This document shows positions 1 to 64,000 of a stretch of DNA of 64,000 nucleotides, one piece after another. The first letter of the stretch is position 1. The number at the start of each line of letters is the position of its first letter. A program made the position numbers and the translations under genes. Below the pieces are notes generated by a model. That model did not search any database. It was given only the letters and a program-made list of their open reading frames with translations, and had not been told where the DNA came from. Origin of the DNA: Entomortierella parvispora E1425 (lineage: Eukaryota > Fungi > Mortierellomycota); assembly GCA_020891255.1 (NCBI GenBank), contig BQFW01000007.1, forward strand, positions 744,001 through 808,000, read 5' to 3'.

Positions 1-2488
1 TTCAGCCCCTAGCCAGGCGCTGGCATCGCACTCAATCCCTCGACCACTAACATCCTGGTCTGCGTCAAAATCATCGCCTCGAACAGACTTGGCACGTTTC
101 TTGGGCGATGACGCGAGCTCCCCTTCTGACGTCGTGTTCTCAGTCAACCCTTCTTCTGAGAATGCGAATGTTGAAACAGAGTCGTGTTTGTGTTCATCTG
201 CATGTGTGATTGTTAATCGAGGAATGCACTCCTCGCCGTCTGGCGTTTCATCTGTATCAAGCATGGACCGTGTGGTGGAGGTGGCCGTAGATATCGGAGG
301 GGTCAAAGCGCTGATGATAGTGGCTGGGGATAACGGTCTTCCAGGGGCTGGCTCCTGAATAAGTTGTACATTGACTGTCATGTTTTCGATGGAAGGTGAC
401 ATGGGTGACAGGTAGGCTTTTGAGCAAGCTGTTTCGAGGTCCAACATGCAAACAGGACTGTTGTTGTGAGGATGTTCCGGATCGGTGGCCATGATTAAAG
501 GCGAGGACGGACAGCTCTTGGTCGTGGTGGTCACTGTGGTCAAAGTGGTAGTAGTTGTTGTTGTGGTCGTTTGGGTCTGAGTTTGCTGCTGCAAGTTAGT
601 GCTGCTATTGTTGTCCAGAACGCCAGAGGACATAGCTGCCATGGCGCCGACTTTTGTACGTGTCACCTTTTCGAGGGCCGTAATATGATTTCCATTATAA
701 ACATAGGGAAGATCCAGCATGGTACCTTCAGTCCACAAAAGAAGAAAGGATGTTAGTATTCGAAATTGGAAAGGTTTATTGCGCATGGACCGATTCTTTT
801 TCTTAAAAAAAAACTCACCACTGTGACATGCATCCACGAGGGCAGTCAGTTGGACGCCTGCGGGTAGCTCTTTAACCAAAATGTCATACATCTCATCATC
901 CGAGATAATGCCTGACCGAAGGTAGTCGCAGGGATAAATAATCTCGTCGTATCCGTCCGCTTCATCTCCTACTGCAAATGTAGAGTAGAAAGAAGCAAGG
1001 TGAGTTATGTCTCTCCATAACCATCAAACATGGGTGCCTCCATTGCACCCCAGGAGCTCATAGTAACGGATGATGCCCCCTGTTTCGTGCTTACAGTGCT
1101 CTGCTTTGCCGTTGTACGAGAAGTCTTTGATCCGCCCACCGTGGCCTATACTCAGCATAGGGTGATGAAATTAGCCTGAGACCTATTTGCCCAAGCACAC
1201 ACATGTTCCGACGAGAGAAAAGTCCGACATCTGTTGTGCCTTGCTTACCCGCATAGTGAAAGAACAGTGAATCCTGAGGTTCAGCATCCTTGACCAGCCA
1301 TTTCATCCAGTAGCGAATGTTGGCCCCTGTAGGCCTCTTGTCCTCGTAGATCTGGTCGTCTGTCAGGATGATCGTGTCCTGGTATCGGAATCCATAGTAT
1401 CCATTTAGGAACCCAAATACATCCCGACTGTCATTAATGCAACCCAATAACTGGTTCGGATCTCCGAAGTAATTGATTCCAATCAACAGCGCCTTCTTTC
1501 GGTGGGGTCGAGTGGGCGTAGGTACCGTCCGCGGGATAACCGTTGTTATGGCAGCTTCTGCACTCTGATAGAGGGTATTGGCCTCCTTGATCTCCTGAAT
1601 GATGTTCTTAATGTCGTAGTCGCTGTTCAAGCCCGGGTAATTGTCGCTGCCACTATTGTTATATCCTCCGATTTCAGTTAGTGTTTGGGATGCTTGTTCC
1701 TCAGCCAGTTCTGATGTTGCTGTCCAAGTGTTTTTGGTATCGTTGTTCTTTTGAGTGGTCGGAGGCGGATGCGAAAAGTATTGGTGGCTTTCTTCTTCAG
1801 GGTTGCTAGAGGGATCAATGACAGACTTTGTTGATCGAGTAGGTGTCTTTTGACCGGGTGGCAGGTTATTATACGCCTGTTCAAGACCGGACGTGGTGCT
1901 GCCTTCCGGCAAGGACAATAACAGTGAAGGCTGTAGGGATTTGGAGGTGTTCGTATCCTGGGGCTCGATGGCCGAGTCTTCCAAGCGGAATGCTTCTGCT
2001 TGAAGTTGCGGTGAGGAGAGCGGCAGGGGCTCCTGGGAGTATGTGGCTGAGACATCGGCGAGAATTGGCGCGGTATTGTATGAGGAGAGGGAGGAGACCG
2101 AAGAGCAGGAGGACAGTAAGAGGATCGGGGAAGACGGTATATCCTCGTCTTCCACAATTTGTTCCACTGTTTCCTGCAGCTCGTGTTGTTCCTGCTGCTG
2201 CAGCAGCAGCAGTTGTTGTTCTTCCGTCAGTGAATCATGCACCGACATCAAGGTCACTTGGACACCCTGTCGGTCCGCATTCTCTAACGCGTTAGCGCCA
2301 TCGAGCTCTCGAGAGACAGTCGAGATGCCGTCCAAAGGATCGTGATGATGGTGTGCCTTGTGCAGTTCTCGTTCCTCTTGTTCCTGTTGTAGTTGAAGAC
2401 GCATCAGCTCTTGTACGACGCGGGTAACATCGGCCAGGACAGTAGGATCGATATCGCAGTCGGAAGGCGGAGGTGGTGAACAAGACAT
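1..2488 (-). CDS. MCA1: Type I metacaspase (3' end runs off the window start)
   Basis: Motifs [21 protein letters not shown]|HGG (catalytic His) and DACHSG (catalytic Cys) after splicing exons 2488-1249, 1145-1095, 971-819 and 725-1. All introns are GT-AG and phase-compatible. Confidence 0.9.
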
Positions 2489-3016
2489 GGTATAGGATGA
2501 CAAGTAAGATCGAAGAGATCGGGAAAAACGGGTGTTTGAAGGGGGGGAGGGAGACAGGGGAGAAGGAGGAGGACGAAAGGTGGGGTCAAATGTTTGTTGC
2601 AGGAGTGGGGATGGATGATCAGCGGGAGCGAGGCGGGCGATCAGCGGCAAGGGGAGGATGAGGATTAGGGTGGAGTATGAAGAAAGGACAATATCAGACA
2701 AGGAGAAGAAGCAAAGAAGCGCGTTCCTTTTAAAAGAAGAAGGAAGAGAGGCGAAGAAAGAGATTGAGAGAGGCGAAAAAAAGGGCAAGTGCCGGAAAAT
2801 AAGGTTGTCAGCAAGGAGAAGGGAGCAGGAGACACAGCGAGCGAGCGAGCGACGGAAGGAAGGGAGAGAGGGACAAGAGGCGAGGCAGGACCAGAAGAGG
2901 GGGGTGTGGTACGTGCGGTCAATGAGAGAAGGAAGGCGAGGAAGGAATGAAGGATGGAATGAAAGAAAAGGATCGTAATGAGCTGACTTGAATGCACATG
3001 ATGTAGAGAAGGGCGA

Positions 3017-3043
3017 TGAGCTGAGCTGAACTGAGCTGAGCTG
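3017..3043. repeat. Short (TGAGC)n-like tandem repeat
   Basis: tgagctgagctgaactgagctgagctg, about 5 units with one variant, upstream of the metacaspase. Confidence 0.6.
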
Positions 3044-4978
3044 TGAGTGGTGGTGTGTTCGGTTGGTCAGGCTGACTGTGTGCCTGCCTGCCTGCCTTGC
3101 CTTGTCAAGAGTCCACAGGGTGGACTATCGTCTCTGCTGCTCCCTTCTCTTCCTCCCCCCCTCCCTCTTGTCCCCCCACTTCGGGCACTTTGATCTTCCT
3201 GCACTTTCTTTGCCAATCTCCAAAGCATTGGGCACCAGCTGGGTGTGGCCCTTTGATCAACTGGGCAGTAGCAGGAGTGTCTGCATGCTTATTCACCCTT
3301 GACATCCACACCGAAAATGAACAATCGGGCAACCACAGCAGCACCACCCTAGCGGCACCATGTTGCATTGTCACCATCGAGGCATGATGACGACAAACAA
3401 AAGTGCGTGTGTCTGTCCACCACCCTCACTCCCTGTCTCCTGTTCCATCCTTCAGGGTTCACAAACACGCCCCTTGGATATCTGACGACCTCCCTCGTCC
3501 ATGCAAGGTCATATCTTCCGGTAGCAATTTTCTTTTGGACCTGTCTATCATTGTCGGTTCTGTCTGTTCGAGTCGTTGGTGACAGCTATCATCTCCACAA
3601 TGGAACATATCCAGGTCTAGTTCTGTTCTCCTGCCCCTTTCTTTTTTTCTTCCGCCCTTGTTTCTCGTGAGTTTGTAGCAGATCATGGATTCCAATGCAT
3701 GCAATTTCTACCTTTATTGGCACATCATCTCCATCGTTGACGCGCTTCTCCTCTTTTATTATCATCCTTTCTAACCGCTGGGTGTAACCATCCGATAACT
3801 TGCTAGTGTCCACCTGGACAAAATAGGAACACCGATGGCCATTGGTGATTCTTTGGTGTTATGGTGTGGTCAGCTTCTGTGAGCTCGTTACTTCACTTCT
3901 CACAGCCCGGGTCTATGGCTCTATCGAAACGGTGGCTTACGACCACCGTCTGTTTGTCAATTGAACGTGGAAGCCAGACGACCCATGCATGTACCATCCT
4001 ATGCTCAAATGAAAGAGCCGTTCTCTCTACCTGTAAAAAGTAAAGATCTTTACTTTATGGCTGATGGATATTTGTACCGGATGTTGCCAATCAAATTACC
4101 GAAACGAATAGGGAAAGAGTAAATAGGAGAAGGCTTTGGGAGATGTACAATAGGCGCCGCTGCGCGTTTCCTACAGATGGATCAGGGGTATGTATGTCTT
4201 CTAACAAAGAGCAGGTCGGGTAAATCCACTGATGGGATGCTGCCGGGTTGCCCCTGTCTCTATTTTTTTTTTTATTATTTTTGTTTCTTGTGCGTCAGCC
4301 ACCATTTTCTGACAAATTCACGCCGTGTTCCAAACCCACGTTCATGACCTGCAAGGTCGTTCGAGCAGTCTGTGCGCCCGAATTGCGCGATTTTTTTTCT
4401 TTGACAGGTTCTCTTCTGTGTTCCGTTGAAAATGTTCCATCAGCGCAGCGTCCTCTGCGGATCAATTCAAATGTCAAAAAAAAGAGGGCTCTTGGATGTT
4501 TGTACTCCCGCCGCACAAGGGGAGACCAGAAAAGGCGAAAAATAAGAAATTGTGGCAGCCACGATGACAGGAATGGACCCCGCAGTTGCCAAGTACAAAG
4601 GGCAAAAAAGGCAACAGCAAGGATCTGATAACCTCTCATACCGCGAAAGCTGCCTAGAGGAAGGCGCGGCGCTTTGAGAACTTGACTGCGCGGTTTGAGA
4701 GGAGGAGTGTTATTTGTCCATGTCAGCAACCCATCGGGTCAATTGTGGCAGTTGGACATGACGAAGTGGGTGTGCTCACAAATCAAAAGAAGCTTAAACA
4801 TCTTGTTATAAAAAGGACCCCCCATCGTGCCCTGCTTTCCTTCTTCTCTTCATCCTCAGCTCGCTTCTCTCGCCTGCCTCTCTTCTTACCCTCCCCACTG
4901 TTCCCACCCTCCCCACCCTCCCCACTCTTCCCACCCTCTCCACTCTTCTCTGCACCTCATTTGAACTGTCCTATAGTC

Positions 4979-7119
4979 ATGAACGCAGAAGAAACCGACA
5001 ACAGGTCGCACTCAACTGTGGTGCAGACCAACTTTGAGGGAGACGCTGATTTAGACAACTCGGTTGCAGAGAAGACAGTGTCTAGCTCATCCACCGATCT
5101 GGAAGCCGCTCCAGTTGCATCACCACCAATACCAGCCGCTGCACCAGAAGCACCAGCATTCCAAGATTTTGGACCCAAAGTCCCCTTGACTCGTGTCCGC
5201 CGAGTCTTGGTTTTCCTTGGAATCACCATTACCCTGTTCTTGGCCGCCTTGGACCAGACAATCGTCACCACCACATTACCTTCCATTGCAAAAGACTTCA
5301 ACAACTTTGCAGACATCTCTTGGATCGGAACCGCATATTTGTAAGGCCATTCATTGCTGCAGGATCAAATTTCATCGCTCTAAAAGCTCAACCACTCGTA
5401 ACTGACATCTGTCTCTCCCTTTCCTTAGACTGGTCACCACCGCAATTCAACCCTTGTATGGAGTGGCTGCAGATCTCGCTGGACGCAAGAGAGCCATGTA
5501 AGTTTTTATTTTGAGTTTGGGTGAAGTAGGGATTCAGGAAAAACCCCACGCAGGCTGCGCAACGAAGGGGTGTGTGCACATTTTGACGCGAACAAATCAT
5601 TAACGTCCCGTTCATCTTCTTTCAACAGGATGTTCGCTTGCACCATCTTCATGATAGGCTCGGCTCTTTGTGGTGCCGCTCAAAGCATGGTTATGCTCAT
5701 CGTAAGTCGTCTTTTGTTATCGTTTCTCCGCTCATTGACCCACTTTTGCAGTTTGACAATCACACACACAAAAAAAAAAAAAAAAAAAGTTTACCCGTGC
5801 CACCAGACTCAGAAAATGCTTGGCCCAATTGAAGTTTGGCTCAAACAGGAGACTAAAAATTTCTTTCATTTCTTTTGTTGATCCAGATCGCAAGAGCTAT
5901 CCAGGGTCTTGGTGGAAGTGGTATCATTGCCCTGAGTATGATCTTGGTTGCCGACATTGTTCCTCTTCGTGAGCGTGGTACCTATCAGGCCTTGATTGCC
6001 CTCATCTTTGCCATCGCCGCTGTCCTTGGTCCCCTCCTTGGAGGTGCGTTCACCGACTATGCCACCTGGAGATGGGCCTTCTTTGTGAACCTTCCAGTCG
6101 GTGCTGTTGCCATGACGTTCTTGGTGTTATTCTTGCACATGAAGCGTCGCAAGAATGTATCCTTGGCCACCAACCTCAAGTCCTTGGATTACTCTGGAAT
6201 TTTCCTCTTGGTCATCTCAATTGTTATGATTCTTCTGGCTTTGAACTGGGGGGCTGACGCAAAGTACGCATGGAACTCGGCCGCCATCCTCTCCCTCTTG
6301 ATCGTCGGAATCGTGCTCGTGATTGTGTTCTTGGTCAACGAATGGAAGTTTGCAAAGAGACCTATCATCCCTCTGAGACTGTTTGGCACCTGGTCACTTG
6401 CCATCTGCTACCTTGCTGTCTTCATGCAGGGCTTTATCTTCCTCGGGTTGTTGTTCTACTTGCCCTTGTACTTCCAGGCTGTCAACGGATCAGATGCAAT
6501 CCAGTCTGGTATCGATCTCTTGCCATATGTCATCGTAGGATCCGTCACAGCCATTGTTGTCGGCTTATTGATGAGTCGTTGGGGTACCTACAAGGAATTC
6601 ATCGTCATCGGTTGGGCGATTGGAACAGTATCAGCCGGACTGTTGATCACATTTGACGAAAACACATCGAAGGGCAAGGTCGTTGGAGTTCTCATAGTTC
6701 AAGGTATGAGCATGGGTCTGACCGTCAACACCCTCTTGTTGGGCGTACATGCTCAGCTGATCAACAAGGCCGATTTGGCTCTCGGTACATCCCTCTGGAC
6801 GTTCTTGAGAACCCTAGGAGGAGTCTTTGGAATTGCCATCGGAGGCACGTTTGTCCAGAGCAGCTTGAGCAAAGCAAACGCGGCTCAGTACGCACAAAAC
6901 ATCCCAGCGATTGCGTCCTTGCCACCAGATGTGAAAGCCCCCGTCCTTAGAGCCTTTGTAGTGGGATTGCAGCGATTCTTTATTGTGATGACCGTCATGT
7001 CGGGTGTTGGCCTGATCTGTTCCTTGTTTATCAAGAAGGTCAAGATGGGCCATAAGCAGGGCTCAAACAAATCAAACGTGAAGGAGGGAAGCGCTCCCTC
7101 GCCTATGATCGCCGAGTAA
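4979..7119 (+). CDS. MFS drug:H+ antiporter, 14-TM DHA2 type (about 578 aa)
   Basis: Exons 4979-5340, 5429-5497, 5629-5701 and 5887-7119 join in frame. Motifs LFLAALDQTIV, WIGTAYLL, ARAIQGLGG, DIVPLRERG, GPLLGGAF and WRWAFFVNLP, plus many hydrophobic segments. Confidence 0.92.
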
Positions 7120-8746
7120 ACAGGCTCCTTTCCACCCCTGCAGATCCTTTTTTTTCAAGGCTATCTATTCTTCTAGATAGACATTTTATCCCTATACCTC
7201 CCTCTCGTAGCATCTCAATACACATCATATCATCATGCATGTTTCTTTAAAAAAAACAACCATGTATTTCGCTTTTCGCTTTTCGCTTTTTGATCGCCCA
7301 AGGGTCTATGACATTGCAGCTTGACCTGAACCTGAAGTAGAGAAATCATGACGAGAGATCTGTCCAGGCTAAAAAAAAAAAAAAAAGGACAAAGTGATAT
7401 AAACTACGAAGGTGAAATTCATCGACAAATGAGATCATTGAAGTTGCTGCATTGCTCACGGCCGATGCTGTCCAGGGTACATACACAATCTATTGAGCCA
7501 TCCAATTTCGAGAAGAGACAGAGAGAGAGAGGACATTTATGGTAATTAAGCGCTTCCTGTGTCAGGCTGTGGAGGCGCGTTACCGGTGTTACCAAGCAAA
7601 CAAACAAACAAGACCAAGTTCGGTGTGTGTCCGTGGGAACTAAAGTACAAGGCAGTAGCTGCTTTTGCAAGGCGCGCCATTTTTCAGTCTTTGAAACAGC
7701 AGATGGTGAGAGCAAGATGACTTGCGGATGACTCCATGAAAAGTGACTGTCGCGGGTCATCAAGGACAAAACGGCCGCTCCAGAGTGGGGGCTGCAAGGT
7801 CATGATGGCCGGCATCCGCTCGCGTGCAGCGATATATGCACTGGGCTACATACGTCGTTAGTGGTATTTCAGTACAGTTGCGTATCGGCAGCCTTTGGCC
7901 GGGCAATGCAGAGATACGAGAAAAGAGAAAAGACGGTTCGATCGAAGAAATCTGCCAAAGAGGATGAAAAAGAGCGGGTGCTCTCACCTTGCGCGTGCTT
8001 TGTTGACCCTGAGGTCCAGTGGTGATTGGATTCCGTGAGCAATTTGGTTTACCGGGCGTATATAGGACGGAAGAGGACGGCGGTGCTCACAACCATGATC
8101 GCGCTCTCTCTCTCTCTCTCTCTCTTTTTCACTCGCAGCCCGGTTTTCTTGTCCATTTGTATTGAGAGGGGATGGCGTCTTTCTGTCCTTGGTGTGCATG
8201 ATGAGAAAAAAAAAAAAGAGTTTTCGACACGGCCTCGGCCAACGAGGGCAAAGAGAGTTTCTGTTTGCCTTGATGTCTTGTGCTCGTCTTTTCTTTTTAT
8301 ATTTTGCATGGTATCCGCTCTCAAGGCTGACCTTTCTTTATTGGATAGTCCGTTCTTCACGTACTTCCAGGGGCGAGATCGCTTTCCCAGGGGCGTAAAC
8401 TAAATTGTGAAGGTTACACACCGCCATGCAAGGGCATCTCTACCCGGTAACCTCAATTCAATGAGTTCATTGTCCTGTTTTCTGGGAATCGCTGCGGATC
8501 TGTCTTTCCTCCGTCTCTTCAAAAAGGTTGGCTCTCATTTCACTTGACTAAACCCAACATACTGGCAGGGCAACAAGCAGCCGAGTATCGTTTCCTTATT
8601 CGCGTGATGTATTAATATCAACATATACAATAGCGTCGAGAAAACGAATGTTTACCGAAGTGAACATGAACTCTCCTCAGTTGTCACGGAGAAAACTCAT
8701 GGGAATCCTGTGTTTGTTGACAGCTCGGCCCTTGCCCTTCGAAGAG

Positions 8747-8752
8747 TATAAA
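8747..8752 (+). promoter_or_regulatory. Candidate TATA box of the subtilisin gene
   Basis: TATAAA about 155 nt upstream of the ATG, followed by a CT-rich tract. Confidence 0.3.
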
Positions 8753-8906
8753 GAGGATCCTCATTCCCCCCTCCTTTTGTTCTTTAGACATTTCTCTCTC
8801 CCTCCATTCAGACTAGCCTTCTCCGCTACCCCTCCTCCTATCCTCCCCTCCTCCTATTCCTCTTCCAACCCCTTCCTTGATTATCTACTAATCACAGAAC
8901 ACAAAT

Positions 8907-11619
8907 ATGAAGTTCACTGCTACCATTCTCAGCTTGGTTGCCGCCGTAACCGTGGTTTCCGCTGCTGGCCAATTGGTCCCTGCTGACCGTGCCAATCCCG
9001 ATATTGTCGAGGGTGCCTACATTATCGAGTACCAAGACGGTATTGATCACAACAAGGCCAACAACTTCTTGAACTCTCGCAAGGTCCAGTACAAGGTCCG
9101 TGGTCAATTCTCGACTTTTAACGGCGCCTCCATCCAAGTCAAGTCTGCGCACACTGGCGAGGATTTGGCCAAGATTCCCGGTGTCAAGCGTGTCTGGCCC
9201 GTCGAGGTTTTCACCTTGCCTCCCCAGCCCAAGAAGAACCAGCTCGGTTTGCCCACGGATCCCATCAGGCAAAAGTTGTCTTCGGCTCACACCATGACTG
9301 GGGTTGACTACATCCAAAAGACCTTCAAGTACACCGGAAAGGGTGTCAAGGTTGGTATCGTCGATTCCGGTATTGATTACACCCACCCTGCCCTCGGTGG
9401 ATGCTTCGGTCGCGGATGCCGTGTCCGTTACGGATGGGACTTTGTCGGTGAGGACTACGACACCACCGGTGTCGCCAAGGGTGACTCTGACCCTCGTGAT
9501 CAGTGCAATGGACACGGAACTCACGTTGCCGGTATCATTGGTGGTGACGCGCGCAAGGTGAACGCCCCCATTCCCTTCGTCGGTGTTGCCCCCGAGGTTA
9601 CCTTTGGTGCCTACCGTATCTTCTCTTGCAAAGGCAAAGGAGCCACGGACATCATCATGCAGGGCATGGAATTGGCATTTAACCAAGGCATGGATATCAT
9701 CAACATGTCTCTCGGTGGAGGATCCGCATGGAGAAACAACCCCCTTGCTCTTTTGGCTGAGAAGCTTCATGACTTGGGCATGACCACCATCGCCGCTGCC
9801 GGTAACGATGGTGATCAGGTAATGAAATGGCCCTGCTTACTCTTGTACCCCAGTAGACGAGGTCAATCCGCCCTTAATTTTTTTTTGCTAATCTCTCTTT
9901 TTTTCTTTCTTTCTCTCTTTCCATCAGGGTGCCTGGATGGTATCAAACGCTGGATTGGGTGCCACCACCACCTCGGTTGCTTCTTTCGATAACGTTGGAG
10001 GCAACTATTTCTACTTGACCTACGCCGGCGGCGCCGAGCACCCTTACTCTATTGCCTCAGCATATGGCCATGACTCTGTCAACCTCCCCGCGAACGTTCC
10101 TCTCGTTCCGCTTCTCGAGAAGGACGGTTCCCTCTCCGACGGTTGCGCCCCTGAGCCTTACGCTGCCGCCAACGCCAAGGGCAAGGTTGTCCTTGTTCTC
10201 GGAGACATCACTCGCTGCCGCTCTGGTGGTCGTGGTGCAGTTGCCGTCGCTGCTGGCGCCGCTGGTATGGTCATCCAGACCACTCCTTTGGGATTGAGCA
10301 GCATCGCCGGTGTTGCTGATTTCCCCATGGTCTCTGTTGATCACGGTGCCGGTGAAGAGATCCTGGCTGCCTACAACAAGAACCACAATGCTGTCCTCAC
10401 CTGGTCGACCAAGAAGAAGATGTTCAAGGTCGAGGGCGGTGGTTCTCCTTCTGATTTCTCGTCCTGGGGATTCGATGGTAACTTGCACTTGAAGCCCGAT
10501 ATTGCTGCCCCTGGTGGCAATATCCTTTCGACCTACCCCGTCAACATGGGATCTTACGCCATTGAGTCTGGTACCTCTATGGCTACTCCTTACGTCGTCG
10601 GTGCCCACGCCTTGTTGTACAACGCCCACAAGCGTGTCCTCCGCGGAAAGGATGCTCGTCAGATCTTCATGAACACTGCCCACCCCGGTCACTACGCCGG
10701 CAACCACTCTGACCCCGCCCCCGTTGCCAAGCAAGGCGCTGGTCTGATCAATGTCCGCAACGCCCTCTTGACCGCCTCTGTTTTCTCCCCCGACAAGATT
10801 GAGCTCTTGGACTCTGTCCACTTCACCGGCAAGTCCGTTGAGGTCCGTGTCAAGAACGTTGGCAAGAAGACGGTCGAGTACACTTTGAGCCACGAGTTTG
10901 CCGAGTCTGGCATCCACTACCGTGGCGGAAATACCTTCCCCTTGGCCGTCCCACTCATTGAAAACGACCACGCCTCTGTCAAGTTCTCTTCGAGCAAGAT
11001 CACCGTCAAGGCCGGTCAGACTGCTAAAGTCAAGGTCCAGATCACTCTGCCCAAGACCGGCAAGAACGAGGAGTTCCCCTTCTACTCTGGCTGGGTTGTC
11101 GCCACCCCCAAGGGCAAGGATGCCATCCCTGTCCGTATTCCTTATTCCGGTGTCAAGGGCGATATCTCTAAGCTCCCTATCCAGGATACTGATGCTGGTG
11201 CCCCCATGTTGCGCTTGATCCGTGGTGGAAAGACTGTCGTTCCCGAGCCCGGCCACAAGCTCGACTTTACGGAGGAGACCCCCGTTATTGTCTCCCGCAT
11301 TGGTTCCCACACCCCAGACTTGACCTTCCGTCTCGTTGATGCCAAGACTGGCGCCCATGTTGGCCACATCGTCACCCAGTACGGTAACTTTGGAGGAGAG
11401 TTTGGCCGCGCCAAGAACTTGGATGACAAGGGCAGAATCTCTGCCTTGACCATCCGCTGGATGGGACCCCAGATCTTCAAGGACTCCAACCCCGACACCA
11501 AGCCCATCGATGTTCCCGCAGGCCATTACAAGGTTGTTGTTGCCTCCCAGCACCAGCTCACCAAGGGTGTTTTCCCTGCTGACTATGAGGTCATCGAGGT
11601 CGCCGATATCACCATCTAG
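8907..11619 (+). CDS. Secreted S8 subtilisin-like protease with PA insert and C-terminal fn3-like region (about 867 aa)
   Basis: Signal peptide MKFTATILSLVAAVTVVSA. Catalytic triad motifs VGIVDSG, GHGTHVAG and SGTSMATP. One intron 9819-9927. PA-like GKVVLV..RC..G segment. Strong C-ending codon bias. Confidence 0.93.
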
Positions 11620-11806
11620 ACAGCGATACAGGCGATTCAATGAATTCCCACAAACTCCCCCTTCCCCTTTCCTCATCTCATCATAGATATCATCAATAAT
11701 ATCTCTTTCATGAACTTGTTACCAAAATAAACCAAGGAAGGCAGGTCCTTTCTCGACCCATGTTTAAAGATAGATATTAAAAAAAATATGAGATTATTTT
11801 AAGTTT

Positions 11807-14800
11807 TTAAGCGGCTACCTTGACTTTGAACATGATCTGACCGTCGCGAACGACTACCCTGGGTGCGAGCCCAAATTTCGCTTTCAGAGTCTTCAATTGC
11901 TCATTCTCGAGCTCTTGATTATTAGCTCCCGAGGGCGCCGATGAGGAGGAGGAGAGGCCGACGGCCTCAGCCAGGACCGCAACAGGTAATGAATAGTAGG
12001 CTTTGGAAATCGTGGCCACCGTCAGAGATCGTGATGTGCACAATCCGTCTCCCATGCCATGATAGACCATCAAACGCAGATCCCATGCCAGTGAACCTTC
12101 TGTCTTCAAAAGCCGTTCCCGTTCTTGCCATTGGCCGTCCCGCAATGCTTTCCAGTACGCCAGGGCGAAAAAGAGATCGGGACCCAATGGGTTCTTAGAG
12201 TCCATTTTTCTGTCCGCAGCCGGCAGCCTCTGGTATTGTTGAAATCCATGAAGCATCGACGAGATCAACAAATCCGTCTCGGTCTTTGGGCACAAGACTG
12301 CCTTGGAAAGGCTGTCGACCGATCCCAGATCCAATACCTTTGCGCCTTCTCCTACACCGCCGCCGTTTGTCGCCGAAAATACACGTGGGGGGTGAGCGAG
12401 GTGGTGCAAGATATAAAGCGCCATAAACCGTTTTCGTTCTTGAGGAATGGTCGCTATCCTTGCCAAAGAATTTGATACAAGGTCCTGCGGGTTGTCGTTG
12501 TCTGGGACTGGGTAAACTTCAGGGTGGAGGTACTGAACGAGATGATGCAGGGCTTTTGTAAGCTCGGGTATATTCCCTGCATACAAGCTGTTCAGGACCG
12601 ACTGCTCGTATACTAATATTTCGAATTCATAGAAAATAGACCAAAAATTATCACTAATGGCTCAGATGCGATGAGGAAGGAAGTGGGATTCGTTCTTTGG
12701 TCATTTTCCCTCTTTGTACCTTCCACCGTGAAGGCATCTTTAGATTCCGAAGCAAAGAGACCCTCCCGAAGCTTGCGAAAACTTTCCAAGATCACGTCCA
12801 TCTTCTCGGCCTGACGTGACTTTGGCTGAATGGGTACTAGCTTGTCGACTCCGTTCCACTGTTCATACTCTTTGATCTACACAGTGTTGTCAAAGGCAAT
12901 GCGTGGGTCAGCTTTGATGACACAAATGAACGCCTGTCGTCCTTATCTTTCTTCCTCAACAGAATATCATAGCTTTTGTTTGTCCTCATTCTCACTTTAC
13001 CATCGTTTTAATCTCTGCAAAGACTTTCTCTTGTACATGCCTTGCTTTTAGACTATTACTTGATCTATATAAATAAAACGATAAAGAAAGGTGGTTTGTG
13101 TGGTGTACAAGGACAAAGGGGGTGATTGATAATACAACAAAAGTATTTTGTGCCAAGGAGTGAGGAATATCGAACAGGGAAACTATATAACAAAGGTGAA
13201 GAGGAAGATGATAATGTCTATTGTCGGCTTGAGGATTTTTCTTATTTACCCTGAGTCATCTCCACCTCGACTAAGAAGGGTCAATGCTTCCACTCCTGAG
13301 CCAGTCGACTTTTGATCGAGAGCCATTCTCCGCGACAAGGTATCAGCATCTACAGCAAGATCTCCCCGGGCATCATCTCCTGAAGCACTGGCAGCGGACT
13401 TTTGACGATTGGCGGCCAAGAATAGGACTGGTTCATCATCCTTGTTCAAGTTTGCTTTGGCTAATTGGGTTGTCAGTCCAGATACAGAGGCTGCGGACGA
13501 GTCCTGAGACTTTGGTTTAGCTTTGTACGTCGATTGTTCCCACCATGGCACCTCTTGAGGCTCACTCTCCTTTGCCGATACTTTTTGAGCTGAGGTTTCC
13601 TGTTTTGAAGAAGGTGCTGTGTTGGGCTTTGATGGGGTCGCCTTCGGTTTCTGGGACTCTTGTCGTTCCCGTCCGCTGCTTCCATCTTTCTTGGACTGAG
13701 GTGCACTTTCTGTGGATTTTGCAGGCTCTGCAGTTTTGGGCTTTGTTCCATAGGTGGACTGCTCCCACCAAGGTTTTCCAGATTCCTCAGTGCTTGCATT
13801 GTTATCGTCTACCGACACCTCAGCTGTCGGCTGATCCTTGGACCTCCTCTTCTGAGCATCCTTGCCTTTGCCTCGACTGCCTCTGGGCGAAGATTTCTCT
13901 GAGGGCGATGAGGACAAAAGCGGAACGTCCAGCTTTCCACGTGACCCAGTCCTGTTGTGCTTCCCTGAAGGGCTATTGACGGGGTAAGGAAGGTCTTCTG
14001 GCATGGGTGTCTTCTCCCAGCGATCACCTGGTCCGGAGGAGGGGCGCTGCGATCTGGCTGAGGTGCTTGACTCCAGACGCTCATGATACATGGTGCCTCC
14101 TGTTGATCGGTCGTTCCGACTGGGTTCATGTCCTGAGGGTCGAGTGGCTCCTGTCTCGCGACGCTTAAAGTGGACGGTGTCATCCTTCGGAGAGCCATTT
14201 GTGGCACTGGAGGGATGCAAGTTGGGATACGGTTTGTCCTCTTGCAGGGTTTTTTCCCAGCGTCCTTCCGAAGCTGCATCTCGGCTGCGTCTATTGAGGC
14301 GGTCCCTTGACGGTGGTGTCACCTGGTCCATGTAGGACCTCGAAGGTCGTGCTGCGGGACTTGAGGAGCGTCCTGTTGAGAATCCGTCTGGATTATTGAT
14401 TAATCGACCATTTGGTGCAGACACTTGATCCATGTACGCTCTTGATGAGCGAGGTGAGGGGCTAAGTGAACGTCCTGTTGAGATGCCACCTGGGTTGTTC
14501 AAATGGGCAGTACTGGGCGAAAGAGATCGTCTTTGATGATCTCCTCCTGCTGCTCCTCGTCCTGAAGTGTATGGAGACGAAGGTCTCTGATGTTTAGAGT
14601 TCTCCCATGACAGTCGATCGTTCAGTCCGTTTGGCAGCGGCGATCTCGATCGATACGAAGGCGAGCGACTGCGATCCATTCGCGCCTGATTGTTGTTCCG
14701 ATAGTTGTTGGCGTCCAGTTCCGGTGCCGGTTTTGGAGGCAGTGGGATGGTGGTCCTTGGGGTGCTGGACCGTGACTGATGAGCAGATGATCCCCGCGAA

Positions 14801-15219
14801 CTGTCGGCGTTTCTGCCCCACTTGCCCTCGCTCTGGGGCGAGCCATAGGATCCGTTATTATGGCCGTGGTGCGGTCGAGGAGAGTCACGGTAGGACTGCT
14901 GGTGGTCCCTGGGCTGGATGCGGCTACTCATCGGTTGCAGTGCTGATCCGTTGTGGGTTCTTCTGTCCAGAGAGCGATTAGATCCGTCAGTGAACCCAGC
15001 GGTGTATCGCGCTGGCTCTCTGCCACTACCAGCCTGCGAAGGAGTCGCAGTCTCCTTGTTACCGCTGGACGCAGTTGAGGGGGTCGCTGGAGGAGAGGCA
15101 GGTCGAGGAAAATCGTCGTCGTCCGAGAAGACGGGAGCGCCGAAATCAATCTCGTCGTCAGTGTCGTCAGCCCAGTCCAATGACGAGGCCATATTCGAGA
15201 CCGACGAGGAGGCGACCAT
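11807..15219 (-). CDS. About 998-aa protein: long R/S-rich disordered N-terminus plus C-terminal helical PCI-like (SAC3/Thp3/CSN8-like) domain
   Basis: Exons 15219-13250, 13064-13001, 12876-12720 and 12612-11807 join in frame through GT-AG introns (2997 nt total). The C-terminus ILESFRKLREGL...ISKAYYSLPV resembles a fungal PCI-like family (recalled, not searched). Confidence 0.72.
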
Positions 15220-16130
15220 TGTAGACGGGGATGCTTTGAGATAAGGGAGGAGAGGGAAAGCGAGAGAAGGGGGAGTAACAAAAACACAAAACTCGCGAGG
15301 CGCGTCCAATGAGGGAAGGGTATGAGGGTGTGGGTGAATGAAGAAGAAAGAGGAGAATGCATGCATGCGCTCTTTTTTCGACGAAGACGGGTCACTGCGG
15401 GGGAAGATAGGGTGCACGTGATTCATTTTTTTTTTTTCTTTTTTTTTCTTTTTGTGGTTTCTGCGACCAACGGGAAAGGACGCGCGACTGGGGCTGCACA
15501 GCACGTCGAGATCTCCTCGATGTTGGCAGACGACAATACCCAGCACTGCTCTTGGCCATTGGTGGCTGTCATAGAGCCATGGCTTTGGTCGCACAGGCCA
15601 AACAGATGATCCTAATCTTGTGGCTTCCACTTGTTGCTTTACATGAACGCCTGCCTCTATTCTCTTCTCTGTATTCTGCATCCACTTGATTCTTCAGATC
15701 AAAAACCATTTGCATGTGTTTCCCACTTGAAACGTGTTACATCCATTCCGAAGGATGATGTCAAAGAGATTATTGCTCTCACAAGTTCGGTTCTGGGGCT
15801 TGGTGCCGTCGTTTTGGTCTCTCGGTGACGGGCCAGGACATGTTATCATGTTGTGGTGTAGTAGGGAAAACTTCTGCTCAAGTCGTTGAAATTGAAGATC
15901 TTGCTTCTTCTAGGAAAACAAGATTGTCGCTGGCACCATTCTAATTTTTTTGTTTGTGGTCGCACAAACAACAAGGCTCGTGGTCACTTCCTTCCTTTTC
16001 CTTCTGTGGGCTGCGGCTTCTCCTTCATTTAAAGCGGAGGACCTCTCCTCTTTCAAGCACATAACATACGCTTCTACCACACTCCCGCATCATCATCAGT
16101 TGCTCTACCCTGTCGTACTCGCTGTCATCA

Positions 16131-18483
16131 ATGACCCATGTTTCGATATTCGATATCCATTTCGTTGTTGGCCAAGTCGCCTCCTTTCTCCGACGTCAGG
16201 ACATAGAGCGATGCCGACAAGTATGCTATGCATGGAAGACTACCTTTCAGCCTTTTCGCCGGGCATCCGCCAAATGGACGACGATCCCTTTGACTTTCTA
16301 CGAGCAAGAGATGCTTCTACGACTCGCCCCAACGTTCTGGACCCTCGGCGTGGATCTTTCCGATCGCTCATTTGTACCCCTGATTGAATCCAATCGGTTC
16401 AAAAACGTGCGCGAGCTGACGTGTTATGGCCGATCCAAGCATCCGTTCACAAAACCCATTGGTATTAGGATCGATGACCCCAATGTCTTTGGTAGTTATA
16501 ACCAGAATGCAGAAACAACCCACTTCGGCTGGGAAAATCCAACGACTTTTGGCCTCCATGAATCGACTGCAAACTCTTGTTCTAATACTTGGCTACGCCG
16601 ACAGCGTTGTGGATGGGGCCGTAGGCTATCGTCATTTCTCAGACCCAATGCTTCAGGTCCTGAAAGAACACAGGACGCTGACCGGGATCGAGATCACGTT
16701 CTGTGACCTCCTTCGGTTGCAGAGCGTGAAGATCTTTGTCTCGTCCTTGCCAGAGTCGATAGAAACGTTAAAGATATCTGATGGATCATTGGGATACGGA
16801 TACCATTATCAATTCGACGCCGAGGTACCCTCCGCAGCGGCCCTGGCTGCAGAGGTGGCCGATTTCCGAGCAGAGCCCTACCCGAAGTTGAGGCACTTTG
16901 TTTGGACCTCCCGCCCGGATGCGATGCTGATCGGCACCATTTTGTTCTTGCTCCTGAGGATCTGTCCGCAGCTTGAGGTTCTGGACCTCCCGCATCTTCC
17001 TTTTCCCATAGAACAAGAGGTGACCTCCGTCTTGTTCGAGTGCTGCCCAAATGTCAGCGCGCTAGATATCGACAGTTGGAAGTCGATCAACAAGTTCCGA
17101 TTGATGCAACGGTATGCCCTCCGGTCCCTCCGCGCCTGCGAACTCTACTCTGACCGCAATGGAGAACCGTCCTTCAATCAGTACGCTGTGATTCCTTCTC
17201 TGTTGACCCTGTCCAAATTTTCACTGCGATCATTGAACTTGCAAAAGTGCGGGTTAAGGGTTCCTCATCACGATATCCCATATCTTTTGAAAGAGTTTCC
17301 CAATCTACAAGACCTGTCAATTTCATGGTTTGATTTTCTGTCAGACATGCACAGGAAGCCTTGCAGTGACGATGCCGACTACTCGAAGGAGGAACAGAAG
17401 AAGGATGGCGTCGACCGTTGGAAGTGGCCCGCCTCACCGCATCTCAAGATACTCTCCATAGATGTTTATGAGAACTGTGACGTCTCTTGTCACTTTCTGG
17501 ACGAACTCCCCTCACCCGTTATTCCGGTGACATTTGCACCCATGACAGCGACCACCACTTCTCTCTTCATTGCTCCATCTTCCACCCCTCCTCCCAGTCA
17601 CCCTCGGGTATCTACGCCTATCCCAATTCCCGGATCTTCACTCAGTGGTGATGGTCAAGAAGAAGAAGGCTCTGAGGATATGGGCCCAGCTCAGGATGTG
17701 GTATCTGAGGAACCTGTCACTCAACAGAACGTACATGAGGTCGATGAGGGAGATGCATACGATGGCGGACTAGACAACGAAGAGGCTTGGGATCATTATG
17801 ATCCTCTCGATGACTACAACGGCCATACAGAGAAGGAACTGGACCCAAGAGATTTGGATCTCTCGATCCCGTATAAGCCGCCTGCGAAACGCCAAACTTC
17901 AGCAAGATTGGCCCCAGCCATCTTGCGACTGTATGACAACTTGACCCGCCTCAAGAACCTACGGGATCTTCAAATAAGCTGGTGCCTTGGTGGACACACG
18001 GTCTGCGATTCTGGGCGTTTGGACATTCGAGGTCCGCTCCTTAACGTGCTGGAGCGAGAGGGCTTGAATCAGGGGGACTTCACTCGGATAGGCATGGGAT
18101 GGACAAAAAATCCAGAGGTGGCTTTATTCAAAGGCGAGACGGATCACTATTTAAAAGCGCGAGGCTTCGTGTTGGTTGATTTGGAGGAAGTACTGGTAAA
18201 GAAAAGGGATTACCAAATGTCGTCCGAAGAGATCACGACAATGAGGGTCTTGAATGCAAGGGAAAAAATCCGACAGAGAATCGAAATCGAACAAAAGGAA
18301 AAAGAGGAGGATGAACTCAGAGACGGCCAGGAACCAGAGTATCTAACGTACAAGAGTCGGAGCCAGAGCCGAAGACGGAACGACAACAGAATGATGGAGA
18401 AGAGGAGCAAGAAAAAAAGATGGGTTCACGACAAGAAGACCAAGCAACGAGGACCTCAAGGGTTTTATTTGTTCCATCCATAA
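16131..18483 (+). CDS. F-box/LRR-like protein with a frame break near 16420-16540 (tiny intron or frameshift)
   Basis: F-box-like SIFDIHFVVGQVASFLRRQDIERCRQVCYAW in ORF 16131-16706. LRR-like YPKLRHF, CPQLEVLDLP and LTRLKNLRDLQI in the overlapping ORF 16426-18483. Confidence 0.7.
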
Positions 18484-18515
18484 AAAAAAAAAAGGAAAGA
18501 AAGAAAGAGAAAGGT

Positions 18516-21178
18516 CTAAATACGACTGCCTTTGGCCTTGCTGTCCCGCAGGATTCTCAGCTTCTGCATCACCTCGTCCAAAGGTCGCACCTGCCCCTTG
18601 ACCTTGTTTTCTTGGATCTCATCTCTTGACCGCACATTCACCGATCCGGACGCGACCTCCTCGGCCCCGATGACAAAAATAAAGTTGTATTGAGCCAATT
18701 CCGCGTTCCTGATCTTTTTGTTCAACGTCGCGTCCGAGCTGTCAAGGTCAACGAAAAAGTCGCCCTCCAGCTCCATTTCCTTCTTGATCTTCTCTGCATA
18801 GGCCAAGATCTCGGGCTTGGCAGCCACAGGGATGATCTGGATCTGTCGCGGTGAGAGCCAAAGGTCCCATTTGCCAGCACAATTCTCCGTAAGAATGGCG
18901 ATCATCCTCTCCAACGAACCCAACATGGCACGGTGGATAATAATGGGTCGGGAAAAGTCCGATTCCCCATCTCCTTGATTGCGGTATTGGAGATTAAACC
19001 GAAGCGGGAGCTGGAAATCCAGCTGAAGCGTGGCACACTGATGGTTCCGCCGCAGGGAGTCCCGGATGAGGATGTCGATCTTGGGACCATAGAAAGCTCC
19101 ATCTCCAGGGTTGATCGTCCATGGCCGACCAAAGCGGTCCAGTGCGTCAGCGAGATGCTACATTAAATGAAATCCATGCAAAAGAATATCAGCCTTTGGA
19201 AGCAAGGGACTGCAAACTGGCTCAAACGTAACTGCAGGACATCACTCTACCTTCTCAGCAACATCCCATTCCTCAATATTTCCAAGATACTTCTCAGGCC
19301 TCGTCGACAAGGCCAGTGAGAACTCGAATCCAAAGATGCCATAGACATGTTGCAAGAAATCCAGCGTAGCGTCCATTTCCTGACCGAGCTGATCCAGTCG
19401 GCAGAACAAATGAGCGTCATCCTGTTGGAATCTTCTCACTCTCGTCAAACCTCCCAGCGAGCCAGAAGCTTCGTTTCGATGCAAGACTCCAAAATCTGCA
19501 AAACGCAAAGGCAGCTCTCTGTAGGACCGTTCTCGAACATCAAACATGAGGCAGTGTCCAGGGCAGTTCATCGGCTTGAGGCCAAACGTCTCCTTCTCGA
19601 CATCAAACATAAACATGTCGTCCTTGTAATTGTCCCAGTGTCCGGACGTCTTCCATAGCTTGACATTGAACATGTTGGGTGACATGACTTCCGTGTATCC
19701 TCGCTGGCGATATTCTTTCTTGATAAACGACATGAGCGTATTGTAAATTCGAGCTCCATGAGGCAAAAAGAAGCAGGACCCTGGCGAAAGCTCATGAAAG
19801 AAAAATAATTCTTGCTCGCGGCCGATCCTACGATGATCTCTTCTGGCTGCTTCTGCTAAGAATTTCTTGTGCTCTGCCATTTGCTTTGCATCCGGGAAGG
19901 ACACACCGTAGATACGCTGCAAGGAGTCATTCTTGGCGTCGCCCAAGAAGTAAGAGGCCGAGTTTTTCAAGACGGCAAAGGATTTGATACGGCCCGTGTG
20001 AGGGAGGTGGGGGCCACGGCAGAGATCGATCAGGGGTCCACATCTATACACCGTCGTCGACGTTCCGTCAGGGATCTTGGATTCAATGAGCTGAATCTTG
20101 TACTGATTGTGCTTGAACATCTCCAGGAGATCTTCTTTGCTCATTTCAAGACGCTGGAATGGCTGTTTCTCCTTGATAGCATTCTTGGCGCACGTCTCCA
20201 AGTTTTCGTAATCACTTGAGGAGACAAGTCTGATAACGGCAACTCTCAGTCAGTAACCTGTATGACCTTGTATTATACATCTGCACTAACCGATAGCCGG
20301 GTCGTCTTACCTTTCGTCCTTCATGCCCATCTCATAGTAGAAACCTTCTTCGATTGGCGGTCCAACGCAGAGATGGCATCCATAGTGTTTCTCGCACGCT
20401 TCGCCCAGGACATGAGCTGAAGAATGCCAAAAGACAGCCCTTCCTTCTTCATCCTCAAAATCGAGAAACTCCAGTTGGCAAGAGCTGATCAGTGGCCTTT
20501 CCAAATCCCAAAGGACTTTGTCGACCTATAATTTTTTTTTTTTTTTTTTTAGTTCTATACATATGCAAATTTACTCTCGTCTAGTTCTTTCGTTTTTTGC
20601 TTACTTTGGCAATGACGACACGCTCGGACAGGCTCTTGGAGATGGACTTTGCGATCTCCATAGGAGTCGTTTCCCATGCAATCCCTTCGCGAATAAAGCC
20701 ATCTGGCATCGTAATAGAGATTGGAACCCTGGGCTGAGCTATGTGCCAAAAGATGGAGGATTTGAATAGGTGCAAAATTGACCCGCAGCAGAGACAATCT
20801 GAGATGCAAAACGCGGGATATATTCTTCTCTTACCTGCATCGGCCTCATCAGCTTTCTTCTTGAGCTCATCAAAAAGTGCGATGCGGTGGGCTACGTATT
20901 CTGGCGTGGGTGATACCTGGTTATGAGGTGTATTGCGAAAGTGATAAGTGATCCAGTTGGTTTTGATTGTAGGGAGTGGTTTTTTGTCGGAGATGACAAC
21001 ATACCTCCAGAGGATAAGCGCCTTCAGACACTTGGGCCTTCTTGGAGTTCTTTCCCTTGGCTACCAGAGCTTTTGGGGCAGAGTTTTGAATGGGCGCTTC
21101 AACTGCTGAAGCAGCGACAAGATCCTGCGAAGCGACAGGGTCTTGGGAGATCGAGATTTCATGTTGGACTTCTGACAT
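18516..21178 (-). CDS. THS1: Threonyl-tRNA synthetase (possible upstream in-frame start at 21433)
   Basis: TGS region, [67 protein letters not shown] and anticodon-binding domain. Multi-exon. Confidence 0.97.
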
Positions 21179-21968
21179 GATGGCTTTTTTTTTTTGGTTT
21201 TCAGTGTCTTTGTGTGTGTGTGGTGATGTAGAGAGGGCTGACGCTTGTTGTTTGTTGTGCTTTTGGATCGCTGCGAAGTTGTGTGTTGCTTGGGCATAAA
21301 GCGGGGGAAGAGTCGTTATATAGTGCCCCTTGTTCCATGGTGTGTCACTCTGAGCCAGGCAGAGAGCTATTCGAGGTTTCTTGATTGCGGCGTGCCTGAG
21401 AATTGAAAAAAAAATTTGAGCGCGATGAACCATGTCGACTCATCATTTTTTTTTCACCCAGTTTATTTCGACATGAATTACTGTATCTCACGCAGGCATC
21501 CTTGAGCTCTCATTCACCGCTCGCAATTCAGGGTTAGTTCATATTATATTTCATGTCCTTGTCCTTTCGTCGACACGACATCATATCCACGACATCATAT
21601 CTCTGAAAGTATCGTGGCATGAACGATGGTTATGACGACCCAGGCATTCTCTTCGTTGCCGAGAGTGTCTGGTTCCATTTTACGTCCAATTGCAGGCAAG
21701 TTAAGCAGCCCATCTTGTACGCTTATGTTTGTTCGCCTAATCACTCCTCTGGCAATCGTCAATCTGCAGAGAGTGTAACTTCTTCTTTGCCGTATGTGGT
21801 TCTGATCTTGTTCTCGCCAGAGGGAGCCTATTCTCCTCAGTCATTAGATCTTCACATTGTGCCTTGAATACCTCAAGACTCCCCCCCCCCCCTGCTTCGC
21901 ATGGGCACGAGGATAGATTGTAGCAGGTAAGTGCTATTTGCGTTTATTGGAATAGAGCAGAGCTATAT

Positions 21969-23609
21969 TCACCACCAGTCGTAGGTGTGAATGTCATTCA
22001 ACATCCCGGGATACCTGTGAAGCATTTTATCAAATAGGTCAGTGCCAACATCGACATGATGACCTCTTGATGTCCAAAACGTATCCCTCGGCCCCTTGCC
22101 ATATTCTAGCCAATTATCCGTCATCCATGCTCGTTCTGCTTCGCCCATGCGGAGGCTCATCTTCTCAAGGCTCAACCATCGTAGGCTCTTGAGATTCCTT
22201 AGCTCATCCAAACCATCCTGAAGAGACATGGTCAGACATTGGTATTGTGACCCCATTTCATACGTTTCCCACGAGTAGTAGGAACCTTCCATCCTCTCCT
22301 CATACATGTTGGCCCCATCGACTCTCTGGAGGTCAATAGTGTCATTTCCTAGAGTAACATATCGTAGTTTGGTGAGGCGGCCAAGCTGAGCCAAAACCCG
22401 ACGCTGAATCCTGGTGCTCTCAAGCATAGAATAGCGAGAGCCACTGTTGTAGATACCGGTGAGTGGTCGACCATTGTTTTTCGAGGTGATGTCGGGCCTT
22501 GGGACTCCACTGATATAGCACTTGAAAGTCTCCAGTCCTAGACAGACCCAGTCCTCGGTGGACTCGACGATATCCATGGCCATCAGTGAGTAATGTTCTA
22601 CTTCATCACGAACATTGTCGGAAATGGAGTCAAATCGCCTGAGATTTGGGGCGGAACAAAGTAGCTTCTGAATCGATTTGCTGTCAAATGCCACGCAGTT
22701 TGTCAACCGAAGGTTTTCCAGAGTCGCACAGCTTTGCAAGATGGCCGCCACAGTAAGAGGCCCAATTCTGTCGGACATGAAACGAAAGCCCAGGGTCTTC
22801 CAACCTTGTGAGGCCACGCTGGATATAACCCTCGCCAATGCAGCGTCGCCACATTCCGTATGATATCTGTCCAAATTCAACTCGTCCATTTTTGGGGAAT
22901 GTTCCAGCAGGGCCACCAAGAGTGTCGGCTCTATAGAGTCGCCTATTATCGACATCTTCGTCAAATTATCAAAGCGGCTGTCCTTCCTCACTTCCAAGAA
23001 AATATCCAAGGCTTTAGCTCCTTGTTGACTTGCAAGCTTGGTCGGACTGTACTTTGGATCCGTTACCATTTCCAGCTTTTCCAAGCTAGTTGAAAGGGTT
23101 GCCAGTAAACGTGCTAGGTGCAGATCCGGAATGAAAATTATCGCCCAGAAAGAAAATGAGACAAGTTGAGTTGACCGCCCCAGGATCTGAAGGATGGGGT
23201 CCATGTCAGAGAATTCGCGGATTTTATGTCTAGGCCCAGTGGATGGTCCTAATATCGATTTTGCCACGCAGAATCTGACGCTGAGTTGGGTGAGCGGAAT
23301 TGGCTCAAGCGGGGAGGGATCTTGCTCGTACATCAACCTCAGAAAGGTTGGATGCTGGACATCTAAAACACGAATACGATGCAGGTTTCGGAGGAAAGGC
23401 GACTGGTTGACAGACTTGAGGTGCCGACGGTAGAGTGCATTGATAACATCAACTTTTCCCGATTCGACCATATGCCAGAGACTATCCATGAAGGCCGAAC
23501 ACCAGGCTTTGTTGACCCGCACGCAAACGGTGAGGTCCCGCCTGGAGAGGAGGGAAAGGATCTGAGATATAATCTCGGAAGGGAGCTCAAGCAAAGACAA
23601 AGTGCGCAT
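21969..23609 (-). CDS. Intronless F-box/LRR protein (paralog of 57018-58760)
   Basis: LLELPSEIISQILSLLSRRDLTVCVRVNKAW F-box, followed by LENLRL, APNLRRF, WVCLGLETF and GLDELRNLKSLR motifs. Confidence 0.85.
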   Translation of the reverse strand: MRTLSLLELPSEIISQILSLLSRRDLTVCVRVNKAWCSAFMDSLWHMVESGKVDVINALYRRHLKSVNQSPFLRNLHRIRVLDVQHPTFLRLMYEQDPSPLEPIPLTQLSVRFCVAKSILGPSTGPRHKIREFSDMDPILQILGRSTQLVSFSFWAIIFIPDLHLARLLATLSTSLEKLEMVTDPKYSPTKLASQQGAKALDIFLEVRKDSRFDNLTKMSIIGDSIEPTLLVALLEHSPKMDELNLDRYHTECGDAALARVISSVASQGWKTLGFRFMSDRIGPLTVAAILQSCATLENLRLTNCVAFDSKSIQKLLCSAPNLRRFDSISDNVRDEVEHYSLMAMDIVESTEDWVCLGLETFKCYISGVPRPDITSKNNGRPLTGIYNSGSRYSMLESTRIQRRVLAQLGRLTKLRYVTLGNDTIDLQRVDGANMYEERMEGSYYSWETYEMGSQYQCLTMSLQDGLDELRNLKSLRWLSLEKMSLRMGEAERAWMTDNWLEYGKGPRDTFWTSRGHHVDVGTDLFDKMLHRYPGMLNDIHTYDWW

Positions 23610-23944
23610 GTTGAGGGGTCTAGAGTTAAGAATGTAAAAAAACGTAATGATAGGGATGGAGTGAAAAGGAGATGGGATGACAAAACGATTGCATGGAGCC
23701 ATGCACCACCGAAGAGTTGTCTTTGTTTTTCTCCCACGGTCAATTTCATCGCCATCCTCTCCATACTAAAGAAATATTGCCAGCACTACATCCAACGAGA
23801 AGGGCGGGCAAAGGTGAGCTCGTGGGGGCGCTGTGGGATTCACAAAGCACAACTGCATGGCAACATTGTTTCGATATTGACAGGAGGTAGGCATGGCTTT
23901 AATGTATAGTGAACAACAGAGGGTAACAAAATCAAGTCGATCCA

Positions 23945-25591
23945 TTACACGAATAATCCTTGCGTGCCATGGCTGCCATGGCTCATCCTTGATGCAATCT
24001 CGGCATCCAAGGCCTGGTGTGCAGCCAAAGCCTCCGCCTTCCTCTTCATCTTGGCCGTGATATCGGCCACCAATGCCTGGTGCTCTTCTGGGCCGATAGG
24101 TGTGTGTCCGAACTGGCATTCGTCTCCTCGACTACACTGTCCCTGAAGATGATAGAACGAGCACGGTTCGCTCTTGAGATTGTGACTCTGTCGACAATAA
24201 TCGCCCCGCGTACAGCATCCTGTCTTGTGGAATCTGCACACTCCTCGACTCCTGCGAACTTCCTCAGACTCAATCTTTGGTAGTTGTACTTGTGGCTCCG
24301 CAATCTGAATAGCACTGGGGTCATGTCTAAAAGTACACTCCTTGTCCTATAAAAATAAAAGAAAAGAAAAGTTTAACCACGTTAGATCAGAAGCATCTCG
24401 TAAGGCGTATCGAGAGTAAAAAAGAAAAAAAAAATCCTCGCAACATACCTTGAAGCATCGTCCTTTGATATAATACATGCAATCCCTTCTAGGGACAAAT
24501 GGCTGCTTCTCCTTTGAATTTGGACCTTTTGTCCCACTTTGCGTACTGCCGTCTAATGGTTTTGTTGCACTTTGAGATGAGGTTGCTGGTGTTCCAGAGA
24601 ATGGAGCCGGATTCGACGCCGCCTCAACTTCAAGCATCATCTGAGCAGTCAAAGCTTCCAGTTCCCGCTGTTGCTTCTTGATCTGCTCCGCGGCTTTCCG
24701 TGTCTCTTCTTCAATATCACGTTGCAACATCTTGTTGGTATGTTCATAGTGCTGGTTCAAAAGTGTGTCAAAGTCGTCCTCGGGCGCCGCAGAAAGACCG
24801 ACAAGCTCGGGCTGAGAATCCAGGCTCCTGGCAAGTTTTATCACTCTCTTCGTATTCGCGCGCCTCTTTGCAGCCGTAGTGCCTGTGTTGGGACTCTTTG
24901 GCTTCTTTGCTGCCGTAGTTGTTGGTGCCGTCGCTGTTGACCCAGAGTGGATCATTTTTTGCTTTTTTGGGGCAGAGGTTCCTTCGCTCATCTCGACTCC
25001 AACTGCTGCAATGTCTTTCGCTACTGATCCTTCCGCGGTCTGGTTATTATTATTGTTGCTGTTGTTGTTGTGTTTGCCCTTCCTGCGTCTTTTCTTCTTG
25101 TTGTGGTCGTCAGGTTCCTTCCCAGGCGCCTTGGGACCCGTCGAGTGAACAATTGCTGCTGATTCTGAAGAAAAGTCGGGGGTTGCCACAGGTGTCAGCG
25201 GAGCGAAAATGGCTGCAGCTGCAGCTTGAAGATCATCGGGGACAGGTTTGCTGTATTGTCGGGGAGCTTGTTTTTTGAAAGTGGTTGCTGGAGTTGCAGC
25301 TGTCATAGTAGCGGCAGCGGTGGTGACAGAATTATTGGCAGGAGTATCAGCCTTTACAGCAGACACCTTTTGGAGTTCAAGTGCTGGAGGGGCCGCTGTT
25401 GCTGTCGTTGTCGTGGTTGTTGTATTGATTGCTGATGCAGGCGGCAGGGATGCACTCGAGGGGTGAGACGCTGCGCCTGCAGGCTGTCTGACACGCTTGA
25501 ACTTGGTAGGTCCAGTTCCTTGGGGTATGGTAATGTCGAGGGTCGGGAGGACTGAGGCCTTGAGGGCTTCGAGCGAGAGCTTGGCTTCCAT
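23945..25591 (-). CDS. Triple CCCH zinc-finger protein with low-complexity N-terminus
   Basis: Intron 24347-24448 completes finger 1 (CMYYIKGRCFKDKECTFRH). Fingers 2 and 3 are CRFHKTGCCTRGDYCRQSH and CSFYHLQGQCSRGDECQFGH. NLS-like KKKRRRK. Confidence 0.82.
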
Positions 25592-25856
25592 GGCAAGGCG
25601 GCGAGTGGATGACAATGAAGGCAAGAGCAACAAGAGACAAAAAGGCAGACATGCATGCATGCTTTTGCTCGGTATTGTCAACAACACAAAGAAAAAAAAG
25701 AAAAAAAAAGAAGGCAGTCACATTTTTTTTTTGGGCTTAGAATTTATTGCAATCTGCGGAAACCTCAACCCCTTTCCCCTTCCATCCACCTTCCTCCTTC
25801 AATCATATTATCACCTCAGGTTCTCCTTGCACACGCGACACCAGCATCAGGTAGTT

Positions 25857-26783
25857 TCATGGAGCCCTTCGCTTGCTGCTTTCCGAGTCTTTTTTACTCG
25901 CCATCAATGTGGTATACACGTGGCCTCGGCATCCAGTCGCAGATCTGGTCCCTACTACGTGGCTAACCTCTTGCCAATCAACGGACTTCAGGTCCAGGCT
26001 TTCTATATCGATCGTTGCCCATGCCTCTTTCCATCTTCCTTTTCCGTTTCCATCGGCCTTAACATACTTTAGGTCGGGCACTTGGAGTCGGAGAGCCTTC
26101 ATAAGCAAGTTATCCTCCTTTGCGTTCCAGTGTCCTCTGCCAGGTGTGGCCATCGGGTTCACGGTATCCCACCGTCTCTGACAAGCCGTCGATGTCCTTC
26201 CGAGTCGTTTCCCATTCACCCATGTCGCTGACACCTTGCTCCAGTCAATGATATCGTCTGGCTTTCGTCCTTGGGATTCTGATGGCGAAGACTGTTGGTT
26301 TTGTTGCTGCTGGACCAATTGGATCAACATATCATCTTCGTCCTTTGTCCACGGCTGAACCCTCATCCACTTGCGCAAATACTTTGAATCGACTCCTGCC
26401 TGCCGATCCTTGGCCTCGATAGCTTTCCGCAGCATGTGCATTTGCTGTTCAATTGCATTCACAGATCGGAGCGGAAACTCCATATGAACGTCCCGCGACG
26501 TTAACCCCTCCCGGACCTTGGATTCCAGAATAGCGATATCACTCTTGAGCCAAGGAATCGGAGATTCCTTGTGGGTTCTGCTGTCGTTGGTAGTGGCGAT
26601 GTTATCTTTAGGGTGGTCGGTACTGGTACCGATGGTCGTGGTCGAGAACGGCTTGAAGATTCCTGACACAAAACGAGGAGTCCATCGCGTGTTTTCCAAA
26701 AATGGCGCCGCTGATGGAGTAAGGCGGATGAGGCGGCAATGGGAGAGGATCCCGCGAGACACCCTGTTGGTTATGGTTGACAT
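25857..26783 (-). CDS. Myb/SANT-repeat protein A (3 repeats) with mitochondrial-presequence-like N-terminus
   Basis: Repeats PWLKSDIAIL, PWTKDEDDML..DWSKVS..GRTSTACQRRW and HWNAKEDNLL..DWQEVSHVVGTRSATGCR. N-terminus is R/S/T/L-rich and nearly acid-free. Confidence 0.8.
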   Translation of the reverse strand: MSTITNRVSRGILSHCRLIRLTPSAAPFLENTRWTPRFVSGIFKPFSTTTIGTSTDHPKDNIATTNDSRTHKESPIPWLKSDIAILESKVREGLTSRDVHMEFPLRSVNAIEQQMHMLRKAIEAKDRQAGVDSKYLRKWMRVQPWTKDEDDMLIQLVQQQQNQQSSPSESQGRKPDDIIDWSKVSATWVNGKRLGRTSTACQRRWDTVNPMATPGRGHWNAKEDNLLMKALRLQVPDLKYVKADGNGKGRWKEAWATIDIESLDLKSVDWQEVSHVVGTRSATGCRGHVYTTLMASKKDSESSKRRAP

Positions 26784-26985
26784 GAGGTCCTGATCTTCTA
26801 ATCTTGAATGTGCATGGAATTAAAACATCAGATCAATTGTCCAGATTACAATGATCAAGGCTACCCATGTAGCTCACGTGACTTCGAATGGGTTGGCCCA
26901 GTCACACAAGTCACTGCAGGCTGCAGTACAGACAACATTCTCGCTGCTGTATATGCCAACGTGAAGAAAAAAACACCAATATTCG

Positions 26986-28041
26986 TTATTTCGTTGATAT
27001 TGGCTTCTTTTGAAACTTCCCCTCCAACGCGTAGATTTTTTTCTTGACTTGGAATGCAGAACGCGTGCCAATAATATCTGCCAACTTATTCCAGTCCCGT
27101 CCGTCTTGTTCCATGCCCTTCTGAAGCATGTTCTCCTCTTCCAGCGTCCAACGGCCTTTTTTGCGCGTTAACAAATTGTTGTAGACATGACTCCGGCACT
27201 GATTGTCGGATCGGGATCCTACCACGCGACTGACTTCGTTCCAATCAACCGATCTCAGGTCTGGGCCACCATCCTCCTTTGTTGTCCCTGTTTCTTTTCG
27301 TCGCTTCTTTCCTTCTCTAACGGATTTCAAATCCTTCAGGGCAGGTACTTGGAGTCTCAGAGCCATCATCACCATTTTCTCTTCCTCTGCGCTCCAATAG
27401 CCTCCAGCTCGTATGTTCATCGGGTTCACGATATCCCACCGCCTCTTGCAGGTAATTGGGGTCCTCCCGAGCCTTCTACCATCCATCAAAGTTTCTGCCA
27501 CCAAGGTCCAGTCGATCCTATTGTCCAGTTCTCCTGGTTGCTGTTTTAATTGTAGAGATTGTTGCTCTTGTTGATGTTTAACCAATTGAATCAATATGTC
27601 GTCTTCAGCTTCTGTCCATCGCTTGACTCGGTGCCACCTCTGCAATTTTATGGAATCGACTCCTTCCTGCTGGTTCTGGGCCGCTATTTTTTTCCGAAGC
27701 CGGTGCATACGAGCCGACAATCCTTCCATGGTTCTGTGCGGAAAGTCCATATGGACGTCTGATGGGGTGAGCCCCTCCCGGATCTTGGATTCTAGTATTT
27801 CATTTTCTTTTTGGGACCAAGGAGATGGGCACGTCCTTCTGGTACTATTGCTGCGGCCGGTGGTGACGGTTTCATTTGTATGGTGGACAGCTGCGGCCGT
27901 GGTGAGCGACCTCAAGAGTCCAGAGACAAAACGAGGAGTCCATCGCGTGCTATCCAACAATGAGGTTGTCGCTGCAGTAATATGAATACGGTGGCATTGC
28001 GAGAGGATCCCAAGTGCTGTCCTGTTGGCCATGGTTGACAT
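26986..28041 (-). CDS. Myb/SANT-repeat protein B (4 repeats) with mitochondrial-presequence-like N-terminus; tandem paralog of A
   Basis: Repeats PWSQKENEIL, RWTEAEDDIL, YWSAEEEKMV and GRWTLEEENML..DWNKLADIIGTRSAFQVKKK. Start is homologous to copy A (MSTMANR vs MSTITNR; both contain TRWTPRFVSG). Confidence 0.82.
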   Translation of the reverse strand: MSTMANRTALGILSQCHRIHITAATTSLLDSTRWTPRFVSGLLRSLTTAAAVHHTNETVTTGRSNSTRRTCPSPWSQKENEILESKIREGLTPSDVHMDFPHRTMEGLSARMHRLRKKIAAQNQQEGVDSIKLQRWHRVKRWTEAEDDILIQLVKHQQEQQSLQLKQQPGELDNRIDWTLVAETLMDGRRLGRTPITCKRRWDIVNPMNIRAGGYWSAEEEKMVMMALRLQVPALKDLKSVREGKKRRKETGTTKEDGGPDLRSVDWNEVSRVVGSRSDNQCRSHVYNNLLTRKKGRWTLEEENMLQKGMEQDGRDWNKLADIIGTRSAFQVKKKIYALEGKFQKKPISTK

Positions 28042-28186
28042 GTGCTGATTTCCTGCCCTTGAATGATCTTCGTGAAGTGGAACAACTATGGTTCTCATGC
28101 GCAGGAAAGCTTTGTCCTTCGCGGTCACGTGCATGGATCCATGGTTTTCTAGGGTACTTTTTATTGCGGATATTTCTTGGACATTT

Positions 28187-29191
28187 CTAAAGTGCATACT
28201 CAATAGGGGTCTTGGGATCCAAGAACGCCAGCCAGTCGGAATGCGATGTGGGCAACAGGCCCATAGCATTCAACTTCCACATGCCCAACAGAATAGTCAA
28301 GATCTGCATCGCCACATATGTCAACTTTGGCAAGGCCAGTTTGCTGTCCATGAACGCGACCTTGACGGGGGACACCGTCTCGTATCTCTCAAAGACTAAA
28401 ACACGCGAGATAATATCAGTAAACAAACGCCCAAGAATTCATATCATTTCTATGATGAACATCAAAAAGACTGGTCTTACCCTGAGACATATTCATCAGC
28501 GCACGAATAGGCGAGAACATGAGCATGGCTGTGATGGCGACTGAGAAGATCTGGACGGTGTTTCCACTCATCCACAACATGAATCCCTGCATAGGCAACT
28601 GTTTTCCAGGTGCAAGAGCAACATCCCATGCTTTCTAAAACGGGGAAAAGAAACCGCAATGATTTTTTCGTCAGTTCTCCATGGTTTGCATCCAAAAAAA
28701 AACAAGATCCCGATCAGTGATGCGTTGTTGGTATTCTCTTTTTTCGAGTGCTCATTATAATCCAGTTCTGTACCTTGACTTTCAACAACTCGTTATCCAC
28801 TTTTGGCTTGGCTCCTTTCTATATACATTTTGGTTGAGGAACAACGCGTTAGTGGACAAAAAATGGACCCTTCATCTTTTCTCGATCGGAGCTTTTCAGT
28901 AGTGATGGTACATACGTGTCCCTTGGAGGCAATATCCTTGGGTCCGACATATCCTGGTGGGTCTACGACGGGGCGCCTGTTTGTTCAATTAGAAGTAAAG
29001 ACGGTAAGTTCAACGGAACAGGGCATGCAGAGCCGCCTTTTGCTTTCTCTCATCTGGCAAGATGAAAACCATCGTGTCCAGGTCGTCTTTCTTTCGTTCA
29101 TTGTGTTCCCTGAAGCAGCGCTTGGTTCGTACTTTGATGAGTCTGGGGTGGTAAAGTCGAACTTCCAGGGGCGGGTAGTTGCAGCGGACAT
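28187..29191 (-). CDS. EMC4: ER membrane protein complex subunit 4
   Basis: Spliced product [66 protein letters not shown]-type segment ([20 protein letters not shown]). Confidence 0.9.
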
Positions 29192-29491
29192 GGTTGCTGT
29201 CGTGTAATGTGCGTTGTTGATGGGAGGTGGGTTCCTGAGAAAGAGTCTGCCCCGCCAGTCTCGAAACGTAGCATCCAGATGATGGCACGTTCATTCATTC
29301 ATTCATCCACTTTGCACGTGACCCATCTGACCTTTGGTGACTGCCTCCCTCCCTCCAATTCAAAGCAATTTCGCCTTGCTTCGTTCCCTCCCGAGGCCCA
29401 CCAGCACTGATCGTCTCTCCTCATTCGCTCCTCCTTGCTCGCTGCATCCCTCTTTCCTTCCTTCCTTTCTTCTCTCAACCACGAACCAGAC

Positions 29492-30748
<1,257 letters not shown>

Positions 30749-31024
30749 AGGAAGAGGGAAAATAGGCATGCTAGAAAAAAATATACTCATAATCTGTTCA
30801 TTTTCAAGACATGTCAATGCTGGGACCATGGTAGCTTCAGGCAGGTTTAAAGATATACACAGAGGGAACTTTTTTGGGGGGGTTTTATAGCACATGAGAT
30901 CTATTCTCTACGTTATGACCGATGCCATAGACTTTTTTGGTCGAGGAGAGCAGGGTAAAGGGGGGATATACTATCTTCTTGACGAAGAAATATGTTTCTT
31001 TGGGGGAGGGGAGGGGGTTCTTTC

Positions 31025-34000
31025 TTATGATGAGTACGTGTCCAGCAGCGACATCATCTCCTCAGGGATCAACGGCACAAAGACTCGCTCAAGGCCATGT
31101 TCCCGCTCCGCCATGTTCTCAGGGATCGCAAACGGCAACCAAGCCTTGCTGTTTCGGGTCTCTGACAACAAATTGGCTTCCTCTTCTTGTTCCCTCTGCC
31201 TTCTCTTGGCCCTCGCCTTCTCGGCCTCGGTCAACAAGGCTGGGGAAACAGAGCTCATGGTCGCCTCTGTGCTGATCGATGTCCTTGCCGTCGCCACATC
31301 CGAAAGATCTCCAGATGGCTGTTGTGAAGAAAAGGCTGTAGAACCAGTGGCGGTGCTGTGTAATGAGGAGGTCGTGGACTGAATCGACATCATTGTCAAC
31401 GGTCTCTCCCGTTTCCGATCCATCATCTGTCGCCGGACCATTCTCTCCGTATCCGCCGCAATCTGGAGCACATACTGTGTAATCTCCTCGCCCAGTCGAG
31501 GCTCATTCACCTCAAACCGGTACGCGCTCACCACCCGCTTGACCTGCGTAGGGTTCAACAACTCCAGCTTCTTGAGTGTCTCGATCCAGGTGGGGAAGTC
31601 CTCTTGCAATGACAACACCTGAAGCAACTGCAACAGCTGAACCAAGGGAGCGAACTGATCTGTCAATTTCGTGGGCAGGTTGTTCAGTCGGATCCAGTCC
31701 TCCAGAATCGACAGGTTCAATCGGGTCTGCAGAGCCTTTGATCGGGACAACATCTTCTTGTTGAGCATCATCCGGTTAAAGACCTCGCATGAGACATAGT
31801 GCAACAATTGTGCGATCACATAGTGCACAATGTCGGGGTGGATATCGTAGGTCTGCATCACAAACAACAGCGACGACAACATGGTCGTGATTGTCCTGGG
31901 CGAGATCCGGCGCTGGCGTGGGGATGGTGGACGGTTCGCAGCCAAGGGTACAGTCTGCTGAGAGGAAGTCCTGGTCAAGGGTCGAGGGGAAGGCGAAGGA
32001 TTTGAGCCGCCATTGAAGGTCGCTGTTGATCCAAGGTTGGGGGACAATGGTGAGCTGGATCTCTTGGTATTGTTTCCACCGGTGGCACTGCTCACGGTGC
32101 TGTTCTTGGACGAAGCTTTGCTCATGCTGCCTCTCCAGAGGAAAGCCCAATCTGACTGAAACTTGACCTCGTCCAACCCTTGGATCGTGTCGTGGTCCAA
32201 CATGGCGGGCTCCAGAATCTTTTCAATTCGACGTTCTGCATCCATGACCAGCATCTGCAGCATGTCCTGAATCAAGGCCTCGATCTTGACCTGGTGGAAT
32301 CCAGACGCCAATCCCAGTCCTGGGTCCTTGCGCAAAAAGTGAAGCAAGACACTGGTATTGGAGATCCAGTAGGCTGTCAAGGTCATATCCTCGGGCTTGT
32401 TCTACAATGATTCCAAAATGCATGCAAATGAAAATGTCAGATGACTGCTTCCTGTTGTTCCCATAATAGCAGGGGCTTCGATGCAGGACAGATGTGACAC
32501 GATGACAAAAAACGAACATACATGAGTGACATTGGTAATGGCAGCTGTGGTTGCCTCCAGCAACTCGTCCAAGAGTTCAGGTGAACTGAAATAATGAGCG
32601 AATCTGGCAGCCAAAAAGAGGACGTAGGCTGGGATGGGTCGATGTTGCCGTGACCGAGTAGGCTCCATGTTGGTAATAGTTGTCTCGATAATGTGGCCAA
32701 TGTCCTTGCTCGAGAAAACAAACATCTGATCCGGCAAACACCGCTCCCAGTCGAACTCGCCTTCGTCATCCAGTTGTGGCTATGTCATGACGAAAATGTA
32801 TGCAAACAAAAAATAGAACAAAAAAAAAAAAGGTCAAGGACGTAATGGAAAAGAATTAGTAAAGGGTGTGTCAGAGAAGTACAAAGAGCCGCATGGTCAG
32901 CCCCCATGTCTGTCTTTCCCCTTTTTTCCTGCTCAGCAAAAATAGGAAAAAAGGCCAAAAGAGCTGCATTATCCAGTGCATATGAAAACTTCCCCCGGAC
33001 TTCCATCACCCCTCCTCTCTCAACAAACAGATGAGCAAAGGGACAGACGCGCGCCTAAAACCTGCCAATGTTGCACAGTGTCATTCGCCCAATTTTTTTT
33101 TTCTTGTTTCCATCCCGACCGATAAAAGAAAAAAAAACAACAATGCACGTCCCTTCCGTTCGAATCCATCGATGGAAAGGAGAGAGAATATCACGCACCT
33201 GATCTGCCAAGGAAAGATCCGCCATGTCGACATCAAAGGCATTGGCACTGTCCATGGCCATCCGATAACGGCGCTCATTCTCGGCCATCATCTCCTCAAA
33301 GCCCTCGATGCCTGCTTGGTAAAAGAGGTCGTCGCCCAGAGAAGAATTGTTGGTTCGAACCAGAGATCCATTGCTCGAGATACTATCCCTGCGACCTGGT
33401 TCCTGGAAGATTTGCACAATCTTTGTATTGTCGTTGGGATCATGACGAAGGAAATCAACGATCGTATGACCCTTGGCGGTCTGAGCTGAAGTTGAAGCCC
33501 CATGCTCGAGCAGCAGACGGACCATGTTGTCATGCTTGTTGTTGGTCGCCCAAACCAGTGCTGTCCAGCCGACTAGTAAAAATAAATAAAAATGAAATAG
33601 GGTCAACTTGCAGCTCCCAAAGGGCTCATTCGATTAAAGAGCTGCTGCCATGGGGTGCGTGTGTGGAGGGCGAAGAGTAGTTGGAAGGAGGGCTGCTTAC
33701 ACTTGTCGCGAGCATCGACCGCTGCACCTGCTTCCAAGAGCATGAATGCAATCTCAACGTGGCCAAAGCAGGCGGCGTAGATTAATGGGCTAGTGCCGTC
33801 CTCGTCCTGTGCCTCAATGTCAATCCAATCCCGGAAGTTATCCAGCATGTCTGCTATCCGGTTCATATCGCCATTGGAGGCAGCCCTGGAAAACATCTTT
33901 GACAACTTGATCTTTTTATCCTTGTCGGAAATGGACCGTTCCATGATCCCCCGTGGGTCTTCCAACTGTTCACGATCAAACTCGAGCTGCAAGGGCGAAC

Positions 34001-34739
34001 TGGCGGCAGTGGTGGTGATTTGGATGGCCTGACCGTTGGTCAGCATTTCAAACTCGCGGTCGAGTCGCTCGAGCGCATCAGGGCCTGCGCCTCCCATAGA
34101 CGCAGACAAAGGCCGCGCAGTCGTCGGTGAGGTCAATGCCGTAGTCTTCAGGGTCAACCCAGCGATCTTGTCCCGCTCCTCCTCGGCAGCAAGTTCATCC
34201 TCATCCAACTCGTCACCTGGTCGACGGCTGAAGCGGAGTGTACTGGCCAAGTCTTCCTGGTCATACGGGTTCGAGCCCCAAGGGTCCAGCTGCTCGTCAC
34301 GATTAATAGGCAAGTATGCAGAGTTATTGTTATGGTCGCTACTGTGGTTGTCGGTCAAGACTGAGAGGTCAGGCTTGTCAGCGGGGCTCTCTGCCATGGT
34401 GGTGACGGTGGTGGAAGTGGTTGTCGTCGCTGGCGACGCCTTTTCCTGCTCCGTGGCCTCTGTGACTACAGAGCAAAGTGAGTCCGATCCGGAATGACTG
34501 CGTCGATGGTGCTCAGAGAGACGCCCGCCATGGTCCTCGTCGTCATCGAAGGCGGTAGTGGCCACAGAGTCAGCAGAGACATGGGAGAGGTGCTTGTGCG
34601 CTTTTGCTAATGCTGGGAGGTGGTCCTCTGCGTCGGAGGAGACGGCTGTTTCTGCGTCTTTGGTGGGGTCCTCGTTCAGAGCATGCATGGTGGCAGGGAG
34701 AGCGAGAATGTGCGGTTCATGCACTGAGACAGGGTCCAT
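31025..34739 (-). CDS. Ankyrin-repeat plus dilute (DIL) domain protein
   Basis: Ankyrin repeats GTSPLIYAACFGH and GWTALVWATNN. DIL-like region QLLHYVSCEVFNRMMLNKK..SRSKALQTRLNLSILEDW..PLVQLLQLLQ. Multi-exon. Confidence 0.87.
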
Positions 34740-36449
34740 GAACAGCAGTTGGGGTGCTGGTGGAGGAAGGGTTGGGATGGGATGGAAGGGGGAGCAGGGA
34801 GCGGGGGCGAGGGTGGATTACGAATGCGAAGGAAAGAAAGAATGAGTGGCGGGTGAGATGTGAATGAATGAAAGGAGCAATGCGTTCAGATGGTACAAGG
34901 TGAGAGAATAACAAAAAAGAAGGATGATGGACAGCAGAGCGAAGGAGAGAAGGAAAGAGAAGGGAGAGAAGAGAGAGAAGAGAGAACAGAGAAGAGAAAA
35001 AAGAGAGCAAAAAAAAAAAAAAAGCGGTTCCCCATCACCCTTTCCTTTGCACATTCGTTCACTCATTCGACTGGCTGGACGAGGGCTCACTTTCAGTGCG
35101 TGGGATGAGATATGGATATGGCCATGGCATGGTGTTGTTGTTGTTTGTTCACTCGCATCCACTTGTTCACTTCGACTCACGGTGCTCTTCTGCAATAAAT
35201 GAGCGCGATATGCAATAATATCTGTTCATCTGCTAGTGGTGTCTCCCTCTTTCTATCTACACCTCGCCTTCACTCCTCTTCTTTCGTTCTCTCCTGCCTT
35301 CCTATCTGTCCGAGTGGCAAGTAGGGAGCGAGGAAAGGGGATTGATCGCGATGCAGCCCGTGGCTGGTGTTCAGGCAGGGGGACCAAGGCCATGACTCGG
35401 TCTTGCCAGCCCACAAGACAATCCCAGGCAGGGGTAGGCTTGGGAGTAACTCCAGGGCTGTGGCTGTGGGTCGACTGGAATCTCCTCCCGACTGACTGAC
35501 CGGAGGACGAAGACTTTGTTCTCCCCCTTTGTCGCAGTTTTTTTTATTCCTCTCTCTCTGCTTGCCTGCTCCGCCTCTTTGAAGAAAGTAGCCACAATAA
35601 TAAAAAAAAAAACTTGCGCTTGGATCCTTGGCAACGGACCTTTTTTGTGTCTACTTTATTTGCGCATAGGTGCATGAACAGTCCCTGGTTTGTATCCTTC
35701 AAAACGCGTTCTGTGTCATGTCTGCACACTGCACCGCACGGTTTCCTAGCCGACCACATTAGAGCAATTGTTCAAATTGAACAATTGGGCGGCGAGCCAC
35801 AAAGAATGGAGGCCCAAAGACGGGGACAGATAGGAGGAATATCAATAATAATCGATTCAATTCCATCGTGTCCGTTGGGGAGGTCAGCATGGCGAGCCTC
35901 CGTGAGATGGAGCCAGAGTCGGAGGCAATGCGGAAGGACGAAAAACAGATGGAATCAGTGGGCGCAAATAACCGGTAGAGGAGCAGGGGGGTGGCCGTCT
36001 CGGGTAGGTACTACTTTGCAGTTACCAGGCACATGTGCTGTTGCCCCTTCTTGTACTTTTATTTCGATGACCAAGGACAATAGTTCGAGGTAGTAACGAG
36101 AGGAGGAGGACGAGGAGGACGGGAGGAAGACGGGAGGATGAGCAAAAACAAGTGCTGAAGAGGAGAAGACGAGGACGAGAACGAGAACGAGAATGAGAAC
36201 GGGGGGCAGAAAGGATAAGCACTACTAGCAAACGAATCGAGCCGTGAAGAAACGAACGAACATGTCCAAATTGGTAAGACGAACGAAGTAACGGCCGATC
36301 CGATCGATCCCCCGCTTCCTTTCTCTGACAGGTCCCAGACCGACCGAGGCACTCTCAGAGTGGGATCATGTCGCATCCACAGGCAGGTCGGGTGAGTGAA
36401 AGAGGGTGAAGGAGTGAGAGAGAAAGAGGGAGCACTCGCACTGTTGCTC

Positions 36450-36541
36450 TGCACACTTGCACACTTGCACACTTGCACACTTCAACTCTTCACACCTTGC
36501 ACACTTGCACACTTCAACTTTTCACACCATGCACTGCACAC
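36450..36541 (+). repeat. (CACTTGCA)n array including a 32-bp direct duplication
   Basis: 8-bp units; 36465-36496 and 36497-36528 differ at one base. Confidence 0.85.
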
Positions 36542-36820
36542 CTCTTTCCGCCCACAAAATAATTCCACGTGACTCGGACCTGAAAGTACATGTACATGCA
36601 GTTTTGTCCCCTCTCACGCTGTGCAAATTCTTGCCCGCCAAAAAAGGACGGCAGACACTTTACGGTCCATCGAATGTGATTCCCCATTCCCATTGTTCAA
36701 TTCACTTTTTTTGGCCTCCCATCTTGTTGCTCTCTGCCTGCCCCTCCTCTCGCTCTCCTTCTCTTACTCTCTTCTCTCCTGTTGCCTTTTCTCTTCTGAC
36801 CTGTCTGCATCACCCAGCTC

Positions 36821-38294
36821 ATGACCCGAGAAATACAGGCCTTGGCCTCCATCATCGACTCGCTGGGTCCTCCCCGCAAGGTCGCCTCCCACCCTCCAAA
36901 GTACCGCCGAGCCTCTGTGGCCATAATCGTCCGAGTCCGACCCAACCACCAACTCTATGCTCAGCACAACAGTGCTTCTTCCCGTCGCAGTCGCTATACC
37001 CAACAACAACAACAACAACAACACACATCATCAACACAGTCACCAACAAAAGAAAAGATCGTAGACGATCCAACTAAACTGCGACCGATCCAAGCCATTG
37101 AACACCCAGAATCCATCGACGAGTTCTTTGAGCAGGATTGGGTCCAGACTGGTACGCCCGAGATCCTCTTTATTGAGCGGGCCACCAGAAAGACGGATCG
37201 GTGGTCGGGCCATGTGGCCCTGCCTGGAGGCAAACAGGAACTGCACGAGGACGACCAAGAGACGGCGGCTCGTGAAACCTTGGAGGAAATCGGTCTGGAT
37301 CTGTCCGACCCGAGCCACTTCCGGTGCGTAGGACAGCTCGATGACCGAGAGCTGTGGACGTCCTTTGGCAGGGTCTTCCTGATGGTCCTCTCACCCTTTG
37401 GTAAGTCCCCATATTTGTGCATGCGTGCGTGAACTTGTGGTTCCTGACCCCCCGAGGATGACAACAGGAGGGATGAATTGTTTGCCATCGAGTCAGGACG
37501 GGGCCCGGGGTTGGTTGGATGTCCCGTGGGGCAACAGGCGTAGCACGCGCCGATCGGGTGCAAGACGAAACTTTTTTTTTCACTCTTTTTTCTTTCTGTT
37601 CCTGTTCTTTCTTGACCCAACCCCCTGGTGCATTGGGGATGCTTCCTTTCTTCTTGACAGTGATGACCTGATCTGCATCCCTAACATCCCTGTCCCTGAT
37701 CTGCTCCTTTCAAGTCTACATTCAACTCTCGCCCTCGACCCCACAGTTAAAACCGCAACCGGATGAAGTCGCGTCCGTTCACTGGCAGCCCTTGTCCTTG
37801 TTCCTCGACCGGCTTGAGAGCCCACGCTGGACGCCCATGGTGATCAACCTCTCCAGTAAGCTGACTCCCCGTCTCTCGAGGACCTTCCTGCGAGGTCTCT
37901 TTGGAACAATGTCCCTGCATTCCGTCGAAATGCCCTACAAACCCGAGTTTGTCTTGAGAACCCGACAGGAAGGGCGTCATTCCATCTCTGGATCCATCGA
38001 ATCTGCTGCCTCTTCAAAGACCGTGGTGGTCGTCGATCATGATCCAGAATGGGATCCTGATCATCGTCCCTTGAAACTCTGGGGGTTGACCTTGCAGATG
38101 ATGGCCGATTTGTTGGAATTGAAGGATGGACCGATTCAATTGGATATTCGTCAGAGGGTCTGGGACTCAAAGCGGATGCGTCGTCGCTTGGATGCCGGCT
38201 ACCTGCCCGGGTTCTCACAGGTGGACATGCACTTTTGGGTCCGAGCCTTGCTCAAGTTTCATTCTTGGCAAGGCACTGAAAAGTAAGGGAAAAC

Positions 38295-38327
<33 letters not shown>

Positions 38328-38610
38328 CCATCGGTTCCCAAAAAGAATCTTGTTTGCCAAGATTTTGATCCTGTTCCTTTTTTTCTTTTTACTGACATGT
38401 ACCGTTTTTGTTTTTGTTTTTAGGAAGAGTCTTCAGTCCAACAGAGTCGGTTCATGGGAGAGTTATTATCGATTGGTGAAGCAGGCGTTCTTGTTTGTGA
38501 TCCTGGGTCGTGTGGCTGCCTTTGCGTTGCTGGTCAAGTTGTTGAAGGCACCTCTCCTCAGACTCTTGGCAGGGGGTCCTTCTGCCGTCATTGCTCCTTC
38601 CAGAGCGTAG
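36821..38610 (+). CDS. Nudix hydrolase, PCD1/NUDT7-8-like (CoA diphosphatase clade)
   Basis: Nudix box GGKQELHEDDQETAARETLEEIGL preceded by RWSGHVALP. Exons 36821-37400, 37715-38282 and 38424-38610 join in frame. Hydrophobic C-terminal segment. Confidence 0.87.
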
Positions 38611-38758
38611 TTATATAGGGAAAGATAAAAGAGAATACCACTTTATCTCATCCACTCATGCTCAAGGTCAAACCAGGAAAGAGGAGTTGTCTTTGCAAAA
38701 AAAGTATTATTATTATTATATTATTCGATATTATTACACCATAAATGGAACCCTCCAC

Positions 38759-40285
38759 CTAATAGTTCAGAGTGGAGGAGTGCGTGCTATATACAAAAGG
38801 GGTAGAGGTTGTCTTGGATGGTTTTCCAAAGGGGCGGGCCAGGGCTCGCTGGGCCCGTCGCCAAGTGGTTCGAACAAATGACCATGGGCCTCTGGGCTTT
38901 GAGACCTTGGAGGGGGGTGTTTGCAATGGCCACGTTGGTAAAGCGGTTTCAGGCTGTGGCGAGGGAGACGCGTCCTTTCCATCACAAGACCATGGAACCA
39001 CCTCTTCCACCACAGCCTCCTTCCTCTGCGTCTGTTTATCCTCCCAGTTCTTTTCTTGCTGTTCCCCTGCAGTCTGGAAGGTCAAAGATTTTTCTTTGAT
39101 CGGACTGGCGGTGGTCACAGCAGGAGTTGGCTTGATTGCTGGCTCTTGAGAAGCCTCCTGGACCGCTGTTCTAAACCGTTCAGAAGTGAAAGTGAACTGA
39201 AGCGATGATCTGGGCGAGGCCGAAGGAGAAGAAGCTGCGGTCGAGGCTGGGCCCGTTGCTGCCGCTGCGGGTACAGGAGAGGCAGTCGCTTTGTCTTTGA
39301 TTCGGAATCCAGGCGATCGGCAGCTAGGGTCCAAAATCTCTTGAGGGATCAAATAACTGACAGGACGACCACCAGACTCTTGCGATCGAGGCAAGGAGGT
39401 TGGGGTCACTGTCCTCGAGGTCACCGTTGTGTTCTCCAAAATCTTGATCTCGGTCCTCTGACCTTCTTCCCCCTCCTCCTCCTCCTCTTCTTCCACCTGG
39501 ACTTTTGGATGACCCACTGCGGAAGTGACGACGACAACCTGATCCAACCATGCACGCACTCTCAACTCTGCGTTCCAGTGCTGCCAAGAACCAGAAGATT
39601 CTGTTCGGGCACATGATGGAGGCGGCTGTTGCTCATGCCAGGCTTTACCGTCAACCACTCTAACAAAGTGACCCGTCTCCTGATCATAGAGTGCAATTTG
39701 CTCAGGATACCATTCACCGCAGACATAACAGGGGACCAGCCCCTGTTCTTGTGCGGTTTCTTGGTGCTGTTGTTGCCGAGATTGCTGTTGCTCATCTTGC
39801 TCTTCGGGAGAGATTTGCATGGTTTTCAAGAGCTGGATCAGAAACGCCATGGCCTGTGCTCTGTTTCGGAACTGGAGTCGAAAAGGAAGAGAAGACGGGT
39901 AGTGTTGTTGCTGGAGGGGATCGGTGGCGAGAACAATGTTCTTTTCGATCAATCGGTGTTGACGCCTCCGCCGACGGGACTCGGGTGGGTTAGAGGCAGA
40001 GCAGGTAGAGTAAAGAGAGGAAGAAGACGTATAGGTCGAAGAAGAGGAGGAGGACAGAGAGGTAACGCTTGAAAAGGAAAGAGATCGGCCTCTGTAACCA
40101 GGCAAGGCTATTTCCACACTCGATCTGGGCGAGGGTGGAGGGGAAGGGTAGGTGCACTGGGATTCTTGATGTTGCTGTGCTTGATGCTCTTGTTGGCATT
40201 GACGTTGTCGTCGCTCCTTCAAGAACTCGGTCAACATGGACGGTAACCGATCCAATGCAAAAGCTAGGTCCTGACGATTTTGCAT
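38759..40285 (-). CDS. Hypothetical low-complexity protein (about 508 aa)
   Basis: Long uninterrupted ORF with S/Q/E/P tracts and a CT-rich leader upstream. No domain recognised. Confidence 0.6.
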   Translation of the reverse strand: MQNRQDLAFALDRLPSMLTEFLKERRQRQCQQEHQAQQHQESQCTYPSPPPSPRSSVEIALPGYRGRSLSFSSVTSLSSSSSSTYTSSSSLYSTCSASNPPESRRRRRQHRLIEKNIVLATDPLQQQHYPSSLPFRLQFRNRAQAMAFLIQLLKTMQISPEEQDEQQQSRQQQHQETAQEQGLVPCYVCGEWYPEQIALYDQETGHFVRVVDGKAWHEQQPPPSCARTESSGSWQHWNAELRVRAWLDQVVVVTSAVGHPKVQVEEEEEEEGEEGQRTEIKILENTTVTSRTVTPTSLPRSQESGGRPVSYLIPQEILDPSCRSPGFRIKDKATASPVPAAAATGPASTAASSPSASPRSSLQFTFTSERFRTAVQEASQEPAIKPTPAVTTASPIKEKSLTFQTAGEQQEKNWEDKQTQRKEAVVEEVVPWSCDGKDASPSPQPETALPTWPLQTPPSKVSKPRGPWSFVRTTWRRAQRALARPFGKPSKTTSTPFVYSTHSSTLNY

Positions 40286-42172
40286 GGTTGGCAATTGTGA
40301 GAAGTAGGGATGGCTGTGATGGCTGGGCATGGTCTTGATTATGAGGGTATGGAGGGTATATAGGTAAGGGTATAATGCTTTTGTTGTTTTCTGAAAAAAA
40401 GAAATTGAAAAGAGAAAAAGGAAAAGAGGAAAGAGGATTGGATGGGAGGAAAAAGAAAGAGGAGCAAAGTTCTACAATGGGCGAAATATTTGCGCTTTGA
40501 AGATTTTTTCCAGGGGCCCACTCTTCTTTCAAATTACGATCGATCCACTCAGGGCTTGAGTAGGATATTTTGCGGAGAGATAGAGGAGTTCAAGGGTGGA
40601 ATGAGGGGAAGTACTCAGGGACAAGGCACAATAGCCAGGAGGAATTTGAATGACAGGGGGGAAGGAGGGGGGATATAGGTAAAGATACTATATAGCCTGT
40701 TCGTTGTTGCTTTGAACATGAAAAAAAGGGTCGAATCGCACCCTGGAATGTGTCTCTTTTATAGGCGCGTTTGCATCGCCCTCCCCTGCTCACCTGCCCT
40801 CCCCAGGTTATGCGATCAGAGACATGCCATGCATCCATGCAGTCAGCCAGCCAGCTAGCCAGCTAGCCAGCCAACAGCCAGCCGCCAGCCGCCATTCAAT
40901 TCACAGGAGAACAGAGAAAGCACCGCAGCAACTTCCGCAACCCCATGAACGCAGTAGAGAAATCACGGCCCGAGGGATCCTTGGGCTCAGCTTACAAAAA
41001 GAGCCGTTTGGAGTATTGAGGACGAACAGTCTAAGGCTGTGCTGCTGCCCTGTCAATTGGAACATGAGGGGTTGCGAGTGAGGCAGTGACAGACTCTCCT
41101 TTGTTCGAATGCTGCAGTGGATTTTGGGCGATGACCAACTCTTGTTTTTTTCTCTTGAAAGAGCAGTAAGGGAAGGCTGAGTGAGATATCGATCCCTTGT
41201 TTTTTTATTTTTTTTTTATCTCTAGCTGCGTCCCCGAGGAGTACATGTAGGGTAAGTTCTTGGGATAATCACCTTCTTTGGGACTGGATCAAACTGGACT
41301 CTGGGCGAAAGGGCACAACTCCAAATTTCCCTTCCCAGCCTTTCCCTGATTTTTTTTTTTCATTTCTTGAACAAAGTTGCCCAGATCTCTTCTAGGGCCG
41401 CTTTGTCTCTTTTTTTCATTTCATTCCGACTAGCTGTTTAAAACAGCGCGGCCAGGCATTCGGGGGCCCTGGCTCGAGGACAAATCAATTGAGGTGCTGC
41501 GATGGAAAAAAAAAAAAGATACCCCAGAATGGATATCTTTCAAAAGTACCAAAAAAAACGTGTCAATCAAGTGCCATCAAGGTTGCTGGTCCGCGACAGG
41601 TGATCCGCGGACATTTTATCTACTTCAATGGTTTTTTTTTTCTTCCCGTTGGCACCGAGACCTGCATGCTGCATGGTAGGGTTTGGACATGGAGCGCGAG
41701 TGATTTCATTACAAAAAAAATTAAAAGAAAAAGGCTCTCTTCGATTCTGACCCCATGAGTCGTTTCCCGCTGCGGTCCCGTCCCCTGGCATCATTTGTTT
41801 CTTTGGCCCGGGCCCATCCTTCTGTGGTGCGACAGAAACGTGCACAAAAAACAACAACTCTTCGGCCCGATCATACACGCGAAAGAGATTCTGATCCGAT
41901 ATTTCTTTTTGTTTGTTGGGTGACTTTCTAGGGTCTCGACGCGGTTCAACTTTAAAAAAAAAGATGGTGGTTTTACATGTTCTTTCTATTTTGAATAAAT
42001 GTTCTGATGATGGGATATCTTTTTAGCGAGATGTTGTTGGCGCGTGGCATTCTCTTCGTATGTAAAGAGTGTAGGTCGTTTGGGAGGGTGAGGAAGAGAA
42101 AGGGGAAGGTGACATAGAGTTGATATTAGAGCGTCCATCCTTCCCCGACCATGTTCCATTGGTCTCCCGTGT

Positions 42173-44892
42173 TTACGCCTTTGGACCCTTCAGGCTCGAC
42201 TCGACCAGTTCTTCAGTGACCGCTACAAACAGGGCGTTGGTATCTCCGTTCCGGATCTTGCCCTCCAGTTCTACGATCTCTTGGTCGTGCCGCCTCTTAA
42301 TCTGCGCAAGCGCCATTGTCTCCACAATCGACAACAAGAAATAAGAAATCATGATAAAGATCACAGTGTTCCAGATCAGACCTACAAGACTCGTCGAGTT
42401 CTCCAGTTGATCTTCTGCCAATCGACCGTCACCATGAAGAGCGCCCTTTTGTGAATCAATGCCGTCCGCCAGGTACCCGTAAATAAATGGAACGGAGCGT
42501 TCCAGCCAGTTCATCAACGTTGCCAACGTGTCTGCAGAGAACATGACGATTACAAATGATGTCTAGATCGTTTATGCAACATTACAAGTTAGAAGCAGTC
42601 CTCCTATATATATATATATTTTTTTAGCTTGCAGGGTCCATCGCAAAAAGTACATACCTGGATAGATGACTTCACAACTGCCTTTCCAAGGAAAGTGGCT
42701 CCAAAAAAGGTCGAGAATGGGATCAAGAAGTGTCCACAGGTGATTCCAGCAAGGTCAAACAATGGGTTTGGAATCTAATAGGGTGAAAAGAAGGCCGTGG
42801 TCAATCATCTGCACCGTGTGGTACCAATGGTCAAAGGTCAGATCAGGAGACAGGTCAGCTTCTGTGACACCTACCGAGGCACACAAAAAGATGCCAAAGA
42901 AACCCAAGCGCTTCATGCCCTCGTGCACCATCAACAGAATACGCTCCTTGTAGGAAACTGAGTCTGGCTTCTTCTTGATTAAGTCCTCAATTGCAGCCAG
43001 TTCTTCATTTCGATTCCCTGAAAGTGCAGCTATAAGTCAGAAAAAGTACATTGACATTAGCGTCCACTTGCGAAAATAGACTCTATCAACCTGTAACGAC
43101 CTAACAAGGTGCGCCCATGATCTCATACCTGCTCTTGCGACAAAGTACGGTGGCAATTCTCCCAGGGCCGTTCCCAGTCCCCAGAAAAAGCTTTCCCATT
43201 GAACGGCTCTGAAAATAGCATAGATGGTCAACTCCACCGCTGCTGAAGCCTCGGGTGATTTGCAAACAAACCGATGATCGCCACGAACGTCAAAGTCGGT
43301 GTTTCCACACTTGTAGGCAGTCAACGTCACTTCTGCGATGTGAGGACCCAAGAAGAGGATAAAAGTATGCAGTCCTGTACCGAGTCCAATAGATGAGGCT
43401 ACTCCCAAAAGGGTCCAGTATCCGAACCAGATCACACTCGACTCTGCATGCTTCAGAAGCTACGAAAAGACAGTAAGAACAGAATGTCAATTATCATCAA
43501 CGGAAAAGCACCGTTCCAGGCTGGGCTGTTGGGGCTGTGGACCCTTCCATGAATCATTTCGTCTTTTTTCCAAAATCGTTTGGTGAAGTCTCAAATGATG
43601 AAATGAAAATAAAGAGAGGATCCATTTTTGCATTTGAGAGCCTTACCGGCTGATGGGCCCCGTCGGTCTGGTAGACAAAGTAAACGATTGCTGTCAAGAG
43701 GGGCAGTACCAAGAGCAAGTATTGTTGAGAGACAATCCAGAGCAACGCCATGCGGAACTCGTGCAGCAAGTATAGCACAAAATATGAGAGAACGGTCAAG
43801 GGTGAGGTGTAGACCGAGATCTCTTGCCTCTCTGTTTCCAGTGCAACCCTTCTGCGGTTGATAAAGTCTATATCGGAGAGATCAAAGGAAGGAGACATGA
43901 GTACGTCGCTCCAGCCAGCATCGTTCCTGATCACAGATGGCAGATAAACACGCCCGATGCTGTCCGCTCATTACCTGCAAAGTGGGCAGAGAAGCTGTTG
44001 GAACGAGTGGGGCCACGACTCCGCAGGGGATGGATGGCCTTGACTGAGCGCCCGCGCTTTTCCTCGTCGGTCCCGGTCTTCTTTGGAGTTTCATTGTCAG
44101 AGTCCGCTCCGGCTGGCACGCGCACTTCCAGTGTCGTCGCAGTCATGGTCGGAGTCCTTACTACCGGTGCTGGTAGCTTCTTTGTTGTAGCAGTGGTGGT
44201 GGTCGTCGTTGAAAGCACTGTAGCCGCTGCCGCGGGTTGACTAAGTGGTGAGGAAGGAGTGCTGTTGTTGTCGCTGTTGTTGCTGCTATTGCTGTTGGCC
44301 CGATCCAGGGTCTTGAGGCGCTTCTTCATCACGCTCTTGCTCCCGGTCGTCAGTTGACCGCGTTGACGGAGGAGTTCCCTCAACTGTGGTATCGAGTAGT
44401 TGCTCCAGAGATATGACTGCTGACCTTGGTTCCCACTACTCGATGCATTGGAGGCCGAGTCGGAATCGTCCCCGTCCAGCCGGTCCAGTCCTTGGCTGGC
44501 ATCACTACGTATTGGCATTGGGAAACGGGAGGAAGAGAGATGAGGGAAAAGGCAGAAAAGGACGAAGACGAAAATAAGGTGAGTTGGAGAGAAAGGGGCG
44601 AAACAGCACATCAACGAGCCAAGGGATTGGCACGAACAGAGATTAGGAAGGGTGAAGGAATGCATGGCCTGCCCTCACGCCACCGAATGCATGCAATCCC
44701 TTAGTGCGGATGTAAGAGAGAGACAGGCAGATAAGGGAGCCATTCATCGACTTTTGTCCTTGTGGCATGGCGGCATGCGAACATTCCGTGTGGTTGGTTG
44801 ATGGTCTCCCTTTTTTTCTTTTTTTTTTTTTTTTTTTGACGTTGTTACCTCTGGATCAGGTGGTTGAACATGTTGTTCTGGTAGTAGGCCAT
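42173..44892 (-). CDS. VMP1: VMP1 (DedA superfamily) with N-terminal SAP-like domain
   Basis: [39 protein letters not shown] and NPLFDLAG-type motifs. The 5' exon encodes [28 protein letters not shown]. Start is either 44892 (44-nt first exon) or 44518. Confidence 0.9.
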
Positions 44893-46492
44893 GGTTCAGA
44901 AAGAGAGAGAGACAGAGAGTAGAAGAGAATGGAGAAATGGAAAGACGAAAGAATGGCGGCAAAACCGGGAAGGGAGAGGGGGAGGGGAGATGTCGAACGG
45001 AAGCAGGAGTCGAACGGATCAGGGAGGCAGACACGTTTGAGCTAGGTCCAGGTTCAAACAGGCAGGGTCAGGTCCAGACGAGGAAGGAGATGGAGATGAG
45101 AAAGCGGATGGAGTAAGAAGAAGAGGGAGGAGGAAGGAGAAGGAAGGCTGAAGGGAAAGAGAGACGGAAGGCAAAGTAAAGCGGACTGGCTGGCTGGTCA
45201 ACGGATACGGATGGAGAAGAAAACCCGATTCCGTCGGTTCCTCCTTTCTATTTCTTTCCGATCGTCCATCTTTCCTTTCAATTGTCCATTTCAATGTCTC
45301 TTGCGGGGGTCCTTTTCCTTTTGTTCCGTCAGTGTTCAATGTCGGTACAGTATGTATCGGCGTGTGTTGCTATGGCTGTATGTCGATGTCCCATCCGTGT
45401 CAAAACCCATCGCCATCGCCATCGTGGCATTCGCTCTTGACTTCTGGCCTGCCTTCCACTTTACCCCGGGGCTGTTGTTGCTGTTGCTTTCTTCTGTTGT
45501 GCCCCATGCAGGAACAAGAAAGCAAACACGACCAGCACCCGCTACGTGTTCGTTATTCACCTAAAAGGACAAAAACAGAGTTCATTTCAGCCCGTGAGTT
45601 GCAAGTGTCCATAGACATGTGCCTTCCATCTCGACTACGGCTATGTGCTCGTTTGCGCCCGTCCTTCTTTCGCTTTGGTCGCTTTCCACCAAGACATGGT
45701 CGCACAACAATGACACACTCTGTGTTGCTGTAATAGTCCCGTTCCCCAAAAGTCCCATTTTCGCATTTCTCTCTCGAACGGCTCTCTTTATGACTGTTGC
45801 CTGTCAACATTTCAGGGCAGCCGGGCAAGATTTTAACCTCTTTCATGCCGAACCGCTGTTTTCATTTTTCTCTCTTTCTTTTTTTTTTCTTCCTCCGCCA
45901 AGATTCTGCTCTTTTCTTTTTATCTTCGGGTGAGGGGTTTTATATATCCTTTCAAACTTGCGTGTGGGAAAAAAAAAAAAAAGTCCTCCAAGAGATAGAC
46001 GGCTGTTTGCCTAGCTTGTCCAATCGATCGACACAGACATACACGCCATTCCTAATGTGATGGCTAGACACAAAGAGAGGAAACTTTCAGGCAAGCGTCA
46101 CTGATCCTCTACTGTCTTCTTCCTTCCGTAGTATACTCCTCTCTTTCCTATGGCGCTGCCGAGGCTCGTCTCCAGTGAGAAGGTTGAGGCCAGAGATGAA
46201 GAAGCAAGGAAACCCTACAGTGGAAAAGGAACGACCCTGAAAAAGATTCATTGCGGGGACGCAATCGACTCAAGACCGCAGAAACAATGAAGGGGGATCT
46301 GCGCCACCAAAAATAGATCAAACCATCAATTGCGGTTAAGGGGCCATGTTTGCTGCATTCGTCAAAAAATTGATCGACGAGACGAACGCTTTGTTCCTTA
46401 TTTTTTTTATGAAAATGAATGGTCTATGGGATGCAATGGTGTGTACAATCAACGGTTCCAAAGGTTTCCGCTGCGTTTCTCTTTTCTTTTTT

Positions 46493-49300
46493 TTAGGCCT
46501 TCTGTTCTGTTGTCGCCTTTGTCGACTCAAGGCCCTCCTTCTTCTGCTTCAAAAGTTCTGCCTTTCGTGCCTTCTGCTCCTGCTTCTCTTGCTGTTTGCG
46601 CAGACGCGCATTCTGGGCCTGCTTCAATGCAACCTCGATCAAGGTCTCGCACTCCACCTTACGTTGGCTCGCCACACTGTCAACTCCTCCCTGCAAGATC
46701 AATTCAAACTTTTGAGCGAGCCAGAGATAGAGCATGATAATCCTATGAGACGATTCCAGATCTTGTAATTCCAACTTGATCGACATGCTGTCTCCAGAAG
46801 AGAGAGAATCCCCAGTGGCAGGAGCCGGCATTTTTGGCAGCTTAATGAGATCGTCAATCAATATTGGGGTATCCTTGCTAATGGCTTCAGCCAATTTCAC
46901 AGCTGCCTTTACTACTACTGGGTTCCGGACTTGAATGGGTGCGGAAATAAACGCCAGTCTCTCCTGTGTTGGAATCTTGATCTTGTCAATGAGGGCGGCA
47001 GCACCCTGTGAAAAAAGAAGAGGTGGTTTGGTTAAAAGTTGTTTCTTCTAGAGACCGATATCCTTTCCATTCCCTTTCCGAGTTGGCTTACAATCATGGG
47101 GCCATAATCTGCAGGAAAGAATAGACCCGAGTTTCGTGCCATCATTTCAAACATTCGGAGGACATGAGAAAAGGGTGCACCTGGCAAGTGAATAGAGAAC
47201 TCCTGGTACATATTTGGTGTTGGTTGAATAGCGGCCCTCTATAACGATTTCAAAAATAAGGGAAAGTCCTGGGTCAGTATCGAAAGTGCCTACCATAACG
47301 GCTTGAATTGGCTTGAAAAAAAGAACACAGAGATAAAAATTACCTCAATGTTGATCATTGGTGCAGCCAAAGCCCTCTTAAGTGTTGGTATATCTGCCTG
47401 AAGCAAGGTTGTGGCTTGACCCACAGCGTAGTCTGTGCCGAAGCGGCCAGCGCGTCCAGCAATCTGCTTGAGTTGCGTCAAGCTCAGAGACCGGACAACA
47501 TTTCCATCAAACTTTTCGACCGCCTCAAAGATGACACGGCGGATGTTCCTAAAGTGGAGGAAAAAGAGGTTAGAAGGACTGAGGACGCATGTGCAAATAA
47601 AATCTGACCTCACTCCTTTCTCGGAGCTGTCTCGTGTTCACTTACAAGTTAAGTCCCATGCCAATGGCGTCACTCGCCACCAAGACATCATATCCACTGG
47701 TTGGGTCGTTAAACAACTTTGCCTGCATGGATCGACTCTCTGGAGGCAATGCGCCGTAGGCGACTGCACATCTCAATCCTGTCTCGGCCTCAATGGCCTT
47801 CTTGAGCAAAAAGATGTTTCTCCTAGAGAAGGTCACTACACAGTCGCCTTTTTGAATCTTGTCCAATCGACCCCTCAAACTTTCTTCCTGAAGCTCTAGT
47901 TTACTCAAACGATCGTAGCGATGGATTTCGACCTCCTCATTTGTCAATGCGCAAATGTTCTTGACCAGGTCTACCACCGTTGGTTCTCCACAGAGATGAA
48001 TTTCCTTGGCTGGCAGGCTCAACAGCGCCTGTGTCCAAGCCCAGCCTCGTTGTGGGTCCGCCAACATCTGAATCTCATCAATGACTGCCACCTCGATTTG
48101 ACGATTCAAGTCCGCCATCTCGATCGTACAGGAGACCATGCTGACCTTTTCTGCTTCCTCTCCATTCACCACCGTACCACCATAACGTCGCTCCTCGCCT
48201 GTCACTAAGTTGCACGGCTTTCCTGCGGCGTTCATTCTTTCGTAAATCTCGTGCGCCAACAATCTCAACGGTGACAAGTATGCTCCTGAATCTGCTGACT
48301 GTAATCGAAGCAATGCATTGTGGGTCTTTCCAGAGTTGGTGGGTCCGACGTGCATCACGATTTTTCTATACGATCAAATAAAAGGGTTAACAAAAACTGA
48401 ATCCTCTCTCATTGCGACTCGGTTCTCTTTTGAGCGCTCTCTCTTAAAAGTATACCTCTTCATCAGACGCGCTGTAGGGTTCCATTCTGCTGGGAATCTC
48501 AGATCCGCAATCTCTCGAAGTCTCGACATCCTGAACAAAGCCTCAGCTGGAAGCTTGTCCTGACAATGCTCAAAGAACCCATCCCACATAGCCTTGTCCA
48601 ATTTGGAGCTGATAGCCTCTTCTTTTGTCACGCCCATAGACTTAAAGGTCATGCCGACCTCCAGGGATTGATCCGCCAAGGTCCTGATCGCCTTTTTCGA
48701 TACCTGTGGTACTGATCCTTTAAGAGCCTTTTGCGAATACTCCTTGATCATCTGCACTGCCTCATCTCGTGGTGTGCCCAAAGACTCCAAATGAACTTGC
48801 ATTGAGTTTGGAGTCCTGAACCGTTCAATCGCATTCTTTAAGGCTAGTGTCATAATAAGAGGATATCAATGAAAATCAGATTTTGTCATCCTTTCTTTTT
48901 CCAGGATGGTATCAGCAGTTCAGTAGTTCAACTGCGCCGAAAAGATCATTCCTTCTATCAAGGGGTAAGGGGAATGGCAAAGCTTACCTGTGGTTTCCCA
49001 GGGTGCTGCAAATTCCTCGCCACCAAACGATCTGCCTGGGTATGCCCCACTGCCTCCTCTTCCTTCGCTCTTTGAGTATGTTGGCCGATTGTCTCCTGAT
49101 CTATATCCTGGGCTAGGGCGTGGATTGACTTTGGTCGTTGCATGGCGGAAACGGCAGAACACCGAGGGAGTTCTCTTCGAGGCAGTTGAGGTTGGATATG
49201 TGATATGTTTGGCTGCCGAAGCTGTAGATGTTATAGCAAAGAGAAGAGGCCTCGGCGATGTCGAGGGCGATGCCCTGGCACAGACAGCGAAGCTCAGCAT
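46493..49300 (-). CDS. SUV3: Mitochondrial ATP-dependent RNA helicase
   Basis: Presequence followed by MHVGPTNSGKT, PLRLLAHE, AVIDEIQM, RGWAWT, VASDAIGMGLNL and QIAGRAGRFG. Confidence 0.96.
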
Positions 49301-49462
49301 GGGAAATGGTCAATGAATGTGAATGAGAAGCGGAATCAATGAGGAACAGCAAAGGAAAAAAGGCAAGATATCAACAGCAGTCACTTTTGCCACCAAACGC
49401 ACAAAAATGTCAAAAAATTACTTTTTTTTTTTTCTATGTATGTAATCCCATCGCTCCTCTCA

Positions 49463-52400
49463 TTACAAGATACCGTTCGAGTAGTACTGGAAGGTATCGT
49501 ACAATCTCGTAAACACATTACAACAACTGCTCATGATCAACTTCTCCACAAACTCCTCCGCCTGCACCTCTGTCAAGTTCAACGCCAATCGGTCCCTAAC
49601 AGCTTGAGCGGCCGCGTTCTCGGCCACGTTCTGGAAGCAGGGGAGCTTGGAGTCCTTGGACATCATGTCAATCAACAACACAATGTTCTCTGTATGTTTC
49701 CGGATCGCCATGAAAGCCTTCTTGAGCAACGCCTTGAACTCCATAAACTTTTCACTGTTTACGCCTCCCAATACATCAATGTATTCCTGGGGCAACTTGA
49801 ACGGTGCCAGCTCAAATCCAACCGAACCAGGAGAGTTGGACAACATGAATCCGAAATCAATGTGGACAATGTGACCTTCAGTGTCCAAGAGAATATTGCC
49901 GTTGTGACGATCGCGGATCTGGAGAACATAGGTGATCACAGAGTAGGCTGCCAGCGATCTCATGAAGTTGTCTTGCGCCTTGATAAACTTTTCACTGGCG
50001 GGATCGCCGAATTTCTATGAAGAAGCACCAATGTCAGCATCTAACACGCTCAATCCACAATTGTGACAACCTGGGGGGGGACTGCTATATCCATTACCTG
50101 TTGGAAATAGTCGTAAAGAGTGAACACGACGCCGACCTCATTCAATCGGCGAGCATAGGCATCCTTTTTGATCGAATGAATCGAAATAGTGTTACGAACA
50201 GTCTCGATCAGTCCAGAGTTGTCGGATGTAACCAAAATACGCATGCTAGGGTAAAAGAAAGGGAAAGGTTGGGAGTCGGTTAGCATCATACGGATGCTGA
50301 TGAACAAAGGACAAAAGAGTTGAGAAGGTCTGCAACCCAAGTCTTACTAAGTAATCCAGACATCAATCTTGGCGCGCTCCCAAATCCAGCCCATCTCACG
50401 AATCAATTGGCAAGCCAGCTGCTCCTGTCGAAGATCTGCTCCTTGCTTGACAATGACCGAAAGCAACTGCCAGGAAGGCAAATGTCCGTAAGGAGATGAT
50501 TCCCTGATACGCTGCATCTTCTCCTCCCATCCTTCAGAAAAGACAGCAGCTATATAAAATAAAGTAAAAAATAAGTCAATAAAACAAACATATTCGGCTC
50601 ATTACTTCTCTTGAATCCCTAGACTCGAAACATACCACTGGGGTCATCTGTGGCGACATTGGCCATGACCTTGCGCTCATCTTCCAACATTTCACTGCCG
50701 GCACCCTCGCCCCCACCTCCTCCAACACCGCTGCTGACACCCTCCACCTTCATTCTCTGCATCCTCTGTTCTTCCAAGGCCATCATTTCCTTGATAATTT
50801 TGGCACGGATATCTTCCACAGAGGTTGCCTTGGCCTTGATTGCAGACCGCGATTGGGCGCTGGAACGAGAATTGTTGTTGGCACCTGGAGCCAGTTGTGC
50901 AGCCTGCTGTTGATTCAACTGGGCCAACATGACAGCAGCCGTTCTCATCTTCTCTGCGAAATCATCCGCGCTGTTGGACGCACGGCGCTTCAACACTGTC
51001 TGGAGGTACGCTTCGTTCGAACGTGACTGGGTCTGAGGCTGACGAGATCCTGTTCCAGATGATGTTGAAGGGGCAGGGCTCTTCAGGCGGCTGGTGGGGT
51101 CCATGGCAATGACAGGACTTGTCGGTACAGGCGATCCAGGTGGTGAAATAGTCAAATCTGCCAAAGATCCTGCTGGTGGATTGGGAACCTCATCGGCTCG
51201 AGACTTCTCTGTCGAGGTGGTAGAAGCGGCATCGTCGACCGTCTCTAATGTGGCCATGCCCTTGATAGTCTCCGCATCATCCTCCACCAAGAGGGTCTCT
51301 ACCTGAATGGAACCATCCTCGTTCATCAACAACTCTGTAGTTTGAACTGCTGACTCGTCTTCCTGATCATCCTCCTCAGGCTCTGCAAGATCTCTTCGTT
51401 GAGCGCGAATCTCTTCTACACTCATGTCAGTCTCCAAAACCTCAACTTGCAACAAATATGGGACCTAGAAGGCAACAACGAAATAACACATTGTTAATTA
51501 CAACTGACAGAGATATGTACCGATCATATAAAATATAAAAGACACCAAAACTCAAAATAAAACTTACGCGATCTGCAGAGTTCAAGACAACGGCATCTTG
51601 CGGTGGTATACGGACAACACGGTGGTGAGACGGGTTCTCCAAGGTAGCATGACACCACAGGGGCACACAAATCTCTGCGGGTAAGTTATGGTTCAACAGC
51701 GTAAGCTCAGCGCGGAGGGCACTCAAGCGAGCAGGTTTGGGCACGATCACCAGTCGGGTCGCAATGTCGACCAACGCCAAAAGGAACTGCATCTCCGAGT
51801 GAAAGTAGGAGCGTCTAGCCAACTCCAAGGATGCCGCAGATGACCGTCCGTCCATTGAATCCCGATCGGAGAACTTTAAGCTGATAGGAGATGATGGTGC
51901 AGTGTCGTTGCTATACCGAGGAGAGGCGAATCGATCGCGCTTCAACTTGAAGGCCTGTCCTCCTCGAAGATCCTCCAAAGAAGGCGAAGTCACCACGTGG
52001 TTTCTCTGAATCGAGTTGACAGTGTTCGTGTTCATTCCAGACAATGTCGCGTGGGGCGAGCCTGGCTCTCCCGATGGAGATCGAGGCGAGGTGGCGCCAT
52101 CCGTCTCCTGTCTCGGCTGTCCCATTGCAGGCGTGGACCGGCCACTCTCCTCAGGGGTCACATGGTTTGTGCCATTATGCTGATGTGGTGTTTGCAAATG
52201 TTGTTGTTGCTGTTGCGATGCTGCCTCTCCAGTAACCTCCTCTGCATTTTCCACGCTTGTGCTATATGCGCGAGGGCGACGGCCCTGAGCCAATGCCAAC
52301 TGTCCAGGAGATTTCGTCATCAAAGGCTGTCCAAATGCAGCCAACATGACGCCCATGCCCACCATAGCCGACAGCGCGTTCTCCTTGACTTTGGGAACTC

Positions 52401-53478
52401 CGTTCTTCCCGAAGATCTCTTCGTACTCTCCTGGTGCTTCTGTCGCAAAGACGATTGCCTGGCATTTGTTGAAGACGCGTTTGCAGAGCTTGAAAGAAGG
52501 CGAGTTGGGGGTTGCTGCCAAATCGGAGGTGTATGCCTGCAGGTACCAGAGGGTCTAAGGTGACAGTGACGAGCAATGAAAAAAATGATGAGTGCGCAGA
52601 TCATCCTGGTATGGCGAGGTGAGGGACAGGTGGTTTACACGCCCATAGTGCAAACATTGCTGTTTTTGATCCATGGTTGTTCCGGTTCCCAAGTATCCAT
52701 CCGCCTTGGCAACATGCCCTCCTATCTGTTTGGGTCGCACAAGAAAACGCCAGAAATTCGGCTCTCGTCTTTCCCAATGCTTTTGTTGTTGTGTCCAAGA
52801 CTGGATTCCACAGCCAGGTGAGGCACGCTAGTTATTTTTTTCCTCTTATTACGCCTTTGGTGGGGGAGTTTCTCCCGTTTATCACGTTGAAAGGGTTGTT
52901 CCCAGCATGTTGATCTGTCATATTAAAGATTGTTGGGGGCGAGCGGCGGTGTCGATTGTCATGATGCTCCTGGCTGCATCTTTGTCGTCGTTAAAAGAAA
53001 AAGACATAAAAGGATCTTACGAGGATGGCCATATGAGATGAGATCTGGCATCGGTCCAGAATGAAGTTTTCCAGAGCCACCGATTCCGAGGGTCTACTGA
53101 TCAGCAGATGGCTAGTGAAATGAGGGACGTTGCGTGTCAGTCTATGTGTCTGCGTGGGTGGGTGTGTGGTTGACAGACGGTCGGGCAGGCAGGCAGACAG
53201 ACAAACAGGCAGGTGGTTCGGCCTGCAAGGTCATCTTCTCTCCCTGATCTTGTCCATCGTCCGTCTAAAGTAAGCGAGTACAAGCATTACCAGAGTTGAG
53301 GCAAGAAGAATTCAATCTCATCAAGAGGGAACTTTTTGAGCTCGTTGCAGAGGTAATGCTGGATCCCGACGGCATCAGGGTATTTGAAGAGGTACGAAAC
53401 CGCGATCCAGGCATTGAAGAATTCAGACTTGAACAGCCGGAGGAGCAGTGAGTTGCCCGAGTTGACCGAGTTCATCAT
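49463..53478 (-). CDS. PIK1: Phosphatidylinositol 4-kinase III beta
   Basis: LLLRLFKSEFF N-terminus, LTLLNHNLPA, DDPSG, IVKQGADLRQEQLA, LQIRDRHNGNILLD, HIDFGF and C-terminal FQYYSNGIL. Confidence 0.96.
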
Positions 53479-53806
53479 CTTGAGGCTGGAAGAGGATGAA
53501 AAGAGGTGGAGGCTGTCAAGTTCAGGGTTCCTGTAGACTCCTTTGAGCGAGACGAGATGTTGTTTCCAGTTGCCGATGCAGCTTTATGGACCCAGAGATT
53601 GAAAAGAGAAGAAGGGAGAGGAGAGGAGGAGGAGGATCCAAAAAGGGAAGATGATTCGCCTTGTTATGGATGAAAGTGATGAAGTGATGGAAGAAGGGGA
53701 GAAGGGGAGAAGGGGAGAAGGGGCCGAACGTGGAGAGACAGGAGAGAGAGACAGAAAGAGAAAGGGTGAGGAAGGGAAGAAAGAGAAAAGGGAAACAACA
53801 GCACAC

Positions 53807-53858
53807 AGTGCAGTGCAGGTGTGCGGTGTGCAGTGTGAAGTGTTGCAGTGTGCAGTGT
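53807..53858 (-). repeat. Degenerate (CACTGCA)n array upstream of PIK1
   Basis: Minus strand reads cactgcacactgcaacacttcacactgcacaccgcacacctgcactgcac. Confidence 0.65.
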
Positions 53859-54373
53859 TGTCAAACAAGACAGGTGTGCGATGCGATGATGATGAACGCA
53901 CACGGCGACTGAGCCGAGATGAAGCCAAACACCCACTCACTGACACGTCGCTCTGTTGTCTCTCATCTCTGTTGTCCTGCTGCCCATTCCTTCCCTCCTT
54001 CCTCTTTTCCTCTCACTATGACTCTCTCACTATCTCTCTCCACACCAAGAGACATAGGCACAGGCACAGGGACAACTACAAGTACATAGCCAAACTGGCC
54101 CTTCCCCTCTTTTTTTGTTCCTTCAGTTCCCAGTCTTTCCACTTCACAGAGCAGATCGATCGATTCAAAGATGAAATGTCATATGCAAAAAACCTTCTCG
54201 CAGCAATAGTTCATATTCAGAAAGTGATTCACGAAGATAGAGGCTGTAACATCCAAAAATGGTCAACTAAGATGATTTATAAAAGTACAGCAGTGGGGGA
54301 ACAGGATAGAGAAGGATATACAAGTTTTTTATGAGGACGAGAAAAAGGACACGAAGGTTCGTCTTCCTTTTCT

Positions 54374-56485
54374 TTAGTTCATCTGGCGGATCAAGTTGTT
54401 GATCTTGGACTCGCGGTCGCCAGAGTCACCACCCTCGATAAAGTGCAAAGCCTTCTTGGCGGAGTAACCACCGGTGGCGTTGGACAACTTGAAGGGCCAC
54501 AAGAAGTTGGAGGCCTGCTTGAAGTTGGGGCCAACGGTGTAGATCTCGTGGATCAAATCCTCAATGCAGACAATGCCGAACTTGCCGAGGGCCTTCTCGA
54601 TGATCGAGTTGTCGGACAAGGGGATGCGCTGCTTGTTGACCTTGCCATATCCGCGCTTGTAAATGAGCTCGCGAACCGACTTCAGGTTGGGCTCACCGTA
54701 GGCGACGTAGGGGTTGATGAGCTGGAGCATCTGGGTGGTGGCCTTGGTCAAGCGGACAAAGACACCGTTGTTGATCTGGAGAAGACGCAACAGCTGCATG
54801 ACCTTGCGAGGCTTGGGGGCAATGTGGTTGATACCCTTGATACGGATAACGAAGGCAAGCTTGGGCTGGGCGGGAACGTAGAAGTTACCGGCGGCCTTGG
54901 CCTGGCGAGCGAGACGGATCTCGTTACGCTCCTTGGCCTGGTACTCGCGAGTGTACTTCTCAGCACGCTTGAAGATGACCTTGCGGTTAGCCTTGCGAGC
55001 CTGTGAGTGAACAGAAACAAAAAGAACCACAAAAGATTAGTTTTCATTGTCTTTTTCACTCTTGCAAATCGTTGTCCGAACAAATAAAGAACAAACACAG
55101 CAGCAGATCGCAATCTCAAAGTCATTGAATCAGTCCCGAAAGATGGTTGACGTATAGCAACATCGCCAGAAGGCTAGCCACGAAATGCGGTATAGCTTTT
55201 CATCATAATGCTCGAGATGCAACGCCCACTGCTTGTTGTTTGGTTCTTTGGAAATGATAGTTCAAGCAAAAAAAATATATACAAATACATACCTTGCGAG
55301 CAGCGACATCGGCAACACGCTTCTCAGCGGTGGCCTTGTCCTGGGCCTTTCTCTTCTTCAAGAGAGTCTCGGGAACGAGAACATGCTCAAGGGTGGGGGT
55401 GGTGCTGGTGAAATGAAGATTCAATCGAAAAGATAAAGGGATAATACAATTAGGAAAAAAAGATAATCTCGTCGGACTGTCACATATTTCACTCGCTTTT
55501 GTTCTTTTGTAGGTCCTTTTGCTCAGCAATACTAGATCCTCAAGCTACACTCCAATGCTGGACAAGGTCATTTGGGATGGTAATGGCAACGAGCAAGAAA
55601 GAGGCATTGAATAAATCACCCTTGAGTACAAGAGACACAAAGACAGAGACGAGAGAGAGAACCTCAATCATCTTCTGCAATGATCACTCAGGTACCTGAG
55701 AGGTGACAACAATAACCCTTCAATTGAAGTTGCCAAAAAACCCTTCCGGCAAGACCAGACAAAGGAGGCATCATGAGGGGGCAAGCAACACTGGCAAAAT
55801 GGCAAGAGAGGCAAGGTATGCGTTTGACATCCGACGAATTGTTTTAATTGGAGTTGGTGCCAATTTCTTTGTTCCTTGGATCTCTTCAGCAATGAACAGA
55901 TCCAAAAGGGAAAAAAAAGAATTAGAATGGATCATCACCGAGATGATCCAATCAAAAGGCCGCCATCACACAACAACGAACCCATACACATTTGTTCCTC
56001 TGGAGAGAAAAAACGGTTTGGAATACGACATCTGTGTCGATCGACTTGGACAATCAGGTGGATCTAGACTGCGAAAGAACTTCACATCTGAGATCCAGAT
56101 TGCTCGGATTGAGGAAAGCATTACACTTCCAGGGCCGATGAAAAAAGTGTCGATGAACAGAGTCACAGAATGCATTTAAAGCCAAGGGAATGCAATGAAG
56201 CAAGTCCCTAAAGCTCAAGACCCCAAGTAGAGGGAAGAAGTGGCTATCACCGAGATAGGGCTTCTCTTCCCTCGTCATAACCTTGAGAAACAGCAGTTCA
56301 CCGAGGGTTTAAAATAAGCCCGGAGGACAGGGGCCTCACACCGAGCAAGGCATGCCACCGACGACTCTTTAATCTCGTATCTTCCTGTTATCCACAGCGT
56401 CTTATTGGATCAAACAGACATTATATCTTTGAAAAGGTGGTGCTGGAGGGGGGAGGGGACAGCACACGCAAACTTACGTAGTCAT
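54374..56485 (-). CDS. RPL7: 60S ribosomal protein uL30 (L7)
   Basis: Exon 1 ATGACTAC (56485-56478) followed by GTAAGT. Exon 2 55404-55293 ([10 protein letters not shown]). Exon 3 from about 55001 to 54374 ([38 protein letters not shown]). Confidence 0.95.
55126..55210 (-). ncRNA. Intronic box C/D snoRNA, snR39/snR39B family, predicted to guide 2'-O-methylation of the LSU rRNA G equivalent to yeast Gm805
   Basis: Box C ATGATGA (55206-55200), box D CTGA (55133-55130) and a CATT/AATG terminal stem. Guide ACCATCTTTCGGG upstream of box D is the 13-nt complement of the conserved LSU sequence CCCGAAAGAUGGU. Confidence 0.9.
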
Positions 56486-56537
56486 CGCAAAAAGAGGGAG
56501 GGGGGTGAAGAGAGAGAGGGAAAGAGAAGGAGCAAAT

Positions 56538-56548
56538 AAAAATTTTCA
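56538..56548 (-). promoter_or_regulatory. RRPE-like element upstream of RPL7
   Basis: TGAAAATTTTT matches the yeast RRPE consensus, about 55-65 nt upstream of the ATG. Confidence 0.35.
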
Positions 56549-57017
56549 TGTTGCTCTTTATGGGCGGAGAGCAGAAGTTCGGCGCTTCAATTGCAGCCCA
56601 TGCGATTATATTTGTTCCACGACACGGAACCGACCCTGGGTCTCGAGCGTCAACCGGTCGGCCAAAAAAAATTACGCGACGCGTTGCGCCATATCAATCA
56701 TCTTGAGAGGGAACCCTTGATGGCCATCTACCTTCATGTCCTATCTTCTGGTGAACAACGACTGTTGTGGACCGTTCCAGAGTTATCAATATGGGGATGT
56801 TGCATTGAATTCCCATGTGGCGCCTGTGGCTCTTGGCGCCATCCGCGTCGATGAAATCTATCGATCCTATACTTGTCCGATCCTGGAAACAATCAGAACA
56901 AAAAGGTGAGCAGTGGTCGCGCAGAGACTGCGACAGGCGAAACTACGACAGGCGAGAAAGTGAGTGCAACTGATATCTTACGAGCAAGTTTATTCGGAAC
57001 AAAACAGGGTCTTCTTT

Positions 57018-58760
57018 TCACCACCAGTCAAAAGCTTTGATCGCGGCTCGCGCGGTAGCATCATCCCCCATTTTTTCTTTGAGGAGATCAGTACCAATTG
57101 GAACATAATGATCCCTCGACTTCCAAAAGCTGTCTCTGGACTTTTTGCCGTATTCTGGCCAGTTTTCCTTCATCCACGTCTGTTCTGCTTCGCCCATATG
57201 GAGACTCATTTTCTCAAGGGTCAACCTTCGTAGACACTTGAGATTCTTCAGCTCATCCAACCCGTCTTGGAGAGACATGGTCAAACATTGGTATTGAGAC
57301 CCCAGCTCATAATTATGAGGCGAGTAATGTGCGCCCTCCAGTCTCTTTTCAATCCGACGAGCCTCACCCGTTTTGCTTCTGTACTCAATCACATCCTTTC
57401 CTAAGGTAACATCTCGAAGCTTCGTGAGGCGTCCAAGCTGAGCTAAAACCCCGCGCTGAATCCTACTGCTCTCTAGCATGGAAGAACGGCAACCTGCATT
57501 GTATTCTCCAGTAAGAGGCCGACCGTTGCCTTTTGAGGTGATGTCTGGCCTGGGGACTCCACTTATATAGCACTTGAAAGTCTCCAACCCAAGACAGGCC
57601 CAATCCTCGGTAGATTCTACAATATCCGTGGCCAACAACGAAAGAGGCTCCAATTCCCCATGGAGGTAGCTTGGGGTGGTATCAAATCGCCTGAGATTTG
57701 GTGCAGAGCACAGCAGCTTTTGGATCGACTTGCTGTCAAATGCCAAGCAGTTGGTCAGTCGAATGTTTTCTAGAGTTGCGCTGTGGCGCAAGATCGCAGC
57801 CATGGAGAGAGGTCCTACTTTGCCAGACATGGACCTAAAGCCCAGAGTCTTCCAGCCCCTAGAAGATACCTTGGAGATGAGCTCAAACAACTCCCTGTCG
57901 CTCCATGTCGCACGGTATGCGTTCAGACTCAACTCTTCCAGTTTCGGAGAACGCTCTAAGAGGGCCACCACGAGCTTCATACTCATAGGGACACCTAATA
58001 TCGAGAGCACCGCTAGGTTTTCGAAGCAGCCCCTCTTATCCAATTCCAGGAAGAGCTCCAACGCCTCGTTTTCCTCTTCTTGCTCTGTTGACGACGTGAC
58101 ATGGCCATGAAATCTCCTATCTGTCACCATTTCTAGTCTTTTCAGACTAGGCGGGAAATTTGCCAGCAGGCGTGCTTGATCTTGCGGATGTAGTGTGCGA
58201 AGAGTCCCTTGGTTTGCAATTGCTGTAACGAACGTAAAGGTAGAAAGTCGAGACGATCGTCCAAGGATCTGAAGGATGGGCTCCATGTCTAAGAGGCCCG
58301 GGAATCCATAAGTACGCCTACGAGATGTTGTTCGACCTGGATCGTCCTCAAAGTCGATGCTGAGTTGCTCAAGTGGAATTGGTTCGAGTGGCAATTGACC
58401 ATGTTCCCAGAAGAGGTTCAGAAAATTCGTGTACTGAACTTTAATGACACGAATTCGATGCAGATTTTGGAGAAAAGGGGACCTTGTTGCCACTGTGTCT
58501 TCACTGCCACTCTTGTCGTTGTGAGATTCAAGGTGTTGACCATAGAGTGCATTGATGCGGTCAAAAACAGGTCGCTCAACGCTGTGGCGACTGACGTCCC
58601 TCAATTTGACCGTATGCCAGAGACTGTCCATGAAGGCCTGATGCCAGGCCTTGTTGACCCGCACGCACACGGAGAGGTCGTGGCTGGATAGAAGAGGAGG
58701 GATCTGGCATATGATCTCAGAAGGGAGCTCGAGTAAAGACAGAACTCGTGTGTTAAGCAT
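57018..58760 (-). CDS. Intronless F-box/LRR protein (paralog of 21969-23609)
   Basis: LLELPSEIICQI..VCVRVNKAWHQAFMDSLW. C-terminal half is nearly collinear with the paralog (CYISGVPRPDIT, SQYQCLTMSLQDGLDEL). Confidence 0.85.
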   Translation of the reverse strand: MLNTRVLSLLELPSEIICQIPPLLSSHDLSVCVRVNKAWHQAFMDSLWHTVKLRDVSRHSVERPVFDRINALYGQHLESHNDKSGSEDTVATRSPFLQNLHRIRVIKVQYTNFLNLFWEHGQLPLEPIPLEQLSIDFEDDPGRTTSRRRTYGFPGLLDMEPILQILGRSSRLSTFTFVTAIANQGTLRTLHPQDQARLLANFPPSLKRLEMVTDRRFHGHVTSSTEQEEENEALELFLELDKRGCFENLAVLSILGVPMSMKLVVALLERSPKLEELSLNAYRATWSDRELFELISKVSSRGWKTLGFRSMSGKVGPLSMAAILRHSATLENIRLTNCLAFDSKSIQKLLCSAPNLRRFDTTPSYLHGELEPLSLLATDIVESTEDWACLGLETFKCYISGVPRPDITSKGNGRPLTGEYNAGCRSSMLESSRIQRGVLAQLGRLTKLRDVTLGKDVIEYRSKTGEARRIEKRLEGAHYSPHNYELGSQYQCLTMSLQDGLDELKNLKCLRRLTLEKMSLHMGEAEQTWMKENWPEYGKKSRDSFWKSRDHYVPIGTDLLKEKMGDDATARAAIKAFDWW

Positions 58761-59916
58761 TGGACAGTATATCGTGTTGAGAGTTGATTCAATGTTGATG
58801 GCAGAGATGAAGAAAAAAAGGAAACAAGGGGCGATGGAGATGGAATGGCAAAGCGACATGACATGGATGGAGTCACAGCGCCCAGAAAAACCGCAGCATG
58901 GCAGTGCCGCCAAAATCGTTATCTTCAAAGCCCTAAATGACAACACGTCTTTCACCTTACTGTTTTTCAACATTTTCCAATGCCCCTCTGCACGAGCGTT
59001 TATATATGGCATTGTCCGCGTCCCGCGGTTTATAACGTCGACAAAGACTTGGAGTGTGAACATCACTGAAAATGCTGCCAACAGAGTCGAAGATACCGAA
59101 TCAGGCGCGCGCCATTGAACCTAACAGAGACGGAGGAGGAAAAGCAGTATTGAACGAGATCCCAAGGTCACAGAGTCAAAAACGCGACCCTGGGCACGGG
59201 AGTCGCCGAGCGCGTCGTCAGAAGCTTTCGGCCATCCATATAGCCTTTAAAAGTCAAAAAGATTAGAAGAGATTGCGTGGTTCCGTCGACAGCAATGAAG
59301 ATCCATCTGCCATTGTTCATTCTTCCTATGGCGTCAAGGGACAAACCAATTGGGCAGGGAAGAAGGCAAGATCGAAGAATTCGGTTTGGTGGCGATCTTG
59401 AGATTCGCCCAAGCCATCGTGGTCGACCATTTCCATGCCACTATTTTCCTTTCTTCTTCCACGTCTTAGCCTCTCTGCAACCCACCCACCACACTTGTCA
59501 ATCATAATCACTCTAGTCATTCATCGCGCCTCACGTTCGCGACTGGCTCTTCTGATCATGCATTTTCTCACCTCCTCCTACACTCCTCGCACATGACACT
59601 ACTTTATGTCCACCTATTGACATTATTGATCTTGCTTGAGCAAGAATGACAACGGGGTTACATATCCTCGCCAGGATTGCACAACCAAATCAATGACCAG
59701 GACAGTTCAAGATCACATTGCTGTAATGTCGCCATACGAATGACGGCGACAGTCAGATTTGCAGCGAGTGGCTGATGAGTACATCGTAATTGGTGATAAA
59801 AGGCGACTTTGGCGGTGCTGGTAGTCTGAATAGTCGGCAAGGTCATCCTACGGCCTTTGATATTTACCACAAGATACTGTTGCTTGTCCCCATAGCAACG
59901 TCAGTACTATCAAGAC

Positions 59917-60023
59917 GCCGGGATAAAGGTATTGTCAAACAATGGCCAACAAAGACAAATGCCGGGATAAAGGACAAATGCCGGGATAAAGGATTTGTCA
60001 AACAATGGCCAACAAAGACAAAT
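59917..60023. repeat. Composite direct repeat: 44 bp + 19 bp internally deleted unit + 44 bp
   Basis: gccgggataaagg...aaagacaaat at 59917-59960 and 59980-60023. The middle unit gccgggataaagg+acaaat is at 59961-59979. Confidence 0.9.
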
Positions 60024-61298
60024 GTCGTCAAGAAACTTGTTGTAACCAAGCCAGACTTTTGTTTGTAGATCATGAGCAGGAAGGCTTCGACAAGTTATGG
60101 CGAGAGCTTTGCCGCAAGTAGGGACTAAGGAGCAAAACTCACAGTACGAAGGCAGCAGGACCTGGACAGTGGAAGGCGACCTGCCTTGACCACGGGGCAT
60201 CGAGATCCTTCATGAGCTGTCCTTCATGAGATGTGCCTGGTCGTGCAAGGGCTATAGAGGCCGTTCAAATTGGATTGACCTACCAGGAAAGAGCTTCTTG
60301 AGCGGGACATACAGGCTGTTGAATTCAACGGCAATGTCACAACATCAGATCGAGTATCGTTCGATTACATCTGTCCGCCTATTGGAATCGTTAAGGTAAT
60401 GACTACTCTTTGAAAATGTAACATCGCTACAGAAGGACAATACTGGATTCCGCGTGATGACACTCTGGAGTAGAGCATTCTGCGTTCATGGCTTGGATTT
60501 TGCCACTCCACTTTCCTTTTTCTGCTACGTGCGAGTAACCGTCCTTAGGGGCTTTCGCCACCGTGTCCTTATCCCCGCTCCCTGATAACGCCCTCGAATG
60601 ATGTGTTGGAAAAGAAGTCTCTCCTAGGAGGCAAGACGTGATAGTGCATCGAGCATGGATTTCACCTGTTGAGGTTCCTCTTTCTCTTGTCGAGCAAATT
60701 TGATCGATGGTGGAGAGGAGGAAATGGTGTCAACTGCTTTGATGTGCCTGTCGTCTTGTTTGTGTTGGATTTCCACTCTCTCACTGTTGGGGGCAATTTC
60801 GGGGCCGAGTGGGGATCATGGCGATAGGGCACGGCTGAAACGTCTCCTTTGTTCTGGATGCATGCATGATTCAATGGCAAAAGGGGAATCTGGTGAATGC
60901 AACGACCTTGCCATACTTCTTTATGAAGGCGTGCTTGCAATGAAGTTTTTAAACTTGATCTTATCTGATGGACCATCCTCTTTGTGTGGGCGACTCTTGC
61001 AACCTTTTCCTTGGAGGATACAACCCAACTTGGCATCTTAACTAAGCCGATTTTGTCTCTCTTCAAAACATTTTCTGCATAGAAGAGATTCAACTTGAGA
61101 ATGCCTGCGAGGCAAGGACTACAAAAAATAGGAAAGGAACAGGTGCATTCAATTCTGCCTTGAGGGGACCCCTGATGACCATATGGATCTCCAATACACA
61201 ATCTTTGAACTATTAAAACGCGTCCATGAAATGTCTGTGAATTGCAATTTTTATTACTTGTACGATATCATTCACCCCCATGCTCCAACGCCTCCTAT

Positions 61299-62918
<1,620 letters not shown>

Positions 62919-64000
62919 GGTTGATGAGTGTGTGAGTGGTGATGGGGAGGGGAAGGGGAAAGGAACGAGTGATGAAAGAAGAGAGGAAATCGGATGATGA
63001 GCAGGGCGTCTTTATTCAGAAGAGAGCAGTCAGTTGTCCCGTGTGGTCCACCCACAGGCAGAGACACTGGGCTGGCTTGCTGGGCCGCAGTGGGATCTTT
63101 TTTCTTTTTTCGTGTCTCTGGCCATGTGCAACGTGGCCGTCCTTGATCGCATGTGCCTCCTTCCTTTGCTTTGTCTCTCTGTCTGTGCCCCCTCTGCTGC
63201 TCCTTTTTTTACGTGTCGCTCTTTCTTGTTCAGACTTGATTGTTGCCACTGAACGATGCTGCATCCCAGACCGTTCGCGCTTTGTGCTTTTTGTGTTGCC
63301 ACTACCGACGTCCACGCTTTCATTTTATTCCAACCATGGGCCTTGTTTTTTTTTACTCCCAGCTACACAGCGCCTCGTACGCTTCGTAGAGTACTGGCAC
63401 TGAAACGTGTCCACATCTTCTTCTGGCCCAGTCTTTGCTCCTCTTCACTCTCAAGACGTGCTGAGCCCTCCTTTTGCCACCACGGTCTCATTACTCCAAT
63501 CACCACTTCAACTCCTCCAGCTCTCGTCTTCCTCTCATCTCTTGCCACATGTCACATCTAGGATATCTAGCATATCCAGGATGTTGAATATATTATACAT
63601 TTCGATTCAGATAGAGCGGCTTCTTTTATGTAGGCCAAAAGGGCGGATGATATATTTTCTTTCTATTGGGTTGCTCTTTTTTGGAGTGGAGGGTGACTTC
63701 TGGTGGTATGGATTATTTTGTCGTCAAGGAGGAAAGAAGGGATTGAGAGAGACTGATTTAAGCATCCTCCTCAGCAACGGCAGCGACCTTGGGGGAAGGT
63801 CCCTGAGCAGCCCACTTGGAGGTGCCCTAGAAATGGTCGAGAATAAAAGGAACAGAGGGTCAGTATCACAATTCTCGTTCTCAATTCCGATGTTATGTTC
63901 CTCCAAGGGAAACGTCCAGATTCTAAGGCCAATTCGATCCATGCTCGTGGGTCCATGATAGATGTAGTCCAATCCTTCCGGGTTTGTCCTCCCACATGCT

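Follow-up and report, generated by a model that had tools for sequence, protein, structure and literature searches.

Tandem Myb-repeat genes of Entomortierella parvispora encode proteins with predicted mitochondrial leaders

Myb repeats are textbook nuclear modules and, to our knowledge, every characterised relative of the proteins described here (SNAPC4, c-Myb, Reb1) is nuclear. The closest of these in both sequence and structure is SNAPC4 (PDB 7xur, 7zwc and 9fso), a protein of more than 1400 residues whose multi-Myb array comprises 4.5 repeats (Rh-Ra-Rb-Rc-Rd), one of them with a long helical insertion. SNAPC4 also contains regions that bind the other SNAPc subunits and is present as one orthologue per genome. 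c-Myb (R1R2R3), Reb1, TTF-I and Nsi1, all of them nuclear, likewise recognise double-stranded DNA through tandem Myb repeats of three helices each; proteins of the Reb1 type arrest transcription and replication at defined sites, which would be a plausible function in an organelle. The organellar expression factors known to us to have expanded in single lineages (PPR, mTERF, OPR and others) are all built from non-Myb helical repeats. Members of the mTERF, PPR and OPR families, including the clustered restorer-like PPR genes of plants, are nuclear-encoded, place repeated helical modules behind a presequence, and have expanded in single lineages, often as tandem arrays with rapid turnover.

The two genes analysed here, A and B, lie head to tail on the minus strand of a 64,000-nucleotide stretch of the Entomortierella parvispora genome (contig 7, 744001–808000; the window, to which coordinates refer unless a contig is named). 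Gene A (25857–26783, stop codon included) encodes a 308-residue protein composed of an N-terminal leader and three Myb repeats, a fourth being lost, and the NCBI deposit of this gene gives exactly the same 308-residue product. Gene B (26986–28041, stop codon included) encodes a leader and four Myb repeats in 351 residues, counted from Met77 within a 427-residue open frame. Both open reading frames are continuous and colinear with those of homologues, in agreement with the original prediction of two intronless paralogues. The two proteins share 48% identity over 298 residues (E 9e-100). Their mature parts are basic (pI 8.5–9.9), and neither Pfam nor an AlphaFold2 model of B revealed any domain in them besides the Myb repeats.

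The Myb repeats of both proteins are recognised by Pfam families Myb_DNA-binding (PF00249) and Myb_DNA-bind_6 (PF13921) above the curated cut-offs, with Myb scores of 38.1 bits for A and 78 bits for B against a cut-off of 24.4. In protein A, repeat 1 covers residues 76–128 (26400–26558, minus strand), repeat 2, which contains a Q-rich insertion, residues 143–208 (26160–26357, minus strand), and repeat 3, with a long insertion, residues 217–293 (25905–26135, minus strand). The corresponding repeats of protein B cover residues 73–125 (27667–27825, minus strand), 140–205 with an insertion (27427–27624, minus strand) and 214–290 with a long insertion (27172–27402, minus strand), the last being colinear with the insertion-bearing repeat of SNAPC4; they are followed by repeat 4 at residues 296–345 (27007–27156, minus strand). 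The AlphaFold2 model of B, computed from a 55-sequence family alignment (mean pLDDT 79, pTM 0.66), shows four three-helix repeats at approximately these boundaries, mostly with pLDDT above 90 and with long insertions in repeats 2 and 3. Family alignments contain Trp columns that are invariant or nearly so and that are regularly spaced in the tandem three-helix bundles. By these alignments protein A ends directly after repeat 3 without a fourth repeat while B has four, so the earlier description of 3–4 Myb/SANT repeats with long variable insertions is correct.

Human SNAPC4 was the top match when the family profile was compared with the PDB (7xur_A, E 1.1e-28), and the match ran colinearly through the long insertion for about 150 profile positions. 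It was followed by c-Myb, Cef1/Cdc5 and CoREST, with a weak match to Reb1 (5eyb, E 1.5e-5, 28 residues). A Foldseek search with the B model gave the same leading structure (7xur_A, E 7.8e-7), then c-Myb R1R2R3 and then Reb1 (TM 0.33), and a feature search of the ESM Atlas returned generic Myb clusters only, every score being below 0.8. Unlike SNAPC4, however, the A and B proteins are only 308–351 residues long, contain only a leader and 3–4 repeats, and belong to a multi-copy family. When 1.84 billion representative proteins were scanned with the family profile, 150 matches fell below 1e-30, and all 20 of the named, colinear close matches that were looked up came from Mortierellaceae (Mortierella, Podila, Linnemannia, Gryganskiella, Dissophora, Lunasporangiospora, Lobosporangium, Haplosporangium and Entomortierella). 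A and B were therefore rejected as SNAPC4 orthologues, being short, made up of leader and repeats only, and accompanied by further copies to a total of at least 13 intact ones in the genome.

Terminators of the Reb1/TTF-I type also differ from A and B, which lack Reb1-type accessory domains and have no clear sequence kinship with them. The likeness to mTERF, PPR and OPR proteins is by analogy only; the folds of those proteins are unrelated to the Myb repeats of A and B, in which Pfam finds Myb families alone. A Pfam search of the E. parvispora genome for mTERF gave no match, a result that does not establish absence, since the control genomes gave none either. The same family includes the array genes on contig 15 (for example EMPS_11494) and other Mortierellaceae proteins, which match the family profile with E 1e-64 to 1e-202 and are colinear with A and B at 22–26% identity. 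They carry the same type of leader but with a different sequence, and the contig-15 array proteins have five repeats, the additional one being N-terminal.

The leaders of A and B are about 50–70 residues long, acid-poor, basic and rich in S, T and L, and residues 1–47 are encoded at 26643–26783 in gene A and at 27901–28041 in gene B (both minus strand). Both proteins begin MST..NR and share the 10-mer TRWTPRFVSG at residues 31–40, after which A continues with KPFSTTT and B with RSLTTAA. The open reading frame translations and the A–B alignment agree on this point with the original prediction of a nearly acid-free segment of about 50 residues containing TRWTPRFVSG and then FST or LTT; each leader has a single acidic residue within the first 40 (position 30) and a second only at 56–57. 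A candidate R-2/R-3-type processing site is located at residue 44 and reads KPFST in A, where the leader ends in this R-3-like site, RSLTT in B and RPFTT in the orthologue P0001, a metagenomic protein. The whole of residues 1–70 has pLDDT below 60 in the model of B, in which helices at residues 2–18 and 23–31 are of low confidence.

The first 40 residues of 12 family copies from the genome itself were compared with those of 36 control open reading frames of at least 200 residues from the window and the family loci, a small set. The medians were 0.5 acidic residues in the family versus 4 in the controls, a net charge of +4 versus 0, and position 68 versus 24.5 for the second acidic residue. At most one acidic residue together with a net charge of at least +3 was found in 10 of 12 family members and in 2 of 36 controls, and the remainder of each family protein contains 12–14% acidic residues. 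Gene neighbours provided a positive control, the Coq5 gene 1.4 kb away, which was identified by UbiE/COQ5 motifs in its later exons and by a syntenic counterpart matching Pfam Ubie_methyltran. Coq5, a standard matrix protein, has a leader like those of the family, with APFSTST at its end. The negative control was the canonical nuclear-type Myb genes of E. parvispora, which start with acidic or repeat sequence and lack such a leader. The maximal hydrophobic moment did not separate leaders from controls (0.53 versus 0.47), and a strict R-3-type motif was present in 14 of 40 family leaders versus 7.5 expected from shuffles, a modest excess. In composition the A and B leaders match matrix-targeting presequences, with a net positive charge, almost no acidic residues and abundant R, S, T, A and L.

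Across the Mortierellaceae, a leader of the A/B type is carried by 40 of 55 family members from about 10 genera. All 14 E. parvispora copies examined have leaders that agree in composition while differing in sequence, and a family member on contig 5 also has such a leader. Targeting peptides are known to keep a property while their sequence changes, and the leader property in this family is kept in the same manner. A second, unrelated-looking Myb family (EMPS_02848, 562 residues) is leader-bearing as well, as are its Mortierella alpina orthologues; the proteins obtained from the E. parvispora loci are 100% identical to EMPS_02848 and EMPS_11494. A profile of six leader-bearing multi-Myb proteins, taken from the repeat-by-repeat matches, recovered uncharacterised Mucorales proteins of 580–700 residues annotated as 'Homeodomain-like' or 'Myb-like protein A' (for example Circinella minor INT45_010411). 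These proteins have SNAPC4-like Myb repeats like A and B but many more of them, and they match the A/B profile repeat by repeat rather than colinearly. In Circinella, Phascolomyces, Zychaea, Phycomyces and Spinellus, acid-free basic leaders of 25–55 residues precede the first repeat, and the leader property is therefore older than the Mortierellaceae family.

We consider it probable that A and B, as nuclear genes, encode small basic DNA-binding proteins whose leader is a matrix presequence and whose Myb array acts in mitochondria, import being predicted. Each protein consists almost only of the N-terminal leader and a SNAPC4-like array of 3–4 Myb repeats, which would bind nucleic acid sequence-specifically. 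The leader would most likely be a cleavable matrix-targeting presequence, processed near residues 44–48 at R/K-x-F/L followed by S/T-T, and the mature Myb array may work on mitochondrial DNA within the organelle, for instance as a factor at promoters, terminators or pause sites or by binding the DNA of mobile elements. From sequence we infer import, cleavage, the nucleic-acid target and the role of the two proteins. The original prediction of a mitochondria-targeted Myb family is favoured by the Coq5-like composition of the leaders, by their breadth, and by the selection and start-codon evidence given below; the hydrophobic moment does not distinguish the leaders from controls, and the R-3 motif is only mildly enriched. 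For the A/B family as a whole, mitochondrial or dual localisation appears moderately likely from the sequences.

The main alternative is that A and B encode conventional Myb factors of the nucleus, with a transcriptional or architectural function, the N-terminus being a basic disordered region with another role, or that they are targeted to both nucleus and mitochondria; we regard this as rather unlikely, and give a purely nuclear role of the family a similarly low probability. The relatives with solved structures all bind DNA in the nucleus, the amphipathicity of the leaders is not distinctive, and a small basic protein can reach the nucleus even if it has no signal dedicated to this. NLS-like clusters are also present, as KKRRK in B and as PKKRKPR in three array copies. 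These clusters, however, are scattered and occupy different positions from copy to copy, and neither A nor P0001 has one, whereas the leader property is universal in the family. The leaders resemble the adjacent Coq5 presequence, the canonical nuclear Myb genes of the same genome have none, and the AlphaFold2 model of B contains no activation or repression domain outside the repeats, all of which argue against the nuclear reading.

It is very unlikely that the leader is not part of the protein at all and that an internal Met, as used in some deposited models, marks a later start of transcription or translation. One paralogue (P0004, 343 residues) is deposited from an internal Met, and about a quarter of the deposited family models have no leader. 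Inspection of the DNA behind three such models showed, for two of them, an in-frame Met further upstream from which a similar leader starts; the third contains introns. In NCBI, A and the array copy EMPS_11494 are both modelled with their leader, and the first internal Met of A is residue 101, within repeat 1. A, B and P0001 all retain the MST start. It is the first in-frame ATG in A, where a stop lies 12 codons upstream, and in P0001, in which no in-frame ATG occurs in the 89 upstream codons. The longer 427-residue start of B was rejected because its ATG (28269) is not conserved and falls within the final EMC4 coding exon, whose end is at 28187.

Conserved elements upstream of the ATG also argue against an internal start. 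A 21-nt block (CATTCAAG..AG.A.ATCAG) precedes the ATG of A, B and P0001 by 4–7 nt, the distance being 7 nt in gene A (26790–26810, minus strand) and 4 nt in gene B (28045–28065, minus strand). It has no further occurrence in the window or the family loci. A coding reading of the block was rejected because most differences in it would be non-synonymous and A has the upstream stop. A CACGTG box, for which no strand is assigned, lies about 85–100 nt upstream of the ATG in the three genes, at 26875–26880 in A (about 90 nt) and at 28126–28131 in B (about 85 nt). These data support the leader ATG as the start codon and translation of the leader.

The dN/dS of the leader is below 1, being 0.13–0.7 in the contig-15 array and 0.5–0.65 among A, B and P0001, and purifying selection on the leader is thus supported at the sequence level. 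The earlier argument had been that the presequence is conserved between otherwise diverged copies and hence under selection. Its first half does not apply to A and B, whose leaders show no higher conservation than the remaining sequence (48% versus 47% identity). Compared with the orthologue P0001, the leaders are 60% identical and the remainder 46–49%.

A and B result from a lineage-specific tandem duplication, since the relative encoding P0001 has one gene at the same place. The P0001 gene is flanked on one side by EMC4, behind which Coq5 follows, and on the other by the orthologue of the gene located downstream of A. In the family tree A, B and P0001 form a clade with 100% support, and comparison of the sequences indicates that A lost repeat 4 after the duplication. 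It is highly improbable that A, or both A and B, are decaying duplicates without function: A has lost a repeat and broken family remnants exist elsewhere in the genome, but both frames are open, the upstream element is conserved in both genes, and neither looks dead because overall dN/dS among A, B and P0001 is 0.31–0.42, with synonymous sites near saturation.

In addition to at least 13 intact full-length family genes, A and B among them, the E. parvispora genome contains several broken remnants and, on contig 5, one split candidate. Of the intact copies, eight stand side by side as a tandem array (C15:2602253-2615940), and three more are found elsewhere on contig 15. The array copies are 49–84% identical to one another, except for an outlying copy with about 30% identity to the rest, and seven close copies form a species-specific clade in the tree. 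Identity within the array is mosaic; copy J, for example, combines the K leader with the E body. With the A/B pair and this array, the family is a duplicating one, as had been proposed.

The Mortierellaceae expansion may have proceeded by tandem duplication and segment exchange, like that of restorer-like PPR or mTERF genes in plants, and it might track mobile introns or other selfish DNA of the mitochondrial genome. Neither mitochondrial Myb-repeat proteins nor a Mortierella mitochondrial proteome was found described in the full-text literature outside subscription journals, and to that extent the notion of an undescribed mitochondrial Myb class stands. More tentatively, and with somewhat less than even probability, the Mucoromycota (Mortierellales and Mucorales) may possess an undescribed set of mitochondrial Myb-repeat nucleic-acid-binding proteins that has expanded in Mortierellaceae, perhaps tracking mitochondrial selfish DNA. 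What is new here is the four-repeat A/B clade with its synteny and duplication history, the start-codon evidence, the second leader-bearing Myb family and the extension to Mucorales. If imported, these proteins would represent a new protein architecture for control of an organelle genome; early-diverging fungi would then have their own candidate regulators of mitochondrial DNA, and the family would offer a tractable system for how nuclear DNA-binding modules are recruited to organelles. Mortierella alpina is transformable. Should the leaders not be mitochondrial, the proteins would still be fast-turning, lineage-specific DNA binders of minimal Myb architecture whose N-terminal region is conserved.

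The mitochondrial contig of the E. parvispora assembly is contig 20. Within the contig-15 array overall dN/dS is 0.4–0.7; two array pairs have a dN/dS of about 1.95 in the third helix of repeat 4, a value based on small counts for which positive selection is not claimed.

Genes A and B, the paired Myb-repeat genes of the window, show less synonymous divergence at their 5' ends than elsewhere: dS is 0.35–0.57 in the first 50 codons versus 1.2–1.5 in the remainder, in a small sample. This two- to fourfold lowering, which covers the leaders at window 26643–26783 (gene A) and 27901–28041 (gene B), holds against the single-gene metagenomic orthologue as well, again in a small sample. At the sequence level, the low dS hints at a nucleotide-level constraint running on from the conserved block upstream of the ATG into the leader codons. 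The motif common to both leaders (window 26681–26692 and 27939–27950) contains RWTP, with which Myb repeats usually begin; one may speculate that the leader is a remnant of a degenerate repeat.

The gene B ATG lies only 146 nt downstream of the end of the last EMC4 exon (window 28187–28426, minus strand). Coq5, which has a typical presequence, is located beyond EMC4 on the opposite strand (29489–30748, plus), and the order Coq5-EMC4-Myb is also present in the metagenomic relative (locus L043).

The tandem family array on contig 15 (2602253–2615940; L004–L019) consists of mosaic copies, in which leader types and bodies have recombined among neighbours. In three of them a common PKKRKPR cluster directly follows the leader. 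The deposited model of one array copy, P0004, cuts off an in-frame leader. The same is true of P0066 and P0031, family members from other Mortierellaceae, whose models begin at an internal Met or use a doubtful intron (L046:961–2601 and L048 upstream of 1501).

An acid-poor basic leader also opens EMPS_02848 (L039:1363–3048; contig 4, at ~847 kb) and its Mortierella alpina orthologues. EMPS_02848, of 562 aa with at least four Myb-type stretches, belongs to a second Myb-repeat family. Among the 36 control ORFs, two have such a start (at most one acidic residue and net charge of at least +3 in the first 40 residues). One is a 307-aa ORF (window 51445–52365, minus strand) without a Pfam match, whose presequence-like start carries a RAY-STS site.

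Contig 20 is the mitochondrial genome of E. parvispora. Its cox1 (17691–23938) is broken up into four or more pieces lying within long open frames of 391–701 aa, which suggests intron-encoded ORFs.

Follow-up and report, generated by a model that had tools for sequence, protein, structure and literature searches.

The analyzed window, a stretch of 64,000 nucleotides from the soil fungus Entomortierella parvispora E1425, carries on its minus strand the gene for the ribosomal protein uL30 (RPL7), the first intron of which, as read from the sequence, occupies 56477..55405 (1073 nt) and is bounded by GTAAGT ... CAG. Splicing of exon 1 (8 nt) to exon 2 yields a 248-aa protein that matches the uL30 on deposit for E. 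parvispora (P0129) at 100%, and the exon 1/intron 1 junction, ATGACNAC/GTAAG, is kept among orthologues. This gene model confirms the long RPL7 intron 1 which a preliminary description of this DNA had placed at 55405-56477. Many deposited RPL7 gene models are without the 8-nt exon 1, which has been missed because of intron 1. The features of the intron, in the order of transcription, are the following.

56478..56485, minus strand: exon 1 of RPL7/uL30, ATGACTAC, Met-Thr-Th...; the spliced model equals the deposited protein
55405..56477, minus strand: intron 1 (GTAAGT...CAG), 1073 nt, from the spliced model; orthologous introns 721-1384 nt
56403..56477, minus strand: 5' leader of the intron, pyrimidine-rich and unstructured
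56397..56402, minus strand: conserved block A0 (AGACGY), from the alignment, assigned to no helix
56383..56388, minus strand: block B1, ACAGGA, 5' strand of the tentative P1, pairing with UUCUGU at 56165-56170
56296..56382, minus strand: variable arm 1 (mean z -2.7), with GTCGGTG, two CTCGGTG and a weak hairpin
56282..56288, minus strand: block B2, UCUCAAG, 5' strand of P2, pairing with CUUGGGG at 56221-56227
56272..56276, minus strand: GACGA, 5' strand of the tentative pseudoknot PK, pairing with UCGUU at 55975-55979
56230..56273, minus strand: variable arm 2 (mean z -3.2), the apical part of P2, with a nested C-UCGGU-G hairpin
56221..56227, minus strand: part of block B3, CUUGGGG, 3' strand of P2 in the curated structure
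56179..56216, minus strand: P3 hairpin (GAGC..AGGGA / UCCCU..GCUU) with the semi-conserved loop UUGCUUCAUUGCAU
56158..56170, minus strand: block B4b, AUUCUGUGACUCUG, with the P1 3' strand at 56165-56170 and the P4 5' strand at 56158-56164 (curated pairings)
56035..56157, minus strand: variable arm 3 (mean z -2.7), the interior of P4, with a TGGATCT hairpin at 56059-56097
56027..56034, minus strand: start of block B5, 3' strand of P4, from the alignment and separate folds
55981..56022, minus strand: P5 hairpin (blocks B5/B6), mean pair probability 0.6-0.94 in 11 independent folds
55975..55979, minus strand: UCGUU, 3' strand of the tentative PK, pairing with GACGA at 56272-56276
55963..55974, minus strand: end of block B6, GUUGUGUGAUGG, 5' strand of P6, pairing with CCAACUCCAAU at 55847-55857
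55858..55962, minus strand: variable arm 4 (mean z -3.7), the interior of P6, with hairpins at 55928-55950 and 55876-55905
55825..55857, minus strand: block B7, CCAACUCCAAUUAAAACAAUUCGUCGGAUGUCA, comprising the P6 3' strand, an 8-nt linker and the P7 5' strand at 55825-55837 (curated pairings)
55483..55824, minus strand: variable arm 5, the interior of P7 (mean z -3.9)
55469..55482, minus strand: block B8, UGACAGUCCGACGA, 3' strand of P7, a long-range helix of 13 bp with a G bulge
55449..55454, minus strand: candidate branch-site motif CCUAAU, 14 nt past P7, from sequence reading

Intron 1 of the uL30 gene contains a multi-helix RNA domain kept throughout the Mortierellaceae. The comparison set comprises 14 RPL7 introns of this family, covering eight named genera, both old paralogue lineages and three soil contigs, with the orthology of the loci taken from the Arf-RPL7-Pik1 synteny. 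The intron is long in all 14 (721-1384 nt), and their alignment shows about eight near-invariant blocks with variable yet well-folded arms between them, the 121 invariant and 159 near-invariant columns standing against roughly 50-60% identity across aligned intron columns. Over the 14 species, the arms fold with a mean z of -2.7 to -4.4 and the 5' leader, which in other species is as a rule 33-75 nt long, with +0.4. Further, the domain is present in both of the old RPL7 paralogue lineages. A search of Gigaspora and Umbelopsis with a model of P5 found no homologue.

The blocks pair as helices P1-P7, along with a tentative pseudoknot (PK). In the curated structure of 72 pairs, amounting to 1000 cells over the 14 sequences, standard pairs are found in 97.1% of the cells, as against 39-47% when the partners are slid, and changes on both sides are seen at 19 pairs, as against 1-9 in the slid controls; none of 1000 shuffles, which ignore phylogeny, reached the observed values. 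The same helices emerge from separate partition-function folds in 11 species, and the 118 G.U cells favor the sense strand (971 vs 866 of 1000). Compensatory changes support P2-P5, thereby supplying the covariation in orthologous introns by which the preliminary description had proposed that a structured RNA be recognized, while P1, P6, P7 and PK are supported mostly by invariant complementarity, entirely so in P7 since that helix is invariant. In a strict search for stacked conserved helices, the number of "helices" was no lower in a control of parallel geometry (25 vs 19), with spurious 5-bp "helices" arising from G/U-rich blocks; therefore, this search by itself constitutes no evidence, and P1 and PK are to be regarded as tentative.

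At the level of individual helices, P5 displays changes on both sides at eight pairs, and in four of five measures none of 500 shuffles reached its observed value, nor did any by the tool's own count; in its slid controls 24-63% of the cells pair. In P2, 99% of the cells are paired and two positions switch from AU to GC; 0 of 1000 shuffles reached its observed values. P3, which is 100% paired, distinguishes the two paralogue lineages by GC versus AU, and P4, predicted in 8-9 of the 11 species folded separately, includes a pair (56161:56031) that occurs as UA, AU, GC and CG. P6 combines conserved A.A and U.U mismatches with a single GC to AU switch. P1 is paired in 97.6% of cells with almost no variation, its block B1 having an alternative partner in CUGUU of B2. 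PK is paired in all 65 of its cells (100%) and shows a CG to GU change in Podila, a result matched by 4 of 1000 shuffles, and G/U-rich control pairings resemble its pattern. A pairing of B1 with the UCC of the branch motif had a mean probability of 0.39 and is lost in Podila; it was not retained.

The domain closes with P7, an invariant 13-bp long-range helix to which the separate folds of the 11 species all give a pair probability of 0.8-1.0. In every species it ends 9-17 nt ahead of the branch motif, with CCUAAU or UUUAAU lying at that distance past B8. Intron 2 likewise has CUAAU ahead of its 3' end, so that there is no evident sign of a weak branch site. Strict sequence constraint is seen in AUUCUGUGAC of block B4b and UCGUCGGAUGUCAA of block B7, both invariant in 14 of 14 sequences. 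The arms vary freely: arm 1 is not conserved in sequence and forms a hairpin in nearly every species, the site of arm 2 is occupied in other species by a hairpin of unrelated sequence, and arms 3 and 5 range elsewhere over 16-153 nt and 96-434 nt, respectively.

Comparison with known RNA classes offers no existing family to which the domain could be assigned. Rfam 15 at the gathering threshold has no matches in the window, and in 15 related loci its sole match is snR39, in intron 2; extended to E 10 over the window and the orthologues, it yields nothing credible for intron 1. The match to a known family that, according to the preliminary description, would remove the novelty of the element is thus not found. 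Fungal TPP riboswitches (NMT1, THI4) also present a deeply conserved multi-helix fold in a spliceosomal intron, where it governs splice-site use, but their ligand is a metabolite and their hosts are thiamine genes; moreover, Rfam includes the TPP fold, and the searches would have detected it. Telomerase RNA, RNase P/MRP and U3 were set aside by their conserved motifs, as a lead rather than a test: the intron shows neither a template-like repeat nor a CR-I/CR-V arrangement nor boxes A/B/C. Block B7 (AAUUAAAACAA...) may resemble a stretch of domain IV of 25S rRNA, but rRNA mimicry was dropped, a 10-mer match being at chance level. Finally, the "rpl7 motif" of Li & Breaker 2017 is a hairpin of about 30 nt in RPL7 introns, with one Rhizopus example (PMC5640933). 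This hairpin, GCGACUAGACC..GGUCGAUGCUGUCGC, has no match in intron 1 and maps to the internal hairpin of a snR39-like snoRNA hosted by intron 2; of the 12 loci covering that intron, 11 have it (the exception is L003); hence, it was rejected as the identity of the intron 1 element.

Direct precedent for feedback of uL30 on the splicing of intron 1 comes from experiments on RPL7B of yeast, in which Rpl7 binds a conserved structure in that intron and represses splicing (Granas 2025, PMC12311795). The yeast RPL7B/RPL7A "Hooks structure" and zipper stem (PMC4937481, PMC12311795) belong to the same gene, uL30, and the likeness extends to a short exon 1 (11 nt in yeast, 8 nt here) followed by a long, structured and conserved intron 1, to a long-range helix just ahead of the branch site, and to snR39/59 in intron 2. 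However, three stems make up the yeast element, which measures about 156 nt and has been reported from no groups but Saccharomycetaceae and Candida, whereas the conserved core of the Mortierellaceae element, about 250 nt in all, is distributed across 0.6-1.3 kb and comprises five or more supported helices plus a possible pseudoknot. Sequence similarity between the two could not be demonstrated; by eye, the only element that yeast, Umbelopsis and P3 of the present domain have in common is the helix UAGGG(G)A/UC(U)CCCU. Further, the yeast switch employs a zipper stem that cannot coexist with the protein-bound structure, together with a non-consensus branch site. No mutually exclusive pairing was found here: covariation supports none of the alternative partners (B1 with B2 or B4b, B8 with B6), and the 14 introns show no conserved, covarying alternative pairing for a yeast-like switch. 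In RPL30, RPS14B, RPL22B and RPS9A/B the product likewise binds a structure in its own pre-mRNA and blocks splicing (PMC12311795). Those elements measure tens of nucleotides, and their place is the 5' splice site or its vicinity; the Mortierellaceae domain is far larger and is anchored on the branch-site side.

By analogy with the autoregulation of yeast RPL7B, the explanation that we favor, with about even confidence, is that of a cis-acting structured intron domain with two tasks, to compact the intron and to sense uL30. Linked as a chain, the closed helices P1-P4-P5-P6-P7 would compact an intron of 0.7-1.4 kb, such that the 5' splice site, separated from the domain by 33-75 nt of unstructured upstream RNA, could be brought near the branch site and splicing thereby helped. 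The invariant unpaired and mismatched parts would provide a putative binding surface for excess uL30, the binding of which would lower splicing and could hold uL30 synthesis to ribosome demand, as in yeast RPL7B intron 1. More tentatively, the domain might represent an undescribed class, namely a large, possibly pseudoknotted intronic RNA older than the splits of the genera and of the RPL7 paralogues, which could be either a protein-sensing splicing switch of riboswitch-like complexity or a stable released RNA with its own function in ribosome production.

An unlikely account is that the domain is a structural splicing enhancer only, in which zipper stems join the 5' splice site to the branch site without protein feedback. 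The closed helices that follow one another in a chain, P7 being placed immediately ahead of the branch motif, and the arms that are free in sequence yet stay folded are in keeping with this, as is the fact that zipper stems are common among long yeast ribosomal protein introns (PMC12311795). However, compaction requires pairing rather than sequence, and it leaves unexplained the blocks of 10-14 invariant bases, the A.A and U.U mismatches of P6, the conserved unpaired linkers (AAAACAAU, UUUAAAUGCA) and the persistence of the same sequences in both paralogue lineages. The invariant blocks with variable folded arms do match the pattern of large functional RNAs, and B1-B8 could on that basis leave the intron after splicing as a stable, independent ncRNA acting in trans, for example in ribosome assembly. 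A trans-acting snoRNA, retained by both paralogues, resides in the neighboring intron, and RT-PCR in yeast has been read as indicating a processed RNA from RPL7B intron 1 (Hooks 2016, PMC4937481). Nevertheless, we judge this decidedly unlikely: the blocks are without conserved box C/D or H/ACA elements, no Rfam family matches intron 1 in the window or the 15 related loci, and in every species no more than 9-17 nt separate the 3' strand of the domain from the branch site, a placement that suggests a part in splicing itself.

The preliminary description had centered on repeated C-UCGGU-G loops, to which uL30 or another protein was proposed to bind in multivalent fashion. The motifs themselves are as it reported: four sense-strand copies of CTCGGTG lie exactly at 56345-56339, 56305-56299, 56254-56248 and 55942-55936 and a GTCGGTG variant at 56362-56356, with three copies in hairpin loops and the 11-mer ATCTCGGTGAT common to two copies. 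The hairpins also fold, with -12.8 kcal/mol for the UCGGU-loop hairpin with a 9-bp stem (55950-55928), -19.1 for the nested one (56273-56230), -16.3 and -14.7 for the TGGATCT/AGATCCA hairpins (56097-56059 and 55905-55876) and a weak -2.3 for the wobble-stem hairpin (56350-56335). The chance count of 0.07 that it gave is close to the Markov-1 expectation of 0.047, but this is a post hoc figure, since 211 of 2000 simulated introns (about 0.1) contain some non-trivial 7-mer at least four times; over the window as a whole, CTCGGTG is not enriched (11 found vs 7.4 expected). More tellingly, the 13 related introns, two from the same genus included, contain no copy of it, and all copies in E. parvispora fall in the arms, whose sequence and length are variable. 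The CUCGGUG hairpins are E. parvispora-specific forms of the variable arms, outside the conserved functional core, and their role as the functional element is very improbable. The proposal of a structured RNA in the intron is thus borne out by conservation and covariation in relatives, but the conserved part is not made up of the CUCGGUG/UCGGU-loop and TGGATCT hairpins; it consists of eight blocks elsewhere in the intron, together with the helices that they form. Barely credible is an unannotated snoRNA (or several) whose guide sequences and boxes would be the blocks, for although fungal ribosomal protein introns often carry snoRNAs, as intron 2 does, the SNORD25 and SNORA52 matches at 55841-55945 are weak (15.8-17.2 bits, E=1.2-6.6) and lie in a variable arm, scans of two orthologues give unrelated chance matches, and inspection by eye and alignment revealed no conserved arrangement of box C/D (RUGAUGA, CUGA) or H/ACA (ANANNA, ACA 3 nt from the end) elements in the blocks.

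What is understood of the autoregulation of ribosomal protein genes at the level of splicing comes almost entirely from budding yeast, where the case of uL30 was shown in 2025. That a distant fungal phylum has a much larger, well-defined fold in the corresponding intron of this gene suggests that feedback through uL30 intron 1 is either ancient or was invented twice. With 14 natural variants sharing invariant blocks, and with Mortierella alpina and Linnemannia elongata culturable, the element constitutes a tractable model. In an organism with introns that are, by the preliminary description, typically short, it is suited to studies of the folding of a spliceosomal intron about 1 kb long for splicing.

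The first intron of RPL7, the gene for ribosomal protein uL30, contains a conserved RNA fold in the Mortierellaceae. In the window, the gene comprises three exons, and its spliced product of 248 aa is 100% identical to the deposited Entomortierella parvispora uL30/RPL7, the model of which also uses the tiny first exon:

56485-56478, minus: RPL7 exon 1, ATGACTAC
56477-55405, minus: RPL7 intron 1, GTAAGT...CAG, 1073 nt
55404-55293, minus: RPL7 exon 2
55292-55001, minus: RPL7 intron 2
55000-54374, minus: RPL7 exon 3

With the exon-3 protein as query, RPL7 proteins of the Mortierellaceae were found and their loci retrieved from E. chlamydospora, E. lignicola, Linnemannia elongata (both paralogues), Podila horticola, Mortierella sp. 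AD032, M. alpina, Haplosporangium, Benniella and Actinomortierella wolfii; three further loci came from metagenome contigs by pattern search. Almost all retain, in whole or in part, the gene order Arf - RPL7 - Pik1. In the window, the Pik1 N-terminus lies directly downstream of RPL7, and a 687-aa ORF (57018-59081, minus) stands immediately upstream, where other species have the Arf gene at 1.1-1.5 kb; this may reflect an insertion or rearrangement in the neighbourhood. DNA contigs from sequencing runs supplied one strain about 97% identical over intron 1, a second, more distant one with about 90% identity across the greater part of the intron and, from each run examined, a further RPL7 copy. 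Two old paralogue lineages, each adjoining an Arf GTPase gene, are seen in L. elongata (L003 versus L009) and in the E. parvispora DNA contigs, which we read as a segmental or whole-genome duplicate; their 5' splice sites differ (GTAAGT versus GTAAGG). Several deposited RPL7 models of 260-277 aa (proteins P0004, P0142, P0150 and P0039) begin at an ATG within intron 1 (position 4001 in loci L002, L007 and L016), the distant upstream exon 1 of 8-11 nt having been overlooked; the true exon 1 lies at 3660, 3116 and about 3935, respectively.

The first intron is long in all 14 Mortierellaceae sequences (721-1384 nt). Identity to the window across its aligned columns is only about 50-60%, with 121 columns invariant in 14/14 sequences and 159 in 13 or more, and these cluster in about eight blocks:

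Block A0: AGACGY
Block B1: ACAGGA
Block B2: CUGUUUCUCAAGG..ACGA
Block B3: UCUACUUGGGGUCUUGAGCUUUAGGGA
Block B4: UCCCUUGGCUUUAAAUGCAUUCUGUGAC
Block B5: GUCGUAUUCCAAACCG
Block B6: AAAUGUGUAUGGGUUCGUUGUUGUGUGAUGG
Block B7: CCAACUCCAAUUAAAACAAUUCGUCGGAUGUCAA
Block B8: GACAGUCCGACGAG

When 11 introns were folded one by one by partition function and the pair probabilities mapped onto the alignment, identical helices emerged in most or all species. The curated structure has 72 pairs, in helices P1-P7 and a candidate pseudoknot, PK:

56388-56383 / 56170-56165, minus: P1
56288-56282 / 56227-56221, minus: P2
56216-56205 / 56189-56179, minus: P3
56164-56158 / 56034-56027, minus: P4
56022-56006 / 55999-55981, minus: P5
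56276-56272 / 55979-55975, minus: PK
55974-55963 / 55857-55847, minus: P6
55837-55825 / 55482-55469, minus: P7

Standard pairs occupy 97.1% of its 1000 cells and 19 pairs are changed on both sides, as against 39-47% and 1-9 pairs when partners are slid by 1-3 columns; none of 1000 shuffles attains the observed values. The 118 G.U cells identify the sense strand as the one that folds. The alignment and covariation test suggested in the preliminary description, run on 14 sequences, supports P2, P3, P4 and P5. For example, position 56161:56031 of P4 occurs as UA, AU, GC and CG, P5 has eight pairs changed on both sides (reached by 0/500 shuffles), and P3 has GC or AU according to the paralogue lineage (AGGGA/UCCCU versus AAGGA/UCCUU). 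P6 shows a single GC to AU switch, with conserved A.A and U.U mismatches, and P7, a 13-bp helix joining two invariant blocks, is without variation and has a pair probability of 0.8-1.0 in 11/11 folds. P1 and PK are tentative, since a control with impossible (parallel) geometry yields no fewer short conserved "helices" than the real one, the G/U-rich blocks giving rise to spurious matches.

The domain as a rule starts 33-75 nt downstream of the 5' splice site, and 9-17 nt separate the end of its final strand, B8, from the downstream CCUAAU (UUUAAU in Podila), likely the branch motif. The helices are directly consecutive along the chain, such that each seals off its own arm and the path from B1 to B8 shrinks to a few junction nucleotides. 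The nearest known system is yeast RPL7B, intron 1 of which contains a conserved ~156-nt structure bound by Rpl7; this is in competition with a zipper stem immediately upstream of a weak branch site, and splicing drops about 7-fold (PMC12311795). The two share the gene itself, a short exon 1 followed by a long intron 1, a snoRNA in the second intron and a long-range helix at the branch site, although the Mortierellaceae domain is much larger. By these common features we read it as a cis-acting domain that would compact intron 1 and most likely sense uL30, the binding of which would feed back on its own gene; we give this reading about an even chance. Compaction alone, with no feedback, seems unlikely, and a stable RNA acting in trans marginally more so.

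There is little to recommend the CUCGGUG loops, from which the preliminary description derived a structured RNA, as a functional element. The four sense-strand CTCGGTG copies were all confirmed in position, as was a GTCGGTG variant (56362-56356), and the five hairpins fold as described (-2.3 to -19.1 kcal/mol). The expectation for that one 7-mer is 0.047, but the motif was picked after being seen, and some non-trivial 7-mer reaches four copies in 211/2000 simulated (Markov-1) introns; over the whole window, CTCGGTG is not enriched (11 found versus 7.4 expected). The intron does have a conserved, covarying fold, but the motif occurs in 0/13 other Mortierellaceae first introns and every copy and hairpin falls between conserved blocks. 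Although these inter-block stretches vary in sequence and length (e.g., 16-153 nt for the interior of P4), their folding surpasses that of shuffles in almost all species (mean z -2.7 to -4.4); hence, the hairpins are the forms that the variable arms of a conserved scaffold take in E. parvispora. The 5' leader is not better folded than shuffles (mean z +0.4). Two copies share the 11-mer ATCTCGGTGAT (55936-55946 and 56248-56258), constituting the loop and first stem pairs in two different arms, which a small duplication or a loop preference particular to this species could explain.

SnoRNAs in intron 1 likewise have little in their favour, no snoRNA boxes being conserved there. The following lies in intron 2:

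55128-55210, minus: snR39/snR59-type box C/D snoRNA, guide ACCAUCUUUCGGG before box D

In the window its score of 30.3 bits falls short of the Rfam cut-off (40), which 11 related loci exceed (40.7-48.2 bits), and it is a conserved island in the strain and paralogue DNA contigs. The published "rpl7 motif" (Li & Breaker 2017; PMC5640933; GCGACUAGACC..GGUCGAUGCUGUCGC) was considered for the intron-1 domain and rejected, as it maps to this snoRNA's internal hairpin in 11/12 loci with intron 2 (window ~55150-55185 and intron 2 of L001-L011; all but L003). A further match is to the yeast snR59 stretch shown in Fig. S4 of PMC12311795, and the motif would seem to be the C'/D' part of snR39/59 and not a separate splicing element.

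Apart from snR39 in intron 2, the Infernal/Rfam comparison found no family at threshold in the window or 15 related loci, and permissive scans of three first introns returned unrelated chance matches. A P5 covariance model scores 92.6 bits on the window, with nothing above chance elsewhere in it or in the RPL7 loci of Gigaspora margarita and Umbelopsis nana, where intron 1 is about 90 and 537 nt, respectively; at this sensitivity the domain is restricted to Mortierellaceae. The U. nana intron (L016 3946-4482) contains CUCUCGGUGUG, as well as UAGGGGAGA (~4031-4039) and UCUCCCU (~4288-4294), which recall P3 and the UAGGGGA/UCUCCCUU pair around the yeast Hooks structure, a resemblance offering a lead for deep homology among RPL7 intron-1 structures. 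The yeast structure is known only from Saccharomycetaceae and Candida (PMC4937481; PMC8216456), and the present domain is described neither in Rfam nor in the literature searched. It belongs with the ribosomal protein intron elements, a known kind, as a much larger form, and is at most a candidate member of the yeast family.
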